Shown here piece after piece: positions 1 through 62,078 of a stretch of DNA of 62,078 nucleotides. Below the pieces are notes generated by a model. The model searched no databases and was not told the DNA's origin. It saw only the letters and a program-made list of their open reading frames with translations. Source of the stretch: a virus (lineage: Duplodnaviria > Caudoviricetes); the IMG/VR virus record IMGVR_UViG_3300045425_000063, positions 1 to 62,078 of that record; one strand, written 5' to 3'. How positions within the stretch are numbered: the first letter of the stretch is position 1; every line of letters starts with the position of its first letter. Both the position numbers and the translations under genes were made by a program.

Positions 1-1
1 T

Positions 2-172
2 CACAGAGAAGACTGGAACGCACCGATACATAACATTCTCAAGGCAATAGATAATCACACTCACGAGTACTTCAGGAGTGGTGATGAATGGCATCTAAAT
101 AAGGCACAAGAACTCAGAAAATATGTTGCTGAGTTGAAGGAATGGATACACCAAACCGAAGGACGATTATGA
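2..172 (+). CDS. hypothetical cyanophage protein, 5'-truncated by window
   Basis: Open frame read by eye: HREDWNAPIHNILKAIDNH...IHQTEGRL*; stop overlaps the next ATG (ATGA). Confidence 0.7.
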   Translation, partial: HREDWNAPIHNILKAIDNHTHEYFRSGDEWHLNKAQELRKYVAELKEWIHQTEGRL

Positions 173-462
173 AATTCAAATATCCAACACTTGATAATAT
201 AGTTCCTGTGATGGTTGCATTTGTAGCAGCAGCAATTGTTGGAATGACTTTCACAAATTATGTAATATGTAATTTCAAGGTAATGACTAGTTTACATTAT
301 CTGTATCTTGTAAAGGCATTTGATAAAAGTGGAGCAAAACCTCCAAGTAAATGTGACGATAATACATCAGAATCAATTCAAGTTTTGATGTCTCTTCTGG
401 CAACTATTATTGCTTTGAAGGCAAATTTAAATAAAAAACCTGAAGAAAAAGAAAATGACTGA
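169..462 (+). CDS. hypothetical membrane protein
   Basis: ORF track 142..462; start at 169 preferred because of ATGA coupling; two hydrophobic segments. Confidence 0.65.
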   Translation: MKFKYPTLDNIVPVMVAFVAAAIVGMTFTNYVICNFKVMTSLHYLYLVKAFDKSGAKPPSKCDDNTSESIQVLMSLLATIIALKANLNKKPEEKEND

Positions 463-565
463 CCCAGTATGGAGTGTAAATATACTATTAGGTATTGGAC
501 TTGCCGGTGCTGCTTATATCATTTACTATATACTTAAATTAGCATACGACGAAGATAATGTATAA
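455..565 (+). CDS. small (36 aa) single-TM protein
   Basis: MTDPVWSVNILLGIGLAGAAYIIYYILKLAYDEDNV*, overlaps both neighbours; below ORF-track cutoff. Confidence 0.6.
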   Translation: MTDPVWSVNILLGIGLAGAAYIIYYILKLAYDEDNV

Positions 566-899
566 CTATAGAATCAAGAAGATAGAAAGAATTGTTGATG
601 GTGACACATTAGATGTTTCAATAGATTTGGGATTCAATCTTACAACTGTTCAAAGAGTTCGTCTCAAAGGTATTAATGCAGCAGAAACAAGAACCAAAGA
701 CCTTAAAGAAAAAGCAGAAGGTCTTGCGACAAAAGAGTGGTTAAAAAAAGAACTGTCCCGAGAAGGTGAATGGGTAATTGAAACTTTCAAAGAAGATAAG
801 TATGGAAGGATACTCGGCACTCTTTATTTTGTGGGAGATCCAGTTACGGTGAATGAGAGAATGATAAATGAAGGAATAGCAAAACCTTTTATGGTGTAG
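558..899 (+). CDS. thermonuclease (SNase-like) family nuclease
   Basis: RIVDGDT, RVRLKGINAAE and DKYGRILG motifs. Confidence 0.85.
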   Translation: MYNYRIKKIERIVDGDTLDVSIDLGFNLTTVQRVRLKGINAAETRTKDLKEKAEGLATKEWLKKELSREGEWVIETFKEDKYGRILGTLYFVGDPVTVNERMINEGIAKPFMV

Positions 900-1506
900 A
901 CCAAAGTTTTCCTTCTGCTTTTCTCCTTCTTAATAATCCTGCTTCAACATTAGTTCCAGGATTACGATAGAGTTTAAGTGCTTCCGGAACTTTATCCCAT
1001 TCCTTATTCTTTAGGACTCTTGTAATAGTATTGAAGTCAGGATTACCATAAAAATCTGCACCGAGATTATAAGCAAAGCAAAGTAGAGCCCCTTTTTGAC
1101 TGTCATTCATTTCACTCCAGTAAGGTATTTTTTGGAGAGCAGGAATAAACTCACGGCGAAGTTGATAGTAGAACAAATCATCTGCTTCTTCTTGAGTAAT
1201 TTTATTCCCAATCATAAATCGGGTTCCATCCTTTCTACGAGTGCTTCCCCATCCAATCGTGATGGGCAAACCACCTGTAAGAGGATCATAATATGCTTTG
1301 AGATGACATTTTTCAAATTCCTTGATAAGGGCAATACCTTGAAGTGGTAGTCCATCAAGTGTTGGTTCTATCTTTTGATTTCTATAAATCCTAGCAAACT
1401 CATCCAAGATTTCTTTGTGAACTGATGCCTGAAGAAATGCCCAGGCACGATTTTGATGCTCTAGGTCTTTATGGTTCTCTACGGCATCTATGAATTTTAT
1501 AGTCAT
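889..1506 (-). CDS. phage lysozyme (GH24) with N-terminal extension
   Basis: LIKEFE..LKAYYD...ITIGWG catalytic region, FAYNLG, GLLRRRKAE; start at 1506 couples with upstream stop. Confidence 0.85.
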   Translation of the reverse strand: MTIKFIDAVENHKDLEHQNRAWAFLQASVHKEILDEFARIYRNQKIEPTLDGLPLQGIALIKEFEKCHLKAYYDPLTGGLPITIGWGSTRRKDGTRFMIGNKITQEEADDLFYYQLRREFIPALQKIPYWSEMNDSQKGALLCFAYNLGADFYGNPDFNTITRVLKNKEWDKVPEALKLYRNPGTNVEAGLLRRRKAEGKLWSTP

Positions 1507-2195
1507 TTGAAAATCCTCCCCCAACCAGTCTTATCTTTTCCTTTCGTCAACCAACGATAAGTTAGGTCTGACTTCTTATATACGGCACCTTTACCATTCG
1601 TGACTGCTCCTGTGTATCCATCGTTCAGAGAACCATAAGGGTCATTAACCGCATAGTCATCACCTTTCTTACCAATCACTACAACCATATGCCCGCCAGT
1701 AGGAGAAGATAAAGTGCCACGATGGAGTATGCCAATAACAACGGGTCTCCCAGCAGACAACTCACGATCAAGGTCAGCAAACCCAAGATTATACCTAAAC
1801 TCAGACTTAACTCCGTAAGAAGCAAGAACTTTGGTCTGAACTGAGTGGTCAGTTGTATCACCGACTGCGAATACTTTCTGAACATAAGCATCATCACCTT
1901 TTGCTCCTACTAAAGTTCCCGGTTTAAAATACTCAAGACACATAGCACAGGAAGAACTATTACAAGTACGATTAGCGTCTCGATAATTATCTGTTTGAGG
2001 ATAGTAGGGAACATTTAGAATTCCTGGAATTACTACTTCTACTTTTGTTCTATAAATCTTCACCCAATTAGCAGTATCTTCCATCAGGTCTGGAGATTTA
2101 CTTACCAAATCAACCTCAAGTTGCTCTACTGCCGCAACGTGCTTTGGGTTCTTTGGATCGTAAAATTGAAAAAAGTTGTGAAGATCTATTCTCAT
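1503..2195 (-). CDS. C39-like cysteine peptidase with N-terminal extension
   Basis: VPYYPQ..N, TCNSSSCAM (Cys), GHMVVVIG (His), VNDPYG (Asp). Confidence 0.8.
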   Translation of the reverse strand: MRIDLHNFFQFYDPKNPKHVAAVEQLEVDLVSKSPDLMEDTANWVKIYRTKVEVVIPGILNVPYYPQTDNYRDANRTCNSSSCAMCLEYFKPGTLVGAKGDDAYVQKVFAVGDTTDHSVQTKVLASYGVKSEFRYNLGFADLDRELSAGRPVVIGILHRGTLSSPTGGHMVVVIGKKGDDYAVNDPYGSLNDGYTGAVTNGKGAVYKKSDLTYRWLTKGKDKTGWGRIFK

Positions 2196-2225
2196 TATTC
2201 GCTCTCATATATCATAATTTATTTA

Positions 2226-2387
2226 TTAACGGGAATACTCATTAATCTTATCCAATACCATATTTAAGTATTGGTCCGCAAGTGCTTTTGGGTCTGAAGT
2301 ATATCCAATATGTTCAGTCTGAAGTTTCTGCTTCAACTTCAGAACCTGATACTTCATTTCTTCCTTAGTCAATTGTCCTCTGGGCAT
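2226..2387 (-). CDS. hypothetical protein (53 aa)
   Basis: MPRGQLTKEEMKYQVLKLKQKL...VLDKINEYSR*; preceded by a late-promoter-like CTAAATA. Confidence 0.65.
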   Translation of the reverse strand: MPRGQLTKEEMKYQVLKLKQKLQTEHIGYTSDPKALADQYLNMVLDKINEYSR

Positions 2388-2390
2388 ACA

Positions 2391-2425
2391 AAAAATCCTT
2401 CTTTCCGTATTTAGAGAGAAGGATT
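2391..2425 (-). terminator. intrinsic terminator with late-promoter motif in the loop
   Basis: Minus strand AATCCTTCT-CTCTAAATACGGAA-AGAAGGATT followed by T run. Confidence 0.6.
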
Positions 2426-2432
2426 GATATTG

Positions 2433-2519
2433 CTATTTTTTATTTGAGAGTTTCAATACATTTAGTAGTATTGCCGATATGAATACTCCACAAAATATTG
2501 AGAGAATATCAGAAGTCAA
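2433..2519 (-). CDS. possible 28-aa membrane peptide (TTG start)
   Basis: LTSDILSIFCGVFISAILLNVLKLSNKK*; GGAG upstream; overlaps hli stop. Confidence 0.35.
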   Translation of the reverse strand: MTSDILSIFCGVFISAILLNVLKLSNKK

Positions 2520-2635
2520 AACACTCCTGGAAGAATTTGCCCGGTGGTAAGATAAGTACCCACGGCAATTACGAAGCCCAACATCGCAAGTCTTCCGTTT
2601 AAAATTTCTGCCTCAGGCGTAAATCCAAATTTCAT
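2516..2635 (-). CDS. hli: high-light-inducible protein
   Basis: MKFGFTPEAEILNGRLAMLGFVIAVGTYLTTGQILPGVF*; ExxNGRxAMxG chlorophyll-binding motif; AAGGAG upstream. Confidence 0.9.
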   Translation of the reverse strand: MKFGFTPEAEILNGRLAMLGFVIAVGTYLTTGQILPGVF

Positions 2636-2646
2636 TTTGTTTCTCC

Positions 2647-2733
2647 TTAGTAAGTGTCGGAAAGTTGATTGATAGAGTGTGCCAGGAGCACAAGGAAAGC
2701 AATAATCGTTACGGTAAAAATGAGTTCGTTCAT
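2647..2733 (-). CDS. small (28 aa) membrane peptide
   Basis: MNELIFTVTIIAFLVLLAHSINQLSDTY*; TGATG coupling with upstream hli. Confidence 0.55.
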   Translation of the reverse strand: MNELIFTVTIIAFLVLLAHSINQLSDTY

Positions 2734-2942
2734 CAGATTACACCAAAGAAGAGGTGTCCGGTGAGCGCATAAGAAACAACTGCGGCAACAAATCCTAGCA
2801 TAGCAAATCTTGAATTTGCTTTTTCTGCCCTTTCGGCATAAGTCTCAAGTGCATAACGCTCTGCATCGGTTGGAGACACATACATTTCAGGTTCCTTTGC
2901 GAACAGGTTTTGTTGCCCGTGCTCATTGGTCGTAACGGTCAT
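2733..2942 (-). CDS. hli: high-light-inducible protein (long form)
   Basis: QQNLFAKEP N-terminal motif and AEKANSRFAMLGF. Confidence 0.9.
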   Translation of the reverse strand: MTVTTNEHGQQNLFAKEPEMYVSPTDAERYALETYAERAEKANSRFAMLGFVAAVVSYALTGHLFFGVI

Positions 2943-2966
2943 TGTAGTTGTATTAAGAACTATGTC

Positions 2967-2995
2967 ATTATATAGGAAACCAAAAGAAAAGTCAA
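2967..2995 (-). promoter_or_regulatory. sigma70-type promoter for hli cluster
   Basis: TTGACT-17nt-TATAAT. Confidence 0.75.
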
Positions 2996-3023
2996 GGATA
3001 TCTTGACTTAACTTTGTTAGGTT

Positions 3024-3986
3024 TTACTGACTAATGCGCTTCACAGCAATTCTTGATTTGTTGAGAATGCTACCGGCAAGGGGAATATAACCCAAGTCAT
3101 CAGCAATCATTTGTGCCTTAGAACTCAGAGCATAATTGAGTGCCTTTTGAATGTCACCAGTCTTTGCACCATTTCCAGTCTTATAGGCAAGAATCCAAGT
3201 CAGAGTAGAGATAGGATAAGCACCAGAGGCAGAAGGATTAGGATTTTCTCCGGCAAGATTACTATCAAGAGTAATACTGTTCAGAGCAATAGCACCAGAC
3301 TTAGCAGTAGGAAGAACAAACTGCCCTGCCTTATTTTGAACTGCTGCTGTCTGAAGTTTATTTGCTTTCACAAATCCAGTATTCACATAACCAATAGAAC
3401 CAGGAGTGGTCTTAAGAGTACCAGAAACACCTTCGTTTCCTTTACCACCAATACCAACAGGCCATTTTACTGACTTACCAACTCCAGGTTTCCAACCACC
3501 AAAAGCATCCAGAGAATTAGTAAATGCAAAAGTAGTTCCAGAACCATCAGAACGATGAACCACAATAATAGGTCCAGCAGCACATCCAAGTGCCTTCCAG
3601 TTCTTGATGGTTCCAGAAAACACATCTACAGTTTGCTTCTGAGTGAGTTTCAGAGTGCATCCAGGTTTGTTATAAGCAACGGCAATAGTTCCACCCACCA
3701 TAGGGATTTGAACAACGCCACGCTTAACTTTACTTGCCTCTTTTGACGAAATAGGTTCATCAGAGGCGCCGAAATCGACAGTTCCTGCAATATATTGACG
3801 GACACCGGAACCAGAACCAACTGACTGATAATTCACACGATTGCCAGTTTCAGTAGCATAACCTTGGAACCATCGTTGGTAAATAGGTGCTGGAAAGGTG
3901 GCACCAGCACCATTCAAAGCAGGTCCAGCAAGAGCGGCAACAGGAGCAGCAACCAGACCAACAGCAATAAGATTTTTGAGTTTCAT
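3024..3986 (-). CDS. pstS: phosphate ABC transporter substrate-binding protein
   Basis: Signal peptide, GAGATFP, YQSVGSGSG, DFGASD, HRSDGSGTT. Confidence 0.95.
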   Translation of the reverse strand: MKLKNLIAVGLVAAPVAALAGPALNGAGATFPAPIYQRWFQGYATETGNRVNYQSVGSGSGVRQYIAGTVDFGASDEPISSKEASKVKRGVVQIPMVGGTIAVAYNKPGCTLKLTQKQTVDVFSGTIKNWKALGCAAGPIIVVHRSDGSGTTFAFTNSLDAFGGWKPGVGKSVKWPVGIGGKGNEGVSGTLKTTPGSIGYVNTGFVKANKLQTAAVQNKAGQFVLPTAKSGAIALNSITLDSNLAGENPNPSASGAYPISTLTWILAYKTGNGAKTGDIQKALNYALSSKAQMIADDLGYIPLAGSILNKSRIAVKRISQ

Positions 3987-4025
3987 AAAAAGTGAATAAC
4001 TACAAAGTAATTGTAATATGAGAAA

Positions 4026-4054
4026 GAACTAAAGTCCACTAAGATTTGGTTAAG
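4026..4054 (-). promoter_or_regulatory. putative Pho box upstream of pstS
   Basis: CTTAACCA-aat-CTTAGTGG-ac-TTTAGTTC; 10-11 nt repeats resembling cyanobacterial PyTTAAPyPy. Confidence 0.5.
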
Positions 4055-4056
4055 AC

Positions 4057-4085
4057 AAAAAAAGCACCCAAAGAATGGGTGCTTT
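4057..4085 (-). terminator. intrinsic terminator after porin
   Basis: AAAGCACCCA-ttct-TTGGGTGCTTT plus T run. Confidence 0.75.
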
Positions 4086-4107
4086 CACTCATATTATGAG
4101 TTGTTTA

Positions 4108-5589
4108 TCAGAATGTGAACTTGGTCTGAACCACTCCACCCCAAGCAGATTCATTTTGGAATCTTTGGTTGTTGCTCACATAGAAGAGAGCAGGAGTGAT
4201 GCTGATGTTATCGGTTACTTGGAACTTATAGAAGACCTCAAGCATTGAGGCATCATCAGAAATGTTTTCCGAGTTTCCAGGTTGACCCACAGCAATACCA
4301 GCAGAGTTGCCTTTGGCAAATACATCAGACCACTGAAGACCGACATACCAGGAATCGGAATCGGTGGCACCAGTTTTAGAACCTTTACCACTTACACCAT
4401 TATAACCATAACCTGCCGAGATAGAAGGAATGAACCCACTCTGGGAAGGTTGCCAATAAGCACTCAGAGCAATGCTGTTGCTTTCTTGACCTGCTACAAG
4501 GGCACCAGAACCACCTATGGGGGCGTTGAAGGTGCGTACACGAGAACCCTCAGTACCATAACGGTAACCGACTGCAGCACCCCACTGAGGGGCACGATAA
4601 CCTACCTGAGCAAGGAAGTTCAGAGCACCATCAGAATTGAAGACTCCAGTTTCGGTACTATCACCATCTTGAGCAACATAGTTCAGACCAGCAATGAAAC
4701 CACCCTGACCTTTTTGGGTGGGTTGCTTCCACTGAGCACCAAAACCAGCACCAGTTGCCTTGTTATAGACACCAGGAGCACCGGCAAGTTGGAAGAAGTC
4801 CAAGATTTCCGACTTATAAGCAGTGGGAACCCAGGTCATCTCAGTGTTACGAACCAGAGGACCAGCAGTTAGAGTAATACTCTTAGTGACTGGGAACTGA
4901 TAGTAAAGGCGGTCAATAGTTACTTGATCAGCAAGAGATTCTGCCTTATCAAGTTTGAACAAAGAAGAACTGGAACCAAAAGGATCGGAACCGAAGTTAC
5001 CAGAACGAAGACGAGTACGGAGCAGGTCCTTACCAGTAAACGAGGTATCAAAGTTCAGACGCAGATCATAGTTGAATGCGGTGTTACCCACATCACCACC
5101 TTTGTTGGTTTTCAGACCAGGAACACCACCAAGAATAAAGTTTGCCTCACCCTTGAGTTTAGTAGTGGTAGAGAATTGTGTTGCTTCCAAGTTTCCAACA
5201 CGATTATCTAGACCATCTACACGACCCTTGAGTACGGTAAGTTCACTCCTGAATTCGTTCAGCAGTCGTTGAAGTTCATCTGTAGTTTCAGTTACACGAT
5301 CCAGGCAGGCATTCAGCAGTGCTGCTGCTTCAAAGCGGGTCATTGCCTGACCACCTTTGTATGTGCCATTAGGATAACCAGCAACGCAACCATAACGGTC
5401 TACGAGGTTGGTAAGTGCCTGATATGCCCAATCAGTAGGTTGGACATCAGAGAATTGAGTAATACTTGTGACCTGTGCTGCCGAAGCATACTTATTGACA
5501 TCCTCAGTATTGAGTTCTGCAGCATTCACCGCAGGAGCAACAAGACCCAGAGCAACAGGGACGAGCATTAGTTTTTTAAGAAAATTCAT
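4108..5589 (-). CDS. cyanobacterial SLH-domain outer-membrane porin (Som/OprB-like)
   Basis: Signal peptide, SLH (FSDVQPTDWAYQAL...TRFEAA), coiled coil, FSTTTKLKG barrel start, C-terminal Phe. Confidence 0.9.
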   Translation of the reverse strand: MNFLKKLMLVPVALGLVAPAVNAAELNTEDVNKYASAAQVTSITQFSDVQPTDWAYQALTNLVDRYGCVAGYPNGTYKGGQAMTRFEAAALLNACLDRVTETTDELQRLLNEFRSELTVLKGRVDGLDNRVGNLEATQFSTTTKLKGEANFILGGVPGLKTNKGGDVGNTAFNYDLRLNFDTSFTGKDLLRTRLRSGNFGSDPFGSSSSLFKLDKAESLADQVTIDRLYYQFPVTKSITLTAGPLVRNTEMTWVPTAYKSEILDFFQLAGAPGVYNKATGAGFGAQWKQPTQKGQGGFIAGLNYVAQDGDSTETGVFNSDGALNFLAQVGYRAPQWGAAVGYRYGTEGSRVRTFNAPIGGSGALVAGQESNSIALSAYWQPSQSGFIPSISAGYGYNGVSGKGSKTGATDSDSWYVGLQWSDVFAKGNSAGIAVGQPGNSENISDDASMLEVFYKFQVTDNISITPALFYVSNNQRFQNESAWGGVVQTKFTF

Positions 5590-5651
5590 AAATGTGTTTT
5601 AAATTAAACTACAAGTGTTAAGAAATCTTACTGGATTTCTTGAACGTATTT

Positions 5652-5680
5652 AGTATAGAGCAATGCTTGGTGTTTGTCAA
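5652..5680 (-). promoter_or_regulatory. sigma70-type promoter for porin
   Basis: TTGACA-17nt-TATACT, immediately followed by CTAAATA. Confidence 0.7.
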
Positions 5681-6465
5681 GCGTTTGATTCTGGTTGAGT
5701 AATCCGATTTAAATATGGGTCATATGTCATCATCTGATCAATACTAAATTCAGATCCACTAGTTTGCCAGAAGTTCATCAGACCATCATGACTATTTTTG
5801 TGAAATATTTCTATGTGTTCAGGATGAATAGCAGATCCCATATCTAGACGATATAGAAAAATGGGAACGCTATAGGTTTTTCCAGATTCAAAAATAAGAT
5901 CTTCAGAAACTGCTCTAGGTTTTACTCCATTATCAAGTTTATATTTTTCACCTCTAATGTGGTGCTTAATAATTTTTCCCGCATGATGCCTAGTAATAAG
6001 ATATGCTGCTGCAGAAAAATCATTAACAAATCTCACATGAAGATTTACATGAATATTACCAGTACAAATAGTAGTTAATTGTACAGAATCCCAGTCATAA
6101 GGAAGTTTAGATACAAAATCATTCCAAGTAAAATTCCAGTGCTTAACGGGGTCAAAACTTACATCATCTTCTAAAATAAGAACATATGGGTGAGTAGTCT
6201 CTTCATAAAAATGTTTAATTGCTTTCAAATGAGAAAGAACGCACCCAACTTCATTTTGAGACATGTTATCAGGGATCCTTCCTTTTAAATATGAAGCAAC
6301 ATCATCGTCCCTTCCATCATATCCTGAGATTCTATGATGATTATTAATTTCCCAATAATTAAAGTGATTTTCTATATACTCTCTTCTATGAGTATCAGAA
6401 TCTAAATTCAACCAATATATTGGAGGAATATTTTTAAGTTTAAATGTTGATTTATTTTTATCCAT
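5677..6465 (-). CDS. glycosyltransferase family 25
   Basis: IYWLNL..DTHRRE, EVGCVLSH, LILEDD, AAAYLIT motifs. Confidence 0.85.
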   Translation of the reverse strand: MDKNKSTFKLKNIPPIYWLNLDSDTHRREYIENHFNYWEINNHHRISGYDGRDDDVASYLKGRIPDNMSQNEVGCVLSHLKAIKHFYEETTHPYVLILEDDVSFDPVKHWNFTWNDFVSKLPYDWDSVQLTTICTGNIHVNLHVRFVNDFSAAAYLITRHHAGKIIKHHIRGEKYKLDNGVKPRAVSEDLIFESGKTYSVPIFLYRLDMGSAIHPEHIEIFHKNSHDGLMNFWQTSGSEFSIDQMMTYDPYLNRITQPESNA

Positions 6466-6473
6466 AAATTTAA

Positions 6474-8015
6474 TTATTGAAAATATTTAATAAGTTTTTC
6501 CCTATCACCTTTAATATAAGTAATACATTCCTTCAAATCTTCTGGGAGATAATTCCAAAGATTTTGCATTTCATTTGTCGCTGAATTTTTGTCGTAATTA
6601 GTCCCCCTTTCATGTTGAATTTGATGCGAATAATCTCTAATTACAGGTCTGCCCATAATGAAAGAAATACCATTCATGACAAGATCCCATCCCCACCCCA
6701 TTTTCATATTTTCATGAGTCATAATCTGCGATACCCCTCTCAGATAATAATCATCAATCACATCTCTATGAATAAACCAAACTGTTTCATCAGTACATGC
6801 AACCATTTTAATATTTTCATCCGCACAACTAATTCCATCAATATCAGTATTCTCCGAAGAATACCAAATATTAGTTATATCTGGCGCATATACTCCCCAT
6901 TCATAACTACTATAATATTTTCTAGCATCATTTACAAGATTTTCATAATTGTCATAAACAGTATCTCCTTGAACATGCATTAGAACTTTTTTATCATCAC
7001 CAAAAAGTTCTAATGCTTTTCGAAATTGAGATGTAAAATATGATTCTTCCCCAATATCGATCCACCCAGGACGTGTATTATTTTCGTCACTATTAATTAC
7101 AATAACATCATTAAAAATTTTTTTAAGAGAATCTTCGATAATACAGGTCTTTTCAAATTTATTTTTCCAATTAAAAATAAATGGTTGGATATCGGAAATT
7201 CGAATTTGTGAGAATTTATTATTCATATATCCGTTTTGAGATTTACTATCCAAATCTTGATATAAAATTTCTAGATTAGGATTTAAAATCCTTGCATAAT
7301 TGATAACATTAGAAGTTTTTCCAATAATAGTTTTACACTTTGATAGTGAAGTAGAATCAATTAATACTTGATCGCCTAAAGTAATTTTATCTTCAGAGCA
7401 ATAGTCACTAAAATGTAGAGCAATATCGCCAGTAGTTCTTATGTGATCGTGAGAAAAAATATTACTAAAATTAAAATTATCAAAAAAATATTTTTTAATT
7501 TTCTCAACTGGTTCATTTTCATCGCTAGTTATAAAAACTAAATTATAATAGTTTTTTTGAAATTCTTTTCCAGCAGAGTCCAATACTTTTTCTAAAGTAA
7601 CAAAGTCAGTATGTCCATTCTTCCTATTATCTGTACCCCTATAATGTATTCCTAAGCAATTTGAATAGTCTGTAGAATCTTCTTTAAGAAAATTTTTAAC
7701 TCTAGAATTTAAAGGAATGCAATTAATATAATCTACAAAATTTAATTCTTGATTTGTAGGCCAAATTGATAGATCAAAATTAAATTTACTATCATGAATT
7801 ATAAATTCAGACGTAACTTCATCATCTTCAATTATTTTTTTAGAATCAAACCATTGTTTGGGATTCCCATAAAGAGAAAACATTGTCGAAGATATAAAAA
7901 TATTTTCTGGATCAATATTTTCCCTACAAATAAGATATCGCAAAGAAGTTAGTATAGTGGTGTAATTTGAAAGAAATCCTCTAGGTCCATTTTCTACTAA
8001 TAAAATTTTTTTCAT
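6474..8015 (-). CDS. two-domain glycosyltransferase (NodZ/fucosyltransferase-like N-terminus plus GT-A-like C-terminus)
   Basis: LGIHYRGTD, VFITSD, LSKCKTIIGKTSN GDP-sugar motifs; second half has HVQGD and GWGWD. Confidence 0.6.
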   Translation of the reverse strand: MKKILLVENGPRGFLSNYTTILTSLRYLICRENIDPENIFISSTMFSLYGNPKQWFDSKKIIEDDEVTSEFIIHDSKFNFDLSIWPTNQELNFVDYINCIPLNSRVKNFLKEDSTDYSNCLGIHYRGTDNRKNGHTDFVTLEKVLDSAGKEFQKNYYNLVFITSDENEPVEKIKKYFFDNFNFSNIFSHDHIRTTGDIALHFSDYCSEDKITLGDQVLIDSTSLSKCKTIIGKTSNVINYARILNPNLEILYQDLDSKSQNGYMNNKFSQIRISDIQPFIFNWKNKFEKTCIIEDSLKKIFNDVIVINSDENNTRPGWIDIGEESYFTSQFRKALELFGDDKKVLMHVQGDTVYDNYENLVNDARKYYSSYEWGVYAPDITNIWYSSENTDIDGISCADENIKMVACTDETVWFIHRDVIDDYYLRGVSQIMTHENMKMGWGWDLVMNGISFIMGRPVIRDYSHQIQHERGTNYDKNSATNEMQNLWNYLPEDLKECITYIKGDREKLIKYFQ

Positions 8016-8019
8016 TTTT

Positions 8020-8952
8020 TCAAATTAATTCAGAAATAGATTGTGATAATTGATCAATGGTATTAAAATAATCAAAAATAAAGGTAGATTCTATATCATT
8101 ACCGTAAGGTAAGCAGTCAGTTTCTCTACTACCATATGCCAAAAACTTTTTACCTTTATCATTTATGTTTTCTTTAGTCAGAGTAAAGCAAAATGGACCA
8201 GAATTTCTTCCTACAATTAAATAACAAAATTTTGAAAGATATGATATTTCATTTAAATCACAAGAATCCAATCCAATAATATCATCAGTAAATTTTATAT
8301 TTTTAATTGATGTATTGAATTTTTTAGATGCTATAAAAATTTTAGTTGGGTACTGTACAGCTAGTGGTTCAATAATCTCGGACATATCAGAATTATATGT
8401 AGTTTGCCCAGACAATGCAGGTCCATTACAAATAAGAATTCTTTCTCCCTCATTTTCCACAATAAACTTATCTATGGCAGAACAATCCAATTTAGAATAA
8501 TCAACAAAAGGATAATAATCCCCCACAGATTTTATATTTAAATTTACATTAAATACATTATTAATTTCATTATAGATATTTGAGAACATTTTATGAAATC
8601 CCCTCAATGAACATTCACCATTATACTCATTGTCTGGGGAGAAATATCCACCAATCCAAGTATTAATATAAAAACAGTCTGGAGTATCTATAAATTTGGT
8701 ATGTTCTTTTCCAATTAATAGATTAACATGGTGCTCATGTCTTTTTCTCGTCTCTTCCAAAACATCTTGTGATTTTGCCCAAAATATAGGAATATTAATA
8801 TATTCCATATTCATATCACATGTCAAAACTTTATTATTAGGATGAGCAATATAATACTCAGTTTCAAGATTCGATATAATATCTTCCAAAAATGATTTTA
8901 TATGAAAAATATCTCCATTATGAAAATGGGAGAAAAAACAAATTGATTTCAT
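8020..8952 (-). CDS. hypothetical protein, possibly GT-B glycosyltransferase-like
   Basis: 310 aa; HNGDIFH near N-terminus and IVGRNSGP near C-terminus resemble GT9-like motifs; operon context. Confidence 0.45.
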   Translation of the reverse strand: MKSICFFSHFHNGDIFHIKSFLEDIISNLETEYYIAHPNNKVLTCDMNMEYINIPIFWAKSQDVLEETRKRHEHHVNLLIGKEHTKFIDTPDCFYINTWIGGYFSPDNEYNGECSLRGFHKMFSNIYNEINNVFNVNLNIKSVGDYYPFVDYSKLDCSAIDKFIVENEGERILICNGPALSGQTTYNSDMSEIIEPLAVQYPTKIFIASKKFNTSIKNIKFTDDIIGLDSCDLNEISYLSKFCYLIVGRNSGPFCFTLTKENINDKGKKFLAYGSRETDCLPYGNDIESTFIFDYFNTIDQLSQSISELI

Positions 8953-9296
8953 TTTGAGATACCTTTATAAAGTTTAACTGAATCTTCTCTTAAAGATTTA
9001 TTTTGTAAAATCGCATTATCAACAAGAGAATTTACTGCCTGAACCAAACGTGGACGTTTAACTTTAAAGCAAATATCAATCTTCTTTTTCAATTCTGCAA
9101 TTTCATCATTAGTAGTTGCTTCTTGAATTGCATCTTCGAGCATCCACATACGTGTATGTAAAATAGAAAGTTTTTCTACAACTTCTCCCAAGTTATCAGT
9201 TTCAACATATTGAACATCAGGAAGTTCTCGTTGAGAAAGAACTTCATTAACTGTTTCTTTAATGCATTCATCAATTAAATTTCCAAATTTATTCAT
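8949..9296 (-). CDS. hypothetical helical protein in sugar operon
   Basis: 115 aa, LGEVVEKLSIL...WMLED; overlaps both neighbours. Confidence 0.55.
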   Translation of the reverse strand: MNKFGNLIDECIKETVNEVLSQRELPDVQYVETDNLGEVVEKLSILHTRMWMLEDAIQEATTNDEIAELKKKIDICFKVKRPRLVQAVNSLVDNAILQNKSLREDSVKLYKGISK

Positions 9297-10459
9297 TCCA
9301 ATTCTCCTAAAATTTTGTTAAGTAATTTCATATCTTTATTAGATACAAATTGGTTATTGCCAATATATACTCCATTTTCATGAATTAAATCAGCATTAAA
9401 ATCTTCATTTTTTCCTAAAATTATATAATCTCTAAGATATGGTTGTTTTAATAAATTTCCACCAACAATAGGTCGATATTCAACTCCATATTTTTCAAAG
9501 AGGTTAATCATCTTTTCTTTAATCTCTTTATTTTTACAGATAAATGGGAAACAAAAACAACTATTGCCCTCATTGTATATTACTGGGTAAAAATTTTTAT
9601 TTTGATTGATTATTTTTACAAATATATCATAATTATTTCTACGTTTTGTAATAAAATTATCCAATCTTTTTAATTGTGATAAACCAAGAACTGCACTCAA
9701 TTCAGTATTTCTAAAATTATAACCATCAGAAACAAATAAAAATGATTTTTGAATTTCAGGATACAGTTTAGAATACTCACCAAAATTATTAGAAACTCTT
9801 GCCAAACCATGAGATCTTTTAAGTTTCATCAAATCATAAAGTTCTTCATCATTTGTACTGACCATTCCACCTTCTATAGTGGACATATGATGTCCAAAAT
9901 AAAAACTAAAAGTTGCACCCAAACTATTCCTACCTACCTTCCTTCCATCTGCGTCTAGACATCCATGTGATTCACAAACATCATCAATAAAAAGTGCAGT
10001 AGGAAGAATTTTTTTATATTCTTCAACGTTTGCTGGGATTCCTAACAAATGAGTTACAAACACAACTTTAATATCTGGATTATTTTTAGCAATAATCTTT
10101 AAGTTTGCAATATCAAAACTATAATCATTCAAACTAATATCACAAAAAATAGGAGTCAATCCCAACTGAATGATTGGATTGATATTTGTAACCCATGTAC
10201 AAGCAGGAACTAAGACTTTATCTCCCGGTTGTAAATTATATTTTTCAATGATAGCAGCAATTAAAAGAAAATTTGCAGTACTACCAGAAGTTACAAATAA
10301 AGAATAATCACATCCTAACCACTTGGACCAAGATTTTTCAAATTCTTCTACTTTTTTTCCTTGAGTAAACTTGTCAGAAGTAAGAACAAATTTTGCAAGT
10401 TTAACTCTATCAATAAAAGATAGAGTATTTTTCATTAACGGCCATTTATATTCTAACAT
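9293..10459 (-). CDS. colD: DegT-family PLP enzyme, ColD-type GDP-4-keto-6-deoxymannose 3-dehydratase-like
   Basis: SGSTAN, DDVCESHG and SFYFGHHMSTIEGG (His where aminotransferases have the Schiff-base Lys); start trimmed to MLEYKWP. Confidence 0.7.
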   Translation of the reverse strand: MLEYKWPLMKNTLSFIDRVKLAKFVLTSDKFTQGKKVEEFEKSWSKWLGCDYSLFVTSGSTANFLLIAAIIEKYNLQPGDKVLVPACTWVTNINPIIQLGLTPIFCDISLNDYSFDIANLKIIAKNNPDIKVVFVTHLLGIPANVEEYKKILPTALFIDDVCESHGCLDADGRKVGRNSLGATFSFYFGHHMSTIEGGMVSTNDEELYDLMKLKRSHGLARVSNNFGEYSKLYPEIQKSFLFVSDGYNFRNTELSAVLGLSQLKRLDNFITKRRNNYDIFVKIINQNKNFYPVIYNEGNSCFCFPFICKNKEIKEKMINLFEKYGVEYRPIVGGNLLKQPYLRDYIILGKNEDFNADLIHENGVYIGNNQFVSNKDMKLLNKILGELE

Positions 10460-11390
10460 AATTTCCCCTATTTTTAACAAACCATTCAATAGTAATCTTA
10501 ATTCCATCCTCAAGAGAAGTTTTTGCTTTCCATCCTAAACTATTCATCTTAGAAGTATCCAATGCTCTCCTAGGAGTTCCATTTGGTTTTGTAATATCCC
10601 AAATTATTTCACCATCATAACCAATTTCCTTTGAAATTAATTCAGAAAGTTCCCTGATACTTACTTCTCTATTGGGTCCAATATTAATAATATCTGGATT
10701 AGAATAATTATTCATGAGAAAAATCAAACCATCAGCTAGATCATCAGAAAATAAAAATTCTCTGGTAGGACTTCCATCTCCAAAACAAGTTACGGTATTG
10801 AGATTTTTATCTTTTGCAGTTGCAAATTTATTGATAAAACTTGGGATAACATGACATTGTTCGATAATAAAATTATCATTAATACCATAAAGATTATTTG
10901 GCATAACTGAAACAGTTTCAAATCCATACTGCTCGGTGTATTTTTTACACATCATATATCCAGCAATTTTTGCTAGGGAATATGAAATATTTGTTTCCTC
11001 CAAAGGTCCTGTCATCAAATATTCTTCTTTGATTGGAACAGGTGCTAATTTTGGATAAATGCAGGCAGATCCAAGAAATAAAAGTTTTTTACAACGATTA
11101 CGATAAGCACTGTCAATTACATTAGTTTGAATCTGCAAATTTTCACGAATAAAGTCTGCAGGAACTTGTTTATTATATCCAATACCACCTACTTTGGCAG
11201 CTCCCAAAAAGACATATTCGGGCCTTTCTTCAATAAAAAATTCATCTACATCTTTTTGAATCCGAAGATCTAATTGAGATTTATTTCTGGTTATAATATT
11301 TTTATAACCGTTTCTTTCCAATTGACGGATAATTGCCGATCCAACTAATCCACGATGTCCTGCTACAAAAATTTTACTATTACTATCCAT
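10446..11390 (-). CDS. fcl: GDP-L-fucose synthase / ColC-like epimerase-reductase
   Basis: [36 protein letters not shown]. Confidence 0.9.
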
Positions 11391-12381
11391 AAATGCACAT
11401 ATCCTCAATTAATTGTTCAAATGAAATTTTAGGTTCCCAACCCAGTTTCCATTTTGCCTTAGTGGCATCACCTAATAAGGTCTCTACTTCAGCCGGTCGG
11501 AAATATTTAGGATTGACTTTAATGACCTCATTTCCAGTAAATACATCATATCCAATTTCATTCAATCCATCACCTCTCCACGTAATTTGCATTCCAAAAT
11601 AAGGCGCTGCCTTTTCAACAAACTCACGCACCGAATACTGCTTTCCTGTAGCAATTACATAATCATCTGCTTCATCTTGTTGGAGCATCAACCACATCGC
11701 CTCTACGAAGTCCTTAGCGTGTCCCCAGTCCCTCTTTGCGTTCAGGTTCCCGAGATATAGTATATCTTGTTCCCCAGTTGAAATGCGCGATAATCCTCTA
11801 GTGATTTTTCTTGTGACAAAAGTTTCCCCTCTTCTAGGAGATTCGTGATTGAAAAGAATTCCAGAACTTGCGTGTAGTCCGTAAGATTCTCTGTAGTTTT
11901 TGACGATCCAGTATCCATATAGTTTTGCGACTCCATAAGGTGAACGGGGATGAAAAGGTGTGGTTTCTTTTTGAGGAATCTCTTGAACTTTTCCATAAAG
12001 TTCAGAAGTAGATGCCTGATAAATTCGGGTTTTCTGTTCCATTCCAAGCAAACGAACTGCTTCAAGAATACGAAGAGTTCCAAGAGCATCTACTTGCCCA
12101 GTATATTCGGGTATCTCAAAAGATACTTTTACATGACTCTGGGCACCAAGATTATAAATCTCATCTGGTTGAACTTGCTGAATTATTCTTACAAGATTGG
12201 TAGAATCAGTAAGGTCCCCATAATGGAGGTGAACAGAATTATAAATGTGATCAATACGATCAGTGTTAATAAGGGATGCTCTGCGGATAATACCATGAAC
12301 TTCATAACCTTTTTCAAGCAACAACTCCGCCAAATAAGATCCATCTTGACCAGTGATTCCGGTGATTAAAGCAATTTTCAT
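11383..12381 (-). CDS. gmd: GDP-mannose 4,6-dehydratase
   Basis: [56 protein letters not shown]. Confidence 0.97.
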
Positions 12382-12399
12382 ATAAAGACTGTTTTTAAT

Positions 12400-12437
12400 A
12401 TTATACTAAAAAAGGAGAGTTTATGCAACTCCCCTTT
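12400..12437 (-). promoter_or_regulatory. terminator hairpin overlapping the gmd promoter
   Basis: GGGGAGTT-gcata-AACTCTCC-T6, with TTGCAT-17nt-TATAAT embedded. Confidence 0.65.
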
Positions 12438-12444
12438 GGGTTTT

Positions 12445-12636
12445 ACCAGGCTCGCCACCAATTCTTTAACTGGAAATTGGAAACCAGGCGAGAGAGAGTC
12501 CCATCCGCACCAATTACTTTTGAGAAAAGTAATAAAACAATAGGGTCATATTTGACTCCACCAGTACTTTTAGAGTCTCTCCGTGACTAAAGGGGGTTGC
12601 TCCCGACCAGTGCTTTTAGAGACTCTCCGTGTCTTT
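12445..12636 (-). ncRNA. modular structured RNA, probably related to the wcaG/manA cyanophage motifs
   Basis: Four ~50-nt modules with AAAG-N3/4-UGGU; last module UGGUGCGGA...CUGG...CCAG...GUGGCG resembles wcaG/manA as I recall them; covarying hairpins. Confidence 0.6.
12560..12634. repeat. two 29-nt direct repeats 46 nt apart
   Basis: 12560-12588 ACCAGTACTTTTAGAGTCTCTCCGTGACT vs 12606-12634 ACCAGTGCTTTTAGAGACTCTCCGTGTCT (3 differences). Confidence 0.9.
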
Positions 12637-12643
12637 AGAATTA

Positions 12644-12856
12644 CTATGCTTCAACAGTTTCAAGATCTTGAATGATATAATCGATTAGAATATCATAATT
12701 ATCAAGAGGGTCATCGGAAAAAATAACTCCTTCATTTTGATAAAACTTACGGACTTTCTTGTAAAGTTTCGGATTCTTTACATCAAGATAAAAATCACCA
12801 TTCGCTGCGGCACGAAGTGTTTGAAGATCTTTTTTGAATTTTAAAGTGAGAGACAT
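12644..12856 (-). CDS. hypothetical protein (70 aa)
   Basis: ORF track; own upstream promoter. Confidence 0.7.
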   Translation of the reverse strand: MSLTLKFKKDLQTLRAAANGDFYLDVKNPKLYKKVRKFYQNEGVIFSDDPLDNYDILIDYIIQDLETVEA

Positions 12857-12878
12857 TGTTTTTTAAGTTGACTCTGTA

Positions 12879-12930
12879 ATTATAAAGGATTGAAGTTCTA
12901 TAGTCAAGTAGGACACTTAAAAAAGTGTCC
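12879..12930 (-). promoter_or_regulatory. promoter with upstream 8-4-8 palindrome
   Basis: TTGACT-17nt-TATAAT; GGACACTT-AAAA-AAGTGTCC at 12911-12930. Confidence 0.7.
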
Positions 12931-12932
12931 AA

Positions 12933-13003
12933 TACCTCCAGACGGTGCTGCCCCGTCTTCTGTCCGTTATAAGCAGACGGTTTTACTGATAAACTATGGA
13001 GGC
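12933..13003 (-). tRNA. tRNA-Ile(UAU), non-canonical T-loop
   Basis: GCCTCCA/TGGAGGT acceptor, GTCTG-CT-TAT-AA-CGGAC anticodon arm, GACGG-GGCAGCA-CCGTC T arm. Confidence 0.7.
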
Positions 13004-13010
13004 AAAAGAA

Positions 13011-13181
13011 TCAGCAGCCGTCGTCGTGATTACAAAAAGAATCTTCTTGCTCACATCCATCATACGGAATCATTACTGCATTTCCATATTCACTTGTAAT
13101 GAGAAAAGATTCACCGTTCTCAACTCTTTCTAGTAATTCATCAAAGTGTTTTTGAAAATCTTCTACTGTAAAACTTTCCAT
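13011..13181 (-). CDS. Phd/YefM antitoxin-like small protein
   Basis: MESFTVEDFQKHFDELLERVENGESFLITSEYGNAVMIP; the upstream ATG at 13205 overlaps a -10 box, so start trimmed. Confidence 0.55.
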   Translation of the reverse strand: MESFTVEDFQKHFDELLERVENGESFLITSEYGNAVMIPYDGCEQEDSFCNHDDGC

Positions 13182-13261
13182 TTCTTTTAAAGTTGATATA
13201 GACATTATAAGAGAATTTATAAGAGTTTGAAATTTGACTGTGCCAGTTTCGGAACTGGTAA

Positions 13262-13333
13262 TCCAGAAGGTTGGGATCGAACCAACGTCTTCACCGCCCC
13301 AAACGGTGCCGTCTACCTCTGACTTACTTCTGG
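13262..13333 (-). tRNA. tRNA-Pro(UGG)
   Basis: CCAGAAG/CTTCTGG acceptor, CACCG-TT-TGG-GG-CGGTG, GTTGG-TTCGATC-CCAAC. Confidence 0.9.
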
Positions 13334-13371
13334 TTATTTTTTATATAGTCTTCAATTAATGGAGAAACTAA

Positions 13372-13458
13372 CGGAGAGAAGGAGGGTCGAACTCCTAAGG
13401 GCTTTAACACCTCGACGCTTTTCAAGAGCGTTGCAGTCACCAATCTGCTTGTCTCTCC
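13372..13458 (-). tRNA. tRNA-Ser(UGA)
   Basis: GGAGAGA/TCTCTCC acceptor, ACGCT-CT-TGA-AA-AGCGT, long variable arm, G73. Confidence 0.9.
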
Positions 13459-13468
13459 ATAAAAGTCC

Positions 13469-13729
13469 TCAACGAACTTCAAAATCTAAACGACGAACCT
13501 TACGTTGTCGCCTTGCTTCCTGCCACATAATGTCATCATTAGTAAGGACTCTATTAGTTTGTTTTGTACTTGGAGAGTTTAACATCACCACATTAGATAA
13601 ATCAAGTGCGGTGATTTTACTATTGTTTACTATAGTTGCCATATTAGAGCATCCACAAGAAACTGTTTTTGAGGTGTTGCCCTCTAGTTCTCTATTACAA
13701 CATTTACATCTAATTCGTAAGTTTTCCAT
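13469..13729 (-). CDS. small Cys-rich (Zn-ribbon-like) hypothetical protein
   Basis: MENLRIRCKCCNRELEG...SCGCSN; the longer ORF-track start overlaps tRNA-Asn. Confidence 0.7.
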   Translation of the reverse strand: MENLRIRCKCCNRELEGNTSKTVSCGCSNMATIVNNSKITALDLSNVVMLNSPSTKQTNRVLTNDDIMWQEARRQRKVRRLDFEVR

Positions 13730-13761
13730 AATATTTTCATATTTCTTTGGGTATTTATAAA

Positions 13762-13833
13762 CTCCACAACCTGGATTCGAACCAGGGACAGCAAAATTAA
13801 CAGTTTTGAGTTCTACCACTGAACTATTGTGGA
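13762..13833 (-). tRNA. tRNA-Asn(GUU)
   Basis: TCCACAA/TTGTGGA, CAAAA-CT-GTT-AA-TTTTG, CCTGG-TTCGAAT-CCAGG. Confidence 0.92.
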
Positions 13834-13837
13834 ATAT

Positions 13838-13912
13838 TGGGAGCAGGGGTAGGAATTGAACCTACGATCTCTAGGTTATGAGCCTAGCGTCTTACCACTT
13901 GACTACCCTGCG
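13838..13912 (-). tRNA. tRNA-Met(CAU), initiator-like, CCA encoded
   Basis: C1:U72 mismatch, CTAGG-CT-CAT-AA-CCTAG, GTAGG-TTCAATT-CCTAC. Confidence 0.85.
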
Positions 13913-13936
13913 ATGAAATTGGAGATAAACTCCAAG

Positions 13937-14007
13937 AGCGGATACACGGATTTGAACCGAGGATAAAAGTTTGGAAAACTCTTGTGTTGCCACTACACCA
14001 TATCCGC
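13937..14007 (-). tRNA. tRNA-Gly(UCC)
   Basis: GCGGATA/TATCCGC, AGAGT-TT-TCC-AA-ACTTT, U73. Confidence 0.9.
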
Positions 14008-14013
14008 ATATAA

Positions 14014-14046
14014 GACAATCATAAACTATTTAAGTCTGATTGTCAA
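14014..14046 (-). promoter_or_regulatory. promoter for tRNA-Gly with inverted repeat
   Basis: TTGACA-17nt-TATGAT; GACAATCA...TGATTGTC. Confidence 0.75.
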
Positions 14047-14047
14047 G

Positions 14048-14106
14048 TGTTATGGAGTAAGTGTGATATACCTCATAAGGATACAACAGGGACTTACCCT
14101 CTATCA
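14048..14106 (-). ncRNA. candidate small hairpin RNA
   Basis: Own TTGACA-17nt-TAATAT promoter (14113-14141); long imperfect hairpin GGGUAAG...CUUACUC. Confidence 0.45.
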
Positions 14107-14115
14107 GTTTATATA

Positions 14116-14676
14116 TTACACCATTTCTGGGATGGTGTCAAGTCTAAGTTTAGCATGTACTTCTCTGTGGCAATTAGCACATACGCATATACACTTATCA
14201 AGTTCTTTTTTCTGGTCTTCCCATTTTCTAAGTTTCATATTACCATAATTTTTATCTTTTTGAGTTGGGTCAATATGATGAAACTCTAGTGCATCAATAC
14301 ACTTATCATATCCACATCTTTCACATTTTCCACCTTTATATTCTACTGCTTTTTTCTTACTATTTCTCCATCTATCCGCATTATAATTATTATGACACTT
14401 TTTACAATTTGATTGCCATATTTTTTTATTTTCTCTCCAATACCCAGTATCTTCGGTTAATAAAATAGAACACTTGGAGCAATTTTGTATTGGTCCTTCA
14501 TCAACCTTTAATATTGGATTTGATACATAACCTTCTTTAAATGATTTATTTTCTGTTTTTAAATTGTGTTTTTTTAACCAATATCTAATTGTTGTTGGAC
14601 CTTTATTAGTTATTTTAGATATTTCTCTTATAGACATTTTACTATCTACAAAAGATTTAAGAGTAGAGTAATCCAT
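14116..14676 (-). CDS. HNH homing endonuclease with N-terminal HTH
   Basis: SIREISK...TTIRYWLKK HTH; CERCGY...LEFHH...CANCHREVH HNH/Zn motifs. Confidence 0.85.
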   Translation of the reverse strand: MDYSTLKSFVDSKMSIREISKITNKGPTTIRYWLKKHNLKTENKSFKEGYVSNPILKVDEGPIQNCSKCSILLTEDTGYWRENKKIWQSNCKKCHNNYNADRWRNSKKKAVEYKGGKCERCGYDKCIDALEFHHIDPTQKDKNYGNMKLRKWEDQKKELDKCICVCANCHREVHAKLRLDTIPEMV

Positions 14677-14723
14677 TAGTTCAGCGGATATATATTATTA
14701 TTTATACAACTGAACTATTAAAG

Positions 14724-14796
14724 CAGGCATACCTGGATTTGAACCAGGGATAAGGCTTTAGAAGAGCCGTGTGATAGTCCACTTCACTATATGCCC
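14724..14796 (-). tRNA. tRNA-Arg(UCU)
   Basis: GGGCATA/TATGCCT, GGCT-CT-TCT-AA-AGCC, CCTGG-TTCAAAT-CCAGG. Confidence 0.88.
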
Positions 14797-14800
14797 ATAA

Positions 14801-14833
14801 GACAATCATACCAAAATTTGATTTGATTGTCAA
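14801..14833 (-). promoter_or_regulatory. promoter for tRNA-Arg with the same inverted repeat
   Basis: TTGACA-17nt-TATGAT; GACAATCA...TGATTGTC. Confidence 0.75.
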
Positions 14834-14834
14834 A

Positions 14835-14906
14835 TGAGTCGTAAAGGAGTTGAACCTTTCTCTACCGGTTAAAAGCCGGGTGCATAAACCGATCTGCCAA
14901 CAACTC
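14835..14906 (-). tRNA. tRNA-Lys(UUU)
   Basis: GAGTTGT/ACGACTC, CCGG-CT-TTT-AA-CCGG, AAAGG-TTCAACT-CCTTT. Confidence 0.82.
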
Positions 14907-14966
14907 ATAAGAAGAGAAGACCCGAACATTTCCAGACCTTCTCTGTGGTCTCTCAACCACCCTTAT

Positions 14967-14995
14967 AGAATAGCACCCAAGACCCGTGCTGTCAA
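14967..14995 (-). promoter_or_regulatory. promoter heading the tRNA cluster
   Basis: TTGACA-17nt-TATTCT with AGCAC/GTGCT inverted repeat. Confidence 0.65.
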
Positions 14996-15183
14996 CCCTT
15001 TGCTTCCTTACGGGCGTTCTTCTCTTCAGTAATCTCGCCTCTACGGGTCTTAACCAGTTTACCGACCTCTTGTAGCGCCTTACGGGCACGAGTACCAGCA
15101 GCATTATTACCGGCAGTGAACTTTTCGTCTTCCACTTTCCACGCTTCAATAGCAGTCAGTAGTTCTTGTGATGTTTGTGACAT
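14992..15183 (-). CDS. histone H1-like (Hc1-family) small basic protein
   Basis: EKFTAGNNAAGTRARKALQEVGKLVKTRR motif; GGAG upstream of MSQT. Confidence 0.65.
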   Translation of the reverse strand: MSQTSQELLTAIEAWKVEDEKFTAGNNAAGTRARKALQEVGKLVKTRRGEITEEKNARKEAKG

Positions 15184-15226
15184 AATAATCTCCAATAAAA
15201 TAAGATATGTTTATATATAACACTTT

Positions 15227-15661
15227 TTACTTACAGTCATCAACCCAAGGGGCACATATTCGCATCGGTGGAGCAAGTGACTTACATTCTGCAGTATAAC
15301 ATAAGGTCTCATCATTCACCTCATCTATGTAAATTGGTTTATATTTTTTATCATAATCGGAAATAATCCGATCATACTCGGGAATTACATCACGAATTGC
15401 TCTATCAACTTCCAATTCAATTCTTGCTTCCAATTCCTTTTCACTCTCAGTTCTTGGAAGTTCGTGACTTAGACCTAACTGCTGAAGAATCAGAGTATAA
15501 ATTTTCCAAAGTTCTTTTTCACTCATCTTCAACCATCCCGATAAAGAAACTATTATCAATACGGCAATAGAACCAAAAATAATTGATTTGATTCTTTTAG
15601 AACTTACAATAGGAAGAGTGGTAAGTTTTCCGCCCCTAACCTCAAAGAGTTTAAACATCAT
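15227..15661 (-). CDS. hypothetical membrane-anchored protein
   Basis: One TM segment; C-terminal CYTAEC..PPMRICAPW; start trimmed. Confidence 0.65.
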   Translation of the reverse strand: MMFKLFEVRGGKLTTLPIVSSKRIKSIIFGSIAVLIIVSLSGWLKMSEKELWKIYTLILQQLGLSHELPRTESEKELEARIELEVDRAIRDVIPEYDRIISDYDKKYKPIYIDEVNDETLCYTAECKSLAPPMRICAPWVDDCK

Positions 15662-15932
15662 TCTCCTCATATTCTTTAATTGACTTATCCAAAACTCTTT
15701 CAATTCGATAAGTTATGAGTTCAGAATCTTGAATTATATAATCATTTAGAATATCAATACCCATAGAAGATTGAACTTCATCGAGTAAATTGAAAACTTT
15801 TTTCTTTTGAACTCCAGGAATGAGTGAAATTGCATCTAATGAGAAATGAACAATCGCACCGATCTTAATCCACTCTTTCAAAGATTTCTTTTGTTTACCA
15901 TACTTAAACTCAAAAATATTAAACTTGCTCAT
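15651..15932 (-). CDS. hypothetical protein
   Basis: ORF track; start trimmed to MSKFNIF. Confidence 0.6.
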   Translation of the reverse strand: MSKFNIFEFKYGKQKKSLKEWIKIGAIVHFSLDAISLIPGVQKKKVFNLLDEVQSSMGIDILNDYIIQDSELITYRIERVLDKSIKEYEENDV

Positions 15933-16212
15933 TGAAGAAATCCTCCAGAGCATCATCTAACATTTGTTTGGCATCTATTTGCTTCTTTGATTCTCTCATC
16001 TTCTTGGTATCAAAGGTAAGTGTAGGTGTAATATCTCCATTTTCTTCTACCTTAACCTTTGTGCCAAATATAGTTCCTTCTGGTTGAACTTCTACTGAGT
16101 TATGAGAATTTAATTTAATTTCACCAATATCTGACTCCACCTTTAGATATCCTGCCTTTGCAACAATATCTACATTATCTTCTGGTTCTTTTGGTGCGTT
16201 TTCTATAGACAT
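15919..16212 (-). CDS. hypothetical protein
   Basis: ORF track; ATAAATA late motif upstream. Confidence 0.65.
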   Translation of the reverse strand: MSIENAPKEPEDNVDIVAKAGYLKVESDIGEIKLNSHNSVEVQPEGTIFGTKVKVEENGDITPTLTFDTKKMRESKKQIDAKQMLDDALEDFFNEQV

Positions 16213-16263
16213 AAAAAAGGAGGGTTATGAGTTCCCTCCTATATTTATTCAATTTTATGAAAT

Positions 16264-16908
16264 TTAGACTTCAGTAAGAACCATCTTATTAGCATAACCA
16301 TAAGCAAAGTCAGTTCTTGCCCCATGATGTCCCCAACGTATCCATTTACTCGCAAGTCGCATATAATCAGTAATGGATTTACCGGGAGTTTTCATTTGAT
16401 TCTCAATCATCTTCCAATCACCCTCATGCAGCATGTAGTCAAGTTGTGTATTCAGTGATGAAGGATTGCCACCAGTACGGGCAGCATGTCTTCCTAGTCC
16501 ATTATATCTTGAGGCATTAGTCCATTGAATCAATCCATAACCACCACTTGTACAAGCACTATAAGACACTCTAGCACCACCCTCACACACATTAGGAGTG
16601 AAGGTAGACTCTTGTCGGATATTGCCCATAATGGTTGCTATGGCGTTTTTGTCAGTAATTCCACGATTCTGTAAAAATTCTACAGTCTTCGTTTCATTAG
16701 TATTACATCCTTTACAAACTAATCGTTTTACCTTAGGTTTTTCGGGAACAACCTCTTTGGTCTCTGTCTCTTGTGTATGACCTTCAGGAACAATTGAAAA
16801 TGGTTGTACTGCTGAAGATGTTGCCATACTCGGTGCTGGCAGTGTTGCCGCTGATGTTGCAACCGCACCCAAAATTGCTACGGTTACATTTGTTAGGTTT
16901 TTAAGCAT
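16264..16908 (-). CDS. secreted phage-tail-lysozyme-like muralytic enzyme
   Basis: Signal peptide; AIATIMGNIRQES and GYGLIQWT motifs. Confidence 0.75.
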   Translation of the reverse strand: MLKNLTNVTVAILGAVATSAATLPAPSMATSSAVQPFSIVPEGHTQETETKEVVPEKPKVKRLVCKGCNTNETKTVEFLQNRGITDKNAIATIMGNIRQESTFTPNVCEGGARVSYSACTSGGYGLIQWTNASRYNGLGRHAARTGGNPSSLNTQLDYMLHEGDWKMIENQMKTPGKSITDYMRLASKWIRWGHHGARTDFAYGYANKMVLTEV

Positions 16909-16914
16909 TTAGTT

Positions 16915-17036
16915 TAATAGAATTCGGCATCCGTATAGAAGAGGGGTATACCACCTCTCTCGAAGGGCATCTTCCACGGCTCTAGGTGTCACGTCACAGA
17001 CTCATTATGACAAAACCCACCTTTTGAGTGGGTTCC
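16915..17036 (-). ncRNA. candidate structured 5' leader
   Basis: ~125-nt UTR with nested stems and a GAGA tetraloop, downstream of TTGACA-17nt-TATAAT (17042-17070). Confidence 0.45.
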
Positions 17037-17066
17037 TTTGAATTATATAAGGTTATTTAGGTTCTG

Positions 17067-17423
17067 TCAAGAGTTCGGTTTCCTCACATCCACTTCTTGC
17101 TCATCAGTCCACTCATTATCTTCTAGACAAAGATAATCCAGTTCTTCAGTACCTTCTGGAATATTAATCCATTCATCAAACTCGGCAAGAAGTGCTTTTG
17201 CATTCTTATGGCGATCTGCTTCGTGAAGAAGTTCAATCTTTTTTACGGCCCAGTCACGCACATCAGACACATAAGAGTTTTCAATGGTTGATTCCAAGAT
17301 TTCTTCGTCCTCAATAATTTGGTTTTCAGATTCTTTGCGGACCTGAGGTTTTTCATAGTCTACTGAGGATTCTTCTTTTGTCAAGTAGTTGTAGAGTTTT
17401 GATAATGCTCTAAAAATTTTCAT
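17067..17423 (-). CDS. hypothetical acidic protein
   Basis: ORF track. Confidence 0.65.
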   Translation of the reverse strand: MKIFRALSKLYNYLTKEESSVDYEKPQVRKESENQIIEDEEILESTIENSYVSDVRDWAVKKIELLHEADRHKNAKALLAEFDEWINIPEGTEELDYLCLEDNEWTDEQEVDVRKPNS

Positions 17424-17498
17424 AAGAATTTTAAACTATATATCCAGCATACCACAAAAACTCACAGCATACATAGTACTATTAGTAATACTTATAGA

Positions 17499-17924
17499 AT
17501 GACTTGGAAGTATAATAATATAGATTTTGTAGAAGTTCCTAAAGGTATGGAAGGGTTTGTATATCTAATTACAAATCTAGTAAACGATAAGAAATATATT
17601 GGTAAAAAACACTTCTGGACTCGTCAAAAAGATCGTAAGACCGGTAGAAGAAAAACTAAAGAAAGTGAATGGCAAAAATATTACGGATCTTGTGATGAAT
17701 TAATCTCAGATGTAAAAGTATTGGGAGAAGATAAGTTCTTAAGAGAAATCTTGTACTTATGTCCTCATAAGAAATCTATGAGTTTTTATGAGACTATGGA
17801 ACAATTTAAAAGAGATGTAATCTTAAGAGAAGATTATTACAATACAAATGTAGAGGGTAAATTCTTTAGTAGCGAAGTTCAGAATCTTTATAGTATTGTT
17901 GAAAACAGTTTATTAATAGAATAA
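17499..17924 (+). CDS. GIY-YIG (Seg-like) endonuclease
   Basis: GFVYLITN...KKYIGKK, YYGS and YYN motifs. Confidence 0.75.
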   Translation: MTWKYNNIDFVEVPKGMEGFVYLITNLVNDKKYIGKKHFWTRQKDRKTGRRKTKESEWQKYYGSCDELISDVKVLGEDKFLREILYLCPHKKSMSFYETMEQFKRDVILREDYYNTNVEGKFFSSEVQNLYSIVENSLLIE

Positions 17925-17950
17925 AAAAGAGGGTCTTGAGGACCCTCTTT
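17923..17950. terminator. bidirectional terminator
   Basis: AAAGAGGGTC-ttgag-GACCCTCTTT between convergent genes. Confidence 0.75.
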
Positions 17951-17965
17951 GAATAATTATTTAAT

Positions 17966-19069
17966 TCATCTATTTCTTTGTCTTTCAATATAAGCGTCTA
18001 GTTCTGCTTTTTTTTGCTCAGGAGTTTTCTTTTTTTGATTCTCATCATATGCTTTAACGGCATCTAAATGTGCTTGGTCTGGTTTTCCTTTTGGATTAGT
18101 ATACACATTCATTGGTCCAGAAGCAGGACGACCTCTTGGATCCAGTTTTACCTCAAGAATCTCCTCTCTCCACTCTTCACTCATATTTGCCATAATGACA
18201 GTTGCTGCTTCTTCAGTATCAGCAAAACCTTCATCAAGAAGGTGTTCAAGAACTAAATCATAGAGGTCTACATCTTCACCTAATCTACGAGCAACATTTC
18301 TAGCACCTCTTGAGACCGCTCTTGCTGCCCCACCAAGAAGACCTTTAGCACCTTTCTTTGCTGCTGATCCTGCATCTCTCAGTCTCCCCTGAGCAGCATC
18401 ACTAGATGATTTAACTGCTCCTGCTGCCCTCTCTCCAGCAGATCTTACTTTTTCAGCACCTCTGCCAAGTTTTGCTTGGGCGCGGGATGCCAAATCTTTT
18501 ACTACTGCACCACGAAGTGCTCTACGCTTTGCTGGGTCTTTTGATCTTGCAGAAAGACCAGGACCAGGACCACCAATCCCCCTGTTTGATGCATATCTTG
18601 CAGCGGGAGCATCAACTGCTTTAAACTTTGCTTCCTTTGCTCCAGATTTAATATCACCAGCAGTTTTCTTTACTGTGGACTTAACATCACTTGCTACTTT
18701 TTTGACGGTGCCCTTAATTTTATCAATATTCGCTGCTATTTTCTCTTTCCTTACTACAGAAGCACCTCTAGATCTTGCCCCTTTAGCGGATTTTTCAGAT
18801 TCTTCTGCATCCCTTTTTCTCTGTGCGATACGAGAAGCCATATCCACTCTTGCTTCTGAAAAAACTTCTTCAAAGATTTCTTCCACTTCATCAATATCGT
18901 ATCCTTCGTCAAGCATACTATAAATAGACTCTTCTACGATTTCCTCTAACTCGTCATCATATAGTTCTTCAATACTCTCAAGAAGAATTGTTTCCTCAGT
19001 GAGAAGTTCTTCTCTAAGGTCTTCATTATAAACAGCAGCGTATGCTTCGTAAATGTTGAAAGAAGTCAT
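17966..19069 (-). CDS. late protein with alternating acidic and basic blocks (probable head-internal protein)
   Basis: LLDEGFADTEEAATVIMANMSEEW motif; ATAAATA upstream. Confidence 0.6.
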   Translation of the reverse strand: MTSFNIYEAYAAVYNEDLREELLTEETILLESIEELYDDELEEIVEESIYSMLDEGYDIDEVEEIFEEVFSEARVDMASRIAQRKRDAEESEKSAKGARSRGASVVRKEKIAANIDKIKGTVKKVASDVKSTVKKTAGDIKSGAKEAKFKAVDAPAARYASNRGIGGPGPGLSARSKDPAKRRALRGAVVKDLASRAQAKLGRGAEKVRSAGERAAGAVKSSSDAAQGRLRDAGSAAKKGAKGLLGGAARAVSRGARNVARRLGEDVDLYDLVLEHLLDEGFADTEEAATVIMANMSEEWREEILEVKLDPRGRPASGPMNVYTNPKGKPDQAHLDAVKAYDENQKKKTPEQKKAELDAYIERQRNR

Positions 19070-19136
19070 GTTAATTCTTAAAGTCTTACAATTTATATTT
19101 ATTTATAAAAAAAGGGAGTTAGAAACTCCCAGAGTA

Positions 19137-20312
19137 TTAAAGTTTAAATCCACTAAATGTATCAGTCTTAACATCTTGCTTAATTCCACCAACCATATAA
19201 GATTCAACTTCCGTTTCTTGTGGTGCAACTTGAAGACCTTTAGAGGAAATCCAATGTTGTGTCCAAGGAAGTGGATTGTTATTTGCGGCAATATCATAAA
19301 CTGGTTTAAGACCAATTCCTTTCATACGACGATTTGCAATCCACTCAACATACTGTTGAAGAAGTTTATCATTAAGACCGATCATAGAACCATCTTTAAA
19401 TAGATAATCTGCCCACTTCTTTTCTTCATTTACTGCACGATCAAACATTGCATAAACCCACTCTTCTTCTTCTTTTGCGATCTGTTGCATTTCAGGATCA
19501 TCACCTTCTTTCCATTTGTTTAGAATGTTTTGAGTAAGTGCTAGGTGTTGATTTTCGTCTCTTGCGATGAGTGATATGATTTTCGCAGATCCTTCCATAA
19601 GTTTGAGTTCACCAAAGGCGAAACTGCAAGCAAAACTAACGTAGAAGCGAATACCTTCAAGAATATTAACGTTTGCGACTGCTCTATAGAGTTTTCGTTT
19701 GACATCATTGAGATTTTCCTTTGCGTAAGTGACTCCCTCAAGTCTGTGCTTCCAGGATTCGGAAGCACCATAACCTTGTGCTGAATTAATGAAGTCATTA
19801 TAAGACTCTGTAACGCTCTCAGCGCGTTCTAGGATACGCTCATCGTGAATAATAGTATCAAAGATCTCAGAAGGATCTGAATAGATATTTTTAATGATAT
19901 AGGTATATGAACGACTATGGATCATTTCCATAAATTCCCATACAGTCATACATGCTTCCAGTTCAGGAAGAGAACAATATGGTAGAAATGCCATACCTGG
20001 ACCACGACCCTGAATAGAGTCAAGCATAATTTGATACTTCAAATTAGAAGTATAAATGTGCTTTTGTTCTGGACGTAGAGTTTGATAGTCACCACGATCT
20101 TTCTGCAGAGATACCTCTTCAGGTCTCCAGAAATATCCAAGTTGTTGGGTAGTTAGTTTATCAAAAACAGGGTACTTATATGAGTCATATCTTTGAACTC
20201 CAAGAGGAGCACCGAAGAACATTGGTTGCTTTTTGGTATTTACTTCTTCCGTATTAAAAACGGTCATTCCTTTAATTTTTAGTTCTTCGGGTGACATAAA
20301 ATTGTACTGCAT
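19137..20312 (-). CDS. nrdB: ribonucleotide reductase class Ia beta subunit
   Basis: FWRPEEV, EMIHSRSY, LEGIRFYVSF, RDENQH, VAPQETE. Confidence 0.97.
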   Translation of the reverse strand: MQYNFMSPEELKIKGMTVFNTEEVNTKKQPMFFGAPLGVQRYDSYKYPVFDKLTTQQLGYFWRPEEVSLQKDRGDYQTLRPEQKHIYTSNLKYQIMLDSIQGRGPGMAFLPYCSLPELEACMTVWEFMEMIHSRSYTYIIKNIYSDPSEIFDTIIHDERILERAESVTESYNDFINSAQGYGASESWKHRLEGVTYAKENLNDVKRKLYRAVANVNILEGIRFYVSFACSFAFGELKLMEGSAKIISLIARDENQHLALTQNILNKWKEGDDPEMQQIAKEEEEWVYAMFDRAVNEEKKWADYLFKDGSMIGLNDKLLQQYVEWIANRRMKGIGLKPVYDIAANNNPLPWTQHWISSKGLQVAPQETEVESYMVGGIKQDVKTDTFSGFKL

Positions 20313-20380
20313 ACTTTCTCTTTGATTAATTTGAACTCAACTCACCCTAACATATTTAAGGTTTTTAATTGTTATGAAAC

Positions 20381-22684
20381 TTAGATCGTACAACTTTCAC
20401 ACGCTTCTTCATCAGAACTCATAATATCATTTAGGAGAGATTGAAGTTCTGGTTTTTGTTCTTCAACTACCTCATCAGTCTTAATATCATAAGTGTTTTG
20501 ATAGTAAGCAGTCTTATGCCCCAACTTAAAACAAGTAAGCATATCCTGTGCCATTACGCTAACAGGAACTTCATTATCGGCATAATTTTCTGGGTTATAC
20601 GACCAGTTTCCAGAAATTGCTTGATCAAAGAACTTTTGCATAACAGCAACAACATTAATATAACCCCGATTGCTAGGCATATCCCAAAGAAGCGTATAAT
20701 TGTTCTTAAGTGACTGATATTGAGGGACAATCTGCTTGAGTGGACCTTTTTTAGACTTTTTAATGGACAAGTATCCACGAGGTGGTTCGATTCCATTGGT
20801 TGCGTTTGACACAACGGAACTGCTCTCCGAAGGCATCTGTGCGGACAATGTTGAGTGCCTGAGACCGTGTTCCAGGATAGATGCTCTAAGACTTTCCCAA
20901 TCATGTTGAAGCGGTGTGGATGAAATTTCGTCTACGTCTTTTTTATATGTATCAATAGGAAGAATACCATCAGCATACTTAGTACGTCCAAAGTATTCAC
21001 AGTGACCTTTCTCTTTGGCAATCTGATTTGATGCCTTAAGAAGGTAATACTGGAAGGACTCAGAAAGACCGTGAACGGCATCCCACGCCCCATGTGAGTC
21101 GTAGTTGAACCCAAGTTTAGCAAGGTAATGAGCAAGACCAATATAACCTATTCCAAGAGATCTACGGCGCTTGGTAAAGTTCTCTGCTGCCTTTACTGGG
21201 TAATTTTGATAATCAATAATTTCTTCCAGAGAACGTACAGAAAGATTACAAAGTTCTTCAAGTTCCTCATCAGATTTAACTTTACCTACGTTGATTGCTG
21301 ATAAAATGCAAGTAGCAATCTCTTGAGGACCATCATCATCAATATGTTGAATTGGTGTTGTCGGTTCTGTAATTTCTTGACAAAGGTTTGACATTGTAAT
21401 CTGGTCCTTATAAGAACTATGAGAATTACAATGATCAATATTCATGATGTAGATGCGACCCGTTTCAGCACGTTCTTTGAGAAGACTAAGAATAAGTTCT
21501 TGTGCTTTAACAGTTTTTGATGGAATGGACGAATTGTTTTCATATTCCACATACAAATCATCAAACTTGTCTGTTCCAAAAGAATCATAAAGTCCAGGGA
21601 CATCATGCGGAGAGAACAGTGTGATCTCTCCATCTTGAATAAACCTTTCATAGAAAATTTTACTAAGTTGAATTGAGTAATCAAGTTTGCGGACACGATT
21701 ATCTTCGGTTCCTTTGTTGTTTTTAAGTACTAAGATATCTTGGATTTCTTGGTGCCAGATTGGAAAATGGACTGTAGCTGATCCACCACGGATTCCATTT
21801 TGGGTGCAGCATCGTACAGTTGATTCAAACTTTTTAAGGAAAGGAACAACGCCAGTGTGCTGAACTTCTCCGCCTCTGATTTTAGAATTGATGCCCCGGA
21901 TGCGACCTGCGTTGATACCAATTCCTGCTCTTTGAGAAACATACCTACCAATTGCCATATCACTACTGAAGATACTGTCAAGGGTGTCATCAACATCAAC
22001 AAGAACACAAGATGCAAATTGACGAAGTGGGGTTCTAACACCTGCCATGATTGGTGTAGGAATGTTGATTTTGTGCTTTGAGATTGCGTCATAGTACCTC
22101 TTGACGTAGGACATTCTGGTTTCTTTTGAATACTCTGCAAAGATAGTCAGAGCAATCATCATATACATAAATTGCGGAGTTTCATATACTCCACCACCAC
22201 TACGATCTTGAACCAAATACTTATCGACTACTTGACGTAAACCCGCATAGGTGAACAAATAATCTCGGTCATGATCAATATAAGAATCCGCACGGTGGAT
22301 CTCTTCTTTCGAATATTTGTTAAAAATATCCTTATCATATACCTCATGATTAACACACTGATAAATGTGTTGCTCTAAAGGTGGGAGTTCCTTCATCTTC
22401 CCATAAAGTTGTTTACGGACAGAAAATAATAGAAGACGAGCAGCAACAAATTGATAATTAGGATGATCTAAATCAATAAGATCACTTGCACTACGAATAA
22501 GGATTTCTTGTATTTCTTGAGTGGATATTCCACTATAGAATTGAATACCAGAGGTCATTTCAACTTGACTTGCAGAGACTCCTGCAAGACCCTTACATGC
22601 CTCTTCAACCATCAAGTGCATCTTATCTAGGTCAAGAGATTCAATTAGACCATTTCTCTTGACTACTTTTGTTCCGTTGCTCAT
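20381..22684 (-). CDS. nrdA: ribonucleotide reductase class Ia alpha subunit
   Basis: ATP cone, PTPIMAG, SNLCQEI, MPSESSS, C-terminal CESC. Confidence 0.97.
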   Translation of the reverse strand: MSNGTKVVKRNGLIESLDLDKMHLMVEEACKGLAGVSASQVEMTSGIQFYSGISTQEIQEILIRSASDLIDLDHPNYQFVAARLLLFSVRKQLYGKMKELPPLEQHIYQCVNHEVYDKDIFNKYSKEEIHRADSYIDHDRDYLFTYAGLRQVVDKYLVQDRSGGGVYETPQFMYMMIALTIFAEYSKETRMSYVKRYYDAISKHKINIPTPIMAGVRTPLRQFASCVLVDVDDTLDSIFSSDMAIGRYVSQRAGIGINAGRIRGINSKIRGGEVQHTGVVPFLKKFESTVRCCTQNGIRGGSATVHFPIWHQEIQDILVLKNNKGTEDNRVRKLDYSIQLSKIFYERFIQDGEITLFSPHDVPGLYDSFGTDKFDDLYVEYENNSSIPSKTVKAQELILSLLKERAETGRIYIMNIDHCNSHSSYKDQITMSNLCQEITEPTTPIQHIDDDGPQEIATCILSAINVGKVKSDEELEELCNLSVRSLEEIIDYQNYPVKAAENFTKRRRSLGIGYIGLAHYLAKLGFNYDSHGAWDAVHGLSESFQYYLLKASNQIAKEKGHCEYFGRTKYADGILPIDTYKKDVDEISSTPLQHDWESLRASILEHGLRHSTLSAQMPSESSSVVSNATNGIEPPRGYLSIKKSKKGPLKQIVPQYQSLKNNYTLLWDMPSNRGYINVVAVMQKFFDQAISGNWSYNPENYADNEVPVSVMAQDMLTCFKLGHKTAYYQNTYDIKTDEVVEEQKPELQSLLNDIMSSDEEACESCTI

Positions 22685-23649
22685 ATTTTCTTCCAGGTAG
22701 TAAATTTAAGTTTTGCTTCTAAACCAGAGTAAGTGTTTGATTCTATCACAGACTGAACATTAAGTCCAGATAATACCATCTCATTAATATCCTTTTCTTT
22801 AATAGTTTCAGGCCAAATTACGACACGTTCTTTATTATCAATACATTTTGAAATTCGCTTATGGATTTCTGCATTACGAGGTTCGTTATCGTATACCCAA
22901 ACACGATTGCGAATATTCCACTTATCAAGATCACCATCAGCTCCACATAAAGCAATTGAATTGCAAATAAATGTGGAGTCAAATGGACCTTCCACGATGT
23001 AGACAGTTTTGTCTTTTTGAACTTCATCAAGACCGTAGATTTTTGGTGCATCATCATCTAACATAATAGTAATATATTTAATAGACTTAGAATTTAACGA
23101 TCTTCCTTGAAGTCCTACAAATTTATTATTATAAATTAGTGGAATTACTATTCTTGGTTCTTCGTACTTTAAATTTGAAAATGTGTGTTGTATTGAGTTA
23201 ACCCATGATTTAAATTTTTCACTGTAATAAAATTTATTAGGGTTTAATTTTCTACTTTCCAAATACTTTTTTACTTCTTCATTTTCTGTGGCTTTTGGAA
23301 GATTTAATTTAATTTGAAACTTTGGTTTCTCAAAGTTAAACTTTGGTTCTTCAACTACAAAATTTTTTCCAGTAGTTCCAGTTTTAAATTTCTCGACAGA
23401 AAATTCCCGATATAAAATTGGGTCAATTTGTTTTAAAAAATTATTAAAAGATACGTTTACGCCACAATTATGACACTTAAAATTAGTGTTATTTTTTACA
23501 TCATAAAAATATCCTCTTGCTTTTGATTTATTTTTTTGAGAGTCTCCACAAATAGGACAACGACAGTTATAAAGTCCAGGTTTGATCTTTTTAAATTTTT
23601 CTAAACGAAGAGATAAAAGATTGATAAACTTATCATCAATCAAATTCAT
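22681..23649 (-). CDS. g61: DNA primase (gp61)
   Basis: CPICGDS...CHNC Zn finger; EGPFDS and DNEPRN TOPRIM motifs. Confidence 0.93.
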   Translation of the reverse strand: MNLIDDKFINLLSLRLEKFKKIKPGLYNCRCPICGDSQKNKSKARGYFYDVKNNTNFKCHNCGVNVSFNNFLKQIDPILYREFSVEKFKTGTTGKNFVVEEPKFNFEKPKFQIKLNLPKATENEEVKKYLESRKLNPNKFYYSEKFKSWVNSIQHTFSNLKYEEPRIVIPLIYNNKFVGLQGRSLNSKSIKYITIMLDDDAPKIYGLDEVQKDKTVYIVEGPFDSTFICNSIALCGADGDLDKWNIRNRVWVYDNEPRNAEIHKRISKCIDNKERVVIWPETIKEKDINEMVLSGLNVQSVIESNTYSGLEAKLKFTTWKKI

Positions 23650-23651
23650 AA

Positions 23652-24038
23652 TTAGTTCTTAACATTCTCCTGTATTATAACAGGTGCTGGTGCTGGAGTC
23701 AAGAATCTTTCAACAAGAGAAGAATGATTGATAACAAATGAAAGGGCAGCAACCACCCCCACTCCAACCCAAATACGCTTTTCTATTTCTTGTATTCTAG
23801 ACAATACTTTGTTATGATCGCCGTCCATTTTATCACGGAGTTTGTCAATCTTTGCAAATAATATTTCGTCAGTAGTTTCCTGTTTTGCAATTTTTTGCTC
23901 ATGGACGGCAAGCATTTTTCCTACGTTAATGTTTACTTCGCTTAACTTTTCAATAGCATCATCAATTTTTAAAACTATATCTTTAAGATCTACCAATTTT
24001 TGTTCTAACACGGCAATCTTTACGGATTCTTCGGACAT
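23652..24038 (-). CDS. hypothetical coiled-coil protein with C-terminal TM
   Basis: MLAVHEQK motif; WVGVGVVAALSFVI. Confidence 0.7.
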   Translation of the reverse strand: MSEESVKIAVLEQKLVDLKDIVLKIDDAIEKLSEVNINVGKMLAVHEQKIAKQETTDEILFAKIDKLRDKMDGDHNKVLSRIQEIEKRIWVGVGVVAALSFVINHSSLVERFLTPAPAPVIIQENVKN

Positions 24039-24110
24039 AACATCGCTTTGGGTAAGTGTTTAGTATCTTGTAACTCACCTTAGCATAGAATAAACTTCTA
24101 TTAATTATAT

Positions 24111-24341
24111 TTATCTTTCAAGTAATCCCAAAGATTTCATCCAATTTTTATATTTTTTTGCTACAGATCTACCGTCAATTTTCCCACATCTTCTTTTTCT
24201 AAATCCAATTACAGGATCAAATCCTGCAGTTGGACCTGGAGGAGAAGAAGATCCACTAAATCCTCCATTTCCAGAAGACATTGTTGGTGCTTCCTCTTTA
24301 AGATTTCTAAAATATTGTATAACCTTATCAATCTTATTCAT
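24111..24341 (-). CDS. hypothetical protein
   Basis: EEAPTMS...AGFDPV. Confidence 0.65.
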   Translation of the reverse strand: MNKIDKVIQYFRNLKEEAPTMSSGNGGFSGSSSPPGPTAGFDPVIGFRKRRCGKIDGRSVAKKYKNWMKSLGLLER

Positions 24342-24720
24342 CTTTAATGTAAATTTTTTGAAGTTGTTCTAGACAATTTAAATCTACTTGAATATCATGA
24401 ATGTTAGTTTTTGGATATTGTGGAAGACGATTTAAAAACAATATAAAAGTTTTTACTTGAGACCACATTTCTCTTTCCAATTTAAAAAATAACATAGGAG
24501 TAGTTGCCTCACCAAATATATTATATAAAACAATAAAGTGATTAATTAACAGGTGAGTTTTAAGTTCACCTGTTTTTTTATATCTTTTTAAAAGTCTCTT
24601 AATATATTTGAAATGATTTAAGTCTTTATCAAAATCTTCTTTAGCGACTGCTTGAGGATTTTCATAATTCTTAATGGCAAATAAGAGGAAATTATCCTCA
24701 TTCAGTTCATGGAAGATCAT
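24334..24720 (-). CDS. conserved T4-like phage hypothetical protein
   Basis: ELNEDNFLLFAIKNYENP...FKYIKRL...NHFIVLYNIFG. Confidence 0.75.
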   Translation of the reverse strand: MIFHELNEDNFLLFAIKNYENPQAVAKEDFDKDLNHFKYIKRLLKRYKKTGELKTHLLINHFIVLYNIFGEATTPMLFFKLEREMWSQVKTFILFLNRLPQYPKTNIHDIQVDLNCLEQLQKIYIKDE

Positions 24721-24729
24721 ATTTTATTG

Positions 24730-25578
24730 TCAAGAAACTGTCATAGTTGCAATACCAGAAGTCACTGTGACATCTCCGGAAGAAATAATTACACGATACT
24801 CATACTGATCCTTAGCGGTGTTAGTATTTGCAATACCAACAGAAGTGCCAGTTGCTCCAACAAGGTTATCAAATCCGCCGCCATCATCTTCTTGCCACTG
24901 ATATGTTACAGGAGCATAAGAAGGTACTACAGAAGCAACTACACTGAAGGTTGCTGTCGCAGTAGTTCCAACTCCAACTGAAGCAGGTTGTGAGTTGATA
25001 GTAATAATAGCATCAACAAACACGACATCATCATTAGCATCTCCAGGAGCACCATAAGTTGCATTAGTTCCGCTAGTGATCTCGGACATTGCTACAAGAG
25101 TTTCCGACTTAACTCTTAGATTGCCGTGCATATCAATATAAGTGTGAATACCGACCCAACCAGCATGAATACCGCCATATTGAGTTGAAATTCCAGAAGC
25201 GCCGGGTGTTAATAATGCAATTTCATATTTGTCAACACCATAAACGGTATTTGTCAATCCAGACGAAGTAGTTTGAATACCTGCATAGTTTGAATCTTCA
25301 AGAGTATATACTGGTTTCTCAGAAAGTGTATAAGCAACCCCAGCAATAACTGCTCCACTTAAATATTGAGTTTTTGCAATTGAAACAACAGTATCAGAAG
25401 TAATTCCTGAAATTACTGCTGAACCAAAAGTTCCACCTGCTCCAATCGTAATCACATCACCAGTAGAAATACCGGCAGCAGTGAACGAAGTCCCAGATCC
25501 AGTAATAGTTTTTGTGGTGTAATTTACTGTTACGGTTCCTACCGAATAAAGACTATCTGCAGTTCCCCAGAGTGCCAT
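24730..25578 (-). CDS. virion structural protein with C-terminal Ig-like domain
   Basis: MALWG start, HAGWV...RVKSETLVAM, QP...TYQWQ...YEYRVII; late motif upstream. Confidence 0.7.
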   Translation of the reverse strand: MALWGTADSLYSVGTVTVNYTTKTITGSGTSFTAAGISTGDVITIGAGGTFGSAVISGITSDTVVSIAKTQYLSGAVIAGVAYTLSEKPVYTLEDSNYAGIQTTSSGLTNTVYGVDKYEIALLTPGASGISTQYGGIHAGWVGIHTYIDMHGNLRVKSETLVAMSEITSGTNATYGAPGDANDDVVFVDAIITINSQPASVGVGTTATATFSVVASVVPSYAPVTYQWQEDDGGGFDNLVGATGTSVGIANTNTAKDQYEYRVIISSGDVTVTSGIATMTVS

Positions 25579-25673
25579 TCTTTTTACCTTTACTAATTTT
25601 TTTTGCTATGAGTATTTATAAAAAATGAGGAGTTTAAATTCTCCTCATTTTAATAATTTATTTAATTGATATT

Positions 25674-25859
25674 TCAGGGAGTAGGATCTACTGCACCTTT
25701 TTTCTTAAGATGTGTTTGAACTTGAAGAATTACAAAAGAAACAAGTCCATTTGCTTTAAGTTGTGGAATTGAACCAAGTAATTCGGAAACAACTAAAAGA
25801 ATAGTTGCTACTGCTGCTTCATTTGCAACAATCCATGCCCAGATAAGTCCAGTAGTCAT
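25674..25859 (-). CDS. small hydrophobic protein
   Basis: ORF track; GGAGG upstream. Confidence 0.6.
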   Translation of the reverse strand: MTTGLIWAWIVANEAAVATILLVVSELLGSIPQLKANGLVSFVILQVQTHLKKKGAVDPTP

Positions 25860-25897
25860 GATTACCTCCGATGGTGTATTCTTTAATTATTTATGAA

Positions 25898-28030
25898 TTA
25901 ATCAGATTCTCCAGGTCTTGCTCTATAATCTGTTTTTGGTGTTTTATTCATTTGCTTTTTTTGTTTAGAAGTATGAGTATAGTCATAATCACCTGGTTTC
26001 TTTTCTATGTTTGGCACTGGTGGATTGCCCGGTAGTATTTTTCTCTTACCAGTTTTGCTGCTGAAAGATACAAAACTTTCTAAAGACATTTTTGCGGATG
26101 TGCTAGTTTTATCTATCATTTCACCTTCTGGTTCATAAGAAGAATTTTGAGTTTGAGGTTCCTGGTTATTTTGCTTTGGACTTTTTTTGAGTGCATTCCT
26201 ATTTGCCATTGACAATAATTTTTGAGCGTCAATCACTTTCTTTTGAGCACTTATTTGTGGAGGAGTTGTTGGTGTCATATCTTCACCAATACTGCCATAC
26301 TGCTTTTGCTTGTTCTTAACATACTTATCTACAGTATCCTTTTGCCTTTGAGTTACTCTAGGAGATTCCCTATCATTAACACCTTCTGGATTAGAAATTG
26401 CTTCAGTTACTTTTTTTGGAACCTCACTGTGAGGTGTTTTAGCAAAATCGCGGATTTTCTTTTCACTCATAGTATCAACAATCTTAAGAACTTCAGCACT
26501 TGCATCAGATCTTGGTGTGTCACCACGCTTTACTGAAAGAGCAAGTCCAAAAAGTTTTTGCTGTTGCTCACTTTCTGCTTTTTCTTGAAGTTTAAGTTCT
26601 TCACCAACTACTGCTTTTTTTGTTTTTTTTACTGCTGTTGCAGTTCCGCGAACACCAGACGAAAATCCCTTACCAAATTCAGAAGCTGCTTTGGATCCAA
26701 CAGAGGATGCCTTTCTTAGTGTTTGAGAAGTTTTTCCGGCAAGTTCTGATGCAGTTTTTGTTGCAGCACGATGCCTTTCCATACCTCTAAGAATAAACCC
26801 AGCAACACGATCCTTTACAGATTGCTTTCTAGGTTCTGAAGATGGCGCTTGTGTTTCCTTTGCAGTTTCTACTGCCTTTTTAACTCTATCTTTTTGAATA
26901 GTAGACGCCACTCTATCTTTAGTGGACATTTTAGTTCCACCTTGTTTTTTAACTCTAGCAATAGTAATTGCATATTGCTTAGTGCCTTTTGGTGCCTTTG
27001 AAGTTTTTACTTTTGATTCTGATTTTTTTAATTCTTCTGATAGAAAATACTCTTCAGAAAGGTTAAAAACAAATTCAGAAAATGTTTCTTCTCCAAGTTC
27101 TTCAATTACAATATCAACACCATTTTCGTTTAGTCCACAGTTATAAAAAAACTCAGTAGCGATGTTAACCGATTCGTCAATATACTCTTCATCAAGTTCA
27201 AATGCTTCTAATATTGTACCACCAAGAATATCATTTTTTTCATTAAATGTTGGATTAATAACAACAATTTTATCTTTATAATTATTTACAGGTTTTTCTG
27301 TTATTTGCTTTTCCTTTCTGGAGGCAATTTCATCGGAAACATCGGAAACTACTTCCTTAAGATCTTCTCTCCAATTTGAAAATCCTTCACTTACACCATA
27401 ACCCTTAAGTTTCTTCCTGTTAGACATTGCATTTTTGATGGCATTATCCTTTACTCCAGCATACTCATGTCTATCGGGCTCTTTTGTTCCATCACCATCC
27501 CTATCTCCAACAGTATTTTTACCACCACTACCATATCCCTTTTCATATTTCTCACCAGCAGGATAAGAAACTTTATTTGAACTTATTTCAACAGAACTAA
27601 TTGTAGGTTTACTTCTTAATTGAGACACTTCTCCATAAGGTACATTTCTTCTATCAATTGTACCATTTTTATAATTTATAGTTACTTTTACCATTCTTGT
27701 AGTAGATTCTTCAGAAACCGAAGTTGCTGATCCCCCTTTAATGCCAAGTTTTTCTTTTGCAGTATTAACCATTTCTGCACTAAAACCAGTTTTTAGAGTT
27801 CTCCTTTTAAATGCTTCTTCCGCAGAAACTTTCTCATCTTTCATTATATGACGAACATCATAAATTATTTGACGAACTTTTTTCTCAAATGAATCAACAT
27901 CGCCATCACCATCAAGATCGGAAGAAGATTTAGGTTTTGCTGGAGTAGATGCCCCAGGTTTTCCTAATTGAGGAGTAAAAACTTCTTCAAGATATACTTG
28001 TTGTAAATCAGTTGCAATATGAGATAGCAT
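25898..28030 (-). CDS. large mosaic late protein (probable head-internal protein)
   Basis: 710 aa; EGFSNWRE, KAESEQQQKLFGLAL and SYEPEGE motifs; ATAAATA upstream. Confidence 0.6.
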   Translation of the reverse strand: MLSHIATDLQQVYLEEVFTPQLGKPGASTPAKPKSSSDLDGDGDVDSFEKKVRQIIYDVRHIMKDEKVSAEEAFKRRTLKTGFSAEMVNTAKEKLGIKGGSATSVSEESTTRMVKVTINYKNGTIDRRNVPYGEVSQLRSKPTISSVEISSNKVSYPAGEKYEKGYGSGGKNTVGDRDGDGTKEPDRHEYAGVKDNAIKNAMSNRKKLKGYGVSEGFSNWREDLKEVVSDVSDEIASRKEKQITEKPVNNYKDKIVVINPTFNEKNDILGGTILEAFELDEEYIDESVNIATEFFYNCGLNENGVDIVIEELGEETFSEFVFNLSEEYFLSEELKKSESKVKTSKAPKGTKQYAITIARVKKQGGTKMSTKDRVASTIQKDRVKKAVETAKETQAPSSEPRKQSVKDRVAGFILRGMERHRAATKTASELAGKTSQTLRKASSVGSKAASEFGKGFSSGVRGTATAVKKTKKAVVGEELKLQEKAESEQQQKLFGLALSVKRGDTPRSDASAEVLKIVDTMSEKKIRDFAKTPHSEVPKKVTEAISNPEGVNDRESPRVTQRQKDTVDKYVKNKQKQYGSIGEDMTPTTPPQISAQKKVIDAQKLLSMANRNALKKSPKQNNQEPQTQNSSYEPEGEMIDKTSTSAKMSLESFVSFSSKTGKRKILPGNPPVPNIEKKPGDYDYTHTSKQKKQMNKTPKTDYRARPGESD

Positions 28031-28034
28031 TTTC

Positions 28035-28676
28035 TTATGTTCTTTTTACTTTATACTTATTTATGAATTTTTTAACATTAAAATTATCAATTGATTTAGT
28101 ATCAGAAACCGACATCACATATTTTCGTAAAGCATCAGTTCCAACTTCTCTTTGATTTGCTGGAACTCCAGATTTATTAGTCCATTCCATAACATCTCGG
28201 ATCCAAGGTTTAAACATCACATTATCTTCGGTAACACAGATGAGATAATTTGTTCCTCTACGAATAATTTTTCCAATTAAACCAGTATTGAGATTTTCTA
28301 CCCAATCTCCCTCATTGAATATTTCTCCACAAACATACTTATCTCTTAATTGTTTTTCAAACTCTTCTGCAACCTGATGGGATGGGGGAACAAGTGGAGA
28401 AAGTTTAGACCTATCTTGATCAGGATCTCTTTTCCCAAGTCTTTGATTTTGATTGGAAAATTTTAGAGCAACTGTTCCTCCGGAAGTAACTTTTGATTTT
28501 GCAATAAATTCACCAGTTTTACTATCGTGATAATCTCCGTGACCATTAGGAACTAATCTTCCACCACTAGGAAGACGGACTCTTTTTGCATTAAAGACAG
28601 CAAGATTTTTATTCTTGTCAACAAATTCAGACAAGGTATTATTTGCTTCTTGAATGAATTGGGAGAACTTTTTCAT
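28035..28676 (-). CDS. shortened relative of the cyanophage cytidyltransferase-like protein
   Basis: MKKFSQFIQE start, GHG...GEFIAK, VENLNTGLIGKIIRRGTNYLICVTE; no GRFNPP/HxGH core. Confidence 0.55.
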   Translation of the reverse strand: MKKFSQFIQEANNTLSEFVDKNKNLAVFNAKRVRLPSGGRLVPNGHGDYHDSKTGEFIAKSKVTSGGTVALKFSNQNQRLGKRDPDQDRSKLSPLVPPSHQVAEEFEKQLRDKYVCGEIFNEGDWVENLNTGLIGKIIRRGTNYLICVTEDNVMFKPWIRDVMEWTNKSGVPANQREVGTDALRKYVMSVSDTKSIDNFNVKKFINKYKVKRT

Positions 28677-28790
28677 ATGTAGTTAGATATACTTATATTT
28701 ATTTGTTCTAATTCTTCTAATAATTAAAGTTACAAAAAAATAGGACAGTTATTAAACCATCCTATTGCATTATATTTAGATTGGTTTATT

Positions 28791-29204
28791 TCACAAATCT
28801 CCTTCTACACGATTTTCACTACGGAATACATCAAAAGTTCCTTCAGGATAACGAGCACTCAATTTCTCATAGTTCATTTGAAGTACTTCCTCAAAAGTGG
28901 TATCTAGTGCCATACACGCTTGAGCAATGTACCAACAAATATCACCCAATTCTCGTTTTAGATGAAAGACATTATCTTCATTATAAGGTTTCCCCTGCAA
29001 GAAGATTTTTTTGATAACTTCAGTAAACTCTCCCGCTTCTGCACTGATACCAAAAGCAGCAGTCATAAGACGAGGAACATCAGCATCAGCAGATGCCTCA
29101 AGTTCTGTTAGTCGAGTAAGAAGTGCTGCGAAGTCACTACTTGCCGGACTTGTGGTTTGACGAACGAATTCAATATATTTGTTTGTGTCAATTACTTGTG
29201 TCAT
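28791..29204 (-). CDS. mazG: MazG-like NTP pyrophosphohydrolase
   Basis: AEAGEFTE..KK, RELGDICWY, NYEKLSARYP. Confidence 0.9.
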   Translation of the reverse strand: MTQVIDTNKYIEFVRQTTSPASSDFAALLTRLTELEASADADVPRLMTAAFGISAEAGEFTEVIKKIFLQGKPYNEDNVFHLKRELGDICWYIAQACMALDTTFEEVLQMNYEKLSARYPEGTFDVFRSENRVEGDL

Positions 29205-29205
29205 A

Positions 29206-30591
29206 TTAGTATTTAAATCCTCCAAATTTTTCTTTTAGTGATGGTTTTTTGGTTTCTTCATAATTATACTCTTCTTCTTTACCAGAGTCAAGTATATCAT
29301 TTTGAGCACTCTGCTCTACGTCATAAAGTCTCATTTTTGCCCTATCAATTCCAACAACAAACCTTTTATAAAGTGTTGGATCATTATAACGATTCTTAAG
29401 TTGTTTAACCATAATTTGCCCCAATCCCTCAAGATCTTCAGTGCTAATTAGAGCAAACATAAGGTCAGCAGTCGCAGGAAGACCGAAAGATTCTGATGTA
29501 TCGGTTAACTCAACATCAGAAGAACCAAAACCAGATCTGGTAGTCTGTGTTGCACTAACAATAGGAACATTAAACTCCACAGCAAGACCACGAAGTTCTT
29601 CTGCAATAGATTTAACTAGGGTATAAGAGTTAATATTACTTCCACCCTTAAATCGTGAAGAAGTACAGATATTCAAATAATCAATAAAGATAATATCGGG
29701 TTTAAATGATTTCTTGAGAGCAAGTTCATTAATCAATCCCTTAAAATGTCCAGAGTGTGCCGAAGCGGTAGGATATTCTTTAATTATTAAAGTACCCTGC
29801 GTTTTCTTTGCAAGGGTATTAACTTTAGATTCAAATACACTTTTAGGAAGTTCTGCAATATCTTGAATATTAACGTTCAGAAGATTTGCGTCAATTCTCT
29901 CAGCAATTTTTTCTTCTGCCATTTCAAGCGTAATGTACAATACGTTCCTCCCTTGGAGCAACACGGAGCTAGCCACATGGCACATGAATAGAGATTTCCC
30001 GACACCCGTACCAGCAAGTGCGATATTAAGAGTTTTATTAGGTAAACCACCTTTGGTAATTTTGTTAAAATATTCAAGATCAAATTCAATTTTATCCTCC
30101 TTTCTTCTATAAGATTCATAACGTTCTTCATAATCTTGTAGATAATCGTGCCCAACGTGATTATCAAAACTTACTGCAAGAGCATCAGAAAGAATTGATG
30201 GAATTGAATCACGATTTTTCTTTTCATCGCCTCCATCGGCAATATGAATAGACTCCATAAGTGCCATATAGATTGCTCTATCTCTACACCACTTTTCAGT
30301 AGTATCAACAACCCAATTCTTCTCTACAGGAACATCCTCAAGAGAAGAAATAACACTTAAAGTTTCCTTATATGTATCTTCATTTAAATCAGTTCTTTTT
30401 TCAAGTTCAATATAAAGAACTTCTTTTGTTGGAAGTTTATTATATTCTAGAATAAAGGAATGTATTTCCTCAAATACATTTTTTTGTATACTATCTTGAA
30501 AATATTCAGACTTTATGAAGGGTAAAACCTTTCTAGTATAATCTTCATTATAAAGTAGGTTTCTTAAAATTAAGAACTCAATTTTTTCCAT
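29206..30591 (-). CDS. g41: replicative helicase (gp41)
   Basis: AGTGVGKS, IDYLNI, TSESFGLPATAD, KQLKNRY. Confidence 0.95.
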   Translation of the reverse strand: MEKIEFLILRNLLYNEDYTRKVLPFIKSEYFQDSIQKNVFEEIHSFILEYNKLPTKEVLYIELEKRTDLNEDTYKETLSVISSLEDVPVEKNWVVDTTEKWCRDRAIYMALMESIHIADGGDEKKNRDSIPSILSDALAVSFDNHVGHDYLQDYEERYESYRRKEDKIEFDLEYFNKITKGGLPNKTLNIALAGTGVGKSLFMCHVASSVLLQGRNVLYITLEMAEEKIAERIDANLLNVNIQDIAELPKSVFESKVNTLAKKTQGTLIIKEYPTASAHSGHFKGLINELALKKSFKPDIIFIDYLNICTSSRFKGGSNINSYTLVKSIAEELRGLAVEFNVPIVSATQTTRSGFGSSDVELTDTSESFGLPATADLMFALISTEDLEGLGQIMVKQLKNRYNDPTLYKRFVVGIDRAKMRLYDVEQSAQNDILDSGKEEEYNYEETKKPSLKEKFGGFKY

Positions 30592-31154
30592 TAATCTATT
30601 TTATATTGCAAATTGTTTGGTGAGTATGGTATATCAAATACAAATGTTATTCGTGTTTCATCTCCAATATTTACAGCTCCATGTGGCAATTTATTATTAA
30701 ACCAAAAAAGAGTTCCCGGTTCAACAATTAATGTATCAGTTCCACAGAAATATTGATATCTTCCCGATATTGAAAGATGATATCTATCTCTTGTTAAATA
30801 ATAAGTTCCCTCATCAATATGTGCTCCCACAATCTCATCTACAGGTAATGCCAAAAATCCACATCGATGCAACTCTTTGTTTTCAAAATATTTGTGAATT
30901 ATCTTTCGTATTTCACTGTGATGTTCATATGCAGGAGTTTTAATATTGATTTCAGAATCCCCAACAAAGTCTTCTCTCTTCTTAACTGCACCTATTATAA
31001 GTTGCAATGCACTTATTGGCAAATCTGAAAATCCTCTATCAACTAAAGACTGAGAATCCTTTAGATGTTTTTGATGATCCCAATCTTGCGGATATTTTTT
31101 TAATTGAGCAATAACTTTATTAATATTAATGTTAGTTTTTAAAACTTTAATCAT
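30591..31154 (-). CDS. 2OG-Fe(II) oxygenase (Asp/Asn beta-hydroxylase-like)
   Basis: HID...RYH...WFNNKLPHGAVN...RITFVFD. Confidence 0.75.
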   Translation of the reverse strand: MIKVLKTNININKVIAQLKKYPQDWDHQKHLKDSQSLVDRGFSDLPISALQLIIGAVKKREDFVGDSEINIKTPAYEHHSEIRKIIHKYFENKELHRCGFLALPVDEIVGAHIDEGTYYLTRDRYHLSISGRYQYFCGTDTLIVEPGTLFWFNNKLPHGAVNIGDETRITFVFDIPYSPNNLQYKID

Positions 31155-32158
31155 GATCCATAACTAAACTCACCTTTAGCAATCACATCAAGTTTTTCCA
31201 TTACTTCATCGGTGAAATAAGTTTTTGGATTTTCTAAAATAGTTTTCTCTGCAATTTTCTTTCCATCAAATTCATATCTACCCATATTTCTTTTCCACAT
31301 TCCACCCAATTCACCAAGTTCAAGGAGACCGTAGTGGCGATCGAGACCTCTTTCATCATAGAATAACCGAATTTGGACCTCTTGATTTTCTTTGCTCAAA
31401 CGCGATTTTTGAGTCTTTGCCCGGATAATGTTTCCAATTACTTCCGTTCCATCTTTTTCCTTTGACTTAGAAAGATAGATAATTGTGGATGCGGCATATT
31501 GCAATCCAGAACCACCCGACATTTGCTTGCCACCATAAAGAGACATCGACTCGTAGGTGTGATTTGTCACGAGCATAGGAATCTTTGCCTGACCCAATTT
31601 GAGAGTCAGCATACGGAAGGCACCTTTGATAAGTTGTGCCTTCGTCATATCACGAGTATCCTTCTCTGCCAAAGCATCATTAATTTCTTTATTGGTAGAA
31701 AGCATTCCCAGAGAATCTAATACAAAGATGCAGGGGTTTCTTTCATCCTCTTTTTTCTTTAGGTAAATATCAACTGCCTTGAGTGTCTTGGTACGGAATT
31801 CTTCTACTGTAACTACGTTGACAACCACCAGACGATTTGTGTCAACTCCCCTACTTTCCAAAAGGGATTTTGTGATTGCTGCTTCAGTATCAAAATACAG
31901 ACAATATCCAGTAGGATTATTGTCAAGGAAATTTTTAACGACGGCAAGACTGAAGAAAGTTTTTCCAGTAGAAGTTTCACCAGCGATTGCAGTAATCTTA
32001 TTCCCAGATACACCACCAAATATACTACCGGATACAAGAGCATTAAAAATGTATGAACCCGTATCCACATAAGTTTCAGTTTCATCAATATCCGAAGCGA
32101 GTTGAGTGTATTCTCCTCCAATTTCTTTTACAATACCTTTAAGGAAATCCATGGTCAT
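31151..32158 (-). CDS. uvsX: RecA-like recombinase UvsX
   Basis: AGETSTGKT, FDTE, DSLGML, DMTKA, TNHTY. Confidence 0.95.
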   Translation of the reverse strand: MTMDFLKGIVKEIGGEYTQLASDIDETETYVDTGSYIFNALVSGSIFGGVSGNKITAIAGETSTGKTFFSLAVVKNFLDNNPTGYCLYFDTEAAITKSLLESRGVDTNRLVVVNVVTVEEFRTKTLKAVDIYLKKKEDERNPCIFVLDSLGMLSTNKEINDALAEKDTRDMTKAQLIKGAFRMLTLKLGQAKIPMLVTNHTYESMSLYGGKQMSGGSGLQYAASTIIYLSKSKEKDGTEVIGNIIRAKTQKSRLSKENQEVQIRLFYDERGLDRHYGLLELGELGGMWKRNMGRYEFDGKKIAEKTILENPKTYFTDEVMEKLDVIAKGEFSYGS

Positions 32159-32197
32159 TTTTTCTATTTTGTTTATTGTGATTAGTTTATTTTATCA

Positions 32198-34696
32198 TCA
32201 AAAAAAGAAAGAATCAAGTGTAACTTTTTTTTCGTCAGCCCACCCAATAGCATTTAAAATTACTTTGAGGGGTTCAAGAAACCCTTTTTCAAATTGAGTA
32301 TCATAATCAATATAAGAATTTAGACCCAATTCTTTAGGAAAATCTTGAATGAATGAGATGACATTTTCATAAATTGGATTTGGTTTTTTCAAGTAACAAT
32401 ATTTAATTTTCTCTCCATTTTGAATTAAAGAATATTTGTTTGTTAATTTTTTTTCTTTAATATGATGATTGAAAAGCAATGCCCCACGAACATTAATCGG
32501 CGTTCCTTTACTATAAATGCTGTTTGAACATTTATATTTTATTACATCAGAAACTGACCGAGGGAATGAAATTTCTTCTGGAGATAATTTATAGAAGTCA
32601 TATCTACATTTTTCAATGAAATTTATAACATCAGTTTCGGTTCCACTCATCATTAGTTTTAAAGCAGTTTTAATCATTTGACGACAGGGTGCTGGAGTTG
32701 AAGATTTAATTGCTTCAATACCCATAATTTTAAGTTTTGGTTCAGTATAACGAACACCTTCACTATCCCAAACGTTCATAATATAACGTTTCTTAGCAGT
32801 CCAAATTCCACGGTCGGCAATATTCTCCCGCTTCATCTGCATTTTCTGATCATAAGCATTCATATACTCCGCCAGTTCTTGGTAGCAACTTTCAATATAT
32901 TTTTCAAGTTCCACTTTACAGATCTTATCAAGGAACGAAACAACGCCTTCAGTAGTTTTTTCTCTTCCCTCGTATACAGTTTCAACCAGAGGACCCATAT
33001 TAAGATAGATGGAGTCAGTATCAGAAGCAATAACATAATCAAAGTCCTTAGTTTTAAGAAGTTTATTGAAATATGTATTCATCTTATTTTCAATCCAACG
33101 AATAGCAACTTGTCCCGAAAGAGTAATTGCTTCGGCATTTGCTAGTTTATAATAACGAAAGTACTGATTACCAATAGCTCCATAAGCAGAGTTAAGAGAA
33201 ATCTTTTTTGCCATTTGGATGTTATTACACCGAGAAATTTCCTTCTCCAATTCTTTTGTTTTTTTCTTCTCATACTGTTTTTTTGCATCAATCATTTTTT
33301 CTTTAAAAATGACTCGATCATTATACATTTTCTCCATTAATTCTGGAAGAAAACCACGAATGTCCTTGCGGTACATAGCACCATTAGGACATATTGCATA
33401 ATCACTATACTTCTCAAAAGTAAGTTCTTGATTGAGAATCTTATCTACAGTTACAGTAGGATGTCTTTCATCAACAAGAGTTTCCGAACTTACATTAGAT
33501 TGCATAATCAGGTGAGGATATAGACTGTTTAAGTCAAAATTAACGACCCAATCATAAACCCCAGGAACAGGTTCTTTTACATAAGCACCCGCATACTTTT
33601 CATTCTTTTTAGATTTACTTTTTTGAGGAATTACAATATTTCTTTTCTTTAGATAATTGTAGATAATTGTATCCCACATTCTAACCTGCGAAAACACATC
33701 TTCATAGTTTACTTTGCCATCATATGCCATGGTCAAAGCAAGTTCAATCAGTTTCATCTTGTCTTCCAAACGGTCGACAAGTTCTACGTCAACGATGTTG
33801 TATTCAACGAACTTTTGCCAACCCTTAGTGTAGAAGTCTTTGAAAGTATCAAACTCAGAGTGATCAAGTTTCTTTTGTCCAAGTTCTACGTTTGCAATAT
33901 GATCTAGGCGATATGATTCCTGATTAGAAGTTGCTGGAGACCATTTGTAAAGTTTTAAATAATCTAGTTGTGATATTCCACTAATATCATAACAAATCTG
34001 TTGACGATTATTTACCCATACTTCATTTTGAGAAACTAGTCCCCAAGGAGAAAAACATTTTGCTCTCTTATCACCAAGAACTTTATTCAATCTTCCGCAA
34101 ATATATGGAATATCAAAAAATTCAATATTCCATCCAGTTACTACCTCTGGAGTATTATTTTCCCAATAATAAAGAAACGAATTAAGAAGAGCATATTCAG
34201 ATTCACATTCAATATACTTTACATTATTTTGAATATTATTAAAGGGTTTTGTTCCCCAAGTAATAATCTGCTTAGTAGTATAATCTTGAATTGTAATTAA
34301 TAGTATTTCTTCAACACACTCTTTTGGGTCAGGAAATCCATTTTCTGAAGTAGTTTCAATATCAAGAGTTACTAATTTAATTTTAGTAATATCAAACTTA
34401 ATTTCATCTTCTGGATATTTGTCAGATAGGTATTGATATACATATCTTTCGTTTCCATAGATCTTAAAATTTTCTACTCCATCATACTTTTCATAAAATT
34501 GACGACATTCTTTAACAGATCCAGGTTGAATAGGTTCTACATATTCTCCCTCTAAAGTTTTATATTTTGATTCCTTATTTGATCTTACAAAAAGAGTAGG
34601 TGAGTACTCTTCTTTAAACATAACGTGTTCACCATTATCATAACCACGAACGAGAAATTTATTCCCGATCATTTGTACGTTTGTATAGAAGATCAT
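32198..34696 (-). CDS. g43: family B DNA polymerase (gp43)
   Basis: DIET exonuclease, FDLNSLYP, KISLNSAYG, SDTDS, KKRY. Confidence 0.97.
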   Translation of the reverse strand: MIFYTNVQMIGNKFLVRGYDNGEHVMFKEEYSPTLFVRSNKESKYKTLEGEYVEPIQPGSVKECRQFYEKYDGVENFKIYGNERYVYQYLSDKYPEDEIKFDITKIKLVTLDIETTSENGFPDPKECVEEILLITIQDYTTKQIITWGTKPFNNIQNNVKYIECESEYALLNSFLYYWENNTPEVVTGWNIEFFDIPYICGRLNKVLGDKRAKCFSPWGLVSQNEVWVNNRQQICYDISGISQLDYLKLYKWSPATSNQESYRLDHIANVELGQKKLDHSEFDTFKDFYTKGWQKFVEYNIVDVELVDRLEDKMKLIELALTMAYDGKVNYEDVFSQVRMWDTIIYNYLKKRNIVIPQKSKSKKNEKYAGAYVKEPVPGVYDWVVNFDLNSLYPHLIMQSNVSSETLVDERHPTVTVDKILNQELTFEKYSDYAICPNGAMYRKDIRGFLPELMEKMYNDRVIFKEKMIDAKKQYEKKKTKELEKEISRCNNIQMAKKISLNSAYGAIGNQYFRYYKLANAEAITLSGQVAIRWIENKMNTYFNKLLKTKDFDYVIASDTDSIYLNMGPLVETVYEGREKTTEGVVSFLDKICKVELEKYIESCYQELAEYMNAYDQKMQMKRENIADRGIWTAKKRYIMNVWDSEGVRYTEPKLKIMGIEAIKSSTPAPCRQMIKTALKLMMSGTETDVINFIEKCRYDFYKLSPEEISFPRSVSDVIKYKCSNSIYSKGTPINVRGALLFNHHIKEKKLTNKYSLIQNGEKIKYCYLKKPNPIYENVISFIQDFPKELGLNSYIDYDTQFEKGFLEPLKVILNAIGWADEKKVTLDSFFF

Positions 34697-34965
34697 TACT
34701 TAATAATTGACTGGTATTTTTCAAGAAGAGTTGGTTTTGGATCTATGATTGTAAGAATTTTTTCAGAACTTACCATAAAAGTGTCTTGAGATGTGTAGTC
34801 GGAATTCCAAGGTTCCAAGTAAAGATCATCACTTATAGATTTTTTAATTTCAAATGGTTTAATCAGTTTACAGTCAGGTTCTCCCAAATCTGCTCCGACT
34901 TCCTCAATCTGACTGATCAGAATTTGATTGTTCGTCATAATTAACACTTTGATTGTTTTTTCCAT
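34696..34965 (-). CDS. conserved cyanophage hypothetical protein
   Basis: GEPDCKLIKP motif; synteny between hsp20 and g43. Confidence 0.75.
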   Translation of the reverse strand: MEKTIKVLIMTNNQILISQIEEVGADLGEPDCKLIKPFEIKKSISDDLYLEPWNSDYTSQDTFMVSSEKILTIIDPKPTLLEKYQSIIK

Positions 34966-35287
34966 AATTTACAACATCCTCTACATACATTTGTTTTAAT
35001 TTTTCAGTTGGATTTACCATCGTAACTACCCAGTCAGAAGGAACTGGAATTAATTCATCAGTAGTTAAAGGCATCCAGGGATGAAGATGAACTTGATATC
35101 CCATTTTTTGAGGACCTTTGTCCTCATTACCATCAGTAAGAAGATTTGGAGATATCATTTTCACAATACAAGGTCTATTTAAATAGTACCCTACTACACG
35201 TTTCTCGTCATCTTCACCAAAAACCATTTCTTGAACGTCTGCAATTAAGTCTTCTCCAGACTTAAGCAACAAAAGTTTTATAGTCAT
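34904..35287 (-). CDS. conserved cyanophage hypothetical protein
   Basis: MTIKLLLLKSGEDLIAD; start trimmed; TTGACA-17nt-TATAGT promoter at 35309-35337 inside a terminator. Confidence 0.75.
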   Translation of the reverse strand: MTIKLLLLKSGEDLIADVQEMVFGEDDEKRVVGYYLNRPCIVKMISPNLLTDGNEDKGPQKMGYQVHLHPWMPLTTDELIPVPSDWVVTMVNPTEKLKQMYVEDVVNYGKNNQSVNYDEQSNSDQSD

Positions 35288-35386
35288 TTTTACTCCATAC
35301 CTGTTAGTACTATAGCAGAAAAAAAGAGGGGTGTCAACTGGATTTTGCCAGTTTACCCCTCTAGCGGCAACGATATTCAATGATAT

Positions 35387-35821
35387 TTATAGATAATCTT
35401 TTCGTTTATGATATTCTGGGACAATTCTACCCAATACAATTGTTAAAAGACCATTCTCAAAATCAACCGATCTAACTTCAGTATCATCGGATAGTGTCCA
35501 TGCTCTTTTAAATGATCTTTGAGCTAATCCCTTATGAACATAATTGGTCTCAGTTTCCTTATCTTCTTTTTGCCCTTCGATAAAAAGTTTTCCATCTTGA
35601 GTGTAAACATAAACTTCTTTTTTGTTAAATCCGGCAAGTGCAATCTCCAACCGCGACTCTACATTATTAATTTGTACAAGATTGTATGGCGGATAATTAT
35701 TTGTAGTCTCATGAAGATTAAATAGACGATCAAAATATTCGTCCATTCCAATACTATTGCGAGTAATCCTATCCATTAGGGCAGGAAGATCCGCAGATGT
35801 GTAACGTGCAAGGTTAGTCAT
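35387..35821 (-). CDS. hsp20: small heat-shock protein
   Basis: YPPYN, EIALAGF, HKGLAQRSF, ENGLL alpha-crystallin motifs. Confidence 0.95.
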   Translation of the reverse strand: MTNLARYTSADLPALMDRITRNSIGMDEYFDRLFNLHETTNNYPPYNLVQINNVESRLEIALAGFNKKEVYVYTQDGKLFIEGQKEDKETETNYVHKGLAQRSFKRAWTLSDDTEVRSVDFENGLLTIVLGRIVPEYHKRKDYL

Positions 35822-35878
35822 TATGGTAGCTCCTTAAAAAGCGAGTTTGTGTTTTGTGGACCCTTTCAGCATCCTTAT
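35822..35878 (-). promoter_or_regulatory. ROSE-like RNA thermometer candidate in the hsp20 leader
   Basis: CUCGCUU-UUU-AAGGAG: UCGCU pairs with the SD with a bulged G; upstream GGAUGC-UGAAAG-GGUCC hairpin. Confidence 0.5.
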
Positions 35879-35926
35879 TATATATAAATGCATCATAAAA
35901 AAGGGAGTGTTGAACTCCCTACTTTA

Positions 35927-36370
35927 TTATTCGGTTTCTTCTGCTTTTTTCTTTTTAGATCCAATATTATATTTTTGTTCCAATTGCCACTCATCCTTTT
36001 CTTTAAAAGGTAGAACTTTAATTTGATTTAGAGGTGCTATATCAATAATTTTGTCCGAATTTATTACAGATACCAACCCCCAATCGGAAAGAAGATGAAC
36101 AATTCTATTGCGACGCTGTATATCATTTACAGTAAGATTTGCATGTTTGCCATCGAGAGCAAACAATTCCTTAAAGTGTGTAATATAATATCTACCTTGC
36201 TTATGAAGAATATGGCAAGATTGATACAATTTTTTTTCTTTTCTCGATGCAACTCCAATTCTTGTTAGAGTTTCGCGCACTTTCAAAAAGTCATCAGGTT
36301 CATTAAGAATAACCTCCACCATCATATCGGGAGACCAGTTTACTTGTGGTTCAATTGTTTGGTTAGTCAT
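35927..36370 (-). CDS. regA: translational repressor RegA
   Basis: DFLKVRETLTRIG, LYQSCHILHKQG, HFKELF. Confidence 0.95.
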   Translation of the reverse strand: MTNQTIEPQVNWSPDMMVEVILNEPDDFLKVRETLTRIGVASRKEKKLYQSCHILHKQGRYYITHFKELFALDGKHANLTVNDIQRRNRIVHLLSDWGLVSVINSDKIIDIAPLNQIKVLPFKEKDEWQLEQKYNIGSKKKKAEETE

Positions 36371-36753
36371 TTCATTCCGCCAGTTTCAAGTCGTTGTTTT
36401 ATGAAGTTCAATTGAGTATTATTTAGAATTTTTAAAGCTTGAATTGCCTTATCATTACTATATCCATAGTAAAGTTTTACATACTCTAAATTTTGAACTT
36501 TATCTTTACGGATCCAGGGAGAAAATCTCTTCCGTTTCCTCAAAGTATTTAGATAAAATGAATATTGCATATCTTTGTCTAATGAATGATTCATATTCAT
36601 TTCATTTGCAAAAAGAATGCATTCAATATGTGCAGACAAACATTTATTAATGATATAAGGTGCATAATCTTTTTTTGAAGTTTCATCTTCTTTCATTAGA
36701 TTATTCTTAGTAAAATTAATAGAATTCAACCAATCTTTCAATTCATAAGTCAT
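36367..36753 (-). CDS. g62: clamp loader small subunit (gp62)
   Basis: WLNSIN, PYIINKCLS, ANEMN, YYGYS. Confidence 0.9.
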   Translation of the reverse strand: MTYELKDWLNSINFTKNNLMKEDETSKKDYAPYIINKCLSAHIECILFANEMNMNHSLDKDMQYSFYLNTLRKRKRFSPWIRKDKVQNLEYVKLYYGYSNDKAIQALKILNNTQLNFIKQRLETGGMK

Positions 36754-37811
36754 CGTATAATTTCCAAGTTAGATCCAAGTTCCCACAATTCAAGTTCTTT
36801 CCTCAAGCGACCTTCGGATTTGAGTTTTTCATATCGTTTAGATGCTTTCACCTTCCACCATCCAATAACCTCTTCTGGTTCATATCCAAATTTAGAAAGA
36901 TAGTACCTTTTCTTTTCAGTCAAAGTTTTTGCATGTTGAATACACAAATTAAATTCATTTAACTTAGAATGACCTTTCAAAGAATTTCTTATGATTGAAA
37001 TCATCTTAGTTTGAATCTTCAATTTCTTTGAGGACTTATCCGCTGAAATCAGTCTTTCTCCGCCATTTGAAGTATTATTAAACCACCAGAACATTTCTTT
37101 AAAATAATCATCATGGAAGAGTGGAAGAAAATTACTTTCCGTATCTCCTATGTGTCTAATATAAGGTTTAAGACCATCATACATGGATACTCCTTTTGTT
37201 GTACCGTATAGTGAAGTTGTTTCAAAGTATTGAAGATTAATTCCATATTTTTGATCAAATTGTCGTTTGAGTTCATTAGAAGATGCTAAAAGAGCAAGAA
37301 GTTTGCCACCAAGATAATTGTACCCAAATGGTTGAACAGGAACAATATTAAATCCCATTACAAACTCACTGTTAATTCTAGAAAGTGAAATAACTTCACC
37401 AAAATAATCATTTCTTGGTTTTGAATTAATTGTTGGAGACCCAAAACGGACTACTCCAATTATCCTATTAGTTGTATCTTCAGTTACAATCCACTTCAAG
37501 GTTCTACCAGGAATTGCTTCCTCAATAGGATTTGAAGCAGTATCGTTTAAGATCTCAGAATAAAGATCTTGATTATACTTAGAAGTAGTTTTGGGATTAG
37601 TATCTACCTTACGAATTGTGAAAGACATTTCATTTGGATGGACATCAAAGTTAGAAAAAATCTCATCTTCAGGCCCAAACAATTTACCAGAAGCATTGTC
37701 CATTCTACTCTGTTTAACAAACCTAAGATAATCATCAATACGATTAAATTTAGAATAATATTCTATAAATTGATCTGCTGCCCAAATTGCATCTTCAAAA
37801 TTCAGTAACAT
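36750..37811 (-). CDS. DUF4338 / Druantia DruA-like protein
   Basis: PGR..KWIV, PFGYNYLGGKLLALL, TTSLYG...SMY. Confidence 0.6.
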   Translation of the reverse strand: MLLNFEDAIWAADQFIEYYSKFNRIDDYLRFVKQSRMDNASGKLFGPEDEIFSNFDVHPNEMSFTIRKVDTNPKTTSKYNQDLYSEILNDTASNPIEEAIPGRTLKWIVTEDTTNRIIGVVRFGSPTINSKPRNDYFGEVISLSRINSEFVMGFNIVPVQPFGYNYLGGKLLALLASSNELKRQFDQKYGINLQYFETTSLYGTTKGVSMYDGLKPYIRHIGDTESNFLPLFHDDYFKEMFWWFNNTSNGGERLISADKSSKKLKIQTKMISIIRNSLKGHSKLNEFNLCIQHAKTLTEKKRYYLSKFGYEPEEVIGWWKVKASKRYEKLKSEGRLRKELELWELGSNLEIIR

Positions 37812-37817
37812 AATATA

Positions 37818-38360
37818 TCAAAGAATTTGTTCAAGAGTATTTAAAATCTCAGAAGATTCAATTTTTTTAGGTTTAGGTTTTACATTAATTGCCAACATTC
37901 TATAGTCTCCTTTACACAATTTAAATGTTGCACCTGCACCATCACATTCCGTTCTAGAATAAACAGTATCCCAATCAGTATAACCAATACTCATTTTTTT
38001 AGTATCTACAAGAAGCATATGCTCAAAAGTTTTTTTAATATTTTCCTTTTTTAAATTAACAATACTTCCTTTTCCGGGTCTTTTATTAATTAAGACAACC
38101 CGTTTACAATCCTCATTTTTGTTAAACAAATCAAGGGATCCTTTCATTTCGTAATTCTCATTATATTGCGAAATGAAATCAACTCCATTCCTAAAATCAC
38201 CAACATACTCCATCTGTCCGTCACTCCATTTTGCGAAAGACTTTTCTTGTAGCCAGGTTCTGAGAGTTTTAAATGCATTAGACTTCATCTGAGTTGTATT
38301 AGTTGCTTCAACACAACCAAAAAATTCCTCAAGATTAATACGAGCAAAATCAATTTTCAT
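37818..38360 (-). CDS. hypothetical protein, possible PD-(D/E)xK nuclease
   Basis: LQEK...GVDF...YEMKG spacing. Confidence 0.45.
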   Translation of the reverse strand: MKIDFARINLEEFFGCVEATNTTQMKSNAFKTLRTWLQEKSFAKWSDGQMEYVGDFRNGVDFISQYNENYEMKGSLDLFNKNEDCKRVVLINKRPGKGSIVNLKKENIKKTFEHMLLVDTKKMSIGYTDWDTVYSRTECDGAGATFKLCKGDYRMLAINVKPKPKKIESSEILNTLEQIL

Positions 38361-38405
38361 AATAAAGTTTTAAATAATGTAAATTAGTGTATATTTGGAA
38401 GAAGA

Positions 38406-39350
38406 TTATTTAAATTCTACTTCGCACATTAGTTCAGTAAGAGCAGCAAGAAGATTGATTTCCTGATCTGCTACAAAACTTCCCTGATACTGATACTTAG
38501 CAATAATAAGAACTGCCGCTGGAATAGAAGCAGGAACTAGATTATCATAGAGAGAATCATAAATCTTACGAAGAATAGCAGTTGTGTCGTTATCAAGATT
38601 AGATACAACCCATTTCCTAACTTCAGTAAAGTTTTTATCTTTCAGGTTTTTAATCAATTCGTTTACGGAAATATCAGAAAATGATGCTAAAATCCCAGCG
38701 TCAATTTTTCCACTGGTTGAATACCGTTGGCACTCATTAAGAACTCTACGAAAATCCGGAAAGTACGTTGATACTAATTCGGCAAGAACTTTTTGATCAT
38801 ATTCAATTCTTTCTAGATCTAGAATTGCTTGAAGGCGATTGAAGAAGTTTGCTGCGAGTTGTGCCTTTTGTTTTCCTTTAATAGTAAAGTCAATACAAGC
38901 ACAACGAGAGTGTAGTGGTTCAATAATCTTGTTCTTATAGTTGCAGGTGAAAATAAATCGGCAGTTGTTATAAAATGCCTCAATATTTGCTCGTAGAAGC
39001 ATTTGAACATCGTTGCCCGTATTATCTGCTTCGTCAATAATAATGACTTTATGTTTAGAAGAACCAGTCAAGGACACAGTAGACGCAAAGTTCTTTGCTT
39101 GATTTCTCACAGTATCTAAGAACCGACCTTCATCAGATCCATTGATTATGTAAAAATCCGCTCCAAGTTCATTGCAAAGTGCTTTTGCAATTGTAGTTTT
39201 ACCGATACCTGGGGGACCGGAGAGAAGTAGATTTGGGATTTCACCCTTTGCCACAAACTCTTTAAATGTTTTTTTAGTATCATCAGGAAGAATACAGTCA
39301 TCAATTACTTGAGGCCTGTACTTTTCCACAAAAAGGAATTCACTTGTCAT
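38406..39350 (-). CDS. g44: clamp loader large subunit (gp44)
   Basis: VEKYRP, GPPGIGKT, DEAD, LHSRC, FPDFR. Confidence 0.95.
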   Translation of the reverse strand: MTSEFLFVEKYRPQVIDDCILPDDTKKTFKEFVAKGEIPNLLLSGPPGIGKTTIAKALCNELGADFYIINGSDEGRFLDTVRNQAKNFASTVSLTGSSKHKVIIIDEADNTGNDVQMLLRANIEAFYNNCRFIFTCNYKNKIIEPLHSRCACIDFTIKGKQKAQLAANFFNRLQAILDLERIEYDQKVLAELVSTYFPDFRRVLNECQRYSTSGKIDAGILASFSDISVNELIKNLKDKNFTEVRKWVVSNLDNDTTAILRKIYDSLYDNLVPASIPAAVLIIAKYQYQGSFVADQEINLLAALTELMCEVEFK

Positions 39351-39353
39351 AAT

Positions 39354-39884
39354 TTAATTTACCCAATTAGGTTTTCTTTCAGGAATACGAAGGTAGTTGT
39401 CTTTCACCCAAGGTTTGGTTGCAACATACTTTTGATACGCAGTAATCGTATCAATAGTGTCATTATACTTTAGATCATCAGGCATTGCCCTCGTAAATTC
39501 TACCACATTTTTGTAGATAGAAATCTCCTTTCCACTTTTAGTGGCAAAGATATTCTCTGCCACTTCAAGTCCTTTCATACAAGCGTGGTCTTTATCATAA
39601 CGATGTCGATACTCATTACAAAGGGCAAATCCGTGCCGAATCAACCAAGCAAGGTTCTCGTGGGATTTTGCTGCCCATTGAGTACAAGGATGATTACGGA
39701 ACGCACCCTTTTCTGTACTGTACGGCATACCGTCTTTTTTGGGAATATATCCCCAATCATAGTACCACTTGGAGAAGATGACAGAGACCATTTGACAGGT
39801 CTCCAAGGGCATTTTCACTACGTGTTTGTCAGGAAGTGCCACGGCAGAAAGAACCGGGCATTCATCAACTGCAAAAATATTCAT
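39354..39884 (-). CDS. pyrimidine-dimer DNA glycosylase / endonuclease V-like protein
   Basis: MNIF..D, DKHVVKMPLE..Q, NHPCT.W, EY..RY...H, AMP. Confidence 0.7.
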   Translation of the reverse strand: MNIFAVDECPVLSAVALPDKHVVKMPLETCQMVSVIFSKWYYDWGYIPKKDGMPYSTEKGAFRNHPCTQWAAKSHENLAWLIRHGFALCNEYRHRYDKDHACMKGLEVAENIFATKSGKEISIYKNVVEFTRAMPDDLKYNDTIDTITAYQKYVATKPWVKDNYLRIPERKPNWVN

Positions 39885-39902
39885 AATAAAGTAATAATGT
39901 TA

Positions 39903-40568
39903 TCAACCAAAAGTGCTATCGGGTTCTAGGGCAACCCAATAGGATACGTCAATATTTGTATTTTTAAACTGTGAGAGAAGTTTTTGAGAGATCACCACTT
40001 CATAAGTTCCAGGTAGAATTCTAAGATTTTCTACTTTGAAGTTGAAGGTGAATACATCATCAGTCTCCCCTACAACTACAGAGAAATCATTTGAGGTATC
40101 ATTCTTCTTATCACGAACAACTAGTTTCACAACACCCGCTTCTCCTACTACGGAAAGATCTGGAAGTTGATATACTGCGGCCGCCTTGAGTAAGCGATCT
40201 AGTTCTTTGGTATCTAAGAGAAAACAGACATCTTGACTGGGAAGATTAATTGACTTATCGGGAGGAGTAATAATCACGCTAGGATCAGCGAAAAAATACT
40301 TGGAGCGCGATTTGCCCTCACGAATCACAATATAGTTATCGTTCTCAAAGTCAAGTTCAGCATTCTTATGAAGAGAAAGACCATTTAGAAATTGATTAAG
40401 ATCGTAGATACCAAAATCTTTAGGTAGATCTTCCTCAATAGTTGCTTCCGCAAGAATATTTTTCATCACACTAATTGTTTTTAGCGTATTACCTTGCTTG
40501 AACAGAAGTGACTGATTGATTCCAGAAAAGTTTTTAAGAATAGAAATAGTATTGTCAGATAGTTTCAT
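39903..40568 (-). CDS. g45: sliding clamp (gp45)
   Basis: LKNFSGIN, FGIYDLNQFL, YWVALE. Confidence 0.93.
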   Translation of the reverse strand: MKLSDNTISILKNFSGINQSLLFKQGNTLKTISVMKNILAEATIEEDLPKDFGIYDLNQFLNGLSLHKNAELDFENDNYIVIREGKSRSKYFFADPSVIITPPDKSINLPSQDVCFLLDTKELDRLLKAAAVYQLPDLSVVGEAGVVKLVVRDKKNDTSNDFSVVVGETDDVFTFNFKVENLRILPGTYEVVISQKLLSQFKNTNIDVSYWVALEPDSTFG

Positions 40569-40577
40569 AATAATTAA

Positions 40578-41024
40578 TCAGCGGGCGAATTCAGAGAGTC
40601 CATTATCCTTACGTGTATAATGTCCATCAAAGTGAAGCAGTAGCATAGCATAATGAATGACTTTCATCAAGTCACGCTTATTGCGACCATCCTTGTCTCC
40701 ATAACGAGAACCATACTTCAGGATGTTTGCCTGACAGAAACCTGCTGCCAGTTTTTTTGCTGCCATCAGGTCAATAGTCTGAATATCAGCATAACCATCA
40801 CTATCACCACAGTAATGACCGTGATAGGTAGTAGTCACATATTCTTCAACATCTTTGAGAATTTTATCTTCGTTGTATTTCCAAAGATGATTTGTTTTAT
40901 CAGTCATAGTAACAGGAGTTTTTGTAAAATTAATGTATCCACTGTGTTCGTTCATAGTCATTCCATATTCAACTAGATCTGGCATTAATTGCCAATCGTT
41001 GTCTGTTTTAATTTGATCATCCAT
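40578..41024 (-). CDS. conserved T4-like phage hypothetical protein
   Basis: KYNEDKIL...TY.GHY, ANILKYGSRYG.KDG; TTGACC-17nt-TATAAT at 41055-41083. Confidence 0.7.
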   Translation of the reverse strand: MDDQIKTDNDWQLMPDLVEYGMTMNEHSGYINFTKTPVTMTDKTNHLWKYNEDKILKDVEEYVTTTYHGHYCGDSDGYADIQTIDLMAAKKLAAGFCQANILKYGSRYGDKDGRNKRDLMKVIHYAMLLLHFDGHYTRKDNGLSEFAR

Positions 41025-41060
41025 AAAGGGGAGAAGTCATAATAACCTTCCCCAATTATA

Positions 41061-42188
41061 TCAGAAAGGAGTTTGTTGGTCAAGATCATAAGTTACATGC
41101 TCGCCAGTGGGCATTTGGAAATCAGCATCAATCTTATCGTACAGTTCCAAGAATGCAGTTTTGGTTTCATCATCAAAACGGTTTACGCATACTTGAATTG
41201 CCTTTGCTTTATCACCGAAGATACTGTAAGCACGAATGATATGAACTAGACGACGAGTACTAATGATTTCATCAATACCACCATCATAGAATGTCTTACG
41301 AATAATATCACCCCAATCGGCAAGACGTTTACAGAAATCAGAATCTTTCACATTCAGTTGAGATGCAACACCTTCAAGGATCTTAACTTCAATAGAAGTG
41401 GAAGGATACTGTTGCTCAAACGTCACCGGAAACCGCTCTAGGAACGCTTCATTGAGCACGTTGGTGCCGATAAACCTACCGTCATCAGAACCCTTGCCCT
41501 TGGTGTTTGCGGTGGCAATCACATTGAATCCGGGGGAGGGTTTGACGAACCGTCCAATTTTTTTCAGGAACACACCCTTACCTTCTAAAACTGACTGAAG
41601 GCAGAGGATTTTATTAGATGCAAGATCAATCTCATCGAGAAGTAGGATTGCGCCACGTTCAAGTGCTTCAATAACGGGTCCGTTGTGCCACACCGTTTCG
41701 CCATTAACAAGGCGAAAACCCCCAATAAGATCATCTTCATCAGTTTCTACTGTAACATTTACACGAATGAGTTCCCGATTAAGTTGAGAACACGCTTGTT
41801 CAACACTGAGCGTTTTACCATTACCCGAAAGACCCGTAATAAACGTAGGATAAAAAAGACGGGATTGAATAATACGTTTAACATCGTTAAAGTTGCCAAA
41901 CTTGACGAAGGTATCATCTTTATCAGGAATAAGGTTTTGGTGAACTTCAGGTAGAACTGCAATATTATTATAAGAACGTTCAATTTCTTCAACTTTTTGT
42001 TGAGTCACTTCCAGATTCCAACGTCCACGATTAGTTTTGAACTGTTCAAGACGGCGAGTAACTGTCTGATAGTTCAGATTACGTGAGGCACAAAAACCTT
42101 TCAGGTCACCAGAAGTAATTTCCGGACCATACAATTCTTGAATAGAAGCAAACAATTGTTCGTCGTTCACCGAGGATTTGCGTGACAT
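41061..42188 (-). CDS. cobS: CobS/MoxR-like AAA+ ATPase
   Basis: GLSGNGKT, LLLDEID, TANTKG, EAFLERF, ISTRRL. Confidence 0.85.
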   Translation of the reverse strand: MSRKSSVNDEQLFASIQELYGPEITSGDLKGFCASRNLNYQTVTRRLEQFKTNRGRWNLEVTQQKVEEIERSYNNIAVLPEVHQNLIPDKDDTFVKFGNFNDVKRIIQSRLFYPTFITGLSGNGKTLSVEQACSQLNRELIRVNVTVETDEDDLIGGFRLVNGETVWHNGPVIEALERGAILLLDEIDLASNKILCLQSVLEGKGVFLKKIGRFVKPSPGFNVIATANTKGKGSDDGRFIGTNVLNEAFLERFPVTFEQQYPSTSIEVKILEGVASQLNVKDSDFCKRLADWGDIIRKTFYDGGIDEIISTRRLVHIIRAYSIFGDKAKAIQVCVNRFDDETKTAFLELYDKIDADFQMPTGEHVTYDLDQQTPF

Positions 42189-42280
42189 AATGTAGTTAGG
42201 TGGTTTTGTTTAACTGAAGTAATTATACAACAAAAAAAGGGGTCGTGGGACCCCCTATGGACAGTTAATCAACTGGTTCT

Positions 42281-42715
42281 TCATTTACTTCCCCAGTTTG
42301 CGGCACCAACTTTACGACACTTCACTAAAGCACCGGATGCATAAGCAGAAGGCCAAACTCTGTAACGTGATTTTACTTTTTTATAACAAGCATCTTTTTC
42401 ACCTGCTTCCTCTTGAGTTACAATTTTTGCAGGTCCCGTTCTATTTGGATTTGGATCTTCTCTACGTTTTTTCTTTGCCCTCGCTTCTCTTTCATTCTTA
42501 TCTAGCGATGCACGGTCATCGGGGTCTCGGCAATATGGTTTTGTAGTTTGTCCTGGTTGTTTTGCACAAGGTTTTCCATCATACTTACCACCAGTTTGAA
42601 CCCATCCGTCCCTAAACCAATCCTCAAGAGAATATCCTGGATCCTTTGCTGATTTACCGTCAGTTTTTTCTACAATTTGATCTGATATTTGAATGAACTG
42701 CTTAAAAGTTCTCAT
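42281..42715 (-). CDS. late hypothetical protein with capsid-targeting-like N-terminus
   Basis: MRTFKQFIQ start, WPSAYASGALVKCRK; ATAAATA at ~42733. Confidence 0.65.
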   Translation of the reverse strand: MRTFKQFIQISDQIVEKTDGKSAKDPGYSLEDWFRDGWVQTGGKYDGKPCAKQPGQTTKPYCRDPDDRASLDKNEREARAKKKRREDPNPNRTGPAKIVTQEEAGEKDACYKKVKSRYRVWPSAYASGALVKCRKVGAANWGSK

Positions 42716-42738
42716 TGTATAAACTTTTTAGTTATTTA

Positions 42739-44904
42739 TCAAGCAATAAGTTCCACAAACTCTCCAAGAATTTTCTTGTTGAGTTTTTTTGTTTTCAGGG
42801 AGCTTACAAAAGCAGATTTGATTTGAGTTTTAGTTGCATCCTGCGGAACTTTAAACTCACTTTCTTGAGACAGAGCACTAGAAGACATACCAAAGTATCC
42901 GTTATAAGCACTATTGGTAATCGTAAAACTTTTATTTTTTTTCCAATCAGTCATTGCCTTCTCGTGTTCATTACCGTAACTACCGCAATACCGATTAATA
43001 AAACTCCCAGCATCTCTACCATCCATAATTCTCATACCAATAAAGTTTACATCACAAAAACGATCACGAAGATTTTGAAGAAGAGCATCAGTAAATTGAT
43101 AAGGTTCATTACCAAATTTATAAGTTGTTCCTAACTTACGATCGCGAATAAATGTAGTTGAAGGAGAAAGTCTACGAGTTCCCATATAAGATTCCGAATT
43201 TTCATAACGTTTAATTTCTAAATGATAATTAAGAACTGGTGCTTCACCGTCAGTCAAAATTACACACTGAACTTTTTGAACTTTATTGGTTTTTTGAAAA
43301 TGAGGAATCACAGTATGAAGAGAAATCATACTCTCGTTTAGAGGCGTCCCAGAGAGCGTTAGACGGGGAGGATTATTAAACCCAGTATATTCTCTAAAGC
43401 ATGAAACAACCCGCCACAGGTTCACCATCTGCTCTTCCAGGGTCTTTCCGTTCACACTACTTGTCAGAAAGTTAAGTAGATTAAATCGTTCATCTACAGC
43501 AAACATTCCAGATTTTTTTTCGTAATGATGTTGGGGGTAAATTGGTTTACCATTTGAATCATAAGAAACCCGCGTCCAATCGCCAGTAAACGCATAAACT
43601 TCAAACGGAATTGATACTTTTTTACAAAACCAAATCAAATTATAAAGTTGTTTGATAGTGTCCAACATCACATTTGCCATTGATCCGCTCCAGTCAAGAA
43701 CAAAAATCAATCCGTGATTTTTTCCATCGGACAGAGTTGTTACTTTACGGAAAATGTCATCATTAAACTTATAAGTATGAAGTTTGGAGCAATCCAATAC
43801 CCCAGTGCGAGCAGTTGTTGCACGGGCATAGGAATCTGCTGCCTTTTTGCATTCAAACTCTTTTACTAGATAATTAACTTCTTTTTGAGCAGACTTCTTG
43901 AATTTTTGATAACTAGAGTCACACTCTTTAAAAATATTGGAATTTTTAGTTTCTTCCTCTTTAAATAGTTGTTGCTCACGGTAAAACTCGCTCACATAAG
44001 AATGAATCTCTTTGTTATTTACAATCACGGTTTCTGGATTTAAAGAAGGAATCTCAACATAGTGATTCTCATATCCACTTTGATTTACAAGACTCTCAAT
44101 AGATTTTTGAAGAGAGTCCATTGTTTTCACTTTAGGTTCTTCTTTCTCCTGTTCAATAGAAGATGCAGTCCCACCGGTCTGTGAAGACTGACTAGTCAAA
44201 TCTTCTCGTGAAGAAGATTCTTGAGGTTGGATTTCACCAGCATCATCTTCCTGATCTCCGTTATTGAACATTTCAGTTTGTTGATTTGGTTCCGATCCTT
44301 CACCGGAATTGTTTTGTTCGCGAGAGTTAATCTCAGGAAGTTTTGACTCCTCGTTTTCTTGCTCTTGCTTACAATATTCATATAGTTTTTTAGCAGCGAC
44401 TATTGTATCCTCAAAGGTTTCAATATTTGCAATTTCATTTACAATTTCTTGTTCTGGTTCATTAAACTCAAGGTAAACAAAATTTCCAACCTTAAAATAT
44501 AGATTCACCCGATCAGCAAGATTCATTGTAGAAACATCCTCATCATCAAGAGAAAAGAAGTCTTGTTCTTGGAGTTCTTTATATGCACCGTAGAAGGTCT
44601 TTGAGAGACCCATATAGCGGCGCTTAACAAGTTTCTCTACACGGGCATCCTCAACTATATTTACAAACTGGTGTGGCACTCCTAAGGAGGTCATATCCTG
44701 ATCAGGTGTATAAAGTGCGTGTGATACTTCGTGGGCAACAAGCATATCATAAACTACATTACTTGCCTTCTCCCACAAAGGAAGCGTAAGAACCCGAGTG
44801 TGAACGTTGAAACAGGCAGTATCAACTTTCTTATGTTCTACAATGAGGTCTTCTGTTGCTAGAAGACGAGCAAGCATTCCTTTGATTTCAAAATTGACCG
44901 ACAT
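42739..44904 (-). CDS. CobT-like protein: HExxH domain plus vWA domain
   Basis: AHEVSH, NIVEDARVE; DWSGS, GTPL and LTDG MIDAS motifs. Confidence 0.8.
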   Translation of the reverse strand: MSVNFEIKGMLARLLATEDLIVEHKKVDTACFNVHTRVLTLPLWEKASNVVYDMLVAHEVSHALYTPDQDMTSLGVPHQFVNIVEDARVEKLVKRRYMGLSKTFYGAYKELQEQDFFSLDDEDVSTMNLADRVNLYFKVGNFVYLEFNEPEQEIVNEIANIETFEDTIVAAKKLYEYCKQEQENEESKLPEINSREQNNSGEGSEPNQQTEMFNNGDQEDDAGEIQPQESSSREDLTSQSSQTGGTASSIEQEKEEPKVKTMDSLQKSIESLVNQSGYENHYVEIPSLNPETVIVNNKEIHSYVSEFYREQQLFKEEETKNSNIFKECDSSYQKFKKSAQKEVNYLVKEFECKKAADSYARATTARTGVLDCSKLHTYKFNDDIFRKVTTLSDGKNHGLIFVLDWSGSMANVMLDTIKQLYNLIWFCKKVSIPFEVYAFTGDWTRVSYDSNGKPIYPQHHYEKKSGMFAVDERFNLLNFLTSSVNGKTLEEQMVNLWRVVSCFREYTGFNNPPRLTLSGTPLNESMISLHTVIPHFQKTNKVQKVQCVILTDGEAPVLNYHLEIKRYENSESYMGTRRLSPSTTFIRDRKLGTTYKFGNEPYQFTDALLQNLRDRFCDVNFIGMRIMDGRDAGSFINRYCGSYGNEHEKAMTDWKKNKSFTITNSAYNGYFGMSSSALSQESEFKVPQDATKTQIKSAFVSSLKTKKLNKKILGEFVELIA

Positions 44905-44928
44905 TTGTGTTTCGTTGAATTGAATTTA

Positions 44929-45075
44929 TCATACAAAAGAACCTCCCTTTTTGGGGGAGGTACTGTGACGCTTTTTGAACTGGGCGAGTCGTTCTCTTGC
45001 TTGTCGAAGTGCTTGAGGTTTTAATCTTCGCTTCTGTTCCTTTTTGGAGTGGTGAAATCGGTTTGGAACTTGCAT
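44929..45075 (-). CDS. small basic hypothetical protein
   Basis: MQVPNRFHHSKKEQKRRLKPQALRQAR; start trimmed. Confidence 0.6.
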   Translation of the reverse strand: MQVPNRFHHSKKEQKRRLKPQALRQARERLAQFKKRHSTSPKKGGSFV

Positions 45076-45097
45076 CGGTCTTAAGAGTTTGAAGTAT

Positions 45098-46807
45098 TTA
45101 GAGAATATGCGAAAAATTCTTTCTCTTCTCAACCCTTATGACACTTTCAAATTTGTCCTCCAAGCCAGTCTTATGTGAAATCACAAATATATTAGCATCA
45201 CTAATCACATAACGAATGATCTTTAAAAATTCATCAGTCCCAGAACTATCCAATGAACTATCAAATACTTCATCAAAAATAATAAGATTACAAGAAACCG
45301 AATTCTTTAGTTTTGCTACTTCTCTCCAAGCAAACAATAGAGCAAGATTGATTCTAGACTTTTCACCCTCACTAAATGAACTATAAGAAAAGTCTTCATA
45401 AATGGGTGATTGTACACTTTCATTAAACTCCTCATTAAGTGTGAAGTTAATGTAAAAGTCCATCATCTGAAGATAGCGATTAATCTGTTGATTAATCAAT
45501 GGAAGATATTTTTTAATAATCTTTGATTTAACACCACTATCCTTAAGAAGTGAATATGCAAAATTGTGATAGGTAACTAACTCTTTTTTGGAAGATAGTT
45601 CATCAAAAGTATTTTTCAAAGTTTCGGTGTATACCTTTAGTTTTTCGTGTTCAGTATTTCGGTTTTCAAGTTGTTCGGTAATTGTTTGAATTTCTGATTC
45701 AAAATCCCGTATTTGTCTTTGATGACCAGAGATGCGAGTGTTATTCTGGGTAATTTCATTTGATACTTTTGATACTTCCTTTGAAAGCATAAGAAATTGT
45801 CTTTCCCGTTCTTCCTCATCTTGAATCACTTGTTCAAGTTCATTATAACCATCACGAAGTTCTTTTGCTTTTTTTTCAGCATCACTAATCTTATTTAACC
45901 TAAATTTTTCTGCAATTTCTTGGGTGCAGGTAGGGCATACCGTATTCTGGTTAAAGAATTTATGCTCTGTAGTAATAGTTGATACTTTTTGTGAAATTTT
46001 ACCTTTAAGATTTCCAAGTTTTTTTAATTTAATAGAAGCATCATTTACTTCCTCAAGGTTTTTATTCAAAGAAAAAACATTCTCCTCAAGAAGTGAGTTT
46101 TCATTTATATAAACTTCAACTTCACTCATTAAAGTATTAATTCTACTTTTTCTTTGTTTGATATTTTCTTTTCCACGATTTTCAAGTTCATCAATAAAGT
46201 TTTTTTGCATTTCAACTTTATCTTTAAGTGATTGCTTTTTCAAATCAAGAGTTCGCATTTCTTCTTTAATTTGGCGAATTTTATCCTTGATAATTGTATT
46301 CATAGACGAGAAGATTTTAATATCAAGCAAATCTTCAATTACTTCTCTACGATGAGCAGAAGAAAGTTGCATAAACGGAACAAAGTTACTACTACCAATA
46401 ATTACAATTTGAGTAAATGACTTATAGTTCATTTTAAGAACCGATTGCTCAAACCATTTTTGTTGATCTACAGCAGAAGAACTTTGATCTAATAAAGACC
46501 CATTACGATATATCTCAAAAATATTTGGTTTGATTCCTCTACGAACTTTATATGCAGTTGTTGCAATTTTAAATTCAACTTCTACGACACAATCACGTTC
46601 GTTAGTAGAATTGATTAATTGTGGTTTATTGATACCCCGAAATGACTTACCAAAAAGAACAAAAGTGAGAGCATCTAAAAGTGTAGTTTTTCCAGCACCA
46701 TTTGAACCAATAATCAATGTAGTTGCAGATTTTTTGAAATCAACTTCAGTAAATTGATTTCCAACACTTAAAAAGTTTTTAAACTTTATTTTTTCAAAAT
46801 CAATCAT
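45098..46807 (-). CDS. g46: Rad50/SbcC-like recombination ATPase (gp46)
   Basis: GSNGAGKT, CPTC hook, FSEGE, DEVFD, SH. Confidence 0.95.
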   Translation of the reverse strand: MIDFEKIKFKNFLSVGNQFTEVDFKKSATTLIIGSNGAGKTTLLDALTFVLFGKSFRGINKPQLINSTNERDCVVEVEFKIATTAYKVRRGIKPNIFEIYRNGSLLDQSSSAVDQQKWFEQSVLKMNYKSFTQIVIIGSSNFVPFMQLSSAHRREVIEDLLDIKIFSSMNTIIKDKIRQIKEEMRTLDLKKQSLKDKVEMQKNFIDELENRGKENIKQRKSRINTLMSEVEVYINENSLLEENVFSLNKNLEEVNDASIKLKKLGNLKGKISQKVSTITTEHKFFNQNTVCPTCTQEIAEKFRLNKISDAEKKAKELRDGYNELEQVIQDEEERERQFLMLSKEVSKVSNEITQNNTRISGHQRQIRDFESEIQTITEQLENRNTEHEKLKVYTETLKNTFDELSSKKELVTYHNFAYSLLKDSGVKSKIIKKYLPLINQQINRYLQMMDFYINFTLNEEFNESVQSPIYEDFSYSSFSEGEKSRINLALLFAWREVAKLKNSVSCNLIIFDEVFDSSLDSSGTDEFLKIIRYVISDANIFVISHKTGLEDKFESVIRVEKRKNFSHIL

Positions 46808-46809
46808 TT

Positions 46810-47085
46810 TTAAATAAAATCAGTATCTTCTTGTTGTGGGGGAATTACAATATCATTTGGAGTAAAAATTCTATATTCATAGTCGTTAATTTCACATGCC
46901 ATTATAACAACTTTTTCTTCAACTTCAACTACATTCATTTTAGGATAATCATCTTCTTCTAACAACATTGCAAATCTAGCAGCATCATCTTTTTCTTCGA
47001 AAATATAAAGAATATGATTTCCTAATTCATCTGTAACAGCATAGGCACCTTCATTTTCTTTCCCGTCAAGAGTTATAAGATACAT
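46810..47085 (-). CDS. conserved cyanophage hypothetical protein
   Basis: EGAYAV...FEEKDDA.R; lies between g47 and g46. Confidence 0.75.
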   Translation of the reverse strand: MYLITLDGKENEGAYAVTDELGNHILYIFEEKDDAARFAMLLEEDDYPKMNVVEVEEKVVIMACEINDYEYRIFTPNDIVIPPQQEDTDFI

Positions 47086-48122
47086 TATACCATTTCCAAT
47101 GCTTCTTTATATACTTCTTCTAATATGTTAGATATAGTAGTTTTGCTCAGTTCACATTCACTTTCAGTGACATATCTTTGAAGAATGGAAAAAGTATCTT
47201 CAGTTTCAAATGCATCAAACTCTTCTAAATTTATAATTTGAAAGTTTTCAACAATTTTAATTTCGGCAATATTTGCACTATAAAGTTTATCTACAAATCT
47301 CTCAAATTGCTTAATGTCTGTTTTTTTACGAACAATTAAACGAACAATTTTATTTTCATACTCTCTTACATCAAATGTTTGATATGGAGTGTCTTCATAA
47401 TATATGTTATAGAACATACGATAAGGATTATCAATATGAAAGTGTTCTAATGTTTCAGTATCAAAAATAGTAAATCCACGCGGATCGTTTACATCATTCC
47501 AGTATATCTCGTAAGGATTGCCCAGATAGAATACAGTTCCATTGTCAGAACGAGTGTGGTAATGACCAGAAAATACCTTTTTGAAGTTTGAAAAAAGATT
47601 CGCTTCCAATCCATGTTCATTCATTACTAAGTTTCTATTTACCCTAAACCCTTGAAGTTCAAGGTGCCCCATTACAACAGTTGCTTTAGTATTCTTAATC
47701 AATTTAAATGAGTTATCTTGATTTTCAGAATTAATCCAAGGAAGAAGAAGAACATCTAATCCGTCAATATTAATTTCAGTTGGTTCAGAGTATGTCTTTA
47801 TGTTTGAGTAATCCCTGAGAAGAAGTTCCGGAGAATTTATCTTATTAGAATTTTTAAAGTAAACATCATGATTTCCTGTAATTAAATGAACCTTATACTT
47901 TAAAAGTGGTTCAAGTACAACTTTACGTGTCCAATCAAGACCAACAAAATCAATTGACTTACGACTATCAAAAGCATCTCCCATATGAATAACAGTTTCA
48001 ATCCCATACTGATCCAGCGTTGGGAAAAAAACATTATTATAGAATTGCTCAAAATAATCTTGAAAAAGTCTTGATGACTTTCTTGCTGACCAGTGAGTGT
48101 CTGTAAGTATAGCAATTTTCAT
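47085..48122 (-). CDS. g47: Mre11/SbcD-like nuclease (gp47)
   Basis: DTH, GDAFD, GNHD, GHYH. Confidence 0.95.
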   Translation of the reverse strand: MKIAILTDTHWSARKSSRLFQDYFEQFYNNVFFPTLDQYGIETVIHMGDAFDSRKSIDFVGLDWTRKVVLEPLLKYKVHLITGNHDVYFKNSNKINSPELLLRDYSNIKTYSEPTEINIDGLDVLLLPWINSENQDNSFKLIKNTKATVVMGHLELQGFRVNRNLVMNEHGLEANLFSNFKKVFSGHYHTRSDNGTVFYLGNPYEIYWNDVNDPRGFTIFDTETLEHFHIDNPYRMFYNIYYEDTPYQTFDVREYENKIVRLIVRKKTDIKQFERFVDKLYSANIAEIKIVENFQIINLEEFDAFETEDTFSILQRYVTESECELSKTTISNILEEVYKEALEMV

Positions 48123-48662
48123 TTAGGAATTCATTTTTATATGAACGTTCTCCTTAATAGAATTATAGGTGGAATAATTGCCTCCGTCAATATGATTGTC
48201 ATCAGTAAATACTTCATCAAATCCAGTTCTTTCAAGAATCTTATTTTTGATTTCCAATTGCCTTTTTTCTTTTCCAATTCTACGAATAAATGCAAAGTGA
48301 ATAATTTGCGTAAAATAAGCAAAGGGGTTTTGAGATTTTTCTGGATTAAAATTATATAAATATTGAATACAATTTTCTATACCATCGGAAATCATATCAT
48401 CCTTAAACATATAATTTACAAAATTAGGTTTAAATGATAGATGAGTGGCAATCTTAAGAATACATTCCCCAATATAATTTGGTATTGGTGGTTTATTTGG
48501 ACTAGTCCACTTTTTCAATTGTTCATCAGTAATATCAGGTATTTCTTTTTCTGCCACTTCTCGCAATTTTCTTCTATACTCAATAAGTGCGGCCAAAAAC
48601 TCTTTATTATTTACATAGTGAACTGATCTTTTTCTTTTATTCATTACTGCTGTTGAAATCAT
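48123..48662 (-). CDS. g55: late-transcription sigma factor (gp55)
   Basis: HYVNNKEF, PNFVNY, DMISDG, NPFAYFTQI. Confidence 0.95.
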   Translation of the reverse strand: MISTAVMNKRKRSVHYVNNKEFLAALIEYRRKLREVAEKEIPDITDEQLKKWTSPNKPPIPNYIGECILKIATHLSFKPNFVNYMFKDDMISDGIENCIQYLYNFNPEKSQNPFAYFTQIIHFAFIRRIGKEKRQLEIKNKILERTGFDEVFTDDNHIDGGNYSTYNSIKENVHIKMNS

Positions 48663-48688
48663 AAGAAGTTCTAATTTATTATGTAAAT

Positions 48689-48775
48689 ATTATAACACAT
48701 AATCATTCAAATAACAACCACTTGACAGACCCATAGGAATGTATGTATAATAGGCTTGTTGGTTTTGAAGGTCAA
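48689..48775. promoter_or_regulatory. overlapping divergent sigma70 promoters upstream of g55
   Basis: Minus: TTGACC-17-TATTAT and TTGTTA-17-TATAAT; plus: TTGACA-18-TATAAT. Confidence 0.6.
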
Positions 48776-48849
48776 GTAAAGCTTCTATATTAATAAAGAT
48801 GATTATATTATAGAACATGTTTCCGAAGGAAACTATCACGAAGTGATAT

Positions 48850-49239
48850 CTATGAATTCTTAAATATTTTCTCCAATAGTTCTTTAGCATCATGTACATT
48901 TGCAAGGTATCCCATTTTCCTTGATACATTAGGTCTCTGGTTCTTTATATCATCAATTCTTTGTACAAAAGATTGATGTATCATAATCATCTCAATATCA
49001 CTTGTTTCACTCATAGTAATTATATCATCCATTTTTATTACAAACATATCTTCCGTTGTAGTTTTCATCCAAGGTTCTATTTTATATCCAGAGGAATCTC
49101 CCCGTCCTTTCACACTTGTAAGCATAATTGGGTTTGTTACAATTAAAGTTATTTTATTTTCTTCATCGCATGGGAGAACACGAGCAAATATCTCTTCTCC
49201 GGTGTTTAATTTAATTGATGCATAAAAGTCATCTTCCAT
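48850..49239 (-). CDS. conserved cyanophage hypothetical protein
   Basis: FYASIKLNTGEEIFA, KMGYL; lies between uvsW and g55. Confidence 0.75.
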   Translation of the reverse strand: MEDDFYASIKLNTGEEIFARVLPCDEENKITLIVTNPIMLTSVKGRGDSSGYKIEPWMKTTTEDMFVIKMDDIITMSETSDIEMIMIHQSFVQRIDDIKNQRPNVSRKMGYLANVHDAKELLEKIFKNS

Positions 49240-49240
49240 A

Positions 49241-50716
49241 TTATTCTTTTAGATTGATTGTTATTATTTCGTAATTAAAATCTTCTTCAGTATAAATCTT
49301 AACTCTTTCTATAAAGTGATTCAATGTATAATTTTTTCTTGAATTATAAGTACAATCGTCAGAAATATCATAAAGAGTTGCTTTATCTTTATTACTTCCT
49401 TTTCTTAAAACTCTACCAATTGACTGTAAATTACGAATTCTTGATTTGCTTGGTGAAGCAAAAATTACATTATGTAAATTTTTAATTGAAATTCCTGTAC
49501 TAAACACACCGTAAGAAGCAACGATTATTGCGTTGTTCTCTCTTTCCGTAATCTCTCTTACCAGTTCTCTTTCTTGAACATCAACACCACCATGAACAAA
49601 AAATACTTTACGATTATCATCACTACCATTATTTATGAGTTTATATAAGGGCAGTCCATGAGTTTCCACTCTTGAAAATAAAATTAACGTATTTCCTTTG
49701 ATGTCAAGAGAAAGATTTTTAATGAAGTTGTTTCTTTTCTCGTTGGTGATAAGAAATTGAATTTCATCCTCATACTTATCAAACTTTTGAGGAGTATGTT
49801 TTAAAACCAAACAATGAATATCTAACTGCGATGCTCTTCCCTTTTCAATTAGTTCTTTAGTTCCTACTGCTTTATATGATGGACCAAATAATCCAGAAAT
49901 AACCCACTCATGAGTTTGTGAGTCTTTTCCTCCATTAGAAAGTGTACCAGTAAATCCAAACCGATACTTTGCATTATGTGATTTCTTCATAATGTCAATA
50001 AGACTTTTACTTTTACATCCATGACACTCATCAACAATTACGCAATCATAATTTTCAAAAAAAGATTTATCTAATTTATGAATACTTTGCCAAGTTGAAA
50101 GAGTGATTGGTGAATTAGTATCTTTTTCTTGTCCATAATAAATCATATGACAATGATTCTCTGGATCCCACCCATACTCAGACCAATCTTTAAACATTTG
50201 ATGAATCAAAGATGTTGTAGGGAATACAACTAATATTTTAAATCCTTTTGTTGCATAATACCTTACAATTGAGTAAATCATATAAGATTTACCTGAAGAT
50301 GTTGCTGAAATAATTGTTTTTCTATTATATCTTAAACATTCATAGACAGCATTTATTTGATAATCATAAGGTGAGAGATTGGAAATATGAGTCATATAAC
50401 CAGACACTCCCTCTGGCGTTATTTCATCATTTACTTCAAACGGAAGTCCATAGTACTTATTATCACGAAACTCATAGGTGTATCCGTGATTTTTAATTTT
50501 TGCTATAACTTTATCTAAAAGTCCAGTATATATTTCTCCTGTAGCAGTGCTCAGTAGTTTTATTTCTCCATCCCACCGCTTTCCCCTATACTGTGGCATA
50601 AACTTTGCCGATTCTACAGTAAAAGTAAAGTATGGTGCTAATTCATATAAGATATGAGGATCGCATTCTAACTTTATGAAAACCTCATTCTTTTTAGATA
50701 TAACTACGTCACTCAT
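49241..50716 (-). CDS. uvsW: DNA/RNA helicase UvsW
   Basis: TSSGKS, DECH, TGT, QSIGRVLR. Confidence 0.95.
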   Translation of the reverse strand: MSDVVISKKNEVFIKLECDPHILYELAPYFTFTVESAKFMPQYRGKRWDGEIKLLSTATGEIYTGLLDKVIAKIKNHGYTYEFRDNKYYGLPFEVNDEITPEGVSGYMTHISNLSPYDYQINAVYECLRYNRKTIISATSSGKSYMIYSIVRYYATKGFKILVVFPTTSLIHQMFKDWSEYGWDPENHCHMIYYGQEKDTNSPITLSTWQSIHKLDKSFFENYDCVIVDECHGCKSKSLIDIMKKSHNAKYRFGFTGTLSNGGKDSQTHEWVISGLFGPSYKAVGTKELIEKGRASQLDIHCLVLKHTPQKFDKYEDEIQFLITNEKRNNFIKNLSLDIKGNTLILFSRVETHGLPLYKLINNGSDDNRKVFFVHGGVDVQERELVREITERENNAIIVASYGVFSTGISIKNLHNVIFASPSKSRIRNLQSIGRVLRKGSNKDKATLYDISDDCTYNSRKNYTLNHFIERVKIYTEEDFNYEIITINLKE

Positions 50717-50748
50717 AGAATAATCAATTTCTATGAGTATTTATTGTA

Positions 50749-51183
50749 TCACCCTAACCCACTTGCAAATTTTTGAAAATCAATTGCATTTTTTATTTGG
50801 TAATTTCTATTATGAATCATCTTTAAAATATCTTGAAGATAACTTAACATTACATCATAATATTCTACTTTTAGAGATGATTGAGAAAGAATTTCATCTG
50901 CATCCATATATTTTTGAAGAGTGTCTTTATCTCTTATTTTTTTAGGAAATGGATTTTCTACATAAACATCAGGATCTGCTTTTCCTGTGTAGTACTCATA
51001 CTTTTGATGTCTTATATTTCTTTTCTGTTGTTCTGCTTTCTTTTTAAGAAGCAATATATTATTAAACATATCGTGATACTTTGCATGAAGCGAAGGAGTG
51101 TTTAAAGATTCTGTGTGCAAATTATCTGGATCTATTATTGAATCTTTTTCCCACATCTCCTGTATTTTTTCAAGGTCAATCAT
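50749..51183 (-). CDS. uvsY: recombination mediator UvsY
   Basis: WEKDS, LHAKY, YYTGKA, RNYQIKNAI; synteny. Confidence 0.88.
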   Translation of the reverse strand: MIDLEKIQEMWEKDSIIDPDNLHTESLNTPSLHAKYHDMFNNILLLKKKAEQQKRNIRHQKYEYYTGKADPDVYVENPFPKKIRDKDTLQKYMDADEILSQSSLKVEYYDVMLSYLQDILKMIHNRNYQIKNAIDFQKFASGLG

Positions 51184-51186
51184 AGT

Positions 51187-51747
51187 TTATTTTGTTGGAT
51201 TTAATGGATTTCCTATCCTATCTACTATATTATACATCATATATTTAAATGATACATCTGCGGTAAAATATTCTTCATCAGCGGTTGTAGCGTCAAACTG
51301 TAAAGTACTTAATTGATACGGAAACATTGAACTAAATTTAATATTAAAATTAAAATTTTTGTTACTGTTTAGAACAAGTAAAGTACCATCAGAGTATAGA
51401 TTCATTTGAGAATTATATGGTTGCTCAAATTTTTCATTTGAGTTTTGCCAATCATATATTTCTTTAAGTGATTCTGGAAATCCAAGACCTCTCATCCAGT
51501 TTTGAATTTCCATATAATTTTCAAGATTTTCATCTACAAGGAATCGTAGAGTGAAATCTTCAAATTCCATTTTATCTCCAGGAACTGGGATGTCATTTAA
51601 ATAATTTGGTTGCGTTGCAACTCCTAAAGTGATTGATGGTATATTAGCGGTATTTGAAAAAAAAGCAACTTTAGGTGCTCTATTGAGGGTGAATTTAAAT
51701 CCAACTGAGGATAAAAAATTTCTATTTTCTATTTGACCTTTGAACAT
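51187..51747 (-). CDS. g3: tail completion / sheath stabilizer (gp3)
   Basis: NFLS..GFKF, ANIP, FLVDENLENY, FP..LS. Confidence 0.85.
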   Translation of the reverse strand: MFKGQIENRNFLSSVGFKFTLNRAPKVAFFSNTANIPSITLGVATQPNYLNDIPVPGDKMEFEDFTLRFLVDENLENYMEIQNWMRGLGFPESLKEIYDWQNSNEKFEQPYNSQMNLYSDGTLLVLNSNKNFNFNIKFSSMFPYQLSTLQFDATTADEEYFTADVSFKYMMYNIVDRIGNPLNPTK

Positions 51748-51792
51748 TGTTTTTCAACTATTTAGTTCTTAATTTGAAAAAAAATTGACAAT

Positions 51793-51816
51793 AAAAAAGG
51801 GAGGATTTCTCCTCCC
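51793..51816 (-). terminator. intrinsic terminator after g23
   Basis: GGGAG-gagaaatc-CTCCC-T6. Confidence 0.7.
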
Positions 51817-51841
51817 GGTATTGTTTAATCTCAAATGAGAC

Positions 51842-53269
51842 TCACATAAGATTTTTAACAAGTACACGACGGTAGTAAGTATTGCTACTTGCAGTAATTC
51901 TACCGAGACCTTGAGCACCGCCTTCCGCGAATGGATTAGCAACAAGACCATAACGGGTCTTAAATCCAATTTTTGGTTGGAAGCTGTTCTCACCAACGGC
52001 ACGAACCATTTGGAGAGGAACATAAGGACAATAGAATAGACCAGCGTCATAAGGTGAAGAACCCTTATAACCAACAACATAATATTGGTTTGAACTTACG
52101 TTCGCAGCATAAGGATCAATATAGACGCGGAACTTGCCGAGTAGAACACCAGCAAAGGTGTTACCAGTGTCATCTACGTTGAGGTTTGCATTTAGAGCAG
52201 GAGTGTAATCAAGTACACCAGCCATGCTTAGTGCAGAAGCAACGTCAGCAGAACACATAATAACATTACCCTTCCCTCTACGAGTTTGCTGGGCGATAGC
52301 GTTAGCATCACGCTCAATCTGGAAGAGTAGACCCTTGAACTTCTCAACGCTCCAACGACCGTTTGAGTCAACGTCAAGGTCAAATACGCCAGCAGTTGCT
52401 ACGTTTGCTTGAGCACCAGGCTTAGCAACCTTGTAGATGGTACGAATTACTTCTCTATTGATTTCCGCAAGGATTTCAGTAGAAAGAATATTCGCAAGTT
52501 CTGCTTCGGCGTTTAGACCGTGAATTGCCTTAAGGTCCTGAGCAAGTTCAAGTGAATACTCGGCCTTTAGTGCTCTTGACTTCGCTTCAACTAGAACTTT
52601 CTCAATAGAGAAGTTCATTTCGTTGAACTGAGGACCACCATCCTGACCTAGTGCTTCAGAATCGGCAGTCTGCATACCCTGACCAGTCTTATAAGACAAC
52701 TGACCATTAGGATTAAGAAGACCTGGATTATCATTAGAACTACCAGTAACAACACTTGCGTTGGTAGTACCGAAACCTACCGCAACACCATCATCAGATG
52801 CTCCAGTATAATTACCTTGAGTTGCACTAAAATCACTGTTCTGAGCAGAGAAAGATGAGTTTACTTCGTTGTAGAAGGTTTCATCACCAGTGGTACGATT
52901 AGTACCATAGCGTGAACGCATAGCAAAGATAAGACCAGTAGGTCCGGTCATTGGTTGAACGCCAGCGAGGTCATAAGCGACCAAGTTAGGCATTGAGCGT
53001 CTAATTAGTGAAATTAGAACTGGATCAAAACCTGCAACTGGACCTTCAGGTTGAGATGTACCACTGAAACCACTGGTTCCAGCAGACATAGTTGGAGATT
53101 CAGTAAGGAATTCTCCGTGTGAGAAAGAATTCTGCTCTCTTAAAAATTTTTCTTGGTTCTCTAGCAAGACAGCGGTTACAGCCTTTCTGTGTGAATCTTT
53201 GATTGGATCAAGACCCTCATAGTTCAGAAGTGGTGCCCACTTTTCTTGCAATCTTTCTGATTGAAACAT
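51842..53269 (-). CDS. g23: major capsid protein (gp23)
   Basis: KWAPLL, GVQPMTGPTGLIFAMR, ELAQDLKAIHGL, FYCPYVPL, GFKTRYG. Confidence 0.98.
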   Translation of the reverse strand: MFQSERLQEKWAPLLNYEGLDPIKDSHRKAVTAVLLENQEKFLREQNSFSHGEFLTESPTMSAGTSGFSGTSQPEGPVAGFDPVLISLIRRSMPNLVAYDLAGVQPMTGPTGLIFAMRSRYGTNRTTGDETFYNEVNSSFSAQNSDFSATQGNYTGASDDGVAVGFGTTNASVVTGSSNDNPGLLNPNGQLSYKTGQGMQTADSEALGQDGGPQFNEMNFSIEKVLVEAKSRALKAEYSLELAQDLKAIHGLNAEAELANILSTEILAEINREVIRTIYKVAKPGAQANVATAGVFDLDVDSNGRWSVEKFKGLLFQIERDANAIAQQTRRGKGNVIMCSADVASALSMAGVLDYTPALNANLNVDDTGNTFAGVLLGKFRVYIDPYAANVSSNQYYVVGYKGSSPYDAGLFYCPYVPLQMVRAVGENSFQPKIGFKTRYGLVANPFAEGGAQGLGRITASSNTYYRRVLVKNLM

Positions 53270-53323
53270 TGCCTTTTACCTCTGTAAAAAATTGAAATTG
53301 TTTTGTTTGATTAAATATTAAAT

Positions 53324-54544
53324 TCAGCGTTTTGCAACTGCTGAAAGAGTCCTCAAGTAAGCATTCATTGTATCTGAGTGAAACTCAGTTGCAACGTCTA
53401 CTCCTTCAGATAATGTTTCAGTTGTTGCTGATGGAGCAACTATTCTTGAAGGAAAATATGATTCCTTCAAAGTCTCCAGTTTTCCACGATATTCTGCCTC
53501 ACTCTCAAACTCTACACTTTCGGAAAGTGAAGCGAGCTTTTCCTTCTGAGTGGTCGCAAGACCTTCAGAAATTTCATCAAAGATTCTATCAGCAACCGAC
53601 TCTGAGAGGCGCTTGTTGAGTTGAATATTTCTCTCAATTTGCTCGTTGAGTTTAGTCTCCATATCATCAAGTTTTTCTACCATATTCTCAAGTACATCAT
53701 ATTTTTCTTCAGGGATTTCTACATAATGTTCTTCAAAAAGTTGCTTGAGACCACCAAGGAATGACTCAGTGAGTTCTTCCTTGAGACCTGTCTCAATAGC
53801 AAGAGTGTTTTCATCTACCCACTCTTCAGCAACATACTCTAGATAAGCGTCTAGGCGCTCTTCTAGTTCTTCTTTGATTACTTGAACTTCTTCTACTAGT
53901 TTATCTTCGTATTGAACTTCAAGTGACTCACGGATTTCATTAACTTTTGAACGAAGAGCAGATTCAAAAATCACTCTTGCTTTTTCTTGGAACTCTTCGG
54001 AGAGATCTTCGCCATGAAGTAGAGCATTGACATCTTCTTCAATGTCAAACTCTTCTTTCTTCATTTCATCTTCATCATCTTCATCTTCTTCATCATCATC
54101 TTCATCATCATTTTCATCATCTTCGTCGTTATTATTTTTCTTAGACTTTTTATTACCTTTCTCTTCATCTTCTTCAGAGATTAAATCCTCATCTTCAGAA
54201 TCTTCTTCTGAAATAAGATCTTCATCTTCCAATTCTTCTTCTTCCTTTACGGCATCAGATTTCTTAAGACCCTTCATAGGATCAGCGCCCTTTGCACCTT
54301 TATTTACTACATCTTTAACTTGCTTAAGACCAGAACCAGCATCTTTAAGTTGTGCTGAATTGTCATCTGGTCTATAATTATCTGGAGTAGGACCACCTAA
54401 ATCTTCCCAACTACCAGTTTGACCAGCAACTGCTCCAGGTGCAAGTTTGGGCATTGGATCCCCTGCTTTTGCGTTAGCATTTATAGCAGTTCTGGATTGC
54501 TTTGTGCCTGATTCCATTTCCTGTAAGTTTTTACCACGAGACAT
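53324..54544 (-). CDS. g22: prohead core scaffold (gp22)
   Basis: EDLSEEF.EKA..IFE, YLEYV, LKESYF; long D/E tract. Confidence 0.9.
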   Translation of the reverse strand: MSRGKNLQEMESGTKQSRTAINANAKAGDPMPKLAPGAVAGQTGSWEDLGGPTPDNYRPDDNSAQLKDAGSGLKQVKDVVNKGAKGADPMKGLKKSDAVKEEEELEDEDLISEEDSEDEDLISEEDEEKGNKKSKKNNNDEDDENDDEDDDEEDEDDEDEMKKEEFDIEEDVNALLHGEDLSEEFQEKARVIFESALRSKVNEIRESLEVQYEDKLVEEVQVIKEELEERLDAYLEYVAEEWVDENTLAIETGLKEELTESFLGGLKQLFEEHYVEIPEEKYDVLENMVEKLDDMETKLNEQIERNIQLNKRLSESVADRIFDEISEGLATTQKEKLASLSESVEFESEAEYRGKLETLKESYFPSRIVAPSATTETLSEGVDVATEFHSDTMNAYLRTLSAVAKR

Positions 54545-54601
54545 TTGAAACTCTCCGTTTTAACCTTTGTTAATAACTATATTTATTTATAATTTAAGAA
54601 A

Positions 54602-55249
54602 TTACAATGAATTTAAGAAGTCATTGAATAAATTTAATTTATTCTCTTCTAGTTGTTTAGAATCTACTAAAGTATTAATTCTTTTATGTATTCTTGAAAC
54701 TTTTTGCTCAAGAACACCATTATTCCATACCCACTCAACACCTTCCATAATTCCCGAAACGAAAGCATCGGGTGCAGAGGGGTCTGCAACAATATCAGCG
54801 GCGGTGGCAAGCATAAAATCCTCACCAACTTCTTTGTAACCTTTATTGTTTTCCCTTAGTGATCCAATACCACGAGAGGAAACTCCAAGACAAACACCAT
54901 CACCAAGAAGTGATTCGGCAATTTTACCCATAGGAGTTGATAAAATTTGCGCCTTCCCAATCCAAGTATTACCCTTTTGCTCAAGGCAAACAATTTTATG
55001 AGAAACACGATCAAGATTCACGGTAGGTCCATCTGGGTGACCTAGTTCTCCAAGAGCACGACCTTTTTGAATATAGTTTTCATTATAACGCTTTACTTCT
55101 CTTTCCATAATAGAAAAAGGATACATTCTTCCATTTCTATTTACGCATTCAGATTGTAAAAAAGGTCCTGTTATATAAAGTCTTTTGTTACTACCAGTAC
55201 CTTCTGTAAGAACTTCAACCTTTTCTATCTCTTCGGTGATTAGTTTCAT
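54602..55249 (-). CDS. g21: prohead protease (gp21)
   Basis: NRNGRMY, ALGELGHP, GVSSRG.GS, DIVADPS. Confidence 0.95.
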   Translation of the reverse strand: MKLITEEIEKVEVLTEGTGSNKRLYITGPFLQSECVNRNGRMYPFSIMEREVKRYNENYIQKGRALGELGHPDGPTVNLDRVSHKIVCLEQKGNTWIGKAQILSTPMGKIAESLLGDGVCLGVSSRGIGSLRENNKGYKEVGEDFMLATAADIVADPSAPDAFVSGIMEGVEWVWNNGVLEQKVSRIHKRINTLVDSKQLEENKLNLFNDFLNSL

Positions 55250-55253
55250 TTTC

Positions 55254-55520
55254 TTAGTTGGTAAATCCTACTTGGTTTGCTTGAATAGCAACAGACGTAA
55301 AAATTACATCCGTTGAAAGTTTTTCCAAAAATTCAACTCCATTTGCTGGAATAGCAAAAGATAAGGTAGTTGCGGCTCCAACAGAAGATGAAATACTTAC
55401 AGTTGAAATACCTGCAGTATTATTAAACAAACGAACACAAGTTGCCGCTCCAATACTTGTCGCTGCCCCAGCATTTGTTGCAGTTGAAACTACATTTCCA
55501 ATTATTTTAGTTCGTTGCAT
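55254..55520 (-). CDS. small virion-associated hypothetical protein
   Basis: ATCVRLFN...VGFTN; late motif upstream. Confidence 0.65.
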   Translation of the reverse strand: MQRTKIIGNVVSTATNAGAATSIGAATCVRLFNNTAGISTVSISSSVGAATTLSFAIPANGVEFLEKLSTDVIFTSVAIQANQVGFTN

Positions 55521-55564
55521 TATTTTACGATGTTCTATATTATCTATTTATAATTTAATAATAA

Positions 55565-56872
55565 TTACCTACTAACCTCTTCCCAGTCCATAGAACCAAC
55601 TACAGTATCACCATTACCATTAGAAGCAATCACAAGACTAATTTCATAAGGTGTTGATGTTAGTCCATTTCTTTCCAACTGAAACTTAAAGAGTGCTTCT
55701 CGGGGTATATCAATTTGAGTTGATCCTTGATTTGAAGCAGTAAAAAATCCACTCGCAAGTATTCTTCCGCCAGTATGAGAAGTTCCAGTAATGTTATAAT
55801 TCACAGAACTATCATCACCAGCACTTACCCAATCTCCTCCTGCAGTAGTTCCAGTTGCCCTAATCTGCCAATTATAAGCACCGGTAGTGATTGGCATTGC
55901 TGAAAGTGCCGTGAGAATTACAATCGCATCTAAATTATTTGGAGAAGTTTTGAGACGCAAACTAATAATAGGATAAAATGTTCCGGCGGTTTCTAGAGTT
56001 CTTGGTGTTGTGATTGGTATTCCTACTGCCTGCTGTATTCCATTAAGATTATAACCACCCTCCGAAATTACTGAAGAACAAATCTGTTTAAGTGTGCTTG
56101 AACTTGTAGTAATTCCAGTATTGGCAATCTCATATCTTATTGGAAGTGATGCTGTTGTAATATAAGTTGATTCAATTATGTTTGCGTGATGAAATGAATG
56201 ACAGTGAATAAACTTTCCATCAATCACAAAACCTATTCTTACTGTCCCAACACCCAACCATTCAATATCCATCCATAATATTTCTGCTTTGGATGGGTTT
56301 AATGTAATACCAGAAAGACCAGTACCGTCTAATTTATCAACATTCCAGTCTTCCTGTGCAACTCTTGTTGTTGTTCCAAGAGATAAACTTTTCTCTACAA
56401 AATATGCAGTATCCCCATCAACCTCAAAATACATTCCATTATCAGCACCAAAATATCCAACTCTTTGACGAAGATTTGTTTTCTTGGGGTTCATCACAAA
56501 TGTATTCAATACCAATAATGACTTGCCAGGTTGATATGCGAATACTTTTGTTGTTTCTCTAATCACAGAACAACCGGCAGTAGTTCCAATACCTATATTA
56601 ATTAAACCTTGTGTAGTTACAAATCCAACTGTAGAACCAGTTCCTACAACTAAACTACTCCAGAGATTATTGTCCTTATATCTGTGAGAACTATCAAAAA
56701 GTGTGAGTGGGTTTGATACTCTAGTTCTTCCAAATGCATCCGAATTTATAGTTACCGGAAATCTATTATTTTCATCTACAACTTCACCATCCCTGGTTGC
56801 AATTAAAGGTACTTCAAAAAGACTTCTTTCTTGATTTAGAAAGTCTTGATTTACTTTATTCCACTGTGCCAT
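55565..56872 (-). CDS. beta-rich putative virion protein
   Basis: DAFGRTRVS.P.TLFD, YQPGKS, WLGVG.VR; lies in head operon. Confidence 0.6.
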   Translation of the reverse strand: MAQWNKVNQDFLNQERSLFEVPLIATRDGEVVDENNRFPVTINSDAFGRTRVSNPLTLFDSSHRYKDNNLWSSLVVGTGSTVGFVTTQGLINIGIGTTAGCSVIRETTKVFAYQPGKSLLVLNTFVMNPKKTNLRQRVGYFGADNGMYFEVDGDTAYFVEKSLSLGTTTRVAQEDWNVDKLDGTGLSGITLNPSKAEILWMDIEWLGVGTVRIGFVIDGKFIHCHSFHHANIIESTYITTASLPIRYEIANTGITTSSSTLKQICSSVISEGGYNLNGIQQAVGIPITTPRTLETAGTFYPIISLRLKTSPNNLDAIVILTALSAMPITTGAYNWQIRATGTTAGGDWVSAGDDSSVNYNITGTSHTGGRILASGFFTASNQGSTQIDIPREALFKFQLERNGLTSTPYEISLVIASNGNGDTVVGSMDWEEVSR

Positions 56873-56874
56873 TA

Positions 56875-57195
56875 TTAATCAATCCATTCTAATTTTGCGG
56901 GATGGTATCTTTTTGTGCTTCTAATATCAGTATTTTTTTCCATAGATGGATAAATTTGATGAACAACTGCTCCTGGATATTCCCCTTGAAGTTGTTCACC
57001 TAATTTTTGCCTTGACGGAATTCCATTTTCAGAAACTAATTCCATCCTATAAAGATTTCCATTCCACAAAACATCCGCAGTATATCCTTCTCCAAATGAA
57101 GATTGATCTGGTTGATCAGAATTTATATAAAGATTTCCATTAAAGTCACCTGAAATATTTATTGATTCTGAGATGAATTGTTTAAAGGATTTCAT
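56875..57195 (-). CDS. hypothetical head-operon protein with capsid-targeting-like N-terminus
   Basis: MKSFKQFISE start. Confidence 0.65.
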   Translation of the reverse strand: MKSFKQFISESINISGDFNGNLYINSDQPDQSSFGEGYTADVLWNGNLYRMELVSENGIPSRQKLGEQLQGEYPGAVVHQIYPSMEKNTDIRSTKRYHPAKLEWID

Positions 57196-57351
57196 CTACT
57201 CTTGATCCTCTGCGCCAAAAAGATTAGCAGCTGCCGCTGGTCTCAGAGTATCAATTTTTTCCGCAGACTTAGCAAATAAAATATCTTTAATTTTATCACT
57301 AATTTGTGACGGCGATTCATCTGTCAGAATCATATCCATGAGTTCATCCAT
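57196..57351 (-). CDS. small acidic protein after the portal gene (gp67 position)
   Basis: MDELMDMILTDESPSQISDKIKDILFAKSAEKIDTLRP...; 51 aa, below ORF-track cutoff. Confidence 0.7.
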   Translation of the reverse strand: MDELMDMILTDESPSQISDKIKDILFAKSAEKIDTLRPAAAANLFGAEDQE

Positions 57352-57381
57352 AGTTTTAAAAAATAATTAACTATACTTTAT

Positions 57382-59055
57382 TTAGATTCCTTTTTCTGTT
57401 GGAGGTTCCATAGACTTTTCATCTACTCCTGGATCCATAGGAACTTGTCCTGATGATCCGTTACTAGAATCACCTACCATCATGGGCATTCCTGTATTTG
57501 GGTCAATTGGAGCATTAGGATCTGGAATTTTTCCAGACTTAATTTCTTTTTCGATTAAAATATCTTGCTCCACAATTTCTTCATCAGTTTGACGTAGAAT
57601 TTTCCTTCTTACATAATCTTGCGAATAATATTTGCCAATATAAGGTTCTGCTGTTGCAGCCATATTCAATCTTTCAGTCATTAATTCTGCTTCTTTTAAT
57701 TCAGAGAAATGATTATCATATAAGAAATCATATTGAATATGCTCTCTCATAATTTTCCAATCATCTGGAGTAATTATATTCTTAAGAATTAATTGAGTTT
57801 TGAGCATATCACTAAACATATTGGAAAATCTTTTTCTCAATCTTCCAACAAATTTTGTGAATTTTAATTCATCTCTTAAAATTTCAGATGAACGTCCAAG
57901 ATTAAACCCACCTTCTCCACCTATTCTTGTTGGAGGAACATTTAGTGAACGATAGAGTTTTTCTTGAAAATACTTAATATCAGTGATTTCGCCAAGATTT
58001 TGCCCACCAGGAAGTGTAGTAATTTCAGTTCCGCGCCCACCTTCTCTGCGTGGTAACCAAAAATCTTCCATCATACTCATAAATTTCTTATCATCACGAA
58101 TTTCCCCGGTATTTGCATCATACACAAGTTTATTGCGATATCGCATCATAACATCGCGGAGATATTGTTCTGCTTTTACTTTAGGTAAATTACCAACATC
58201 AATGTAGAAGATTCTACGTTCTGGTGCCCTTGATATTCGATAAATTACTAAAGAATCTTCAATCATTCTAAGTTGATTGAGTGATTTTATTGCTTTATGC
58301 AAATATGACAGACAAATTCCTTTATTTCTATCTACCAAACCTGAAGTACAGTAGGAAACTGAATCTCTTGCAATCTTTACTCCGGCATTTTGTGTTGGTG
58401 AAGAAGTGGGTTGACCTCCCATCGCCCCAACCGGATAAGAAGATTTTGGATTGTATATAAAATATTCTTCAATTACAGGGAAATCATAATCCATAGGATT
58501 ATCAACATTACTTTTTGCGTAATTTGAATTATCGTTTGGTTTCTTTTTTTGTTGCCGCACATAACGCATTTTCATTGCGTCAATATAACGAAGTTCCTGT
58601 ATTCCTTCTTGAGGTTTTTTTAAATCTATAACCTTGTGATAATAAAGTCTACCATCAATGTACCAATTTCTATAAATTTCATGAGATTTTTTATCGAAAT
58701 CTAAAAGTTCAAGAATATATTTAAATTCTTCTCTTATTTTTTCCTTTATTCCATCACTTGCATTTAAATTGGATAATTCAATTTTTATTGGGGAATCATT
58801 AGTATCTGATACAATTGCTTCATTTACAATATCTTCAATAGCACTATCAACTTCCGGATGAAGTGCCATCTCACGATATCTTTTTATCATCTCAAATTCA
58901 GTTCTGTAGACACCTTCTATGTCTACATAAGAACCAAAAAACCCACTAGTCAAATAATGATCAACCCCGTCCTCGTTGTTAGGAGCGACGGGGGATACTA
59001 CTGTGGGTGATTGAGTTTGTGTATCTTCAATTGAAAATCCAAATAATTTTGCCAT
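57382..59055 (-). CDS. g20: portal vertex protein (gp20)
   Basis: YRISRAPERRIFYIDVGNLP, EDFWLPRREGGRGTEITTLPGG. Confidence 0.98.
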   Translation of the reverse strand: MAKLFGFSIEDTQTQSPTVVSPVAPNNEDGVDHYLTSGFFGSYVDIEGVYRTEFEMIKRYREMALHPEVDSAIEDIVNEAIVSDTNDSPIKIELSNLNASDGIKEKIREEFKYILELLDFDKKSHEIYRNWYIDGRLYYHKVIDLKKPQEGIQELRYIDAMKMRYVRQQKKKPNDNSNYAKSNVDNPMDYDFPVIEEYFIYNPKSSYPVGAMGGQPTSSPTQNAGVKIARDSVSYCTSGLVDRNKGICLSYLHKAIKSLNQLRMIEDSLVIYRISRAPERRIFYIDVGNLPKVKAEQYLRDVMMRYRNKLVYDANTGEIRDDKKFMSMMEDFWLPRREGGRGTEITTLPGGQNLGEITDIKYFQEKLYRSLNVPPTRIGGEGGFNLGRSSEILRDELKFTKFVGRLRKRFSNMFSDMLKTQLILKNIITPDDWKIMREHIQYDFLYDNHFSELKEAELMTERLNMAATAEPYIGKYYSQDYVRRKILRQTDEEIVEQDILIEKEIKSGKIPDPNAPIDPNTGMPMMVGDSSNGSSGQVPMDPGVDEKSMEPPTEKGI

Positions 59056-59086
59056 AATTAAAGTTTAACTTTATTCAACTTATTTA

Positions 59087-59677
59087 TTAACCCTGGGCAT
59101 TAGTATTTCCAGGAACTTCAGGTGTCCAATATTGAACTTGGAATTCTACTGTGAATTCTTCAATTGTATCTGAAGTATCATATGATAAATCAATTTGTGA
59201 AATATTAGTGGGAAATATATCATAAAACTTATATTGTGCAATTGGTCTTAATCCAGTTCCTTCTGCGGCACCAAATCCAGTTGCAGATACATTTCTTCCT
59301 AATTGCTTTACAATAGCAGTTGACATATAGTCTGCTGGATTAGTAGCACCACTTGCCTCACCATATTGACCAACTAGTTGCATCCAAGATTCCATTCCAT
59401 TGCGGATTGAAAAATCTTCATCATTAATTACTGTTACTGTCCAAGTATCAAATGTTCTATCACCAGCGACCTTGAAAATACGACCTCTAAAAGGAACATC
59501 AATCGGTGCTATATTTGAAGCGGGAAGGGCAGCTGCTTTACATAAAATTGAAAAAGTATCATTATCTTGACCTAGAGTAACTCCTCCAGGTAGATTTTCA
59601 ATAAATACTTCAAATAGATTAGGGCGAGCACCACCACCCTTTAGAGTAGATTTAAATTTTGAAAGTGTGTTAGCCAT
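59087..59677 (-). CDS. g19: tail tube protein (gp19)
   Basis: GARPNLF, FRGR..KVAGDRTF..W, IEEFTVEF. Confidence 0.95.
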   Translation of the reverse strand: MANTLSKFKSTLKGGGARPNLFEVFIENLPGGVTLGQDNDTFSILCKAAALPASNIAPIDVPFRGRIFKVAGDRTFDTWTVTVINDEDFSIRNGMESWMQLVGQYGEASGATNPADYMSTAIVKQLGRNVSATGFGAAEGTGLRPIAQYKFYDIFPTNISQIDLSYDTSDTIEEFTVEFQVQYWTPEVPGNTNAQG

Positions 59678-59712
59678 TGTTGAATTCCTCCTTTGTAATT
59701 AATTTATGTAAA

Positions 59713-62076
59713 TCAAACTGTTCCAGCGACTTCTTCAAACGAAACACCAGTTCTGGTTGCAACGAATGTAAGAGTTACATAATTAATTGATTTTGCAGGT
59801 TTTAAGAAAATATCTGCTCTAAATTCATTATTATCAATAATATCAGGAGTATTATTGGTTTCATCACATTTTACCAAGAAACCATAAAGACCTCGTTTTG
59901 CTTGAACATCACGAAGATAAGGTTCAACCACATTTACAAAGTTTGCTCTTGTAATCTCATCATTTAATTCAAATAGTTGTGCTTGGGCAAGTCTTTCTAA
60001 TGCTTGCTCAACTGTGAGGAATAAACGACGAACATTGATTCTATCAAAAGCGGAAGCATATCCAAGAGCAGTTTTATCGCCAAAAAGAAGAATTCCTATA
60101 CCAGGTTGATTAACAATTGAATTAACTCTTAGTGGATAAAGTTGATCTCTTTGTGCTTTATTTGGATTATATGCTAGTTTAATTGCATTGTTTAGAATTC
60201 CTCTTTGCTGACCTGCAGGAGAGAACCAAGGATATGCAAAAATGCTAGTGCGAACCATTAATCCGGCAATATCCGCATTACATGGAATATATCGGAACTT
60301 ATTATTAAACCTATCATAGGTATACTTATATCCACTATCAAATACTGCGTAAGATGTAGAAGATAATGGGGAGAAAAATTCAATAATGTTATCGGTTTGA
60401 GTATTTGAATTTGTTACATCAACAACATCTGACCTATGTGGTGAAATAACTGCAACGCAATCTTTTCTTTGATTTGCAATTGATATTAAGTTATTTGCTT
60501 TAGCCTGTGACTCAAATTTATTCCCAAGTCCAGGTCCCATAATTAAATAGTCTACTGCAATTTCATCTCTATTTGAGAATAAATTGTATGAAGTAAGTAA
60601 ATCACCAAGAGTCGCTACCATACTACCAGAAGTAGAATAATCTTTCCCTCCACTCAAATTATAAGATACATTTCCAAGAGCACTGAATGTTTTACCTTGT
60701 GTTTCAGTATTCCACGACCCACCTGTAGTGGAAATTCCTGCAAAAGTTCCTAAACCAGCAAATCCTGTTTGAACTACAATTTCATTTGTATTTGTATTAT
60801 CGGAAGGATTATCTCCAACATAAAGATAGTTGGAATATAAACCAATATAGTCTTTCCACCAATTTCTTTGCGGAGAATTAACTGCTGAAATAGCATCAGA
60901 TCCTTTTGAAAGACCAATATGCTTTTCGAGTAAATTACCTTGAATACCTGTGACTGATCCCGTATCATCAATTACTACTACGTGTATTTCATCATTCTTT
61001 GAGTTTCGTTCTATTGCATATTGACTTGTTCCTGGCTTGGGAGCAATTGATCTCCAAAAAATAGAAGTGTTGGTGAGACTAAGAGTTTGTTCATCGTACC
61101 AATCTTTTACTGTAACCACAGATTGACCGGTTTGAGAACCAACAATTGCTCCATTATCATTTCTGAAGTAAAGAGTTTTGCCAACTACAATTGATGAAGT
61201 TTCACTTTTTTGTGCATAGGTAATTGGAGTTTCTGTGGAAGCAATTGAAACGGAATTTGTAAATTGAATTGCAGTTCCACTAACAACAGTTACTCCGAGA
61301 CCAGCCGAAATTGTTATTGATGTTGATCCAACTCCTGCAATAGAAGCATTAGTAGCAACTCCTGTAATTGAAAACTTATTTTGTGTATTTAATATTTGAG
61401 TTAAATCACCTCCACTTATATAAAGTGTAGTGGCGCCATCACTTGCACCGATGCTTACAATTCTATTTGTAACTGTATTGTAACTAGTAAAGGCAGATGA
61501 AACTCTAGATGTAATTTTAACATCTATTGTTGAAGGATTAGTGCCAGATGAAGTTGTATTTACACCAGTAATAATTCCCTTCAGAAATCCATTAAATGTT
61601 GTTGGTGTACCGTTTTGAAGAATAGTTGTTCCGCTTATATCAACTGTAACACCATAACCAACTGTTGCACCAATTCCCGAAAGATTAGCAGTATTAATTC
61701 CGATAATTTGATCTGCTTTATCATCAATTACACAAACTTTGAGATTGTTTGCCCAAGATCCTGGATTTTTGGCGGCGAAAATATAGTTTGCTACATCATC
61801 TGCAAAATTTGCTTCATAATCATCAAAGTTTTTGATTTTTAATGATGGTTCTCCAGTCGTTGAGACTCCAGAAGAATTGCGAATTGCATTGGCGTTCACT
61901 AAAGTGTTGCCATCAGTTCTCACTACTTTAAGAACACCACCATATGAAAGGTATGATGATGCACTCATCCAATATTCATACTGAGCATCTGTGGAAAATG
62001 GTTTTCCAAATACATTAATTAATTGTTGTTCAGTGGTTATATCAATTGGTTCATCCACAGGACCAATCGCAAAAGG
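59713..62076 (-). CDS. g18: tail sheath protein (gp18), 5'-truncated by window
   Basis: Frame stays open to the window end (PFAIGPVDEP); WFSPAG, GDKT, FDRINVRRLF, KPAKSIN. Confidence 0.96.
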   Translation of the reverse strand, partial: PFAIGPVDEPIDITTEQQLINVFGKPFSTDAQYEYWMSASSYLSYGGVLKVVRTDGNTLVNANAIRNSSGVSTTGEPSLKIKNFDDYEANFADDVANYIFAAKNPGSWANNLKVCVIDDKADQIIGINTANLSGIGATVGYGVTVDISGTTILQNGTPTTFNGFLKGIITGVNTTSSGTNPSTIDVKITSRVSSAFTSYNTVTNRIVSIGASDGATTLYISGGDLTQILNTQNKFSITGVATNASIAGVGSTSITISAGLGVTVVSGTAIQFTNSVSIASTETPITYAQKSETSSIVVGKTLYFRNDNGAIVGSQTGQSVVTVKDWYDEQTLSLTNTSIFWRSIAPKPGTSQYAIERNSKNDEIHVVVIDDTGSVTGIQGNLLEKHIGLSKGSDAISAVNSPQRNWWKDYIGLYSNYLYVGDNPSDNTNTNEIVVQTGFAGLGTFAGISTTGGSWNTETQGKTFSALGNVSYNLSGGKDYSTSGSMVATLGDLLTSYNLFSNRDEIAVDYLIMGPGLGNKFESQAKANNLISIANQRKDCVAVISPHRSDVVDVTNSNTQTDNIIEFFSPLSSTSYAVFDSGYKYTYDRFNNKFRYIPCNADIAGLMVRTSIFAYPWFSPAGQQRGILNNAIKLAYNPNKAQRDQLYPLRVNSIVNQPGIGILLFGDKTALGYASAFDRINVRRLFLTVEQALERLAQAQLFELNDEITRANFVNVVEPYLRDVQAKRGLYGFLVKCDETNNTPDIIDNNEFRADIFLKPAKSINYVTLTFVATRTGVSFEEVAGTV

Positions 62077-62078
62077 TC

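Follow-up and report, generated by a model that had tools for sequence, protein, structure and literature searches.

In the 62,078-nucleotide stretch of viral DNA analyzed here (the window; a 62 kb contig with 34.8% G+C), the minus strand carries an array of four repeated modules. From its sequence, the array is best explained as a single structured RNA that runs unbroken over about 190 nt and is made of four wcaG-type units. Modules 3 and 4 together form a known RNA, wcaG, and modules 1 and 2 are two further copies of its building block in a smaller variant, here called type b, that lies outside Rfam. All four predicted units are best explained by one architecture: an H-type pseudoknot whose crossing loop is A-rich and contains AAAG, then (U)GGU, then a G/C hairpin that is short and includes GA. 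The location of such units at ORF junctions, before terminators and at the heads of glycan gene clusters points to a cis-acting role. The reading we favor, with a probability of roughly 0.45, is control in cis of read-through at a terminator into glycan genes, and translational control where a unit stands alone. All features for which coordinates are given below lie on the minus strand.

The initial annotation had described four minus-strand cores of the form AAAG-N3/4-UGGU. All four are present; they end at 12606, 12560, 12509 and 12457, and the periods between them are 46, 51 and 52. The bare pattern is unspecific: the window has 13 occurrences of AAAG-N3/4-TGGT, compared with 7.08 ± 2.78 in shuffled sequence, and 3 of 100 shuffles reached 13. 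Four of the 13 matches fell within 160 nt of array and the other nine outside the array, where minus-strand matches, searched with a wider gap, look coding-like. The structures that had been assigned to the modules could likewise be located. Two covarying hairpins, AGAC/GUCU (12634-12620) and AGUC/GACU (12588-12574), differ by a compensated A/U swap, and both fall within a direct repeat of 29 nt with 90% identity and a spacing of 46. They are followed by a perfect 9-bp stem, in which 12513-12521 pairs with 12525-12533, and by an H-type pseudoknot in which CUGG (12487-12484) pairs with CCAG (12473-12470) and CCAAUU/AAUUGG (12480-12475 with 12463-12458) is interleaved.

The last part of the array had been likened to the wcaG and manA motifs. 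For wcaG the likeness was borne out. Modules 3 and 4 constitute one member of Rfam family RF01761 (12444..12541; 96.1 bits against a gathering threshold of 42, E 4.2e-17), and the match covers the whole model, positions 1-98 of 98. The likeness to manA (RF01745) was not borne out: this family gave no match at gathering in the window or in 25 related loci, and none even at E ≤ 10 in 12350-12750. Within 12444-12541, the wcaG RNA comprises a first hairpin (12533-12513), the segment UGGUGCGGAUGGG…CGCC, the CUGG/CCAG pseudoknot helix, a third hairpin (12480-12475 with 12463-12458) and the tail GUGGCGAG. Its location is that of a wcaG RNA as well. The motif is typical of T4-like cyanophage DNA ahead of exopolysaccharide-type or high-light genes, and here gmd, an exopolysaccharide-type gene, comes next.

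The wcaG pseudoknot is real and conserved. In an alignment of 71 sequences, 93.2% of the cells of the wcaG structure were paired and 18 of the 22 pairs had changed on both sides; for the pseudoknot helix the values were 95.2% and three of four pairs. None of 500 shuffles equalled the observed pairing or covariation score, one of 500 equalled the number of pairs with changes on both sides, and controls in which the structure was slid along the alignment reached 35-53% pairing, compared with 93.2%. The wcaG helices also include G-U pairs (one pair is U:G in 25 of the 71 sequences, for example), which makes the fold strand-specific and hence an RNA fold. All seven related phage loci bear wcaG, at 92 bits or more.

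Rfam thus accounts for part of the array: modules 3 and 4 are a full-length family member, and modules 1 and 2 match no Rfam family. At E ≤ 10 over 12542-12636 there were chance-level matches only, with the wcaG model not among them. The type-b unit represented by these two modules spans about 46 nt and consists of a 4-bp hairpin, an A-rich linker, CUGGU and a small G/C hairpin. Module 1 (12592..12634; nhmmer match of the type-b HMM at 12635-12603, E 7.5e-08) has the hairpin AGAC(12634-12631)/GUCU(12623-12620) with the loop ACGGAGA, the linker CUAAAAGCAC, UGGU at 12609-12606 and a small hairpin GGG…CCC at 12604-12592, and its loop C12629 pairs with linker G12613. Module 2 (12543..12588; nhmmer match at 12590-12558, E 4.2e-08) has the hairpin AGUC(12588-12585)/GACU(12577-12574) with the same loop ACGGAGA, the linker CUAAAAGUAC, UGGU at 12563-12560 and the hairpin GG-a-GUC…GAC-CC at 12559-12543, with loop C12583 pairing with linker G12567.

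Related DNA for the type-b analysis consisted of seven phage loci and 120 IMG/VR stretches, the latter fetched with a pattern taken from the module 2 end. Because loci were gathered by the module 2 pattern or by similarity to the window, the counts come from a biased sample, and the shared ancestry of the sequences means that they overstate the number of independent events. A sequence-only type-b HMM, which demanded no pairing, gave 113 matches in 1.09 Mb at E < 0.1, of which 99 were distinct; in the window it found no copy beyond modules 1 and 2, and none follows the seven tRNAs there. Hairpin pair 6:16 was paired in all 99 distinct units (U:A in 67, A:U in 26, C:G in 6), as were pairs 7:15 and 5:17, and pair 4:18 was paired in 87 (5 mismatches, 7 gaps). 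Loop position 2 paired with the linker base 4 nt before UGGU in 99 of 99 units, as C:G in 75 and U:A in 24, compared with at most 31 Watson-Crick combinations in slid controls. Loop position 5 and linker position −5 formed a Watson-Crick pair in 32 of 32 long-linker units and were A·A in 65 short-linker units, both window units included. Since the three inner hairpin pairs and the loop-linker pair recur in 99 of 99 units with no pairing demanded, we read the type-b unit as a small H-type pseudoknot, predicted to combine a hairpin, an A-rich strand with AAAG, one or more loop-linker pairs and an invariant CUGG followed by U.

The second hairpin of the type-b unit occurs in two forms, CGGGAG…CCCC and GG-a-GUC…GAC-CC. 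Its pairing is plausible and rests almost wholly on invariant G and C; covariation could not be demonstrated in it, and 5 of about 64 CGG-type units have no CCC strand. A consensus fold of 11 loci retains both module 2 hairpins, and the end of this module, GGUGGAGUCAA…GACC, adjoins a wcaG core in 47 of the 120 IMG/VR stretches. The letters CUGGU and the loop GG are invariant and unpaired in the units. Two additional pairings were rejected. The first, between GACU (the 3' strand of the hairpin) and GAGUC of module 2, is lost when the hairpin varies, as it does to CGCC/GGCG in locus L110 and to AGAC/GUCU in L096. The second, a long-range helix between module 1 (GGAGAGUCUC) and the loop of the second wcaG hairpin, came from a single-sequence fold and is absent in L002 and in the 11-locus consensus fold. 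A helix between GGU of module 1 and GCC of the wcaG end is uninformative, as its letters are all invariant.

The wcaG model misses units 1 and 2, and the type-b HMM has no match to the wcaG halves, so the kinship of the two forms is supported by architecture and slot-swapping and not by a significant sequence match. The small type-b pseudoknot stands in the slot of the first wcaG hairpin in loci L058 and L082, and a middle-sized form with a covarying 5-bp second stem occupies the same slot in L008, L010, L029, L054 and L096. Four of these slot-swapped loci were scanned and all lie above the Rfam wcaG threshold (L058 at 78.4, L010 at 78.6, L054 at 76.4 and L082 at 50.3 bits). Because the type-b pseudoknot replaces the first hairpin in genuine wcaG matches, it qualifies as a wcaG-type building block, which backs the idea that the four units share an architecture. 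In ordinary wcaG hairpins the 5' flank can be matched with the loop as GAG:CUC, AGG:CCU, UGG:CCA or CUA:UAG, by eye and uncounted, and on that reading these hairpins are likewise putative pseudoknots of type-b topology. For the first wcaG hairpin of the window itself, pairing between 5' flank and loop is ambiguous.

Arrays of two type-b units plus wcaG are found at 10 other loci and also at L128. Isolated phages such as S-SZBM1, DSL-LC03 and S-SRM01 (loci L006, L001 and L002) have this array or forms close to it. In a similarity search, the closest phage matches of the array region were T4-like cyanophages, with 82 phage records of which 67 were Synechococcus phages. Among 185,579 prokaryote species, a strict type-b pattern was found in two contigs, both from metagenome bins and both with a cyanophage-type array; the best matches of one of them, L128, were Synechococcus phages.

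In the direction of transcription, the minus strand reads seven tRNA genes (14907-13262), a Phd-like small ORF, a 70-aa ORF, the RNA array, gmd, an epimerase/dehydratase-family gene and a DegT-type aminotransferase gene. The 70-aa ORF (12644..12856) belongs to phrog_552 (E 3.9e-25) and has no Pfam family match. It ends in the stop codon TAG (12646-12644), 9 nt ahead of module 1, and in related loci a protein tail …DLE.VEVA*, as in this ORF, directly precedes a module. Past the array, the first gene encodes a GDP-mannose 4,6-dehydratase (gmd, 11383..12381; PF16363, E 3e-154), followed by the epimerase/dehydratase-family gene (10446-11408; PF01370, E 5.3e-56) and the aminotransferase gene (9293-10513; PF01041, E 2.6e-58). 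At least one phage record annotates a hypothetical CDS across the wcaG RNA. A sigma-70-type promoter is predicted at 12879..12907 (TTGACT, 17 nt, TATAAT; 11 of 12 consensus letters); it is a consensus match only, and the best of nine promoter-like sites in 12200-13400, where shuffled sequence gave a mean of 3.3. Transcription from 12907-12879 would give a transcript of about 470 nt with the small ORF, the four units and a terminator.

That terminator is part of a predicted composite terminator/promoter element (12400..12437) resembling the PeSL elements of T4-type phages. An 11-bp hairpin (12437-12411) is followed by a U run, and a promoter read from the letters overlaps it, with a −35-like TTGCAT at 12428-12423 in the hairpin loop, a 17-nt spacer and TATAAT at 12405-12400. 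TTGCAT matches three of six consensus letters, which is why the promoter scan did not list this site. Among 64 distinct wcaG copies, 55 are followed within 24 nt by a hairpin and U run, and 46 of these 55 have a −10-like hexamer after the terminator, the hairpin loop carrying TTGCAT or TTGACA. The conserved wcaG core and the terminator share no positions. Pairing of the terminator 5' strand with its own wcaG was slightly stronger than with others (−9.27 versus −8.99 ± 0.16 kcal/mol), a weak effect that 11 of 300 permutations matched. In 42 of 60 cases, the enzyme encoded by the first ORF past wcaG acts on sugar nucleotides or glycans (Epimerase/GDP_Man_Dehyd 22, CTP_transf_like 13, MannoseP_isomer 3, NTP_transferase 2, Glyco_transf_11 2), an association that agrees with the 2010 description of wcaG in its available sections (PMC2864571).

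The surroundings of type-b units were surveyed in a census of 97 distinct units, selected by a pattern that required the hairpin. The unit is followed by an ORF start in 50 cases, by a wcaG core in 25, by another type-b unit in 19 and by something else in 3. In 32 of the 50 ORF-leading units, the ORF encodes a membrane protein of about 75 aa whose AUG lies 13-19 nt past UGGU, and a Shine-Dalgarno-like GGGAG or GGUGA is located within the second hairpin. Upstream, the stop codon of the preceding ORF falls at −24 to +16 relative to the hairpin start in 62 of 68 first units, and inside the unit in 27. Four type-b units begin 1-5 nt past the 3' end of a tRNA; tRNAs also neighbor wcaG in related loci. 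Compared with these phages, the junction here lacks the membrane-protein gene. Module 1 keeps the GGGAG…CCCC hairpin, and module 2 comes next instead of an AUG. Natural variants of the region differ by whole cassettes; in contigs from two RNA-library runs, position 12557 is joined directly to 12444 and wcaG is omitted.

Under the cis-control reading, the array would be the 3' end of a short early transcript that begins at the 12907-12879 promoter and includes the 70-aa ORF. It would directly precede an intrinsic terminator that carries a new sigma-70 promoter in its loop and tail, at the head of the gmd cluster. The folded array would then set whether polymerase arriving from upstream stops at the terminator or continues into the sugar-nucleotide genes. 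It might do so by riboswitch-like binding of a small ligand or, alternatively, by acting on the polymerase, as the HK022 put and Bacillus EAR RNAs do. Type-b units that stand alone elsewhere would have the same fold and a different output, with the Shine-Dalgarno sequence of the next gene in the second hairpin. Units 1 and 2 of the window, which have no start codon behind them, may be two added copies of the binding fold in the wcaG leader, and would mark the junction that holds the membrane-protein gene in related phages. The promoter within the terminator would express gmd without read-through, which weakens the case for a simple attenuator, and a plain transcript end fits equally well.

A wider and rather unlikely proposal is that all copies are one reused, free-standing sensing module of about 45 nt, present in one to four copies and responding to a common signal. 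Such a module would switch translation through the Shine-Dalgarno hairpin where it stands at a gene start, and read-through where arrays precede a terminator; its signal would be a metabolite tied to sugar-nucleotide supply, or the state of the polymerase or ribosome.

The alternative that survives best, possible though at low odds, is a trans-acting terminal noncoding RNA. In this case the array and terminator would form a stable 3' end, possibly cut free, and the four folds would bind copies of one protein of the host or the phage, a reading that covers both the multivalent binder and the decoy of the initial annotation, to which nothing observed points specifically. The position of wcaG at a transcript end in 55 of 64 copies is consistent with it, as is the new promoter in 46 of those 55, given which the downstream genes need no wcaG. 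A repeat of units in which single-stranded letters such as CUGGU and GG in the loop are invariant would suit a protein-binding RNA, and so would the placing of wcaG and the units beside tRNA genes, including the four type-b units that start almost at a tRNA 3' end. Short RNA-library (Logan) contigs of relatives also cover the modules. One of 274 nt, with 21 differing letters and 6 gaps, spans 12448-12635, a weak hint for the favored cis reading as well and no proof of transcription; coverage of 12444-12539 is slight or absent in X15 and X16. However, the array has no conserved adjoining protein partner, and 50 of the 97 type-b units are placed precisely at a gene start and contain the Shine-Dalgarno sequence, a design for action in cis. 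A general decoy would also leave the link to glycan genes (42 of 60) unexplained.

An unlikely alternative views type-b units as junction elements, serving as devices for translation coupling or mRNA stability, with units 1 and 2 of the window being role-less leftovers of cassette shuffling. The stop codons clustered around first units (62 of 68, 27 of them inside the unit) and the 32 units with the AUG of the membrane-protein gene 13-19 nt past UGGU are what such devices would show. Module 1, with its retained GGGAG…CCCC hairpin ahead of module 2 instead of an AUG, could be a relic of this kind. Whole-cassette variation, such as the 12444 to 12557 joint that skips wcaG, points the same way, and PeSL cassettes are described as driving shuffling in T4-type phages in the available portions of two reports (PMC4122927; PMC2839356). 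Against this, 10 other loci and L128 retain the array of two units plus wcaG without the membrane-protein gene, and every covarying pair is intact in both window units, which is not expected of decaying relics.

The suggestion of the initial annotation that the array recalls a ToxI-like type III antitoxin, or another anti-defence RNA repeat, is very improbable: the array does contain two pseudoknotted units with a 29-nt core 90% identical and 46 nt apart, followed by a terminator, but only these two are near-identical, units 3 and 4 share just short motifs with them, the flanks are the phrog_552 ORF and gmd as the next gene, no Rfam family other than wcaG matches, and the five neighboring proteins gave no match to ToxN, AbiQ or any other PADLOC toxin model, the sole match being a weak 30-residue one to mad1 in a distant ORF.

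Described in 2010, wcaG is still an orphan riboswitch candidate. In the parts available of papers that use the motif name, the 2010 proposal is repeated and neither a functional test nor a ligand is reported; conserved pairs in the wcaG 3' flank are noted in one of them, likewise available in part (PMC4787817). The accessible literature on wcaG and cyanophage pseudoknots leaves the upstream units undescribed, and a 2023 catalogue of 8,495 candidate viral RNAs, available in part, may list type b (PMC10690425). The present analysis narrows wcaG down in three respects: it consists of a smaller pseudoknot unit in tandem, this unit is also found alone at gene junctions with a ribosome-binding site inside, and the full motif regularly precedes a terminator/promoter cassette that heads the phage glycan genes. 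The type-b unit provides a short, mutable experimental target of 46 nt with a single covarying tertiary pair, and for annotation it means that Rfam misses the extra units. If the sensing-module proposal were true, wcaG would consist of a much smaller regulatory unit, hitherto undescribed, in tandem, which would offer a handle on this 2010 orphan RNA.

Several known systems resemble the array in part. Riboswitches of the preQ1-I type have a short hairpin, an A-rich 3' strand that crosses it, loop bases that pair downstream and a ribosome-binding site next to the fold. The topology of the units described here is similar; they differ in occurring in arrays of up to four and in having no Rfam riboswitch match. 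As for a riboswitch expression platform, a terminator follows 55 of 64 wcaG copies and stand-alone units contain a Shine-Dalgarno sequence, and support for an alternative pairing that involves the terminator is weak (11 of 300 permutations equalled it). HK022 put and Bacillus EAR are cis-acting structured RNAs before terminators, EAR in an exopolysaccharide operon; the array has no sequence or family match to either, and an effect on the polymerase is purely conjectural here. ToxI-type antitoxins are tandem pseudoknot-forming RNA units followed by a terminator; the array, by contrast, has just two near-identical units, lies among other genes and has no toxin gene beside it. The manA RNA (RF01745), which the 2010 survey also described in T4-like cyanophages, is another orphan structured RNA and has similar neighboring genes.

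The array is also comparable to PeSL elements and to wcaG itself. With the PeSL of T4-type phages, as described in the available portions of the two reports (PMC2839356, PMC4122927), the array region shares a terminator stem-loop fused to a sigma-70-like promoter, and a variable region rich in small ORFs with whole-cassette variants. The predicted element at 12437-12400 has this arrangement, and the same layout follows 46 of the 64 wcaG copies. PeSL as described in those portions has no long structured RNA in front, whereas here wcaG precedes the element (55 of 64). With wcaG RNA (RF01761), as described in the available sections of the 2010 report (PMC2864571), the window shares a full-length match, a T4-like cyanophage origin and the position upstream of gmd. 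The Rfam model of wcaG spans two units, whereas four stand in a row here. Units 1 and 2 are miniatures missed by that model, with a 4-bp hairpin, a 7-nt loop and one covarying loop-linker pair, and unlike catalogued wcaG, the type-b variant also stands alone at gene junctions.

In Logan contigs of relatives from two RNA-library runs of one study, position 12557 is joined to position 12444 on the minus strand. The pseudoknot of module 2, a type-b wcaG-type unit, directly abuts the pre-terminator sequence in these contigs, without wcaG. Because the joint falls between two CUGGU motifs, its sequence hints that recombination between units may have produced it.

The cyanophage-type array of modules and wcaG was also present at two related loci, L128 (380-760) and L129 (600-990), whose contigs are filed in cellular bins, one in a Neomarinimicrobiota bin and one in a Euryarchaeota bin. 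The best matches of L128, the one of the pair that was searched, were Synechococcus phages. Both are probably phage contigs placed in the wrong organism's bin.

At eight loci (L031, L041, L042, L082, L092, L097, L107, and L123), a CA-rich leader (ACACACA.ACACACA) followed by GGAG joins a type-b unit to a conserved gene of ~67 amino acids, whose product starts MTPYELRFEIFKQ. In phage S-SRM01, a CDS annotated as 'hypothetical protein' (L002:1401-1607) covers the wcaG RNA at 1411-1508 and is likely an over-called gene. An abiF RNA (43.3 bits, L080:4-40) was found near wcaG and a PhotoRC-II RNA (55.7 bits) at L041:6027-6124, indicating further small phage RNAs at these loci.

Upstream of the array in the window, a 64-amino acid ORF (13011-13205, minus strand) matched the Phd-like antitoxin family phrog_375 (E = 2e-12), with no toxin partner noted in its vicinity. 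A 186-amino acid ORF flanked by tRNA genes (14116-14676, minus strand) gave a weak match of 30 residues to the PADLOC model mad1 (E = 1.5e-06).

Downstream of tRNA-Pro, within 13204-13261 on the minus strand, we read a CCAGUU…AACUGG hairpin, and a consensus scan placed a promoter-like TTCAAA, 16 nt, TATAAT arrangement 3' of it (13231-13204). As read from these motifs, this region looks like another terminator/promoter-style junction in the window, in addition to the terminator hairpin and promoter located 3' of wcaG (12400-12437, minus strand). In related DNA, 46 of the 64 wcaG copies have such a composite behind them. Since the hairpin loop of the element 3' of the window's wcaG carries a -35-like TTGCAT and TATAAT lies past the U run, we classed it as a PeSL-type terminator/promoter, the composite cassette of T4-type phages.
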